Positions 1-64,000 of a DNA stretch of 64,000 nucleotides are shown here, in pieces. The stretch spans positions 930,001 through 994,000 of the forward strand of contig MCFH01000009.1 of NCBI GenBank assembly GCA_002104945.1, in the 5' to 3' direction. Within the stretch, counting starts at the first letter, position 1; the number at the start of each line of letters is the position of its first letter. Source of the stretch: Piromyces finnis finn. Its lineage: Eukaryota > Fungi > Neocallimastigomycota. The notes below the pieces were generated by a model. That model did no database searches and was not told the DNA's origin. It saw only the letters and a program-made list of their open reading frames with translations. Position numbers and translations under genes: made by a program.

Positions 1-3000
1 TTATTAGATTCTTTTAAGTTATTATTTATTTGAAGTTGTTGATTTCTTAATTGAATAAGTAAAGAGGCAACTGTCATTAATGATATACGTTCAAAAGGAT
101 CGTAATTCCATGTTTTCTCTAAAATGTCCCACATTTTATTTGAATATAAAATATTATTTTCTAGTGAAAAGTTGTTAACTTTAAGTTTTGAAGGATATTT
201 ATCATGGATAATCATATATTCCACTTGAACTTCATTTATAATATCATAAAAAGGAATCTTTTGAAATATAATTTCATAGAAAAGACGACCAACTGAAAAG
301 ATGTCAGAGAAAATACTAATTTTTCCAATAACATTACTATAATCATTATTTTGATCAAAACTTTTAAAATCATCTAGATCTTCATTATTACTGAAATGAT
401 TTTTAATATTTTGTAGCTTATACTCTGAAAAAAGCTCTGGTGCCTTCCAACGAATTGCATCTGTAACTTTACATGGTATTGTCAACGTACTATTACTATT
501 TTAAATATATAATTATCATATATTTATTAATCAAAGTATTTTTTTTTTTCTTTTTACAATTCTTTTTTGTCATATACAATTTAAATTTATTATCATTCTT
601 CCCATAATTATACCTGTTAATTTGATTGGTTTGAAAAACACTTAATCCAAAATCACATATTTTAGGTTTTCCATTTTCTGTGATTAAAATATTATCACTT
701 TTAATATCACCATGAATAATATTATTTTGATGAAGATGATATAACCCAGTAATTATTCCATGCATAATTTGTAATTTTTGTTCTGGAGAAATATTTTTCT
801 GACTAGTATATGTTTTTACTGTACCTCGACTACAATATTCCGATATAATAGATGGGTATTGACTAATATGGCATGCACCATAGAATTGTAAAATATTTGG
901 ATGGCTTTTAATCCTACTCCATATCTCTATTTCTCTTAAAAATAATTCTTTTTCATTAATATGTAAATTATTATTAATTCCATTGCTATCAATTATTGTT
1001 TCTTTATAACATTCATTTGTTTCGAGATTTAGCGTTTTCTTTGCAACTAATGCCCCATTATATATACACTTTTGTACATAGCAATAACTTCCAGATCTAA
1101 AGATTTATTTATCAAATATTTTATGATATTATTATAATTTTATTATATATATATATATATATTTATACACATTGCTATATAGTAATTTTTTAATCCATAT
1201 TATTTATTAATATTTTAATGTGTACCCAATGAAAGCATCTTTACTTTCTAATACATCAATATTAGTTTCATCAATAAACCATGAAGGAAGAGTTTTAGTT
1301 TCATTTGCTACTTTTGATTTTCTTTTCATATAACCCAATAGCTTTATGGCTAGATCATAAAGTTTAGGATTAGCTTGTGAATGATTTACCATATTCATAG
1401 TTTTTACAATATATTCATATTCATTTTTTTTAAATATATCTATGATAGCTGAATTTGATTGACCTACTTACAAAAAAAAAAATTTCAATTTAAAAAAATA
1501 TCATCAATAATTAAACTATATATATGATACAAAAATTAGTTTAAATTAAATACTATTTGAACTATTAATCTTGGATTTTTCTTCATCATTATCTGTCATA
1601 TAAGGAATATTCTTCTCCTTATTATTATTATTATTTTCAACTGTATATATTGCATATTTTTTTTTTAAAAAAATTATAATAAAGAAAATAAAAAATACAA
1701 CTTTCTGATTATTTATTAATGTATAACTATAGTAATAATTATAATAAGTTATATATATAAAATATATAAATAAAATATAATACTGACCTTGAATATTATT
1801 GCCTTCTACTAAATTAATTTTGCTTAATGATCGACTACTATTTTCCATTATAATTTTCTTTTTATTTTTCATAATAATTGGACTATCTAATAACGATTAA
1901 TTATATATATATAACATGAAAAGTATTTTTTTTATAAAAGTATAAAAAAATCATTAAAGATTTACTGAATTCATTTTTATTATTTATTTATATTTCATAT
2001 TTACTTTCTATTGTTTCAATACTTCCTAAATTTTGAGATCTAGATAAAGAAATTGAAGTATTATTATTTGATGGATTTGGTACTTTTACTAACATTTTTT
2101 TATATAACTTTTCATCATTTTCCAATATTTCCTTATAATAGTTATATTCTTCTGCTCTTTCTAATTCTCTTCTTTTTTTACGTTCTTTTTCATTTTTTTT
2201 TCTTAATTTTTCTAACTCTTTAATTAGTTCATACTTTTGTTTTTGCATTTCTCTAGTTTTCTTTTTTATCTCTCTTTCTTTTCTTTTTGCTTTATCTTCT
2301 GCACTTTCTTCCTTTGGTTGAGTTTGTGGAAGGGCCGGAACATCTTTATTAAGGTTAGTAGTACTAATATCTTTTTGACTCTTAACATAATCATGTAATA
2401 ATGAAAAGGTATCAATTTGAAATTGTTTCATTATAAAATCTAATTCCTCTTCCAACTTAATAAATAATGGATGAATTATTTATTATAATACAATTTAAAT
2501 CAATGAGGTTTAAAAAAATAATATTATATATATAAACATTTTATAATAATTTTAAAATAAATAAATTTTTTATTTTTCTATTTTTCTATTTTTTTTTTTT
2601 TTTTTATTATTATTTTATTTTTATTTTTATTTTATGTATTATTACCCCATCCATTTTTTCATCATTTACTGACAAATACCATAATCGTTCAACAAAGTTT
2701 TTTGATTTTATTTTCTTTACATGGGCCATAAATTTTCTAGTATATTTATAAAAATGAATAATAACAGGAGGTATAGAACTTTCCAATTCATTTTTATAAT
2801 TACTATATGGATTAATTCCAGAATCACTTTCTTTATATTTATCTTTTTCCTTTGAAGAATGATGATTCTCTTTTTCTTTTTCCACTAATAATGCTTGATT
2901 TTCCGAAAATTTATATATTGAATCCAATTGTAAAGCTAAATCATTTAAATATTTCGCATGATTTTTATATCGTATAAAACTTGCGTTTAATTCATTACAA

Positions 3001-3064
3001 TATGAAATAATCGAGGAAACATTACCAATAATATCTAGATAGTCTATTATTTATATAATGGTGG

Positions 3065-3095
<31 letters not shown>

Positions 3096-3210
3096 TATAG
3101 ATTTTTTTGTATATTACAATGGAATATTCACAAATGAATTTTATAAATATACTAATTATTCAATATATATATTATTTAATTATTTATTATTTTATGATAT
3201 TACCTCCCAT
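1..3210 (-). CDS. Multi-exon protein kinase (TKL-like, non-RD) with N-terminal MLKL-like four-helix-bundle domain and charged coiled-coil linker; 3' end runs off the window
   Basis: Manual splicing with GT-AG sites in consistent phase. ATG GGA G|gt at 3210 joins to give MGDYLDIIGNVSSIISYCNELNASFIRYKNHAKYLNDLALQLDSIYKF...FYKYTRKFMAHVKKIKSKNFVERLWYLSVNDEKMD..EEELDFIMKQFQI. Kinase motifs: IG|SGSYCYV (G-loop), VAKK, LFLREIEIW (alphaC), HPNILQFYG, HGDIKSDN, DFG, IRWKAPE, SDIFSVG, W..DPFER. ORF-track pieces 2610-2927, 1988-2455, 1546-1872, 1207-1398 and 496-765 are exons of this one gene. Confidence 0.85.
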
Positions 3211-4717
3211 AATTACTTTTTAAAAACTTTATCCTTTATTATATATATGTATATATATATATTTTAATTTTAATGATAAATAACTATTTATTTTTTTTTT
3301 TTAATATATATATTTCGATTATATGCTTTTAATAACGATAGTATTGAAATGTAAATTTATTTAATTATTTCTATTAAATTTTTATAATTGAGTATACGTT
3401 ATAGAAAAAGCATAATTAATAAAAAAGACTCAAATGCTATTATTAAAATCAAGATTTTCAATATCTACAAAAAAACTTTTTTACAATATATTTAAATTAG
3501 AACTATAAAGTTTATATTTAATAAAATTAAATTATTAATTTCATACATTTTAAATAAAAACTGGAATTTTTAAACTTAAAAAGTATTGTATAAATTTATT
3601 ATCATAAAAAATTTGTGGATCTTACTTATATTCTCAACATTACTATTATAAAGATATTAGTCTTTTTTTAATATTTATTTATCTAAGCAAAATATAAATT
3701 CAAATTACTAAAACTTTGAAAAATAAAAAAAATAATAATACTAATTAAGTAGAAAATCCCAAAAGCAGAAAAAAAAAAGATATTTATTGATTTAGAATAA
3801 ACATATTTTAACTTTACCACAACATAAAGATTTTAACTTCATATATCATCGATAATATACCATTGTATTATATAAATTAATACTAAAATAAATATTCCTA
3901 ATAATTATTATTAAAAGATTAACTTTTAGAGTATAGACCTTATTAACGAATAATTGTTTCTTTAAAAGTATCTAATTTTCAATATAACAACCAAATCAAT
4001 TTTTTATTATATACTTTCAAAAACTCTAGGTATGACTTGAAGATTTAACTTAAAATAAAAATTCATATATACTTTTAAACATAAATTATATATGACACAT
4101 TTTTTTTTTTTTATTTTATTTTTATTTTTTTTTTTTTTTTTTATCATTATTACTATTATATATATCTTCATTTCCTTTTTTTTTTTTTTTTTATTATTAT
4201 TATTATTATCACTAATATTATATATATATTTTTTTTTTGAATTTTATAAATTTTTTTTTAAAAAAAAAAAAAGTATTAAAAATATTTAAAATAAAAAAGA
4301 ATGTGATATTAAACATATGAGAATTGACATTTTCATATGCTATATATATTTATTATGAGAAAAAAAAAAGGTTAATTGAAAAGATAAAAAATGTTTTTAA
4401 GAAAGAATAATAAGGAAAAATTTAAATAGATTATTGTTGAAAAAAATTATGTAAATAAAAAAATATTTTCCCTTTATTGCTGTTGTATTTTTTTTTTTTT
4501 TTAGTTATTAAGTGTGAGAGATTTAAATTAAATTTTCTTTCTTAATTTCTTTTTTTTTTTCTTTTCATAAAGTATAAACACTCACTTTCATTCACCTTTC
4601 TTAAAAAAAAAAAAAAAATTATCAAAAGTTAAACATATACTTTATATCTCGCTTATAATTTGCAATATATCTAAATATCGTGAAATAAAGTTATAAAACT
4701 TTATTCTTTAAACTACT

Positions 4718-6341
4718 TTATAAATTTATTCCTTTCTTGGATAAAGTTTTTTCATTATATAAAGTATCCATTGAAATCTTCCTTGATAATTTCTTACTAA
4801 TAGAAATTTCACTAGTTTCACTTAATGTAGGTGATGGTGGTATTTGATTGCTTCCTACATTGGGTATCATTCCTTTTTCTTGATTGGAATATGGAATTGT
4901 TTTATCTAATTCTTTCTTTAACTGAGATGTAGAAAGAGATGAAACTTGTGATGGATGTGGATTGGATAATGGAGGTGACTATTTATTAATTAAAAAAATT
5001 AAAAATATAAATATGTTTAGTTTAACGATCATATATAATATAAAACAACTTTACTATTCTTACCATAACATTTAAATGAGTACTATTCATAGGACTACGT
5101 CTATCTGGTATATTACAATCAACTTCACTTTGATATATGCTTAGTATTTCTCCTATTATATCTAAGTGATTCAAATTTTTGAAAATAATTTTATAATAAT
5201 ATTGAATTAACATACTACTATTCAATAAAAATAAGTTTTATTAATTTACAAATAATATTTACTTTTCATTTCAATTTGATTAATAGAAAAAAGTGACCAC
5301 CAATCTCCCTTGCAATTAATTTGTTCTCCTATCATTTTTGAAGCAACATATAAAGCTGCTGCAACAATAACATTCCAACGATGTCTTAAGCATAATGTTG
5401 TGGTTAAGCTATTTTTTTTAAAATAAATATATATTTTTAATAATAATCTAATTAATATATTGCTTCGTATATTTAATATTCAATTCATTTTACTTTTGCT
5501 ATTATTATTAATAAGATAATGATATTTACCAGTCATTAATAATACAATATATATATTTTTTCAATTTGATTGAAGTGTTTAAAGTTTCTGTATATTCCTT
5601 AATATAAGTGCTTGGTAGTTCAATATTTAGGTCATAGCATATCGTTTGTAAAATTACCATTTCATTATGAATAATATTTCTTTTCCAAGTACCAAATTGA
5701 TCCCTTTCAACAAGATATTTGTCATCTTTCATACTTAATTTTGCACAAACGTTTACGATGTCTTCCATATGACGCATATCCTTTGATTCAAAATTTTTGC
5801 AAGCTAAAAATATACAAGCTGAAGCAATATCTTGATATTTATTTTCTTTAATAGATTTACGAAGATAGAATCTTTGTAAAAAGATAGATGCTGCTGCCAA
5901 TACATGATGTCTTAAATTTAACTTTGAGCAAGCAATTTTTATAAATTGAATTGCTTTTACTAAATCTTCATTATTTGACTTTATTATAGATTGTAATTCA
6001 TTTTTTGTATAAAGCCAAGAATTTCTTCTATAAACACTTTTCTTTTGTTCATCTTTTTTAATAATTTCTAAATAATTACTAACATTGTCCAAGTTTTTTG
6101 ATAAAGGTGATTTAACATTACTGGAATACCTTATACTCTTTGGTTTTAATAATGATTTACTTGTTGAAGTAGCTGATGATGGGGGGGTTGAAGTTGATTT
6201 TACGTATTTATTTTGATATACATTTTTATTTACAGTTCGTTGTTTTAATTTTGCATCATATGCAGATTTTGATTTCGGATTATATGGATAGTATTGATTG
6301 TTTTGATATAGATTGTTTTGACATTGTGATTCACTTTTCAT
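4718..6341 (-). CDS. Transcriptional cyclin (cyclin K/T, Ctk2/Pch1-like), multi-exon
   Basis: ORF 5526-6341 has a cyclin box (SWLYTKNEL...FIKIACSKLNLRHHVLAAASIFLQRFYLRKS...ASACIFLACK...EMVILQTICYDLNIELP). The next exon gives LTTTLCLRHRWNVIVAAALYVASK..WW. The last exon is Ser/Pro-rich and ends in TAA at 4718-4720. Confidence 0.85.
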
Positions 6342-8580
6342 AATGATTTTTTTTATAAAAGATTTTTTGTATAAAGTTTTCTTATTTACTTTTTTAAATT
6401 AATAAATTATACTAAGAGTAAATAAATAAACTTTTTTTTGTTCTATTTAATACTTTTTTTTGTTTTGTTTATGTTTTTGGAAAATAATAGGAATATTTAT
6501 TATTTAATAAAAAAGATAAAAATTAATACCAAATGATATATTAATTTCTTTAATTAGATCTTTTTCTAAATATCTTTTTATTAATTTATAAATTTTACTG
6601 GTTTGATTGATTACACCATTTTTTCAATATTTTCTATATGTTTATTGTCCTAAATATTATTTATTTAAAAAGACTAATATTTATTTATTTCAACTATATT
6701 TATTCCTTTTTTTATAATCAATTGCTGTATTATATCAATAAAATTTCCCTCTTTATTATTAACTAAATCCCATGTTTATTGCTTTAATTATATTTTCCTC
6801 TTTCTTTTCTTTTTACTTTTATTAATATCATTTTTGTATTAAAATCATCATATTTATTATATATAAATAAAATTATTTATAGTTACCTTTAAAAAAAAAA
6901 ATGAAAAGATATTTGTATTACAAATAACAAAAAGAAAATAAACGATTTAAAACTATTTACTATTATATTTTATTGATGATATATTAAATATTATAATTAT
7001 ATTGTTTATATGAAAAAATATAAATAATATTGTATAATATTTATCTCACAAATAATATTGATTTATTAGATTATCTTCTACTCTATTAGAAAATTAATAG
7101 ATTTATCTATTGTTTTTATTGTTTTTATATTTCTTTATTATATAATAAAAAAAATTATAATAGAAAAATGTTTTTTTTTCTATTTACTTTTTTTGTCTTT
7201 TGTATATGAACGTGTAGTAATAAAAATAAAAAAATTGGTATTTAATTTTTCTTTTCTTTTTTTTTAATGAATACAAGTTGAAGTTAAAACTTATTTTTTG
7301 TATTTGTTTTATTAAGAAAATAAAAATTAAACCTTTTTTTTTATGTTATTAATATTTATGTAATTATTGAAACATGTAATTATTTTTTAGAAAAAAATAA
7401 ATTATAAAATATTTTATCTTAGCAAGTATAGGAGAGATATAATTTATGTTTATTAAAAAGAAAATAACAAGGTTTATACTGTTGATATTCAAATTGGTCA
7501 ATATTTGAAGAATAAAAAGTATAAATTATTTTTTTTTTGGTTTTTTTTCTTTTTAAGAATAACTATATAAAAAAAAATGTGTATTTTATTTATGTATTTA
7601 TAATATGAAGTAATTTTTTCTTCTTTTTTTTTCTATTTTACTTTTATATATTTATATATATAGATTAGAAAATAAAAAAAATAATTGAAAAATAATGAAA
7701 ATATAAAAAGGAGAAAAAAAATAAAAATATTTATTCAATATTTTTTAATGTGTTTACTTCAAAATATGTAAATGACAAGTTTATGTTATATATATAAATT
7801 TTATAAAACTAAAATTTATATTTAAATATATTTTTATATAGTTTATAACGAAATGAGGTGTATAGAAATAAAAAAAAAAAAATTTTGAAAAAAAAAATTT
7901 CATAATATTTAAAAAATTTCTTTCTATATAATAATAATATTAATAATAATAATAATAAAAATAGTCATTTAATTTTCTAAATGATTTTAGTTTATTATTA
8001 ATAAATATAAAATTATTTGTTATTTATTTAGAATTATATATTGAGCATATATTAATATTTAATAGTTTAATACTTTTAATATTAATACGTAATAAATACG
8101 AATTGAATGATTTTACAGGATAAATAATATATTCAATATATTTTAATAATTAAATAATAATCAACTTTACCAACCAACCCACATAAAATCATCCTAATAA
8201 TTAAAAAAAAATGAATAATAATCAATATTAATAAACATCACAATAATATATTAAATAAATCCATGTAATTAAAGTCTAATAATTATAAAGTAATTTTAAC
8301 TAATTTTTGGATTAGGATTTAAAGGACATGAGGCTAGTTATAGGATAGGATTATTTTATTATATTATTATAATGTATTAATATATGATATTCAATAATGT
8401 TTATTAATTTTAAATTATTATATAGAATATTATTATTTATAATAGTGGTTTAGGTAGCATTACAATTATTTCTATTATTATTAGCAGTAGTAGTATAGTA
8501 GTAGTAGTAGTAGATATTATAATTATTGAATTATAGATATTGACACCTTTTTTATAAACACTCTTTGATATTATTCAAAG

Positions 8581-8583
8581 TAT

Positions 8584-8646
<63 letters not shown>

Positions 8647-8663
8647 CTTATTTATTTATTTAC
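8581..8663. repeat. (TATT)n microsatellite
   Basis: About 20 near-perfect TATT units read directly. Confidence 0.95.
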
Positions 8664-9042
8664 ATAGCCATATAAAAATTTTTTTAAGGAACAATAAATA
8701 TTATTAAGGTGTTTCTAATCATTTATTTTATTAATAAATTATTTTGTATTCATTATTGTATTAAATCATTATATTATTATATTGTATAGTATATAAATTG
8801 ATTTATATTTTTATATTATAATATAATGATTATATTGATAATATATTTATAATATAAACAAATTATTTTTCAATATATGTATATATCTTTTCTTAATGGC
8901 CAATTATAAAAATAGTTTATTATAATATATTGGTATATATTAATAGAATTCAAATAAATTAATATTACAATATTTAGAAACTAAATCCTTTTTTTTTAAA
9001 AAAAAACTTATCAAAAATTATTATTATTATTAATTAAAAAAT

Positions 9043-9198
9043 ATTTAATTATGTAGTATTATTTATTATTATTTGTATCAATATAATACAATATACTATT
9101 TATTGATAATAATAAAAATTATTTAATTATGTAGTATTATTTATTATTATTTGTATCAATATAATACAATATACTATTTATTGATAATAATAAAAATT
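9043..9198. repeat. Direct tandem duplication of a 78-bp AT-rich unit (2 copies)
   Basis: The unit atttaattatgtagtattatttattattatttgtatcaatataatacaatatactatttattgataataataaaaatt starts at both 9043 and 9121. Confidence 0.9.
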
Positions 9199-10229
9199 CT
9201 ATAATAATTAATATAAATTCAATTCATTATAATTGTTGTTGTATATCATCCTTTTTTTTTACTTTTTAATTATTAGCAATAGATAATTTGTATACAATAT
9301 ATAATTTAGAATAATTTATTATAAATACAATTTAAGCATTATATAATATATGAACAATATATTATTAAAATTATATAATATATTGGAAAGTAAAAAGGAT
9401 TATATAGCCATTTAACAAACTATTTCATATTTAAGATAGGAAAACTTTAAAAGGCATCTTTTTTATCTTTATAAAAACTTATTACATCATCAGTACATTA
9501 CAATACATTTTCATATTAAATTAAATACATCAATGGAAAATAGGACATAAATCATACTTTTTTTTTTAGTATTTGTTACCAAATAGATTAAAATAGTATA
9601 GTTTTCAATGTATCGTCAATTAATAGAAATAAAACAATATTCATTTTATTTTATATTGCCTACCTATATTTTATATTACTTTCAATAATTTTAATGTATA
9701 TATAAATAAATAAGAAATACTAAATGTTAAAGTTTTTCACCATAAAATATAAATAGTAATTTGTATAATTAAAACAACATCAAAATAAATTTAATCCACT
9801 ATAAAAATATAAATCTTGCCTTCAATAAATTTGTTTTTGTTTTTCTTTTTGTTTTTATAATTTCTGTATTTCATTATTTCCTTTTTTTTTTAAATAGTAA
9901 ATATATTTATAAAAATAAAAGATGGGTTATTTAAATCTTAAAATAAATCTAATTATATGTTATTAATTAATGTTTTTTTTTTTAGAAAATAAATATTAAA
10001 GTATGTGATGAACATAATCAACTAAATGTTAATCTAATTCTTTAAAATTTTGTAGGATTTAAATTATAAAATTTTACCCTAAAATAATCTTAAAATTTAA
10101 ATTTTAATATTTTAATTAAATTAAAATTCTAACTCAAATTTTATTGTAATATTTAGGTTATTTTTTTTTATTTTTATTTTTATGTGTTATTTGTTATTCT
10201 TTTAATTTTTTACGATTTATATATTTAGT

Positions 10230-10451
10230 ATATTTAGTATCAAATTGACTATAAGAGGCTTAGCATTGTAGTTGTGAAATATCGTACAACGACATGCATC
10301 TAATGTACATGGATTAAGTGATCGTCGAAGCTGAAGAAACAGTATGACAGACCAGGAGGGTCACAACCACCTAGCAATAGGAATGAGCCAACGTTTCTCT
10401 AAGAACCACCATTGGAGCTAACTCTGATCGATGGGAGAAATGCACTCGGAA

Positions 10452-10487
<36 letters not shown>
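10230..10487 (+). mobile_element. Short retroposed insertion (SINE-like or 5'-truncated non-LTR retrotransposon) with poly(A) tail and 13-bp target-site duplication
   Basis: 87 of 200 bases are G+C over 10251-10450 (~44%) against very AT-rich flanks. A33 tail at 10455-10487. TTATATATTTAGT occurs at 10217-10229 and again at 10488-10500. Confidence 0.8.
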
Positions 10488-10489
<2 letters not shown>

Positions 10490-12965
10490 ATATATTTAGT
10501 GGTTATAAAATAAATGAATATGGATGGAATGTTAATAATATTTATTATAAATATCTAAAAAATAATAATGTATTTTCATAATGAAATTAGGGTTGGGTTT
10601 GGTATGTAATATTACATTTTTTTATTTCTTAATACATTATAAAAAGTTTCTATAAATAACTTCAATTAAAAAACAATAAAACTTCAAACCTAAAATTTCT
10701 TAGTATTACACTGTATAAATATATAAATAATCGAATATTTGATTTAAAACTTTAATACATTTATAAATTATAAAATTTAATATTTAGATTAAAATTAACC
10801 ATATCCAAAGATGTAAAGATACTAATTGATATATGGTTGATATATGATTATAATAAAAGCAATAGCATTGATAAAGATCATATAAATAACATTTATTTAA
10901 TTGCTCAGTTAATACATATAATAAAGTAAAAAAAAAATATTGTATATATTATTCTATTAGGTAGATTTCATTTAATTAATACTTTAGTTCAACTATTTTA
11001 ATCCTATGATATTTTATTAGAAAAATATTTACATTAAAAATTGCATATTTATTAATATTGAAAAAAAAAACAAAAAAGAAAAAGAATATTTATTAATCGA
11101 AATTAAATTAGATACTAAAAGTATTTATATTTTTATTAGAAATATCATTTCTTTTTATATTTTTTTTTTGCTTCAAATTAAACCGAGATAATGTGACACA
11201 AAATATTATGAAATAATAATTAAGGAAATTTATTTTTTTAAATTAAATATGAATTTTTTTCATATCAACAATTAATTTAAATTTAATATAATTGATAAAT
11301 AATAAAATTAAATGAAAAAGAGAAAATATCGAAGCAGTCTACATATAAATGTATTATAATCTACTTGGAATAATTTACAAAATAAAACCAATTCTATATT
11401 AAAAAAAAATTACAATTAATCTATTAAAATAATAATACTAATAATAAAATGTAAATCTTAAATTTGAAAAAAAAAATTCTGTTGCATTATATAATACAAA
11501 TAATATTTTAAATTTAATTGGCTAATGTAATACATCATTAATTTAATAAATTCTATATTAAAAATTTAAAATAAAATAGAATTTTAAAAATTTAAAAATT
11601 CTATGATTTTATTCCTTAAAAAAATAATAATTAATATTTATATATATTATAATATTAATTATTTAATAATTCTTTCAAATAACTATAAAAAAAAAAACTT
11701 TTTAAATTATAAAGAAAATATACTCTATACAAAATTTAGATGCAACACTAATTAAAACATTTGCTAACAACTAGAATTTAATTTTATTTACAACGACCAT
11801 CATCTATCTTTTGAAATAATTGTTAATAAAATTTATATTAACTAATATATTGTCACAAAAAGCTAAAAATGTTTAATTTTTTTATATTAATATAAATCAA
11901 TCTCAAAATTTATTATTTGAGTTTGAAAAATCTAATAAGGAGTATTATTTAAATTCTTTTATGTTTTTTTTTTTTTTATAATAGTAATAATAACAACAAC
12001 AATAGGTATATATTACTATAGAAATGATAAAAAGGAATAAAATAAAAATAAAAAAAATTAATATTGAATATTTTGTCGGGCCTAATAAAATGAGGTAGTA
12101 CTAAATTGTATTACATTAATATAAGTATAGTTTAATATTTTATTATACATTCAATAATTATTTTAAATATCAATAAAAAAATAAAGAATAAGTTTCTTGC
12201 ATTTGAATAATTCTAAAAAAAAAAAGGGATAAGGATTCAATACAAAGACTATTAAATTAAAGCCAATAAGGCTTTTATAAAGTGTAGATGATGTAGTACA
12301 AAAATTATCAGGAAATGATATTATGAAAATCGTATATATATAATGTCAACTTGACTTATTTTATAGTTCCATTGACATTTACTCTCTTTGCGAATAAAAA
12401 TAAAATAAATTTCCTTACAATTCTATTTATAAAATAATTAATATCAATATAAACTTTATAATAGTATAGTTTTAATATATCTAATTCCATGGAATTTAAA
12501 AAAAATCAATGAGCTGACTATAGAGTATTCATTATTTTTTTATTATTACCAAATAGTTAGTGTAATAATATTCAAAAAAATAACTGATAAACAATTATAA
12601 AATTATCAACTACGACTTTAAAAATTTGAAAATGTTTATCTTTTTCATAAAATAAACTTATTAAAAATTTTGATACAATGGTTTTAATATATATAACGAA
12701 AACTACTTACTTTATTAAGCCATTATCCTATTGATGTTCTTGTTTAAGTTTTCTTTATTTTTTAAAAATATTTTTATTCTTTAATATAGGTTTATATTAA
12801 TATATGTTAATAAGCAAAATAAAATTATTTTATTACATATACGAAATTTATAATTTTTAATATATTTATATTTATAGTGCCTATTACTATTTTTCTTATT
12901 TTGTTTCATTTTTAAAACAATATTAAATATATATATATATATTTAATATTTATAGTTCAAACCAT

Positions 12966-13835
12966 TTAGATTCTTTTGTTAATATAACCACTAACAACTT
13001 TAATATATTCTTCGCATTTAACAACAAGTGCAAGATGTCCACCAGTAAGTTTAGTTTCTACTGTTGGGTTTGACATAATAGATACAAGTTCTTTTTTACA
13101 GGATTCATTAAATGTTTCATCATCCTCAGAAAGAATAAGTAAAACTTTATCATCCCATTTTTTAAAATCATTTGGAACCATATCCATATATTGTTCTGTA
13201 TTTATCAAAAGATCTATCATATGATTTTCAAATTCTTTTTTAAGTTGTTTATCCGTAAGTTCGTAGAAATCTTTAAATATAGATTTTTCTTCTTCCGTAT
13301 AACAGTCTTTTGACATTTTTTTTATAGAATTCTTTATTAAAATTCTAACAATTGAAAATGGAATGAATTTTAAAATTGTTTTAAAAGATTGTTGAGCTTT
13401 CAACATTTTTGACAAACATTCATACGATTCTGGTTTCATGTCTTTTGGAAGACTGCAAGAGTTGGAAATAATCATTCCTTCTACTTGGTCTGGATATTGT
13501 TTAGCAAAAATTTGTGAAATAATTCCTCCAAGAGATTGGCCAACAAGCCAAACTTTTTCATTTAAAAATCTTAAAAGTTCACTAATACTATCAATTAATT
13601 CTTTTATTGTTGATAAATGAATTTGATAATCAAATACTAAAACAGAATATTCTTTACTGAATTTATCAAAATGTGAAAATAATAAATCTGAAAGACCTAT
13701 TCCTCCTGTAAGTAAAAGAAGGGTAGCCTTTGAATTTGAATTTTTGTAATAACGATAAGTAAATGATTTACCATTGTTAAGTATATGAGTTTGGTTTGGG
13801 AATTTTTCATAAAATTCTTGTAAATTACTTTTCAT
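12966..13835 (-). CDS. Intronless alpha/beta-fold hydrolase, 289 aa, bacterial-type
   Basis: Single uninterrupted ORF. Oxyanion region LLLLTGGIG, nucleophile elbow GQSLGG, candidate Asp in ILSEDDETF and His in TGGHLA. Confidence 0.9.
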   Translation of the reverse strand: MKSNLQEFYEKFPNQTHILNNGKSFTYRYYKNSNSKATLLLLTGGIGLSDLLFSHFDKFSKEYSVLVFDYQIHLSTIKELIDSISELLRFLNEKVWLVGQSLGGIISQIFAKQYPDQVEGMIISNSCSLPKDMKPESYECLSKMLKAQQSFKTILKFIPFSIVRILIKNSIKKMSKDCYTEEEKSIFKDFYELTDKQLKKEFENHMIDLLINTEQYMDMVPNDFKKWDDKVLLILSEDDETFNESCKKELVSIMSNPTVETKLTGGHLALVVKCEEYIKVVSGYINKRI

Positions 13836-15505
13836 TTTAATAAATATTTTGTTTGTTAATTATTAATATAACTCTTTATATCGGGGTTGATTTTTTTTTT
13901 TTTTTAAAAGAAAAAAATTTCAAGTAAAAAAAAATAATTATTTTTAAAAACTTTTAATATATGTTATTTATTTAAATTATTATATTAAAAGATATATTTT
14001 AATAATATATTATTTTAATTAAATTATAAATTTATTTCTAAAAAATAATAATATTATTAATATTATGATTAAGGAAAATCATTTGAATAATATTAAAATT
14101 AATAGGAATGTGTTATAATTCTTATATAAAGGAATTCATAAGAAAAAATAATAATTATTTATTTAATGATAAATGACTAACCTCAAAAGTATTTAATATG
14201 TTTTAATATGGTTCAAAATAATAATTTTATATTATCCACATTAATAAAAGTAATGGAAATTTGTTATTGCTCAATATGTAATTTAAAAGCTTTGTTACCT
14301 TTTGAATTTTTAACTTTCAATCTTTTAATAAAAACAATTATTAAAATTAAGTTTAATATTAAATATAATATTAATAGAGTTCCCTCTTTTTTTTAAAAAA
14401 AATAATATTGATTTTAATAAAGTTTAAATTATTAATTTATATTATCTAGTAAAGATTGATACATTTTTTTTTTTTCCAGTTAGTATTATGATCCTATTTT
14501 AATTTTATATATATATCCTAAATAATATTTAGTATAATATAGGAATTATTTATATTATGGTTGACAAAAAAGCAAAAAAAAAAAAAAAAAAAAAGGACTT
14601 AATATCTATCAATAGAGTGTTTATGAGTTTTATTTTTTATTGGTATAAATTAATGTTTTATATATATAGTGTTTAATTCCATTAATTATAATAAATGATT
14701 TTTTTTTTTAAGCATACTTTTATTAATTTTCTTAAAGGATAACAAATAATTATTTTTAATTAAGAAAAAGTTTAACTTAAAAAATCTCGATACCTTTTTT
14801 TTTTTCAATCTTAATCTTTTTTTAAAGAGAATTAATAACTTGCTTATATTTTACATCATCCATAAAAAAATAATATTTTCTAACCTGTTTAAAATAAGTT
14901 AGCAGTAGAATAAAATTGCTTATAGTTAATATTCGGTTGGTTTTTTTATTGTAACATATGTTAACTTTTTTTCAAACCTAAAGTTAACTATTATTTTAAA
15001 TTAAATATAAATTATTTAATTAAAGTTATAAATATAAAGGTTAAGTTATTTTATCAAATATAAATATTTAATTTAATAATATATAAAACTATTCATAAAT
15101 TTTATTTTTATAATTAAATACACCATTAATTATTTGTGGTGTATATATGTATATATATACATTGATGATAAAATATATATTATATAATTGTATATAACTT
15201 TTTCCCATTATATTTATATATAATGTTTATTATAATTAAAGTTAATGTATTTTTTAATTTATATTCTCCTAATAAACCTTATATTATATTAAACCATATA
15301 TATTTACCAGTTAGAATTTAAAAGTGATAAATATACTTTATTAAATATATATATTAATTTTTTTTTTTTTTCATTTTTAATTTTTATTCATTAATTATAA
15401 AACTAAAAATAATAATTCAAAAAAGTGTAAATGAGTATGCTTAATATATTCTTGTAGAAAAGAATATTTATTATTAAGTAAATAACAGATATATGTATAA
15501 AAAAG

Positions 15506-18500
15506 ATGCTATATCTACTACTATTGTTTTTATTAATAACACATATAAGTGCTGAAAATTTACCAATAATTTGTAATGTTATAAATATTTAATAATATTT
15601 TTTTTTCAATATAAGAAACTATCATCAAAACATAATTTTATTCTGATATATTCTTTTTTTTTTTTTTTATAAAATATAAAACTATTAAATACTATATATA
15701 TCAATTAATACTTTTTTTTTTTGATCAATAACTCTAAAATACCAATAGATGGCCATTTTAAGAATGGAACAAGAGTAGAGATATGTAAAAATAATACACT
15801 AGACTGTTCAGATGTAGCAGAATCCTATACTGTAGGTGAAGGAAGTAAAGAATTTTTAATATGGACACCGTTTGGTGAACCTGGAAAAGCAGGTGAACAT
15901 GTCGGAAATATATTAGCAAGAGCACTTAGACAATTAGTTATAAATACTAGAGATAAAAAAACAAATATGGATACTATTAAAGGCAGAATTGTTGTAAAGT
16001 CATGGTCAGATATGTCCTATGTACCTATTTGTCAAGAGGATGATCCTAATTCAGAATGTCCAACAATTATGATTTTAGGTACAACTCAATTCGCTTATAG
16101 ATCCAAACAAGGAGAAATAAAAATATTAGATGGCTATTTTGATAAATATTTAAATGATACACATGAACCCATTACCGATAGTTTTCTAAAACAAGTATAT
16201 TATGATTACAATATTGATGGTCATTTTATGGCTGTTCCATTGGTATTAGATATTCGTTTATTATACTTTAAGTATGTAAAGTTTATCGATTTTTTTTTCA
16301 CGAAAAACAATATAATTTTTAATTTTTTTTTTATTGATCATCATGAAATAATATATATATATATACATTGTATACATTTAATAATGATAGTCGAACAACG
16401 TTTGATACATTAAATTTGGAATATCCGCCTGTAATTATTGAAGCAATAATAATATAAGATAATATAAATTTATTATAATTATACAAACTTAATTTTAATT
16501 ATTATATAATTAGCCATATGGAAATTGGGGTACTTATTCGGAACCATATTATTTAACATGGAATTGGGAAATGTTTGTTAGCTATATTAGAAAAATTAGA
16601 CAACATTTTCCTAATGATCTAGCATTTTCATTTACAGGACAATATGATGAAGAAATGAAGTTATTTCATATGATTATTAAAAATTATTATATTGAAACTA
16701 TTGATGAAAACAAAACTTGTGGTTTTTTAAATAATAAAGAAAAGGTATTACAAATTATAGAAACAATTATCAAACCTATATTTTCACAATTAGGAGATGA
16801 TTGGTACCCGGATAATGAAGAAACTAGAGCCTTTTTAAACAATAATGATTATATTGCTCCGGAAGATCTACCAAAAATGTAATAATATAAAAATATATAT
16901 AGAGCTCTGAAAAACAAAACAAAATAGTAAAAAAAAAAAAAAAAGAGATGAAAACAAAAATAATTTTTTTTTTAAAAATAAAATGATAATATTAATTTTT
17001 AACATTATAATGTATATAATATATGAATCTTTTTAAAATAATTAGATGTTGTCGAGATACGTCAGTATATAGTAATGGTTTTTTAGGATTTACCATCGAC
17101 AGTCCAAATTCAATGAGAAAAGTAAATATCTATAGTGAAAATAATTTAAATGGAGAAATTGCAGCTGGTTTTATTCCTGGATCAACTTCATGTAAAAATT
17201 CATTCCAAAAAATATATAATATGTAACAATTAGGATTAATATTATTGAATAAAATTTTATTATTTATTATAAATGGACTAAAACATTTATATCTATTTAA
17301 CCTTTATATAATATTTATTATTATTATTATTATTATTTTTTTTTTTTAAAAAAAAAAAACAATTAATTTTTAAATATTATATATTATAAAATAAATTAAT
17401 GATGAATAAAATAAATAAAGATTTAGGAGGATCTGGAATAGTGATATCTAACAATATAAGTGAAGAAATGCAAGATATTGCTTGGAATTTTATTTTAATG
17501 CTTATTAATAAATCATTAAATTATTTAACAGATATTGGTATAGCTACAAATATGATGCCTCCTTATGATTCTTTATTTGATGTTAAATATTGGAATGAAA
17601 AAGAATGGGATATACCAAAAAATCAAATTCGTCATTCTTTACAAATACAATATCCTCGTCAAACATTTCCAGAATTTGGTGAACTAGAAGATCGTCATCC
17701 TATTCGATTAATGATGTAAATCTCGTTATATTTGTATTTTATTTTTTCTTTTTAATTAATAATATATATGTAAATTAATTTTTTTAACATTTTTATTATT
17801 ATAATAAAATTAAAAAAAAAAAAAAATAGACTGGAAATAATGAAAAAAAAAGTTGATCCATCTGAGGCTATTGATAGATGTTGTAAATTAATGAATAGTG
17901 TATTAGCAGGTGAATGCACTGATAAACATTGGGTATGCAAATAATTTTTATTATAATATCTTTTTTTAATAAATAAAACTATATTTACTTTTTATTTATT
18001 GAAATGAGAAAAATCCATACTTTTAATAATAACATTATTATACTATATTACTGATATTAATGAATAGACATATTCAATAAGTGAATGTACAAGTCTTCAA
18101 AATAGAAAAATTCAATTTAGTTGGAATAATAGCTCATGTAAAGGAGGTATTTCCCTTCCAAAAGATACTACTATTGATTGTTCGTATATATCACCACGTT
18201 CTGGATTTGGAGGTTCTATGATTATTTTCTCATTGTTAGGTATTATACTCAGTTTGGTATATCTAAGCCTATTCTATAAATATCGTAATACCGAGCCAAT
18301 AAAGAAAGCACCATTAAATTTTTCAGCTGTGGTTATTTTTGGGGCTATATTAAATTTCTCATCTGTAATTTTTACTACTGGTCAACCAAATGAATTTAAA
18401 TGTATTTTTAGTAAATGGCTTTTAGTAATTGGATTTGGTTTATCCTTTGGTGGATTTGCTGTAAAACTAAAGAAAATTTATGAAATATATAATTCTCATA

Positions 18501-19306
18501 ATGTATCTAATGATTATATATCAGATATAAAACTCTATCGAATGCTAATTGGACTATTAATTCTCGATTCCATTTCATTAATTTTTTGGACCAGTATTAA
18601 TAGTCCAACATCTATTATTTCAAAGGAAGAGTATAAAGTAAATAGTCGGGTAATTCCATATGATGTAATTAGATGTAATAGTTTTCATGATCAAAACTTT
18701 ATTACTATATTTTTCCTCTATGTATTTAACATTTTAACATTAATTTACGGGTAATTATATTTAATATATACATGGTTGTAATTTGTAATTATCATTTTTA
18801 TTAAAATTTTTATTTTAATTTAATAATTATTATTATAGATTATGGCTTTCCTATAATACATGGTCTATTCCTCAAAGCTATTCGGAAACCAAGTTTGTTG
18901 GAACTTCGCTATTTATTGCTGCATTGGCTATCATAATTGTTATACCGCTTATATGGTTTAGCTATTCAAATGAAATGAGTTACTTGGTTAAATCATTAAT
19001 TTTGAATTTTGCAACCGCGATTTCTCTAAGTATATTCTGTGTACCAAAACTACGGTCAGCGTATTATTATAGTAAAATATTATATAAAAAAAAAGACTCT
19101 GAAGATCAATTAGTTAATCCTTTAAATTCAGATAAGGTATATATATATTTTTTAATTTTTTATCTACTATTTTTAAATTAATGAGATGACTTAACATTTC
19201 TTAATACATATAAAAAAATATTTAATTATAGATAACTGGTCCGTTATGCTGTCCAAATTGTGGTGTATTGATAAATAATTTTAATGAGTTTAAATTTCTA
19301 GAATAA
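15506..19306 (+). CDS. Class C (7tm_3)-type GPCR with N-terminal ABC-type extracellular solute-binding-protein domain, multi-exon
   Basis: Putative signal peptide MLYLLLLFLLITHISA at 15506 (start and first intron uncertain). SBP-like motifs PTIMILGTTQF, IDGHFMAVPLVLDIRLLYFN|RTTF, WNWEMF. Cys-rich linker ECTSLQNRKIQFSWNNSSCKGGISLP..IDCSY. 7TM motifs IKKAPLNFS..FG, CIFSKWLLVIGFGLSFGGFAVKLKKIYEIY, SIPQSYSETKF, FCVPKL. Last exon ITGPLCCPNCG...FLE* ends at 19306. Confidence 0.85.
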
Positions 19307-19855
19307 ATACAGATTGAAAAAATGAAAAAAACATGAAATATATTATATATAATATATAAACATTTTATAAACATTTTATAATATATAAATTTAATTAATA
19401 TTTATATCTATTTTTTTTTTTTTTGCCTTTATTATATATAAAAATCTATATATATATATATATATAGTTTTTTTTTTCTTCTTTTTTTTTTTTTATTTTT
19501 ATAAAATATAACAAAACAAAACAAACAAATAAACAAACATATATTAACCATCAAATTTATATATTTTTTTAAATAAATATTTCTTTTTTATATTAGAAAA
19601 CATATTATTTAATTTTATTTATTTATTTTGATTTTAATAAATATTTTCTATATTGATATCTATTTAAAATTATGTTTTATTATTATATAAATAAATATTT
19701 GATAAATTCTCTAAATTACTTAAATCTAAATTAAATGTGTACAAATATAAGATATAAAAAACTAGAAAATATATAAAGGTTAATATTATAAAAATAAAAT
19801 TTAACTATTTTAATGATTTATTGATTTTATTGATGTAGAAGTGATAATTGCTGAA

Positions 19856-20383
19856 TTATTTTTTATTCTTATTCTTCTTATTCTTCTTCTTTTTCTTTTT
19901 AATACTTCCATTTGTTTTTAATATTCCAATTTTATTATCCTTAACTTCTTTATTAGAATCAATTTTTTCTGTTTCAGTTGATATTTCATCATTAGCCTCA
20001 TCAGAATTGATTCTTTCAAAACATGATACAAAGAAACCAATAACATAATCTTCTTCTGGCAATGTTCTTGCAACGTAGTCAGCTATTTGTGAGATTTATT
20101 TAATTTTTAAAAGATAAATTTTGATAGAAAATATAGAAAAATAGTATTTGATATTATTAAAAATCTCAAAAAAAAAAAAAAAAAAAAAAAAATTATACAT
20201 AGATAAAATAACATCTACCATGTTCAACTGATCCTTCTAAACCTCTTCTTTTCCATTGAGGAATACAATGTGCAGATAATCTAAATTCATTAGTTGATTC
20301 CAATGCTCTTTTAACAACATCTTCATTTTCAATTTGATGTATTGAACAGGTTGAGTAACTTATTCTTTTAACTTTTGGAACTA

Positions 20384-20446
<63 letters not shown>

Positions 20447-21360
20447 TAATAAATTTATTTTTAATCTCTTTTTACATTTAAAAGCATGTTGAATTGTTAA
20501 TAATTGAAAATCAGATAAAGATTTTAATCTTTCTTGTACTAATTTATTTGATGTATCTTTAATATCAAGTATAGTTTCGTTCTCATTTTCCTCTAAATAA
20601 AATTATAAATTTATATTATTATATAATTAATATTAATAAATATGTTTTAATAAACTCCATTATTATGCTAAACAATAACCACAATATAATTAAAATTAAC
20701 CTTGAGATTTTTGGTTTAAAATTTGATCTAAACGACTAACAATTCCTGAACCTGAACATGAAGGATCTAGTAAAATATATTCAACCTTTGTATAAATTAA
20801 CCATTTAAATTAGTAATGATATTTTAATATTGAAATATTATTATTTTTGATTCATACATCAGCATATTTTGGGTCATTTGGATCAGCTTCAAGGAAATTT
20901 TCATTAAGTGGTTCGATACATGAACATCCAGCCTTTGTTGTTAATCTTTTTAACAATCCAAGTCTTCTCTTGTCTAAATCGAATGCAAATATATGTCCTT
21001 TGTTTCCCATTAAACTAGCAACATGTGAAGTTTTATTTCCTGGTGCCGCACAACCATCAATAACAACGGATCCTGGAGGTGGGCTTAATACATGGGCTGG
21101 GAAGCAACTTGCTTTATCCTTTTAATATAAAAAAGGAAAACAGTAATATACATTAATGATTTACAAATTATTAATTTCTTATTTTCATATTATATGTTTT
21201 AATTTTTACTTGTAATATTAATGTTCCATTTAAATATAAAGGATGATCATGAAAATCAGTATTGGCTGGAAAAACCAATAAATCATTAAGGTGAAAGTCT
21301 TTTCTAAATGTTTTTGGTCTTTGTATTTTTAATTGTTATTAGTAATCCATTTAATTATAA

Positions 21361-21431
<71 letters not shown>

Positions 21432-22057
21432 ATATTAAAGCTGTTTTTATATCATTATTAATTACTTGAAATGGGCCAATTCTTTTCCTTCAACTGGTGG
21501 TAATAATTCATAACCATTATTTTTTTGGAAATATTCAATTACTTTATCGACGGTTGATTTTAGTAAATTAACTCTAACATATCTTGGTAATATAACTATT
21601 ATGTAAAATTATAAAAATAAATAATTTCTTCTTAATTTTTCTTTATGCTATTACTTTATCTTATATTTACATGGATTTTTGATTTCTTTTGGTAATAAAT
21701 CTTCATTGTTAACTGCCTTTTTTCTGATTTTTATTTTTACCAATTCAGCATTTAATCTTGCCTATATTATGAAATTTGATTTTTTATATTTATTTTTTTA
21801 ATTTAATTAATTTTATTATATTTTTAATTAAATTTCGAGATATTTACTTTATTTTTATTCATTATTTTTTGAAAAGCTGGTGCATTTTTAAAATTTTTTG
21901 CATGTCCAAATAATAAATCATATACTAACACAATTGCTAATGATTTTGATAATTTTTTTTCATTTTTTAAAATTTGGGATTTTTCTATAATTTCCGAAAT
22001 AATTGGTTTATCTATTTGAAAATAAATTAGTAAAATAAATTAAATATTTAATTTCCT

Positions 22058-22088
<31 letters not shown>

Positions 22089-22269
22089 GAAAAGATTAAA
22101 AATCAAATTTCATTATAATATTACATTTTAAGGTTTCATTAATAATAGCATACATCTTCTTTTTTTCTTTAACATCATCAGCTAATGTTACAGCCTTAAT
22201 AGTTGTTTTTTTTAAGGCCAATTTATCTAAAATCTTTGCCGCCTGAACATAAAATCCTGGTGAAGACAT
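19856..22269 (-). CDS. NSUN5: 25S/28S rRNA cytosine-C5 methyltransferase NSUN5/Rcm1
   Basis: MSSPGFYVQAAKILDKL, DKASCFPAHVLSPPPGSVVIDGCAAPGNKTSH, ILLDPSCSGSG and SYSTCSIHQIENE (both catalytic Cys present), with a Lys-rich C-terminal tail. Confidence 0.92.
20384..20445. repeat. (ATT)n microsatellite in an NSUN5 intron
   Basis: About 20 ATT units. Confidence 0.9.
21358..21433. repeat. (TAAA)n microsatellite in an NSUN5 intron
   Basis: About 19 TAAA units. Confidence 0.9.
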
Positions 22270-22736
22270 TTTCAAATTTAGTTTGATATTGATATTACAA
22301 ATATCCAAATAAAATTTTGGATTAGTTTTAAAATATTTTATAAAATTTTGATTTAATTTTATTTAAATTTGTTATCCAATAAAAATCAATATATTATTCT
22401 ATATATGCTAAGCATATTAAACATATTAAAACATATAGAAAAATATTTTACAATTCTATCTTTTAACACAATTATTTAATTTAAAATAATGTTTAATAAT
22501 ATATAAATAATTGGATAATATTTGATTTATTATTATTTTTTTCTTATATTTTTATTTTATTTATTTATTTTTTTTTTCGTTTTAATTTACTTCGAATTGA
22601 TAATTTAAGTAATTATGAAAATTAAGAAATTACATTATTAAATTATCTATTTAACTAGAATTTCATTTAAGTACTGACAAGTATCAATTAATATATATAT
22701 AAATATATATTTATTAATTATAGTAAATCATTTAAA
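22270..22736. promoter_or_regulatory. Probable bidirectional promoter between NSUN5 and FANCI
   Basis: Head-to-head start codons only ~470 bp apart. CCAAT/ATTGG pentamers near 22376 and 22510. Function is inferred only. Confidence 0.4.
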
Positions 22737-29766
<7,030 letters not shown>

Positions 29767-30661
29767 AGGGTACTAGTAAATTTTAAACTACTTATAGTCA
29801 TTGGATCATAAGATTAATGATAGTATCATTTATATATTATTAGTTTATAAATGTTAAATTTTTATATTTTAATTTGAAATTAGGAAATTAGGTATAAAAT
29901 TCAAATCATTTAAAAATGTATAATTTTATTTCAATTATAAAGTAATATCAAATAATATCTATCTTTATATAGATTTATTAAAAATTATGTTATTAAATAT
30001 TTAAAGTATGAAAACAAAACTATATTATTTTACTATTACTACTACTACTACTACTATTATTATTATTATTATTAAAATATTTAATTGTTAACCGTTAAAA
30101 TAATAATAACAATAAAAACATTTTTGTTTTATATCAAAACTTCATATATTTTATATATATCTATTTTTAAATATTTACTTAATAGTTTGTAATATTTTTA
30201 TGAATTTAAACATACTTGATGAAGGAGAAAGTAAAAATTACTATTACTATTTTATGTATCTACACCAATTAAAATATATATATATTATAAATAAAACCAA
30301 AAATTAATGTCTTTGATTTGTATATTTTTATTTAAATATGATCTATAATATAAAATTCTTATTAATATTTGATTAATTAAATAATTTTATATTAAAAGAA
30401 AAAAAAAAAAAATATTATTAATGTTTGTTAATATATATATTTTTGTTATAAATAAATTTGTTTAATAAAATAATCTATTATTATAATATAAATAGTGGAT
30501 AAAAACTTTAAATTTAAAAAATTTTATGGCAAGAATTTTTCTTTTTTCTTTGTAACCATTTATTTTTTTTACTTATATACTAAGATGAAACTATGTTTGA
30601 TTAACGGGTTTATATAAAAAGAAATAATAAATAATTCTTGAAAATTAAAAATATGATAAAT

Positions 30662-32742
30662 TTATCTTTTCTTATTTTTTGGCTTAACATCTTCATCTTT
30701 TGTTGCATGTAAGAATACTTGAGTCTTCATATTTTGATTATTATGTTCGTGACCCTATATATATATAATGTATTAAAATTAGGAATATTATTATTGAATT
30801 ATGAATATAAAAAATTATTTATATTTATTCTTAAATTACCTTTGACCAGTCATAACCAAGAGCATAAGCAAAAATAGAACCATTTTTGTTAAATGAAGTA
30901 GCAGTAATTGGTATATTGAAATTAGGGAATTGCTTTAGTCTTTGTTTACTATCTTTATCCCAGAAGTTGAATGAACCATCCGAACCAGCAGTAGAAAATG
31001 TTCCATAAATTGGATGGAATGATATAGCATTGATAGCATAAACATTTGAGTTTTCTCTATGACACTTGAAAGAAAAGTTCATTCTAAAACAACATAATCA
31101 TAATTTAAAATTAAATATTTATTATATTTAATGTAAATTTTTGTATATCTTTACAATATTCAAAATAATTACAACAATAATAAATAATAATACATACGAT
31201 TGATCTTTATCTTCAATATATTGAATACCAACACGACCTTCAATTGAACCAACAGCAAAACCATTACCTTGTGAGAAACATGAAACAACTCTAGTTTGCC
31301 ATTTTAATGGTGATTGTAATTGCTTTTTATCATTATTTTATTTATTTGTACATATCATATGTATAATTTATATATTATTTCATTGATGGAGCAATTAAAT
31401 TAAGAAAAATCAATTAATATAATATAATAACTATTTACATAAAAATTATTCAATATTAATATATTACTTACTTTAAATGGAACAGATGGGTTTTGAAGAT
31501 TGTATACATGAATATGTTTTTCAGCAGTACCAACAACCATTAATGGGAATAATACATCCATAGTATAACAACGTTCTGGCAAATTTAAAGTATGGACAGG
31601 CTTTTGTGATCTTAAATCCCAATACTTTTTTTAATTTTATATTTTATTTTCAATTTATTTATTTTTTTTCATTTAAAACCAATAGTATTTATTTATTAAC
31701 TTTGTTTTAACATTTTGTATAGTAATAATATCTATAAATTTAATTTATTAATTATTCAATAATTCATACTTTTAAGGTTTTATCCCAACTACCAGTAGCA
31801 ACAATATTCTGCATACCACCAGTACCATCAACGAATTTTGCACATTTAATTGGCTCATCATGAGAAGCAACTTGAATTGTTTGTCCAGATGCAACATCAA
31901 TTACTTTACCAATTTTATCTACACCACCAGAAAAACATTTTGAACCATCCTTTTTATAATATAATTTTTGTTTTATGTTAATTTATGTTTATTTCATGGA
32001 AACATATTAAACATTTTCAGATTTTGAGAAACTAAAATTAATTTCACGATATAATGTTACCTTACTCCAAGAACAACATAATGCTGGACCTTCATGTGTA
32101 ATCATTGCTTTTGGAACAGTTTGTCCATTTTGTTGAACTTCATAAATTCTTGTCTAAAATTCAATAACAATAATAGATTTATGAATTTAATAAATAAAAA
32201 AACATTTATATTGATAGAATTAATTGTTTGAATATAATACATTATTATCCCATGAACTAATAGCCATAAAATCAGCTACTGGACTAAAAGAAATGTCTGA
32301 AACTGTATCAGTAGGTGGTTGTGAAACCTAAATTTTATAATCAAGATTGTTTAAATTTAACAAAAAGTAAAATTATAAGTTAATAATTTATTATATATAT
32401 TGAATTATTGGATAACTTTTGCTAATATATATCATTTTGAAATATTGTCTTTTATTTCTTTTTTTAAAAAAATTGTATTAAAATTTAGAAAATAATAGTA
32501 AATTTTAAATAATTATTGTCTTTTATAATCTATTATATTTATATTTTGTATATTGCATTTACTTCCAATATATATAATATTAATTACACATTATATTAGT
32601 TATTTAGTAATTCTTTTTATAAATATTATTGTGTATTAGAAAGATTTTAATATCTATTTTAATATCCTGTATAAGTATTAATCGAATTTTGAAATTTAAA
32701 ATGTAATATTTCATATACCTCAAAATCTTTTTGTACATTCAT
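30662..32742 (-). CDS. RAE1: mRNA export factor RAE1/Gle2 (WD40)
   Basis: MNVQKDFE|[102 protein letters not shown]. The start exon at 32717-32742 is inferred. Confidence 0.93.
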
Positions 32743-33865
32743 TTTTTCTTTTTAATTTAATTCAAATTTGAAATTATGTGATTATAATTTTATTATTTGA
32801 TGTTAATATTTTAATAAAAGTATATGTATTTATATTATTAATTATATAAAATATATATATATATATATAAATATTAATGTTAGTATTCTTTAAAAATTTA
32901 AAAAAATGTAAAAATTAAAGAAATGAATAGATCATTTATATATTATTATTATAGTAATAATAATAATAATAATAATAATTATAATTATCTTTATTTATTT
33001 AAATATATGCAACTTATTTATATATTGATTCAACTTTTTAAATCATCAAATTAAATATACCTTTCTTTTATAAATATTTAATAATAAATTTATTATTATT
33101 TAAGTATTTATTCAATTAAAAAAAAAGTTTTGATTATCCTAACTTCTCAAAAGCTTTTTTTTTTTAGTATTTTAATAAAAAAAAAATAATTAATATTATA
33201 AAATTATCACATAAATTTAATTATATAAACATAAAATTAGCCAATCAAATATTTTAAATCATTCATTCAAAAAATATATATGAATAATTATAAGTTAAAA
33301 ACGAGAATATTTTACAAAATCAAAAATATATAAATTTAATAGAGCATTAGTATTTAAAATTTAAAAAAAAAAAGTACAAAAAATAATAAATCAATACCTT
33401 TATTAAATAATTTATAATTAAAATCGTTTTAATATAGCTTTTAATTATAATTAATAATGAAATATTATTTAAAAATATATATTTTTAATTTTTTTTCTCT
33501 TTTTTTTTTTTTTTGACTTTATCCAAAAATGTTGGAAAAAATTAATATAAATAAAATAAATGTTAAATAAACAGACCCAATTTTTTAAAAAATATTTTAT
33601 ATAAATTAAAGTTTTGGGAATAAAATTTAACATTAAAAAAAAAATATTTTTCTTTTTCTTTTTTTATTTAATTAAAATTAATAATAAAAGTAGTATAGTA
33701 TATATAAATAATTACATATTAAAAGGTCAATAATAGAAAGTGTTGAAAAAGAAAATAGCTTTCTTTTTTAATACTTGATATTAATTTAACATATTTCATC
33801 TATTCTTCACAATAGATTTTGAATATTAAATATTTTAATTTAATATAATAAACAACATAATAAAA

Positions 33866-35630
33866 ATGAGGGATAGAATGCAAGAGTTTAAGGTATATAC
33901 ATATATAACTATAATATCTTTTTTATTAATATATATATATATAACTACAATATCTTTTTTATTAATGTATATATATATATAACTACAATATCTTTTTTAT
34001 TAATATATATATATATATAACTACAATATCTTTTTTATTAATATATATATATATATAACTACAATATCTTTTTTATTAATATATATATATATAACCACAA
34101 TATCTTTTTTATTAATATATATATATATATAACCACAATATCTTTTTTATTAATATATATATATATAACTACAATATCTTTTTTATTAATATGATTTAAT
34201 TAATTCTATATTAAAATGAAAGGGTAGCTCAGTTGCTGAAGATCAATGCGCCCTAAGTTCCAACAACAAAAACTCAGCAGAAATGACAGACTTTCTATCA
34301 AAAGTAAATTTATAATAAATATAAAAGTTAATATAGTGTATAATAAAAACTAATTTTTTTTAATATAAAAGATAGAAGTTATGAAAACATCAGTAGCAGT
34401 AATTAAACAAAATGTTGAAAATTTAGAACAATTATATAATAGTTCCTTAGAGACAATTAATGATGCACAATCAAAACGTATATACAAATTAAAATTTATC
34501 TTATCATTACTGAGTAAAATAAAATAAAAAATCTAAAATAAATGATTTTATATATAAATATATTGAAATATCAAATTTTAAAGAAATATCTGTTCAACTC
34601 AATAATGAAATGGATACTATTGCAAAGCAGTCTAAAGATATACAACTTCAACTTTTATCTATGGATAAGGAAAATAGAAAACTTTCAAGTAAATTACAAC
34701 CAAGTGATTTAAGAATAAGACAAACACAAGTATGAAAGTATTAATAATTAATTAAAAAATATAAAATATGAATATCTTTGATAATAAATTGTGTCTTTAA
34801 ATATATTATATTTAGCAAGTAACCTTAACTAAATCATTTATGGATACAATGAACAAATATCGTGATATACAAACTAAATATCAAAGGAAATATAAAGAAA
34901 GAATGGAAAAGCAATATTTAGTTGGTGAATATTATATAGTTTTATTATATTAGGATTCACAAAAATTTCAAAAATTTGTTTTAAATATACAATTGATTTA
35001 AAATTACTAATTTTAAATATATTATTATTGTAAAATTATAAAAAAGTAAATCCAAATACTACTGAAAACGAAATTGCAAGATTACTAGAAAGTGGAGAAT
35101 TAGGTCAAGTTTTTGCGCAAGAGGTAAATAAATAATATGAAATATGAGATTTGTTGAATATTTATAAAGTAGATTGTAATAAATAATAATTATTTGATTA
35201 AATTAAAAAAAAAAAATAGTTAATAGAAAAAAGTTCTAAATCAACTGAAGCAAAAGCAGCTCTCCAGGAAGTTCAAGAAAGACATCAAGAAATTGTTAAA
35301 ATTGAACAAACAGTTCTAGTATGTAATATAATATCCATAATTTATTTTTCAATTTTATTCAAAAATTAAAATATCTAATAAATTTAATATATAATAATAT
35401 ATTAAATTAAACAAATAAATAAATATTAATATAAATAAATAAAAAAAAAAAAAGGAATTGCAACAATTATTCATTGATATGCAAGTTCTAGTTAAAAATC
35501 AAGGTGAAATTATTAATCAAATTGAATATCAAGTTGTTGCTGCTAATGAAAATACTGAAAAAGGTGTCGAAGAATTGAAAGAAGCTGTGGTATATCAGGT
35601 AATTTAAAAATTATTATATTATAAATAATG

Positions 35631-35661
<31 letters not shown>

Positions 35662-35922
35662 ATTGTTTAATGTTTTTAAATCTAATTATAAAACACTTTT
35701 ATATATAAAATCTTTTCTATTGTATTAAAAAATTAAAATAGAAAAAAGCTAGAAAGGTAAATTGTTAATAGTAAATTACTTATTATTATTATTATTATTT
35801 TTAATTAAATAACTAACATTATTTTTTTTTTAATTTCATATTTCATATATAAGAAATTAATTATATTAATATTATTAATTTTGATTATCGTAATTGCTGT
35901 ACTATTATTTATTTTCTTGTAA
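33866..35922 (+). CDS. SSO1: Plasma-membrane syntaxin (Sso1/syntaxin-1 type Qa-SNARE)
   Basis: N-peptide MRDRMQEFK, Habc with LRIRQTQ and YKERMEKQYLV..NPN, SNARE motif ALQEVQERHQEIVKIEQTVLELQQLFIDMQVLVKNQGEIINQIE, KKARK followed by a C-terminal TM helix. Confidence 0.88.
33901..34190. repeat. Intronic minisatellite: 8 copies of a 36-38 bp unit
   Basis: The unit (AT)n-AACTACAATATCTTTTTTATTAAT is repeated 8 times (first copy truncated) in syntaxin intron 1. Confidence 0.95.
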
Positions 35923-36252
35923 ATTAAATATCAATTATATGATAATAAGATATATATATTATAAAAACTTTATAAAAATATGTATACAAAATAGGGGAAA
36001 AATAATTCTTTTGAAATAACCTTTAATTCTTTTCATAATATAATATATTTTTATAAATAAATTATATTTATATTTATAATAATAAATAAATAAAGTATCT
36101 TGTGCTTTTGCTATTTATACATAAATTAAGCAGTAAATATATTAATATTAATATAGTTTTTTATTTATGTTTTTACTTTTAAAAGAAAATATAATATAAT
36201 AATTATAATATTTGCTTTTGAAATAATATGTTTTTTAAATACAACAATTTAT

Positions 36253-36297
<45 letters not shown>

Positions 36298-36304
36298 TCA
36301 AAAT

Positions 36305-39300
36305 CTAAAGAAGTTGTTTTAATTCCATTGCTACATCTTTAACTTTTTCATCGGCTGATTGCTTATATAATGAAATAATACTAGAAACATTATTTAAAAG
36401 ACTAGCAGCTTCTTTCATACTTGGATAATAATGAAGCTATTTGTATAATTTATAATATTTAAAGGATTAATACTACTTATTTTTATTTATTTATTTTTTT
36501 TTAATATATATATATATATATGCAGTGTTTACTTACTAAATTACCAACAGCAATACCAATACGGAATTGATTATCGCTAAATGTTTCATTTTCCATTGCC
36601 TAATAATAATTTTAATATCAATATTAATTCAATAATATTTGTAATGTATATATTTTATTAATATTTACATTATTAAGTAGCTCTAAAAGTTGGAAGGCAT
36701 GTTCGTAATCATCTGTACCTTTTATTAATACAGTAAAACTATAAAAAAATACCAATTAAAATTTAAAAATATACTAATTTATTTAATTATTAAATATTGA
36801 ACTTAATATATACTTTAATATAGTAGTAATTAATGCAAATTTAAAGAACTTGTTTGAATTATCATTGGCTGTTTTTTCAATGCAATCAATAATCTGTATT
36901 TAATATTTTTCATAATTGTAATTAATATATGATTTTGCTTTTTTATATAATAACACTGTATATATATATATATATTTAAAATGCATACAAGATTTATATT
37001 TTCATTAATAAAATCTCTTCCTATCTTTGAAGCAAATAAATTTGAAATAAATCTCAAAATAAACATTCTACAATTAACACTGAATTTATTACTTTCATTA
37101 GAAATGTCTTTTGATGATACAGAGAAATTACTTTTTAATAATTCAATAATAAATTCTTTGTTATTATCTTGTATTGGTTGTGCTGTGTATATAGAACACA
37201 TTCTTAATAAATCAATACCTATAATTTTAAATATATATATATATTAGGTTAATAATTCATTATTGAGTTCATTATTTTTAATATCAAAATTTGAAAATAT
37301 TAAGTATTTACATGGGAATCTATAATTGACTGGCCATTCAATACATATTTTTTTAATAGTATTTATATGTTTTTGATTAAATACTTTTTTGAAAGATTCG
37401 ACTGATGGATTTTCAAACATTGTATTTAATTCTGATAAAGTATTAATATCATCATCATTTAAACTCTTTTCTGGAATCTTTACCGATAAAAATTATTAAT
37501 ATTAATATTAGTAATAAATTAACTATAATTGCTACATCAACAACAATAATAATATTAATAATAATTACCTCAATTTTAATTTTATCATTAAATTCAATGA
37601 TTTTACTAATAATTTTTACTGCGTCACCAACTTTGAAAATTGTATATCCATCCTTTAATAATTTAATTATTTAGATTTTATGATATAGATTTAATATTAT
37701 TTACTTTTTTTTAATAATTTTTGGAATTTCTAATAATACCTTTGGAATGTAGACTGTTTTAATTAAAATAAATATTATATATATTTTTTTTTCATTAAAA
37801 TTATAATAAATTAGTATTATATTTTTTCTTTTTCTTTTCTTTTTCTTTCTTTCTTTACTTTATATAATAACTATAATTACCTTGCTTTGAAGAACTTGAG
37901 GTTGTCTATATTTTGAAAATATTAAATTATTAATAATTATTATGATATACGAATGAAGATTTTTTTTGAAAAGGTAATAATAAAAATATACAACTTACAG
38001 TATTAACTTGAACTTTATTTTAAAAAAATTTAACAGAAATTATAATTTTTTAAAAAAAAAAAAATTAATAATATTTCAGAAATTTTTGTATAAATTTAGT
38101 TTATTTATACCATTTCCACCAGGGACGTATCTTGAAGCTTTTAAATTTGAATAAATAATATAAATAAATAAATTAAAAAAAAATACAATCATTACTAAAT
38201 TATATGTTAAATTACATGTAAATGGTGTTGCAGCTGTAGAATTGCTTATATTATCTTTAGATATTTAATATTAAAAAAAAATAACAATTATAAAATATTA
38301 ATATCAAGAGTGTTAAAATAAAATTAAAATATTAATTTATATATACTAACTGTTATTATCACCACCAGGTACATATCTTGATGCTACAAATGAAAAAAAA
38401 TATTATTAAGTATTAATTAAAATGGTTAACATAATAATAATTTAATTTACATGTGAATGGTGTTGCAGCTGTTGATTTTGTTGTATTTTGATCTAAAACT
38501 ACTGGTTTTGAGTTATTAATTATAAACATTGCAATTTGATCAAGAAAATCTTGCGATAATTCATGTTTCCAGATAAATTCTTGTGCAGCTTGATATGGAT
38601 TTTCTTTAATATTTTAGTAATAAAAATAATATATATTATATATTTAAATTTAAAATTAGATACTCTTTATATTCTCTTTTATATCGTTTTATTTTTTTTT
38701 TTGATTATAAGTTAATTGATTTACCAGTAGCGTTATATGGAAGACGTAAAATACTTCCATCACCAATATCAATATCAAAAACATAATCATATTCTTTTCC
38801 TTCGAATAATGTCTTATTTGATGATGTTGAAACAACAACACCAACTTTAATCCATTTTTGATCAGTATTACTCCACTAAAAAATATATATTTTGATTTAT
38901 TAGATGATGAATTTTTATTATTAAAATGTTAATTATATACAAACTTGATATGCTTCGACATCTTTTCCATTCTTAATCATTGCAACTTGACCATCCTTTT
39001 TACCAGGAGTATCAAGAAAACTTTTATCTTTAATTTCATTCTTGTCAATATTTGATCCATCACTAATTTTAAAAAAATATAAAATTGATTAATTTAAAAG
39101 AATATATTTTTTTATATACATATTCATTTCATATAAAATATATACGATGCTACAGCAAAGTTCGAAACTGAATCTTCAAATTGCTATTTTACAATTATAT
39201 AAATAACGAAATTAAAAATTGTTTATATGTTTAAAAATAATCAATAATAAAAAGTACCCACTTTAATTAACTCATCGCTTGCTAACCTTTCAGTACTTCT

Positions 39301-40956
39301 TGTAAACACTCTTATAACATTATCACTAGCACCACTAACTATATCACCATTTTGTAAAACTTGAACACACCAAACAGAAACTGCAGGATGACTTATAGTT
39401 TGTTTACATTCATTATCTTATAATAAAAAATGGGAAAAATTTTAAAAATTATTATTTTGAAATTAATTTAATTATATAAAATAACTTTTAAATTCAAAAT
39501 AATACAACAATAATGAAACCTTTCCAAATTTTAATAGTTCTATCTTCACCACAAGAAATGATTTCATCAGTAATAGCATTATATTTAACACAATATACAA
39601 AAGCAGTATGGCTGTATAATTCATTTAAACAATCACCATTTATATCCCAAATTCTTAATGAACTATATAATTTATAAATATATAAATATATATGTTTATT
39701 TTAATAAGCATTTAAATTAAAATAAAAAATTATAAATTATATCTTTATTTTTAATATATTAAAAAATACCCATCATTAGAGCATGAAACAAATTTATTAT
39801 CTGATATGCTTGCAAGACCTCTAACACAATCAGCATGACCCACAAAGGTATGGAGACATTTATCATTTTCCCATAGTTTTATTGATTTATCAGCAGATGC
39901 TATATATTTAATTTTAATTAAATGCTATTTAAATGAAAAAGATATTTATATAATAATCTTATATTTTAATTACCTGTTAAAACTTTGTTATCAGATAACC
40001 CTAAAACAGCCCAAATAGCTAGAGTATGACCCTTTAAAGTATATTGACAATTCCAATTTTTCCATATTTTAGCAGTACTTTTGTTTATGATATAATAATT
40101 ATAATAATTATTACCAATTTTTTAAAAAATTATTATTCAAATATTCAAATATATTTAATTAAAATATTTACTTATCCCATGAACCAGATATAATAGAACC
40201 ATCTGGTGTACTTGAAATTGAAGAAACTGTATTATCATGACCAATTAGAATATATAAAGGTTCTGTAGATTCTGGTTCAAAAACATTTATAGTTTTATCA
40301 ACACCGCCACTTAAGATTAAACCTATTAAAAGTGTGATTTATGAATATAAAAAAAAATTTATATAATATATAGGATGGGATTTTACAATTAGTCATTTAA
40401 TATTATTAAATTTTATACAACTTCATAATTAAATTTAATTGTTATAATAATAATAATAACAATAACAATAATAATAATAATAATGAATAACCTTTAGGAT
40501 ATTGAGAATTTGGTTTAAGATAATAAAGACAAATGACATAACCTTTGTGAAAAGCATAATTAAATTCCGGTTCGTATGTATTATCAATATTTTTTTTCCA
40601 AGAAATAACAGTACTATCTCTTGAAGCTGAAACTATATTATTATTTTGATCATAATCAATACCGCGTACCTTAAATAATAATATTACAAATAATTTTTCA
40701 GAGAATTTTTATATTAAATGTAAATATATTAAATATTATAAGAATTAGAATGAAATTACTAAATTTCATTTTACTATATTTTTTTACAATTGACATATAC
40801 TATTAATTAATTAATTTAATACTGATAAATGATATTTAATTTAAAAATAAATATTTATATTTAAATATAAATATATATTTAAATAATAAAACAATAATAA
40901 TTTCATACATCAAGATTATGACCCATCAAATTGGCTGAGAGTTTGTAACTTTCCAT
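36305..40956 (-). CDS. PLAA: Phospholipase A2-activating protein / Doa1 / Ufd3 (WD40-PFU-PUL ubiquitin and Cdc48 adaptor)
   Basis: [16 protein letters not shown]|[37 protein letters not shown] motifs [46 protein letters not shown] motif [14 protein letters not shown]-terminus VAMELKQLL*. Confidence 0.93.
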
Positions 40957-42319
40957 ATTAGTAATATTTGTGATCTTCAAAAATATATAAATATACTATG
41001 TTATTATTTTCTATTTTTTAGAGATAAAATATTTGATAAATCCAAAAAATTAACAATTATCTAAAACAATTTAAACACATTAAATTTAAAAATTATATAA
41101 AAGAAAGATACAAATAAATACAAAAGTGAATCGTTTAGATTTTATTTTTATTAATATCACGTGTATATATAAAATTAAAATAAATATCTATTATTTAATT
41201 AATTTTTAAAATAAAAAAAAATATATTAAACTTGTGTTACATTTATAAAATAAGTATTAGGTGTATATAATTACTATTAAGAAATATTGCCATAGTAACG
41301 ATTTTTTTAAAAAAAAGAAAAATAATAACAAGTTATTAAAAAAATATTTTTTTAAATTAGAATATATTTTTAAAAATAGATTATATATTAAATAATATAT
41401 TATAAATTAATAAAATACTTTAATAAATAATTAAAATATATAAAGTGTTTAATTTTTTCCTATACTTTCTTTTTTTTTTTTAAAAAAAAAAAAATTTAAT
41501 TTTTAAATAAACTAATTTAAAAAATTATTAATTGGTTTAGTTTAATTATAAAATGTAAGCCTAATATAAATTTTAGTAAAGTTTTTTTTTTTTTTTTTAA
41601 AAAAAAGGATATATATCATAATTATTTAATAAAGTAAACATGAAGATAAAAATATGGAAGAAAACTACAATTAAATTTAAAATTTTAAAAATTGGAAAAG
41701 ATAATTTATAATATTTAAAGAGTATTAAATAAATATATTATATTCAAAGTGTACTATTGAAAAGTAATTATATAATAAATTCGTAGAAATTACATGAAAT
41801 ATGTATATATACTGTAAAATCAATAAAATACTTGATCTTCAAAAATATTAAACCTAATATAATATAAAACGGAAGAAAGAGATCGTTCAATGTTATTATA
41901 TAAAAATGTTATCAAGAATTAAACAAGTTTTTACTAAATTTGTTTACTAAATCAAAATACCATATTTGACCTTTTAACATCGTCAAGAGTAATAAATCAA
42001 TGTATATAATATTAAGTTAATTTCAAAATTTTAAAAGTATAATTTTATAAAGCTATAAAAAAATTATAATAAATATATCAAAAAAAAAAAAAAATATTAT
42101 TAATTAAAATTATTGTTCATATACAAACATTTACTCTCTGCAATAAATAGATAATGATAATAGTAGTAATGATAAAGATAATAACAATAAAAAATATTAT
42201 TAATTAAAAGCAATATTAAAATAAATGTAAAAATAATTCTTATAAGAAGTAAATAAAAATAAATGAACTAAATTTAATTATATGTATAAATAAATATATT
42301 TTATTCTAGTAATTAAAAA

Positions 42320-43273
42320 ATGGCTTTACCAAAGAGAATTATAAAGGTAATTCAAATATTTTTATTTTAATTTATATTTTTTAAATCTCTGTTTCTAAAA
42401 AGCAATTTAATTAGAATATGTATTAAATAGATCATTAAATATTATATAATTATTATTTGTATATCAATTTTATTATTAGGAAACTGAAAGATTAATGGCT
42501 GAACCAACTCCAGGAATTTCAGCTGTTCCTCACGAAGATAATTTACGTTACTTTGATGTAGAAATTTCTGGACCAGATTCATCTCCATACGAAGGTATTA
42601 CATGAATTAAAAAAAAAAAAATTCTAAAAAATGTATTTATGGTATATGAAAATAATCATTTACAATTTATATTTTAAGGTGGTAAATTTAAGCTTGAACT
42701 TTTCCTCCCAGAAGAATATCCAATGTCACCACCAAAAGTTAGATTTTTAACTAAAATTTATCATCCAAATATTGATAAATTAGGTAGAATATGCCTTGAT
42801 ATTCTTAAAGGTAATTATTCAATAACTTAAACAAAAAAAAAAAAATAATTAATTGGTTGAATAATATACATAATATATTATATATAAAAATAAAAAATAA
42901 AAATAAATAGATAAGTGGTCTCCAGCTCATCAAATCCGTACTGTTTTATTATCAATTCAAGTTTTATTATCAGGTAAATATTTTAATATTTCAACAAAAA
43001 TTTAATAAGTTAAATCGATTTTATTTTAATAAATAATAATTATTATAATAATGATTATATTATTATTGTAAAATTAGATCCAAACCCAGATGATCCACTT
43101 GCTAATGATGTTGCTCAAGAATGGAAAACAAATAAAGAACAAGCTATTGCTACTGGTAATGATTATATTATTAAAAGAATTTTATATTATATCACTAAAA
43201 TAATTCATATCTAATGGTAATTTTATTATATATATATGAAGCTAAGGAATGGACTCAAAAATATGCAAAATAA
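42320..43273 (+). CDS. UBC13: Ubiquitin-conjugating enzyme E2 Ubc13/UBE2N
   Basis: Six exons: MALPKRIIK|[25 protein letters not shown]...|[22 protein letters not shown]|[17 protein letters not shown]..|[12 protein letters not shown]..|[10 protein letters not shown]. Confidence 0.95.
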
Positions 43274-43719
43274 ATAAACTAAATTCGTTATAAATAAAAA
43301 TATATCCAAATAATAAAAAAAAATAGGAAATGAAACATATTTAACTAAAAAAATATAATAAATAATAATATCCATAGTAACAAATAATTTCTTGTAATGA
43401 AAATATTTTTATTCATGTAATTATAAGCGAAATAATAAAGTTAAAATAATTCTAGAATAAAATAAAAATGAAACTAATTGAAATAATAATAAGAAATTGA
43501 AATTAAGTATGTTTTTTACTATTCTTTTTTCTTTATTATTTTGTAATAAAATTAAATATATAAACTTTATTATTAATATTTTTTTGAAAATGTAATTTAA
43601 AATGTTTATAAAAAAATTAAATATCTAATTATAATAATAGTTATTACTAAATATAAAATGTTTTAAAATCTTTAAAAAAAATTAATTCTAATTAGAAATT
43701 ATCTTTTAATTATAGGATA

Positions 43720-43720
<1 letters not shown>

Positions 43721-43788
<68 letters not shown>
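43721..43788. repeat. (ATT)n microsatellite
   Basis: About 22 units, intergenic. Confidence 0.9.
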
Positions 43789-43789
<1 letters not shown>

Positions 43790-44181
43790 TTATTTCTATA
43801 ACAATATTTTAATATTTTTAACGACTTATTTTATAACAACAATAATAATAATATTATTATTATTACTAATAATTAATGGTAGTAGTTGTAATATTGATAG
43901 AATTAACATTATAAGTGTTGTTATATATTGGTATTACTATTATACTATATGATTATTATTGAATATAAAGTTTTTTCTTACCTAGAAAAATTATTAAAAT
44001 TTTCAATTCTATTTTTATTTTTATCTCAATTTATGTAATATCTTAAAATCATATAATAAATTATAAAAAAAGTTATTCTTTTAAAATTTTTCTTTTTCTG
44101 TAATTGAGAAAAAAAATTTTTTTTAAAATAATTTTTTTTCTAAATTATTTACAAAATTTATATGTAATAATATTAATAATT

Positions 44182-47100
44182 ATGGGTAATGCATTTTCAG
44201 TGAATATTGCAGAACAAACTACCAATAACGAGATGTATATTTATTGTATTTTATACAATTAAATTTTTTTTTTCTATATTAATTTTAATAATCTATTTTT
44301 CATTTAATATATTGATATTTTACGTTCTAATATTTTTATAATGCTTATTTCATTATTTTAGTAATGATGAAATAAAAGGAAAGGTTTTAACTCAAGATGA
44401 TAATAGCAGAAATTTGATAAATATAAAAAAAAGTAACAACTATGAAGAAATGGAATGTATTGATAATTATTGTAATAATTATTATGTCAATGGTCAAAAA
44501 AATATTGAAAAAGAATGTATAAATGAAGTTAAAGATTATAAAAATGATGAAGTAAATAAAAATGAGAATTCTATTAATCCAGATTCTCTAAAAAGTGAAA
44601 AGGTTAATGATTATATCAATATAATTAAAATTGATTCTAGTAATTCTGATAATAATTTACATGTATCCAATAATTGCAATCAAATTGGTAGAAGTGCTTC
44701 CGGAGTTAATCAAGATAATTATTTATCATTATGTCGCCAATCTAGTAATTATAGTTCAACAATTGTTAATGATAATAGTAAATACTCCAGTGCTACTACA
44801 GTTAATAGAAATAATAGCATTAATTGTCATAATTCAAGTTATGTTGAAGAGATACTTAAAGATCATCATGAAGATATGAATACAAACTATATTAATGATG
44901 TTTTAAGCAGTGGATTCATTAGTCATGAAGATTTATTAGATAATTTTGATAATGGCACTTCTTCCATTAACCCAAATAACTACACTTCTATATCTTATGA
45001 CTCGAACGTAAACAAAGAATTGAAAAACTTTTCTAAAAATAATAATGAATTAAATAATAATAAAGATACTGATAATAATTTATTATTAAATCAAATAAGC
45101 GAAAATAATGATGTATATCTCGATATTAAAAATGATGACGAAAGTAGTTGTGGTAGTTCAAAAGATTATTCATATAATTATGATGATGAATATGTAAATA
45201 TGGGAAACTACTTTTTTAATAATAAAGATATTATACAAGATAATAATATTATTGATTATGAATATAATCCGACTTATTATGATATATGGAGTGTTAAAGA
45301 AGATAATAATATATTAAATGACAATTATTCTAATGATAGATATAATGATAATAATGCAGAAAATTATAATTATAATTCAAGTTATAAAAGTTCATATTCA
45401 GATACCTATCAAATAAAAAATAAATATAAAGGATTTCAAGAATTTAAAAGTACAGCTAATTCATCAAGTTACTTCTTAAATAAAACTGAAAAAACAAAAA
45501 CAGATTCTCAAATTATGCTTTTCCCTGAAATTGCTAAACAAATAAATAAAGAAAAAATTAAGGTATATAATAGTAAACCATTCTCGATTAGTTCACAAAA
45601 TAGTACAGATGATTGTTCTAGTATATTAAATTATGTACCATCGAAGCAAACATTATATCCAAAAGATGCTGGCTATACAAATGAAAACTCTATGTCAACG
45701 TCAAAATTAAATTCTAAAGTATTTAATGATTCAGCAATATTCAGTGATAATAATTCAACATCAGTTCTTCAAATTACTCGATCAAACAGTGTCATAGTAA
45801 CCAATGGTATAAATATTAAAATTATTATTTATGATATATATAATACTAATAGCGATTAATGAAAAATAATAAATCAATAATAATATTTATTTGTTTTTTT
45901 TTTTAAAAAAAAAAAAACTGTATTTTAAATTTATTTTATTAGAAAATGATTTTAATGGTAATAAAAAAATAACAAATTTAATAAGAGAAAGTCAATATAA
46001 TTTAAGAAACTTAAAGAATCTTAAATTAAATGATAAGCCAAAAGATAATAAAATGGCTGTAAGATATAATTCATGTTCAACACTTTTAATTGATAACACA
46101 ATTACAACAGCTGATATGGATGATACTATAAGATGGTAAGTTGTAATAATAGTGATACTAATAAAAATAATAAATATCATATATTATTTTTTATTTGATG
46201 AAGTAACTCATATATATGATCACAATTTTAATGAATAATAAATAGTGTAACATTAGCGATATTATATAGAATAAGGGCAAACCATAAAAAAAATGTCAAA
46301 TTAGTTACTAATAAAATTTTTTCAGAAAAATTATACCCATTGACAGTATGTAAATAATATATATATTTTTATATATACCCTATGAATTGAATTTAACTTT
46401 TATATTAAAATAGATGCATCCTAGATTTTCTCCAAATCCACCAACTGAAAAGGAAATATATAAGTTTTTAAAAAGTTTATTCCATTCAGCAGAAGTAATT
46501 TAACTGTTAAATAATTTTATACTAAAGATAAAATATATATATATAATATTTAATAAAGTTAATGAATATTAATATATTAAATATATATAAAATATATATT
46601 TAATATATTGTTTTTATATATATAGTTAAATAGTGAATGCGCTATAATAACATTGGTATGCACATTAATAAAAAACAATATTTTAATTGATAAATTGAAA
46701 CATTATATTTAAGAATTTTTTTTTCTATTAGATCTATGTTGAAAGAATGTTAGCATACACAAATATAACTATCCATTCATGTAATTGGACAAGAATATTA
46801 CTAGGAGGAGTATTACTAGCATCAAAAGTTTGGGATGATCATGCTATTTGGAATGCTGATTTCTGTCAAATATTCCCAATTGCTGCTGTTGAAGATATGT
46901 ACGTTTATATTATTTTAAAAAAAGCTTGAGCTATATATTAAATGAAATATATTTTTTATTCTTCTTAAAAAAAATATTAATTTATATTAATCATATTCGT
47001 TTAAATATAATAAAATAAAGGAATAAACTTGAAAGATGGTATATGAATGCAATTAATTATAATGTCAGTATTCGTTCTTCATTATTTGTTAAATACTATT

Positions 47101-47447
47101 TTGAACTAAGAGAATTAGTATCTAAAAAAGGAAAACACTTAAAATTAAAACCATTGAACTCAAATGATGCCAAATTATTAGAAGTAAAATTTTAAAATAT
47201 TAATAATTTCTAAAATTATTCTTATATATTAATTATTTAATCTTTTTTTTTTTCTGACATTATTGTTTTAATATATCAAAAAAAAAAAATATCTAAATAA
47301 AATTTAAAGGAAAAAATTAATCAATCTGATGACCAACGTAATAATTTAAGTATCTTACACTATAACCTCCCAGATAAAAAGGGAATACGAAGAACAGTTA
47401 GTGATAGCAATTTTAAATCAATAGCAATTCAAGCATCATTATTTTAA
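44182..47447 (+). CDS. CCNY: Cyclin Y-like protein with very long Asn/Ser-rich N-terminal region
   Basis: Start MGNAFS, then RYNSCSTLLIDNT, IYKFLKSLFHSAE|LNSECAIITL|IYVERML, NWTRILLGGVLLASKVWDDHAIWNADFCQI, NKLERWYMNAINYNVSIRSSLFVKYYFELREL and RRTVSDSN. Confidence 0.88.
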
Positions 47448-48010
47448 AATATACAAAATATTAACTTAGATCTAAACTTTAGATATTAAAATACATAAAT
47501 ATTTATAGATGAAAATATAATATAAAAAAAAATTCTATCAAAGTATTAAAATTATTTAATAAATTAATATTATTTAAAAAAAGAAATCATTTTTAAAAAA
47601 AAAAAAGATTTTATTTTTTTTGCTAACTTTAATTATAATATTTTGAATTTTGATTAAACTATGTATATACATATATACAGTATATGATTATATAGGATCA
47701 TTATAATAATAAAAATTGTAGTGAATAGTTCTATTATTTATATTAATTAGGATTAAAACATTATAATTTTAATATATATTAATTATTAATTTTTATGTTA
47801 TTATTGATTGGATCAAATCAATTTTATTTAGCATTATTATTAAAATTTATATATAAATTTATAAAAGTCTTTTAATACTTTTTATAAATTGTAAAGGTAA
47901 AATTTTTAACATTCCATTTAAAATAGAATATAAGTAATCAATAATAATTAAATATATACATATATATGAAATGAAGAAATAAGATTAAATTGAAATTAAA
48001 ATAAGTAACA

Positions 48011-49430
48011 ATGGAAAACAGTAATAATGAAATCGATATTCTTATTAATTCAATTGGTTCAGGATACGAAGATAAATTTAAAAATTTAAAATTTAAGTTA
48101 TCTAATACTACCACATCATCAAATATTATAAATGAAAATGATACTATTTCATATAATGATAATGATATATCATGTAAAGAAAGAAATATAGAATTAGAAA
48201 ATATTAATTTAAATGGTATGTTAATAATAATATTATCTTATAACATTATTACGAATTTATAAAGTTATAAAATTAATTATTATTTAATTTATTATGCGAA
48301 ATAAATTTATATATATATATATTTTTTTTTTTAAACTTTTTTACGATTTTAACATTTTGATTAATTTTTTAACTAATGTTTTTAATGATTTTATTTTTTT
48401 ATATACTCAATAAATAAAAATTTATTCAATGCAATTCATATAATATGGAAATAAAATTAAATACATAAAAGAGCAAAATTCAATATTATCTAATGAACCT
48501 GTTAACATTACACCTACAGTTCAGCAAGTTAATAATATAACTCAGATAAATGATAAAAATAATAATGGAATGCCTATACTTAATGCAGCAACTTTATTAA
48601 ATAGAAATCAAATAATTAATAATAATGTCAATTCAGAAAATCCTTCGTTAATTCCACCTGTAATAAGTCTTCAACAACCCCAACCAGCTGCACTTCCAAA
48701 CTTCCAAATACCCATATTCCAACAACCTCCACCACCAAATGTGCACCCGGGTTTATTTTCCTATCCATATGCAAATATAAATATACCAGCATTAAATCCT
48801 TTAATAGTCCAAAATACAATTGTTTATAATAAATTAATTCGAAATCCATTCTTCATTGAAATATTGAATACCCATAGAGAATTAATCTATAATACTACAA
48901 TTATTTCTCTTTTTAATAAAGATCATAGTGCTGATGGTAAAGGCTTAGATATCGAAGAAATTAAAAAGCAAAAGCCGGAAATAGGAAATAACCCAGGACT
49001 ACTATCTCTACTTCATTATTCACCTGAAATAGAAGAGGATCGTTTTCTATATACTCTTCTCTGTCAAAAACCAGAATTGGCTTCCAATCTCATTCGCTCT
49101 ATTCTTTATTTCCAAGATCCAACATTACATAATTTACCAATTCTGACTACTTTTCCTAACTCAGAGCCTATGGAAATACAAAATACTATCAATTTATCAA
49201 AAGATAATTTACAACAAAATGATATATTAGAAAGAAATAATGATAATGACGAAATTAATGATAATAGAAACTCTAATAATGATAATACAAAATCAGATCA
49301 AAGTAAAACATATATATTTAATTATTTAGACGATTCAAGTAATAATCATAATAACGACATGACTAATGAAAATAATAAGAAAACGTATGTATTTGAAGAT
49401 CCATCTGATGTTGAAGATGAATCTGATTAA
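48011..49430 (+). CDS. Hypothetical two-exon protein (Asn-rich ends, Pro/Gln-rich segment, central helical region)
   Basis: Exon 1 from ATG 48011 ends AAT G|gtatg. An in-phase acceptor aaag|AG CAA at ~48472 leads into ORF 48570-49430. No family recognised. Confidence 0.65.
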
Positions 49431-50733
49431 GAATAAAATAATGATCACAAAAGAGATAATCATTATAGTATCACTAGCTTATTATCGTTAATTTGATATA
49501 TTTGATAGAAAAAGAATGACTCGCAGTATAATAATAATTATTATCATAAGCAAAAATATGTGTTTAAATATCCAGACGATGATTAATATAAAACAATTGT
49601 AATTGCAAAATAAAATTAATTATTCAAAATATTAAATAATAATGTTAAAAAATAATAATATTATTATTATTATTATTTCCATAGGAATCTATTTTTTTAT
49701 TTTTTATTTTTTATTTTTTTTTTTTTAAAAAAAAAAAATACATTAAATTAGTATATTAAATCAAATGAAATTGATAAAAGAAAAAAAGTTTAATAAATGT
49801 TTAAAGTATTCAGTATAATGAAATTATATTGAATATAATATTGGCATTAAACTATTTTCAAATCTTTTCTTTTTAAAAATTAAAAATAATAATATTATAA
49901 TATTAAATACGAAAAGATTTTTTATTGGCTTTACACTTTTATTAAACTCAATAATTTTTATAATATAAAATATTATTTTATACCATGAACATAATAATTA
50001 TAATTGCTATTTTAGTTTTCTGTTTTTCTTTTATTTGAAATTTAATTTTGAATATACTAAAATTTTTCTAAATATTGTTATTATTGAAAATTTAAAAAAA
50101 AAAAAAATAAATTCTTTTTTTTTTTTTTACATTATAATTTTTGATTTTTAACATAATAGATAATAATCAATAATTATATCTGTAATAATTTACTTTACTC
50201 TGGGATAATACAGCAGGTGCACTATTTATATAATTAGCACTTTTTTTTTTTTAATTATATATTTTTTCTCTTTACTTTCTTTATCATAAAATAAATAATA
50301 TAAAAAGTTACATTGAATATCTAAATAATTTTTATAGATATTATATATTTTTTTTTAAATGTCGAATTTTTTTTAATATCATAACATGTATCTTTGATAT
50401 TATTTATTAGCTTTTCTTATAATGTCTTATTGTCTTTTATAAATTTCGATTTCTGATTACAGTTTATAAAAACAAAAATTAAATGTATTGTCCAATTGTT
50501 GTATATCCCAACTACTTTATCGTTATTTCTACTATAAATAATATATTAATATATTATTATTTGTTTTTACTGAAAATATATATACTTGTATTTTTAGCAT
50601 TTCTATTTATCTTTCTTAATTATTAATTTATTTACTTTTTTCAGTTTATTTAGTTAATTAGCTTATTGTTGATTTTTATAAATATTTTTATATAAAAATT
50701 ATTTATATTTCTTATTTAGTGCTTTTTTTTTCT

Positions 50734-50777
<44 letters not shown>

Positions 50778-50867
50778 TTGTTTTAATTTACTTTTTATCA
50801 CTATGTTTTTTCTTTCATTGATTTTGGTTATTAATTATTTTTTAATTCATTTTTATTATATTAATTT

Positions 50868-53800
50868 TTAAATTGAATATTCATTGTTTGATTTATTTTT
50901 TAACTTCTTTCTCATGGCATCAACTTCAGATCTCATCTAAAAATTTTATTTAAAAATGAAAATATTTAATTATACTATTATTATACATAATATAAATTAT
51001 GGCAAAGAAATACTTATTTCTAATTATATTATTTAATGTAATATTTTTTTTTTTTTTTTTTTTTTTTTTTGAAATTTTACCTTACTTATACGTTCCATAA
51101 TTTGAGCATTATTAGAGACTGGAGAAGAATTTGGTCTTCCAACTCTTTTTTCATATGAGTAATTAGAACTGGTATCAGACATTGAATCTCTTTGACGATT
51201 TTGTTCCTTTTTTAAATCATCTTTTACATTTTGAAGTTCAACTTCATTTTGACGATTTGATTTAATTAAATTTTCTTTCTCATTTATAAGCTTACTAATA
51301 GACATCTTCAAGCTTTCAATTTCATGATTCTTATGTTTTTCTATAGTTTCAAGCTGTCTATTTAATTCGTCAAATTTATTAGATTTTTGTTTTAATTCAT
51401 GTTCAAGTTGATTTATAGTATTTTCCTTGTCATCAAGCATTATTGAGAATTTTTGAATCATTGTATTCTTTTCTTCTAATTGTTGGTTCATTTCAATATT
51501 ATTTTCTTTAAGTTGTTGTTGAAGTAATTTAACAACCTTACTATTTTCTTCCTCCTTTTTGGATAGTGAAAATCTTTCTTGATCAATAATATTATTATGA
51601 TTTTCTAAAAGGTTTTCATACTTTTTGCCTAAAGAATCATAACGATCTTGTAATATTAATAATTCTTTTTCTACTTGATGTTGTTTCTTGAGAGTATCGT
51701 CTCTTTCCTCCATTAAATTAGAGATAAGTTGTTTCTCCGAGTCATCATTCATTTCAATTGATGATGGTGGTGCTGGGAATTTAATATTTTCGTTTAAAGG
51801 TTTACCCATAATATTTTGACATTGGCAAAGACATTCATATAACCAATAAACACGTTTTGTTAACTCTTCTGGATTTTGTTTATTGAAATGACGATTTGAT
51901 TCTAATATTTGTTGAAGTGAATAAACTTCCTTCGATTTGTCGATACTTTTCATTGGAGGAGAAGCAGGTGGTGTATTATAAGTATCTATAATGTTGTTAG
52001 AATCTTCTAAATCTTTTTTAACCTTCGCTAATTCCTCTTTACTTCTTTGTAATTCATATTCTAATTGGCTAATTCTGTCCTTGGATTGTTCTAATTCTTC
52101 CTCAATTCTTGATGTTTGAACTATATCACTGGCTAATGAATATTTTTTTATATTACTATTTTCATTATTATTATTATTATTTATACCTAATGCAATAATA
52201 TCTTCTTTTTCTTTTAATTGATTTTCTAATGTGTGAACTAAACGAGCTCTATGAACAATTTTTCTTTCTAAATCTGTGCATTTTTTTTGAATTTCTTTAT
52301 TCTCTTCAATGACATCTTCATATTTTCTTTCTAAATCACCTTTCTGATTACGAAGTGTCTTTACTTCATCAAGAATTGGATCCATACGTTTCTTTAATGA
52401 ATCATAATCTCTTTGTAAAAACTCCATATCAGCGTTAATCTTTTCCTTATCTTTCTTTAATTCTTCAACTTCTGCCAAGCTTTTATTTAAATTTTCACGA
52501 AGAGTTTGAGATTCTGAAGACATAGCATCAATTAGTAATGGACTAGTAGGTTCTGGAGGTGTTGCGTTAAAATTAATATCTCTAGACATATTTACAGCAT
52601 CTTTTTGAACTTTACTCAAAGTCTGTGTGAAAGTACGTGAAGCAAAAGTATTAAATAAATTAACAGTAAAAGCAATATTTAAATTTTTATTTCCATTAAC
52701 AACATCAATAGGAGTTAAGAATTTTCTACATCCTAATTTATCTGCCAATAAAAGCATACGTTCAGCACGTTTTAGCCAATCTTGTTCTTCTTCAGGAATA
52801 AAATTAGCAGATTGGCCATGGAATTCCTCTTTAACTATACTACCTAAATATTGAAGAACAATTGTATAACATATGGAATCACGAAGATCTAATGACCATT
52901 GAGCAATTCTTTTTGATGTTTTATTTGTAATTTGTAATATATCATTAAACCAACGGAGTACCAATTCTTCTGCTGGTAATGCATTTAATGATTTTTCTGT
53001 TAATGCCATTTTTTTCCTTTCCAAATCAACTTTTTTAAATAAGCCAATCTTTAATAGGTTATATAAAATAATAATTCATATATATGTGATTAGACATAAT
53101 TAAAAAATTACAAGAATATTAACGGTTATGAACATCTTATTTTAAAAAAATTGAATAATTAAAATAAAAACCTTAATAATTTGCCAAACTAAACCTAAAC
53201 ATAAATGTGGAATTCCTCTCATAATATCCTGTGGGCCTATATTCCATAACTGAAGACCGTATCTTTTTGCAGTTTCAAGAACAATTGAATGATTCTTAAT
53301 AAACGATTATTTAAATATATGAAAAAAATTAATATATTATCATAAACCATTAATAAAATCAATGTTTTATTAATATGAATCAAAACTTTTAATAAAAAAA
53401 GTACTAAACATTATATATTGAAGTTAAAATTTATAACTACTGTTCTAACCTCATACATATGAACTGCAATTTTTGGATCAGGGATAATTAAAGATTCATC
53501 AATAGCTCCTGGAATAGCATCATTGATTAACTTAACTAAAAGAATGCCAGATTTTAAGGCTTCAAAAAGATCAATTTTTCCATCAGTACGTTTTGGATTA
53601 TCATTTTGAGTATTCAAAAGATGTAATAATAAATCTTTTACATCCTTATCGTCTTTTAACTTCGATTTTATCCAATCAACGTATGCATTTAGCTCAGTTT
53701 CATCAATAGCATGGAAACTTTCATTCTTATGTTTTGGCGCAACAGTATTAGCTGCAGGAACAGCTGTTATTTATTGAAATAATAAATAATAATTAATTAA

Positions 53801-53905
53801 TATTACAAATTATCATGATACATGATATATATTTATTGTATATATAAATAGTAATTAATATATTGTTCAATAATTACTTGAAAAAACTCTTCTTTGGGAA
53901 AGCAT
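50868..53905 (-). CDS. Protein with one fimbrin-type actin-binding domain (CH1-CH2) followed by a long coiled coil
   Basis: MLSQRRVFS|TVPAA..ELNAYVDWI..DLFEALKSGILLVKLINDAIPGAIDE..|NHSIVLETAKRYGLQLWNIGPQDIMRGIPHLCLGLVWQII|KIGL..LPAEELVLRWFN..DLRDSICY..RAERMLLLADKLGCRKFLTPIDVVNGNKNLNIAFTVNLFN, then heptad-rich sequence to a final exon MRSEVDAMRKK..YSI*. Confidence 0.85.
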
Positions 53906-53936
53906 TTTTATATATAATATTTTAATATTATGTATA

Positions 53937-53971
<35 letters not shown>

Positions 53972-55092
53972 AATTAAGTGTTTAAATTAATAAATATATA
54001 GTCTTATAAATAAATAGTTTTTATAAAACAATTAGATGATAGTTATTTGTTATATAATTTTGTAGTTTTTATATTTATAAATTCGAATTTGTATATAATG
54101 TTTTTTTTGTAAATAAATAAAATATTCTTTATTGTATATTTAACAAACTCAAATTATTTTTATTTTATTTACTAAAATAAATTTTATTAAGAAAAATAAA
54201 GAATAAATTAGTTTATTAGTCAAAAAAAAAAAAACTTTTATATATAAAATGAAAAAGAAAAAGGTATAATAAATAAATAAAAAAGAAAGAAAATATTAAC
54301 ATTAAATTTTATAATCTTTAATTTGAACTTACTTTTATATATATATATAAATTATTGAAATTTATGCGCTATATTAAATTTTCTAAAAATTGAAAATTGC
54401 TGGTATAATATAAAATTAATTTAAGTTTAAATAAAAACGTGAATATATCTACGATATCTGTATTTGTATTATGCGATATATATTTATTCAAAGTAAATTG
54501 CTATATTTTTACTTTAAACCAAAAAAATTATACTAATATAAATGTTTGCCTTCTTTCTCTTTCTTTTTAAAAATAATAATAATAATAATAATATATCTTT
54601 TGTATATGTTATAATTGTTTTATGGTTTTATAAAAAAAAATAAAAAAGTATAATTAAATATTTTCAATAATAAAATATTTTCCCTTTTCTCAATTTAATG
54701 TCAATTTTTTTATTATTATTTCTGTTCTCTTAATCTCTTTATATATTATTATGTAATTAAGCAATTTTTATTATCTTTTTTAATAATGACTTTTATTAAA
54801 TTGATAATAGGTTTACATAATAATGTGACTTATTGATTAATTGTTGAATTATACTTTTTGTTAATATTATATTAATAAATAGAATATATTGTTTAAAAAG
54901 AAAAAAAAAAAAAGAAAAAGAAAAAGAAAAATTAATAGTTATGTATTGATATTGTTATTTTAATAATATGAATTCTTTAATATATTTATATTAATGCTCT
55001 TAATAAATACCATTATAAAGAATAAGTTAAAAAATGTTGTTTTTTTTTTTTATATATATATAAAGATATATCAATATTATTTAAAAAGAATA

Positions 55093-55093
<1 letters not shown>

Positions 55094-55123
<30 letters not shown>

Positions 55124-55128
55124 AAGAA
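55094..55128. repeat. (GAA)n microsatellite, intergenic
   Basis: About 11 GAA units. Confidence 0.85.
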
Positions 55129-57031
55129 AAAGAAAAATGTTTTATCGAAATTAATTAAATACTTATTAAAATAACTTTATTAAAAATTAATAAAAAGGAA
55201 AAAAAAAAATATTAATTAAAAATTTTATTTTATAATAAATATATATATATATATATTTATATATTTTTTTTTTACTTTAATAGTAATTAATAAAAATTTT
55301 TATAATTAAAATATTACTTTAAAAACCATTATTTAAATTATTTTCTCTTTAAAAGGAATTTATCGTTTAAAGTGGTGGGTGGTGGGTGGATTTATAATTA
55401 AATAGGTATTATTTATTATTATTTATATATGTATTATTTTCATTTATTCTTCATATATTATTCAATTACTTAAATATAATATTTTAATTTCAATGCATAG
55501 AATATTATATTACATTTGTATAATTTTCAATTTAAATAATTTATTAGGCTTTTTCATAAATATTCTATATTAATTGTTAATATATATTGTTATATATATT
55601 ATAATTTATTTTAATATGTCATGTTTAATGAATTTAATTTATTTTATAATTTTTAAAAAATTTTATTTTTAAATGTTAAATTGATATTTTAAAAAATTTT
55701 GGAAGAAGTGACAGCAGTAAGTAAAATAAAGAATAGTTATTAAATTTATATAATAGTTAAAAGACATTAGAACTTTAATGAAGATGATAATATCTAATAT
55801 CTATATCCATTATTTCTTTTACTATATATAAATAATAAAGAAAAAATATTTAATAAAACTTTATAATAATAATATAATAATGTACAACCATTACGTTTCA
55901 CTATCAAATAGTTTAACGACTAAGTTGAAGAACTATTTTGAGAATTTTTCTGGCTAAACTTCTGCCTGAGGTCAGATTTCTTCTGGCTAAATCCTCCAAA
56001 AATCTAGGATATATACTAATTCATCGAAATTTATAATAATCCAAATTGTATTAATAAATATGATAGTTTAGAAAAATAATATAATAAAATAAACTAAATA
56101 TTTACTATTGTTGTTTTTATAATATAATAAATATTTAATTATTTTAAGGATATTAATATATTAGAAATATTAACACCCATATGTTTAAATATTAATAGTT
56201 CATTAAATACTAACATTTTTGTATTATATCATATATCGTATCGTATATTGTATTAATGTTGTACAACACTAGCTTTCTAACATGGCTTATAAATAAATTA
56301 TTATAAAATGTATCAAGCCATAAAATGGATTATTATTTATTATTTTTCTTATATTTTAAAAAGTAAATAAAAATTAATTATTAAAACTATTTTCAAAAAT
56401 AATTAATTAAATTATTAATTAAAATATTTAATTATAAATAAAATTTTCATACTATATAATACCATACCAAAATACCAAAATATTATAAAAATAAAAAAAT
56501 ATATTTTTATGGAAAAGAAAAATATACAAAATATTTTTTTATTTGAATTTTGATCCATCATTATTAATAATAAAAAAATAATAAATTAAAAGCAACAACA
56601 AATTAAATAAAATCACATCGTTTCAATAATATTAATTTATACGTTTATAAAGGTTTTTATTAATTTTTTTAATATATGTTATATACAAGTATAAAAGAAT
56701 AACAATTGATCCAAAAATTTAGAAATTTAAAAAAAAATATATAGATATTATATTTTCATACTTTATTTTATATATTTTATTTTGATTTATGAAATGACTT
56801 TTTACTAGTAAATAAATGAATTTAAATATTGAGGTATACTTATATCTTCAGTATAAATTAAAATGAATCACTAAAAATTTAATTCACAAATGAAAATTTA
56901 AATTCAAAAAGATGTATTATACCTAAATAGAAATTTCATTTATAATTTCAATATATTTAAAAATATATAGTATTAGATTTTAATAATGTCTTTTATTATT
57001 ATAATATATGTATAGAAATAATAATATAAAA

Positions 57032-58730
57032 ATGGCAGCAAAGACTGGATTTAATTTTGACAATTATCAAAGGTTTGTGCAATTAAAAAAATGAAATCTT
57101 AATTTTTTTTATAATTATTCATTTATTAATAAATATATTTAATTGATTTTATATCTAATATATTTAATATATATAATAAAAAACATATTAATAATAAAAT
57201 TATAAAATTTCAGAAACTTGTTTATGGAATATGGAAAGGGAAACAACATGAAACTTCCAAAAGCTACCAAAACTGGTACAACTATTGTTGGTTTAATGTT
57301 TAAAGTAAATGAATATTAATATAAAATTTAATGTTGTGATCAATAACATAAAGTTAAAATAACATTGTTAAAATAAATAAATAGATTATTCATATAATAA
57401 ATTCATATAATGATTTTCATACTTATTTTAAATAATTATTTTCTTTCTTATTATTTTTTTTTTAAAATGTACGATTTCATCAAAATAAATTAAAAATATT
57501 ATAAAAATGAAAGGATGGTATTGTTTTAGGTGCCGATACCCGTGCTACTGAAGGACCAATTGTTGCCGATAAAAACTGTGAAAAAATTCACTATATTGCA
57601 CCAAATATGTATTGTTGTGGTGCTGGTACTGCTGCTGATACTGAAATGACTACTGCTTTAATCAGTTCAAACATTGAATTACATTGTTTAAATACTGGAA
57701 GAGAAGCTAGAGTTGTTACTGCAATGACTATGCTTAAACAACTTTTATTCAAGTATATTTTACTTTTATTTAATATTTTTTTATATTTTAAAATAATATA
57801 TATTTTCTCACATTCATAAAAAATGTGTTTGCACGTTTTTAAAAACTTCTCTATTATTTTAAATTAAAATTAGTTATTTATGTTATATTATTAAACCTCC
57901 ATATGTTTAAATATTTAATTTCAAATTAAACTTATTTTAATTAATAGATATCAAGGTCATATTGGTGCCGCTTTAATTTTAGGTGGTGTTGATTGTACAG
58001 GACCACATTTATACACTATTTACCCACATGGTAGTACTGATAAACTTCCATATGTTACTATGGGTTCTGGTTCATTAGCAGCTATGGCAGTATTTGAAGC
58101 AAAATACAAAAAAGATTTAGAAGTAATTAAAGTTTTTAAGATTTTTATTCCAAATTACAAAAATAAATAATTAATATTATTACAAACAAAATATTCACAA
58201 AACTATTTCATATTGAATTATTATATTAAATAAATTTAATATTAATATATTATAATCAATTAATTCACTAATATGAAAATAGCGTCAAGAAGCTATTGAC
58301 CTTGTTGCTGAAGCCATTCAAGCTGGTATTTTTAACGATATGGGTTCTGGTAGTAACGTTGATGTTTGTGTCCTTACTAAGGGTAAAGTTGACTATTTAA
58401 GAAACTATATAAAACCAAATGTCAGAAAAGAAAAGGAACAAGTTTACAAATTCAATATTGGTGTTACACGTAAATATAATAATATTTACATTACTATTAT
58501 TAATATTATTAACATTATTTTTATATGAATGTTAATTCATTATTATTATTATCATTAATTTTTTTTTTTCGCATATTAATACATCATTTTATTTTTTATA
58601 TATTATTTTATATAATGTTTAAAAATATACATAATTACGTTATTATTTATTTCACACAGCTGTTATAAAAGAAAGTATCAGAAACCTTGTTGATGTTGTT
58701 GATGTTAACGAAATGGAAATAGATCAATAA
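57032..58730 (+). CDS. PUP1: 20S proteasome subunit beta2 (trypsin-like; Pup1/PSMB7)
   Basis: Propeptide ..[11 protein letters not shown] with catalytic Thr1, then [70 protein letters not shown] and [12 protein letters not shown]. Confidence 0.97.
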
Positions 58731-59598
58731 ATAATTAATTGAAGAAATAATAATACTCTCACTAAACACAACTTTCATTATTATTCCAATTTTAATTACT
58801 ATAATTTTTCAAAAATTCATTCCAAATAAATACGAAAAAAAAAAAAAAAATGAAGAAAAATTGTAAAAAAAAAAAAAAAAAAAATATTATATTACAATAA
58901 AAAAAATAACATCTTAATAGCAATAATAATAATAATAATAATAATAACATTAATTATATTATTAATGTTAAAAATATAATCATATAATCACATTAATAAT
59001 CAAATAAATAAAATATATATATAAATATAACCTAAAAGAATATATATGTATATATAAGTTAAAATAAATTAAAATATTACAAAAATCTTTGACTAACTTT
59101 TATTTTAAACAAAAGTGTTATTCAAATATGCAAAGATGTTTATTTATATTGTATATCTAATTATTAAAAAAAATAGCTATAATTCATTTCAATTATATGA
59201 ATATATTTGGTTATAGTTTGTATATTTATATTGAATATAATTTTTCTGCTTGTTAATACATAAAATAACTATATAAAATAGTATGAAAAATTATATATTG
59301 TGTGTTATGTGTCTCAATTTTTAATATTAATAATTATTATTCTTGTTATTATTATTATCTTTTTTATTATACTATAATGTAATTTAATAAAGGTTCTTTT
59401 TTGTAAAATTGAATAAATAAATAAATTTATTTAAAAAAAATTCAAATTCTACACATAATAAATTGTTTGACAAAATAAAAATACATAATTATAATAAAAT
59501 GATAATTATTTCCATCACCCGAAAGTTACACCAAATATATAAAGATTATTTAATATAAATTTATTTATTATTACTTAAATTTTTTTACTTAGCAAATA

Positions 59599-60616
59599 AT
59601 GGATAACAATAATAATAATAAAAATATTAATAATAATGAAAGTAATAATAATAAAGATAATCTTTGCGATATTGACGATAAAAATAAAATAGATGATGAA
59701 AATGTCTTATATAGACTATCGTTAAATCCTAATAAAGGCGGTTTACAAAATGTTGATAAAGAAAAAATAAATAAAATTATTTATGAAGTATCAAAGGTAA
59801 AAATAATAATTTATCACTAATCCTATATAATTAATAAAATGTTTCTAAACATTGATTTCCATGTTTTATTAATTAATTATAAATATATTCATATAAGGGA
59901 AGTGCATTTTTTAAAAATGCAAAAGAAAAAGAAAAAGCACATTTTGAGAAAATTAAAGAAATTAAAAAAAAGTATTTATTTCTTAAAAATCAACCAATGG
60001 AATATGAAAAACAACAAATGAAAAATATAATGAATAAAATGGAAAGTGATAGGGATTTATCTCAATACATTGTTCATGTAGACATGGTAATTTTATTAGT
60101 ATATTTATCATTTATAATATAAATATTTTGTTTTTACTAATTTAATTAATATATAAGGATGGTATTTTTTATACTTTTTAATTTAAATTATTTTAATGAT
60201 AATGTTTCTATAAGAGATATATTTATTAAATTGTAAAACATTGCATTTAGCATTTTATGCTTCTGTAGAAGAATTAGATAATCCTGAATTAAAAAACAAA
60301 GTACTTTGTTTAATATATATATTATTATTTTATTTTTTTTTTTTTTTTTATTAATGTTTTTATCATTTTTAATTTCAAATAATATTTTCAAAAATTTTAA
60401 CAAGCCAATGGCTGTAGGGGTATGCATATCTTAAACTTTATTACTTATATAAAAAGTATATTTTCAATTACATTTGAACTTTTAATCTAATTCACAATTT
60501 TCTTAGTCGAAATCTATGTTATCAACAGCAAATTATGAAGGTAATAATATTTAATTGCTTTTTTTAAAAAAAAATTAATAATAATAATTAACGATGTTAA
60601 TAATCTTTAATATAAA

Positions 60617-60649
<33 letters not shown>

Positions 60650-62900
60650 GTTTGTTTGTTTGTTAATATATCAAATAAGCGAGGTAATATATATAATATG
60701 TTTCGAAATTTTTCTATTCTATATATTCCTAAGAATTAACATACTTTATTAGAAAATATGGTGTTCGTTCAGCAATGCCTGGTAAATATATTCCCAAAAA
60801 TATTAATATTAAAAATAATATAAAATTAAAATAACATAAATTTAAATAAAAATTTTAAAATTTTTACAGGATATATAGCTTTGGTATGTTGAATAAATTT
60901 ATTATAAAATAGTTTATATATAATAAAAATAACTAATATTAAATTTTGAAAAATAGAAACTTTGTAAAAATCTAATTATAGTTCCAACAAGATTTGAACG
61001 ATATCATGAATTAAGTCATCAAATAAGAAATATAATTGCAAATTATGATCCGGATTATTGGTATAATAATTAAAAGTAATTTATACAAATATAAAAATAT
61101 TTTTTTTTAATCTTATAGTATTTTTTTTTTTCTTCATTTATTTCAAATAGTCCAGCTAGTATTGATGAAGGTATTGATTATTAAAGTAAATTAGGAATTT
61201 ATTATTAAATATAAACTAATGAAATAAAATGTCATTATTAGTATATTTAAACATAACAAATTTTTTAAATGATAATCCCAATTATACCCCAAGTAAAGTA
61301 ACAGAAGAATTAAGAGAAGAAATATATAAGTTAGTAACTAAATAATATATATAATTTTATATAAATATTAAATAATTAACAATAATTAATAAAAATATTT
61401 TAAGACAAACAAGGTTAACAGCTAGCGCTGGAATAGCCCCAAATGTGTAAGCATTATATTATTATCATAAATGTATGTGTATACAAATATAGTTTTGATT
61501 TATTAATTTATAAATCATAAATCATTGTCATAAAAATAAAAAAAAAAAAAAAAAAAGAATGCTAGCTAAGGTGCAATACCAAATATATTACCATTATTAA
61601 TATTAATGAATATCAAATACTAATTTTTACTACTATTGTTGTTGTTTTTCCACCTTCAAAATAGATTTGTTCAGGTAATTTTAATTTATATAATTAATAA
61701 ACTATATTTATTGTAACTATAAAACACTATATTAATTTTCTAACACTTTTAAATATTTAATTAGATATGAATAAACCAAATGGACAAACTGAGTTAAAAA
61801 ATTGTACTGATGAAATTTTGAAATTTTTGAAAGATTTGCCGATTGGAAAAGTGTCAGGTATATATATATATTTAAGTGGAGAAATAACAATTTAAAAAAC
61901 ATAATGAAATAAAATAATTTTGATTTTAATATTTAAACAGGTATTGGAAAAGTCGCTGAAAAAACTCTTAATGAATTAGGAATTAAAACATGCGGTGAAT
62001 TGGTATGAATATATTGCATCATAATTTTTTTTAAAAAAAAAAAAAAACTAATCAAAATTTTATATAAATTAAAGAAAGAAAATATGGTTTATATAAAAGA
62101 ACTTTTTAAACCGTCATCTTATCAATTTTTATTATCTGCATCTTTAGGATTAGGAAGAACAAAAATTGAAAAGTAAAGTATTTAATTTAGTAAATACAAT
62201 AGATTTTTTGTAATTGGTATAATGGCAATTAAAAAAAAAAAATAAAATAAAATAAAAATTTTATTAATATTAATATATTTTCATGTTAAATAATATTTTT
62301 TAGTAAATGGAAGAGAAAAAGTATTAGTGTTGAAAGGTAGTAATAGAAATATTATAAATTATCAAAAAAAAATTAAATTTTATAATAATCTATTTTAATT
62401 AAATTATAGAACTTTTTCAAATACATCTGAAATACAGAAATTAGAAGATAAATTACATGAAATATCATGCAAATTAGCAAATGATGTAAAAAAAGAAAAT
62501 TTAAAAGTAATTATTTTTGTTAATTATGATAAAAATTATACCATGATTTTTGAGAATAAGTTATTAATATCATATCTATATTAATTTCATTATTTGATTA
62601 AAAGGGAAAATCAGTAACATTAAAATTGAAAACATCTTCATTTGAAATATTAACTAGATGTTTGACAATTTCAAAATATATTTATCAACAAGAAGATCTA
62701 TATAAAGTTGGAAAAAAAGTAAAATTTATTTACATTATATTTTTTTGATAAAACTTTATAACAGCACAATATAATAAAATAATATGTTCAATTTAAAGCT
62801 ATTAGATTCATATTTGAAGGAACGTCCAAATCAAAGTTACAGATTAATGGGTTTACGCCTTTCTTCATTTTTAGATGAAAAAAATGGAACATTTTTAGAC

Positions 62901-62939
<39 letters not shown>

Positions 62940-63547
62940 ACTATAATTATATAATTTAAATATACGACATTATTTATTTAATCCATTTTTTATGCCTATT
63001 TTTATAGTATATAAAAGTTATGGATAACAGTAGAAATACAGTTGATATCTTAATACAACAAAAAGAATATGAGTGTCCAATTTGTTTTAAAATTATCAAA
63101 GTTAGTAATATTATGGAATTTGAAAAGCACGTTAATCATTGTATAAGTAAAAATGAATCAAATCAAAATAATAACGATAATTTATGTGAATCGATTAATA
63201 TTAATAAAAAATCTAAACTTAACGAAGAGAACGATTTTATTCCAAAAATTAGACATAAACATGAAATTAACTACTTCCATAAAAGCGAAAAAAATACTGA
63301 ACAAAAAGGGAAACAAAGTGAAGAAAATACAATACAAATGTACATAGAAAATAATAAGAATAATAACATTTACAAATCAAACCAAAAAAATGAATTAACA
63401 AAAAATAATAACCAAAACCAAAATGGCGATCATAATTGTGAAATACAATGTCCAATATGTAAACAAATAATGACCAATTTTTCAAATGAAAAATTGAATA
63501 GGCATATTGATATTTGTTTAAATAAAGATATAATAAATAATTTATAA
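59599..63547 (+). CDS. POLK: DNA polymerase kappa (Y-family, DinB1), extremely intron-dense
   Basis: N-clasp LNPNKGGLQNVDKEKINKIIYEVSK|GSAFF, RDLSQYIVHVDM|D|AFYASVE, STANYE|AR|KYGVRSAMPG, SIDE|VYLNIT, SAGIAPN..LAK|ICS|DMNKPNGQ, GIGKVAE, RKSISVE|RTF, VTLKLKTSSFE, YRLMGLRLSSF, and two C-terminal UBZ4 fingers (CPIC..HVNHC, CPIC..HIDIC). Confidence 0.95.
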
Positions 63548-63626
63548 TTAATAAACTGTACATTCAAAGAAAATTATTAAATTATTATAATTATTTCTAC
63601 ATTTTACTTTATTTTTGTTTTTTGCT

Positions 63627-63637
63627 TTTTTGCTGCT

Positions 63638-63709
<72 letters not shown>

Positions 63710-63803
63710 TTATTATTATTATTGCTGTTTTTTTTTTTTTTTGTTTGTTTGTTTGTTTGTTTTGTTTTTTTTTTTTTTTTTTAATTATTAACATCATTAA
63801 AAA

Positions 63804-63836
<33 letters not shown>
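63627..63836. repeat. Compound low-complexity tract (poly-T, (GTT)n, (GTTT)n, poly-A)
   Basis: Read directly; it generates the artefactual ORFs 63609-63797 and 63622-63849. Confidence 0.9.
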
Positions 63837-64000
63837 ACTGAATATTTAAATTAAATTACTAATTCACTTTTATTATCAAATCATAATAAAATATAGTTTA
63901 ATATTAATAAATAAAATTATATTCTTCTTAATTATTTAAGAATTTATTCTAAATTATTTTTATTTTTAAAAGATAGTATGTATATATATATATATTGTTT

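Follow-up and report, generated by a model that had tools for sequence, protein, structure and literature searches.

The left end of a 64,000-nt window of the Piromyces finnis genome (contig MCFH01000009.1, positions 930,001 to 994,000; hereafter the window) holds the bundle and kinase exons of a gene for one soluble gut-fungal protein in which an N-terminal four-helix bundle is joined to an apparently active kinase and an LRR tail. The encoded protein is about 1,100–1,200 residues long, has neither signal peptide nor membrane span (peak Kyte–Doolittle 19-residue average of 1.37 for the window exons and 1.25 for the ORF of the transcript contig L008), and the stretch analysed here specifies its extreme N-terminus. 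We lean towards reading this as a divergent bundle of the MLKL_N/HeLo/RPW8 type in a one-chain kinase-LRR protein, for which we infer a sensor–switch–effector mechanism.

The exon map on the reverse strand is given in Table 1. Past the left edge of the window, the gene continues with a linker, followed by some ten LRR exons of plant type, at about 927,600–930,000 (G000:C222), located by tblastn of the L008 ORF onto L004. Joining G to AC across intron 1 restores an Asp codon, so that the protein begins MGDYLDIIGNVSS..., and exon 3 begins at 2455 with LEEELDFIMKQFQI. The charged stretch of exon 3, 81 residues long, has 29 Lys/Arg and 20 Asp/Glu, and the pre-kinase region of exon 6 matches no Pfam family. 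The helices listed for the window were mapped from the model of a compact paralog, the metatranscriptome protein P0013, through the hhalign register.

Table 1. Exons, introns and predicted helices of the gene, in window coordinates.
Feature	Position	Strand	Description
Exon 1	3204..3210	-	Start micro-exon ATGGGAG: Met, Gly, first base of Asp; donor GTAATA
Intron 1	3044..3203	-	160 nt, phase 1, GT...poly-T...AG; AG at 3045-3044
Exon 2	2646..3043	-	Most of the N-terminal helical domain (DYLDIIG...EKMDG); then GTAATA
Predicted helix 1	2994..3041	-	YLDIIGNVSSIISYCN; uncharged, small and hydrophobic residues; P0013 helix 3-18
Predicted helix 2	2907..2984	-	SFIRYKNHAKYLNDLALQLDSIYKF; most conserved block of the family; P0013 helix 22-47
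Charged low-complexity insertion, helix 2-3 loop	2769..2906	-	Clade-specific; absent in compact paralogs
Predicted helix 3	2703..2768	-	PVIIHFYKYTRKFMAHVKKIKS; 6 Lys/Arg, no acidic residue; P0013 helix 57-78
Predicted helix 4, first part	2646..2696	-	FVERLWYLSVNDEKMDG; P0013 helices 81-90 and 92-108
Intron 2	2456..2645	-	Phase 0, GTAATA...AG; inside helix 4
Exon 3	2005..2455	-	End of helix 4 (LEEELDFIMKQ, 2423-2455), linker, charged stretch
Charged coiled-coil or single-helix stretch	about 2081-2323	-	Within exon 3
Exon 4	1788..1886	-	Linker, phase 1 to phase 1; splice sites read, collinear with L008 ORF
Exon 5	1554..1640	-	Linker, ...KNIPYMTDNDEE...
Exon 6	1226..1463	-	Conserved pre-kinase region; last residue is the first Gly of the glycine loop
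Exon 7	614..1096	-	Kinase N-lobe through DFG (GSGSYCYV, VAKK, HGDIKSDN, DFG)
Exon 8	1..495	-	Kinase C-lobe, APE onward; continues past the left edge of the window

The initial annotation had proposed that translation starts in a 7-nt exon, and comparison with relatives upholds this. Upstream, the frame of exon 2 is open no further than 3050 and offers no in-frame ATG, and therefore a start exon further upstream is required. The motif ATGGGNGGTA occurs once in the 64 kb, both strands considered, precisely at the exon 1 site, where 0.05 copies would be expected; 5 of 100 shuffled sequences contained a match. Upstream of the same exon, the metagenomic orthologs read ATGGGAG/GTAAT (L006) and ATGGGTG/GTATG (L009), the change from GGA to GGT being synonymous. 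The annotated start of the Anaeromyces robustus ortholog (P0015) is MGDCLDLLG, from ATGG/GT...AG/GTGAT, and paralogs of Neocallimastix californiae and Piromyces sp. E2 have start exons of 4–10 nt, a phase-1 intron interrupting the Asp codon. Furthermore, the spliced transcript L013 has a leader of 168 nt and starts M-D-P right before helix 1. That the micro-exon is spurious, the real start being some other upstream exon or an internal Met and the bundle not being extreme N-terminal, strikes us as very improbable. The N. lanati model does have another first exon (12 residues, 1.6 kb upstream), the intron position in A. robustus is shifted by one codon, and the support for exon 1 comes from sequence comparison; against this stand the uniqueness of the motif, its retention in two orthologs, the MGD start in A. 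robustus and the L013 start directly ahead of helix 1. Helix 1 starts 3 residues past the start codon, and the domain lies at the extreme N-terminus. Gly2 is not conserved, relatives starting MAD, MD or MSID, and its N-myristoylation is presumably unlikely, as Asp stands next to Gly and position 6 is neither Ser nor Thr.

Splicing and reading frames indicate that one gene encodes the bundle domain, charged linker and kinase. Bundle, kinase and LRRs are all held by L008, in which the junction between exons 2 and 3 is spliced (EKMDG/FEEELNF), as it is in P0015. In the window, in L006 and L009 and in N. lanati (L005), exon 3 reads in one frame without a stop from the bundle's end into the coiled coil, and the ORF of P0013 carries bundle, coiled coil and kinase in one frame of 636 aa. 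We would hardly credit the alternative that the helical domain forms a small protein of its own, merely upstream of a kinase-LRR gene, which is how public models present it: they split off 164 aa in N. lanati, 319 aa in A. robustus and 255 aa in Piromyces sp. E2, and in L008 a frameshift and a stop lie between the bundle and the 1,157-aa ORF. The 164-aa N. lanati model, however, ends by reading into intron 2, and the L008 frameshift falls within a poly-Asn tract and is absent from the N. lanati genome, and is therefore an assembly collapse. Moreover, the frame of exon 3 joins the last bundle helix to the supposedly downstream coiled coil in the genomes of four species, and the P0013 frame likewise counts against two separate proteins. 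In A. robustus, the two gene models are 127 bp apart on the same strand, the 924-aa neighbour comprising Pkinase and LRR. The present gene models of four anaerobic-fungus genomes split the gene, which conceals its architecture from domain surveys.

Exon 1, exon 2 and the first ~11 codons of exon 3 make up a domain of ~145 residues. Its family yielded 12 matches in 1.84 billion representative proteins; all matches with a named source are from Neocallimastigomycota and the others are from metagenome or metatranscriptome samples, and the family is restricted to Neocallimastigomycota. Orthologs are 68–83% identical to exon 2, and the window clade is related to the compact paralogs with an hhalign probability of 99.9% (E 5.4e-31). 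Neither exon 2 nor the family profile detected a paralog in the P. finnis genome, in which the family count is thus 1. The loop between helices 2 and 3 carries an insert of ~40 residues in the window clade, with pLDDT <50 in the exon 2 model, and this insert is charged and predicted to be disordered. P0014 combines the N-terminal domain with a ubiquitin-like domain, and the former is therefore modular.

The resemblance to the MLKL N-terminal domain that the initial annotation had read from the spacing of the helices is not apparent to sequence profiles. Exon 2 of the window matches no Pfam family at E ≤ 10, including MLKL_N, HeLo, HeLo-like, RPW8 and MCAfunc (PF22215, PF14479, PF17111, PF05659 and PF19584), and no MLKL, HeLo or RPW8 chain was matched by family profiles searched against the PDB. 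The PDB search was repeated with a clean alignment (A6), which gave nothing relevant; a search with alignment A4 was set aside, having been swamped by ubiquitin after the tail of P0014 had become profile columns. A word-index search with residues 1–125 of P0013 returned P0013 alone. Among 9 family proteins scanned, P0014 gave the only match to Pfam MLKL_N, with an E-value of 0.29 and a score of 11.1 bits, where the cut-off is 27; the match is collinear, with residues 8–108 aligned to profile positions 4–109 of 142. In these searches, the window exons were used singly, and the joined N-terminus was represented by the spliced relatives P0013/L013, P0015 and P0009. With a protein language model, the top clusters for residues 1–126 of P0013 were PF22215 MLKL_N (score 0.94, 193 of 256 features), followed by MCAfunc and RPW8; recognition of the P0013 N-terminal domain was 2618, and its ten best named matches form one family or clan. 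Exon 2 of the window had PF17111, SesA, MLKL_N and HeLo as neighbours at 0.87–0.89, with a recognition of 2032 against a threshold of 2300.

The four-helix bundle proposed for the domain was recovered by structure prediction for a compact paralog. AlphaFold2 (AF2) modelled the N-terminal domain of P0013 (residues 1–126) with a pLDDT of 81.3 and a pTM of 0.73, as an up–down four-helix bundle with helices at residues 3–18, 22–47, 57–78 and 81–108; this confident model describes a paralog that shares 34% identity with the domain of the window, to which it is transferred through the 99.9% hhalign match. For exon 2 of the window itself (4 sequences), AF2 returned a pLDDT of 56, a pTM of 0.29 and one long helix at residues 2–60, and this model was left out of the fold search. 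When the P0013 model was compared with 48,161 PDB chains by VIA-align, mouse MLKL (4btf) ranked 1, with Z 12.2 and an rmsd of 2.0 Å over 95 residues (model residues 1–113 on chain residues 2–117), and human MLKL (6ux8) ranked 2, with Z 12.1 over 113 residues, values to be read with the caveat that a helical-bundle Z under about 13 may reflect only a common arrangement. The CC-R domain of NRG1.1 (7l7v) ranked 3 with Z 10.5, and AtMLKL3 (6ka4) ranked 11 with Z 9.2; a second look at the structural matches gave MLKL at ranks 1–4 and NRG1.1 at ranks 5–6. Unrelated four-helix bundles, such as the Cbl TKB domain and designed proteins, reach Z ~10.5, so the lead of MLKL is only about 1.5 Z. The best TM-score in Foldseek was to the NRG1.1 CC-R (7l7v_B, 0.59/0.66) and the top match by E-value was an unrelated chain (2oku_B), all E-values being ≥ 1 and not significant. 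No HeLo structure appeared in the top 50 structural matches. As the paralog model is nearest to MLKL and to the RPW8-type CC-R, the family is plausibly a divergent, Pfam-invisible member of the MLKL_N/HeLo/RPW8 superfamily.

Exon 7 matches Pfam Pkinase at 1.4e-30, and the PDB kinases nearest to the domain are CTR1, PLK4, TNIK and LIMK. All kinase motifs are present (GSGSYCYV, VAKK, REIEIW, HGDIKSDN, DFG and APE, thus including the glycine loop, the β3 Lys and HGD...N), and the domain is therefore not a pseudokinase of the MLKL type; on its motifs, it is apparently an active Ser/Thr kinase. Pfam finds kinase families only, and no NB-ARC or NACHT NTPase, between the bundle and the LRRs. The LRRs, ~ten and of plant type, are C-terminal to the kinase, unlike the layout of plant-type LRR receptor kinases, in which a signal peptide, extracellular N-terminal LRRs and a membrane span precede the kinase. 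The initial annotation had taken bundle, charged linker and kinase to be the MLKL architecture; their union in a single gene stands, whereas the intact kinase departs from that architecture and the LRR tail had been overlooked.

The closest known system is the MLKL four-helix bundle (PF22215, cd21037; animal MLKL, AtMLKL3 and wheat Pm13), which shares the extreme N-terminal place, the bundle size and the topology, and likewise leads through a helical connector to a domain of kinase fold. In MLKL, however, the connector is a two-helix brace, whereas the P. finnis protein appears to have a long charged coiled coil and a pre-kinase region of ~85 residues. It also differs in its C-terminal LRRs, in the ~40-residue insert and in retaining all catalytic motifs; animal and plant MLKLs are pseudokinases. 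The RPW8-type CC-R domain (NRG1.1, 7l7v/7l7w, PF05659) is also an N-terminal four-helix bundle (Z 10.5–11.3), RPW8 clusters are among the language-model neighbours, and NRG1.1 has the bundle–switch–LRR layout in common with the P. finnis protein. The switch of NRG1.1 is an NB-ARC NTPase, whereas that of P. finnis would be a protein kinase, in a fungal lineage and without a Pfam RPW8 match. The HeLo, HELL, SesA and Goodbye domains (HET-S, HELLP and fungal NLRs; PF14479, PF17111 and PF17107) are N-terminal bundles with varied C-terminal partners, as here, where most family members have a kinase-LRR partner and P0014 has a ubiquitin-like domain. These families differ in having no Pfam match to the domain of the window, which occurs in Neocallimastigomycota and is coupled to a kinase that looks active from its sequence.

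Bundles of the MLKL, HeLo and RPW8 types are the membrane-attacking effectors shared by necroptosis in animals, heterokaryon incompatibility in fungi and helper NLRs in plants. By analogy, a role in cell death or allorecognition may be suggested for the P. finnis protein. In the mechanism that we envisage, the LRRs would bind a ligand or partner, and autophosphorylation or a conformational change of the kinase would free the N-terminal bundle from autoinhibition. The freed bundle could then oligomerise and engage membranes via the uncharged helix 1 and the strongly basic helix 3, and this might cause ion flux or cell death. Such a mechanism would parallel those of MLKL and of the CC/CC-R domains of plant NLRs.

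A rival reading, which we judge rather unlikely but well worth weighing, takes the domain to be a four-helix bundle or coiled coil of a generic kind, which would serve to dimerise, autoinhibit or scaffold the kinase and would have no membrane-disrupting role, comparable to the leucine zippers of mixed-lineage kinases or the Cbl 4H bundle; its likeness to MLKL would then be convergent helical packing. The Z-scores of Cbl TKB and designed helical proteins, at 10–10.6, are near the 12 of MLKL, and the missing profile matches to MLKL_N, HeLo and RPW8 fit such a reading, as do a catalytically intact kinase, which functions without need of an executioner domain, and a long charged coiled coil after the domain, typical of oligomerising kinases. 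Nevertheless, MLKL had been named beforehand and took the first two ranks among all the PDB chains compared, and it, the NRG1.1 CC-R and AtMLKL3 all align to the model N-terminus to N-terminus. The search by sequence features, which is independent of the fold comparison, arrived at MLKL_N, MCAfunc and RPW8 clusters, and a second P. finnis gene with the same layout matches Pfam MLKL_N directly.

Descriptions of MLKL, HeLo and RPW8 bundles in fungi come almost entirely from Dikarya, where amyloid motifs or NOD domains are their partners (PMC9815663, PMC12881547), and one survey of early-diverging fungi found MLKL-family homologs in Glomeromycotina only (PMC8778642). With a chain of bundle, active kinase and LRRs in Neocallimastigomycota, the superfamily would reach into a deep branch of the fungi. 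Such a chain would also provide a natural case in which an active kinase, not a pseudokinase or an NTPase, sits between sensor and effector, so that the manner of the bundle's release becomes directly testable.

The second P. finnis gene, at about 294,112–298,431 of G000:C90, encodes an MLKL_N-like domain, a kinase and C-terminal LRRs, in this order, and its N-terminus matches Pfam MLKL_N with an E-value of 0.0025 and full-length coverage. It is conceivable, if doubtful, that anaerobic gut fungi possess single-chain innate-immune or allorecognition receptors with a kinase in place of the NOD, in which signals would pass from LRR to active kinase to an MLKL/RPW8-type pore-forming bundle, and that a single genome has evolved them at least twice, in the gene of the window and in that of C90. 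If true, executioner bundles of a necroptosis-like kind, fused to sensors, would exist in a fungal lineage that diverged early. No sequence relation was found between the domain family of the window and the N-terminal domain of the second gene (hhalign probability 0.3%). The second gene differs furthermore in its PK_Tyr_Ser-Thr kinase, in its LRR_6 repeats of the ribonuclease-inhibitor type and in being a single large ORF.

A multi-exon gene on the minus strand of the AT-rich window starts at position 3210 and extends past the left edge. Since the reading frame of its exon 2 is open only from 3050 onward and lacks an in-frame ATG, translation must begin further upstream. The initial annotation had placed this start in a 7-nt micro-exon, which is confirmed here: ATGGGNGGTA has a single match across both strands of the 64-kb window (0.05 expected), exactly at the micro-exon, and metagenomic orthologs carry ATGGGAG/GTAAT (L006) and ATGGGTG/GTATG (L009) at the same distance 5′ of the same exon, the change at the third position of the Gly codon being synonymous. 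The annotated Anaeromyces robustus ortholog, P0015, begins MGDCLDLLG, encoded ATGG/GT...AG/GTGAT. Similar start-exon arrangements are found in paralogs from Neocallimastix californiae (ATGAGTATTG/GT...AG/AT) and Piromyces sp. E2 (ATGG/GT...AG/AT), and the spliced metatranscriptome ORF P0013, a compact paralog, starts M-D-P immediately ahead of helix 1. All strings quoted in the initial annotation are present in the window.

Features of the gene, in window positions unless otherwise stated; helix calls follow the hhalign register
Feature	Position	Strand	Remarks
Exon 1, start micro-exon ATGGGAG	3210-3204	minus	next bases GTAATA
Intron 1, 160 nt	ends at 3045-3044	minus	ends with long T tract and AG
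Exon 2	3043-2646	minus	(G)AC TAT CTA GAT..., giving MGDYLDIIGNVSS...EKMDG
Helix 1	3041-2994	minus	uncharged; small and hydrophobic residues abundant
Helix 2	2984-2907	minus	most conserved block of the family
Helix 2-3 loop insert	2906-2769	minus	clade-specific, charged, low-complexity
Helix 3	2768-2703	minus	6 Lys/Arg, 0 acidic residues
Helix 4	2696-2646 and 2455-2423	minus	interrupted by intron 2
Intron 2	between 2646 and 2455	minus	phase 0
Exon 3	starts 2455	minus	starts with LEEELDFIMKQFQI
Exon 4	1886-1788	minus	
Exon 5	1640-1554	minus	
Exon 6	1463-1226	minus	
Exon 7	1096-614	minus	kinase
Exon 8	495 to beyond position 1	minus	kinase
C-terminal LRR exons	G000:C222 (genome and contig of the window) about 927,600-929,300 = L004:2600-4300		left of window; mostly one repeat per short exon

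Public annotations break the orthologs up into a short 'hypothetical protein' and a distinct protein with kinase and LRRs, of 164 and 1154 aa in N. lanati (L005) and of 319 and 924 aa, 127 bp apart, in A. robustus (L020); the Piromyces sp. E2 ortholog (P0006) is a 255-aa partial model. The frame of the 164-aa N. lanati model, however, ends by reading into intron 2, and in the window as well as in L006, L009 and the N. lanati genome a single exon 3 frame stays open from the last bundle helix into the coiled coil opening the 'downstream' protein. Exons 4-8 agree in phase at their joins and are collinear with the spliced transcript contig L008, which comes from a relative in Neocallimastix. L008 (372-612) has a frameshift and a TAA in the poly-Asn/Ser linker, both missing from the N. 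lanati genome (L005:10634-11560); given this absence and the position within a poly-Asn tract, they are most likely a low-complexity repeat collapsed in assembly. In P0013, a single 636-aa frame spans bundle, coiled coil and kinase. Because the exon 3 frame is unbroken, the L008 stop is attributable to assembly and the P0013 frame is continuous, we regard the bundle-kinase fusion as real, its RNA basis coming from relatives. The single gene of bundle, linker and kinase put forward initially is thereby upheld, and in the relatives the bundle exons do not lie on a transcript apart from the kinase. The first ~70 bases of L008 differ from the coding sequence expected upstream, and a cyclin gene lies 5′ of the ortholog in N. 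lanati as well as in A. robustus.

Exons 7 and 8 encode a protein kinase (Pfam Pkinase, 1.4e-30), predicted from its sequence to be active because GSGSYCYV, VAKK, the alpha-C Glu, HGDIKSDN, DFG and APE are all retained; the closest solved kinases are a mixture of CTR1, PLK4, TNIK, TAO and LIMK. Past the window edge follow a linker and about ten plant-type 24-residue LRRs. No hydrophobic span was found anywhere in the protein, which is therefore read as soluble.

The initial annotation likened the N-terminal domain to that of MLKL, a likeness that profile searches did not bear out: exon 2 matched no Pfam family at E <= 10 and no PDB sequence. In the genome of the window (56.46 Mb, 232 contigs), the paralog count suggested at the outset returned a single copy of the exon 2 domain. 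Searched by profile, 1.84 billion representative proteins yielded 12 relatives, of which all with a named source are Neocallimastigomycota and the remainder derive from metagenome or metatranscriptome samples. All compact paralogs among them lack the ~40-residue charged insert of the window clade, which differs in length and sequence among species and is longest, with a poly-Glu run, in N. lanati. The two groups are clearly homologous by profile comparison (hhalign 99.9%, E 5.4e-31, 34% identity over 93 columns), and one paralog has a weak, collinear Pfam MLKL_N match (E 0.29). As one exon (L017:6474-6848) of the N. californiae paralog P0014 (L017:6001-6851) holds the junction between this domain and a ubiquitin-like one (Pfam ubiquitin, 5.9e-14), the bundle is best described as a mobile module that has taken different partners.

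For fold and family scans, natural spliced relatives stood in for the joined N-terminus of the window. A model of exon 2 from four sequences was poor (pLDDT 56), and the fold evidence comes from P0013 residues 1-126 (14 aligned rows, window sequence included; pLDDT 81.3, pTM 0.73), a paralog standing in for the window's own protein, with helices at 3-18, 22-47, 57-78 and 81-108. Among 48,161 representative PDB chains, VIA-align ranked mouse MLKL 4btf first (Z 12.2, rmsd 2.0 Å, 95 residues, model 1-113 on chain 2-117), the human MLKL N-terminal domain 6ux8 second (Z 12.1, 113 residues), the NRG1.1 CC-R 7l7v third (Z 10.5) and AtMLKL3 6ka4 eleventh (Z 9.2), scores to be read against unrelated four-helix bundles at Z ~10.5 and the commonness of Z < ~13 among helical bundles. 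In a second look, ranks 1-4 went to MLKL entries and ranks 5-6 to NRG1.1. Foldseek gave no significant E-values for this model, the top hit by E-value being the unrelated 2oku_B; its best TM-score was to the NRG1.1 CC-R (0.59/0.66). Despite these caveats the ranking still carries weight, since MLKL had been named in advance and the few MLKL structures in the PDB came out on top in N-to-N register. In the ESM Atlas, the neighbour clusters of P0013 1-126 were PF22215 MLKL_N (0.94, 193/256 features shared), then MCAfunc and RPW8; the named neighbours of exon 2 itself, with weaker scores under the recognition threshold, were PF17111, SesA, MLKL_N and HeLo, all of them from the same superfamily.

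Placed there by fold and features and not by profiles, the N-terminal domain probably belongs to the MLKL_N/HeLo/RPW8 bundle superfamily as a divergent, lineage-specific member. The MLKL-like architecture proposed initially stands in part: the modelled bundle best matches MLKL in the VIA-align ranking, but the active-looking kinase and the LRRs argue against an MLKL ortholog, which we reject. We infer that the protein might act through a sensor-switch-effector mechanism. A membrane-attacking or cell-death role seems rather unlikely. The chief competing reading is a generic bundle that regulates or dimerises. A full-text literature search found no description of LRR kinases in anaerobic fungi and, one survey aside, no paper tying MLKL-type domains to Neocallimastigomycota; that survey reports MLKL-family homologs in Glomeromycotina only (PMC8778642).

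A genome scan with PF22215 located a second gene on another contig (G000:C90 about 294,112-298,431, minus strand; L019:1113-5432:-), a single open frame of 1,440 codons with MLKL_N (E 0.0025, residues 5-130, full-length coverage, below cut-off), PK_Tyr_Ser-Thr (1.6e-58) and a C-terminal LRR_6. Its N-terminal domain showed no sequence relation to that of the window (hhalign probability 0.3%). Because it repeats the order of MLKL_N-like domain, kinase and LRRs, the three-part layout is found at two loci of this genome. On visual inspection, the kinase of the second gene still has the VAIK Lys, HGD, Asn and DFG, but its glycine loop is degenerate and APE is replaced by ANE.
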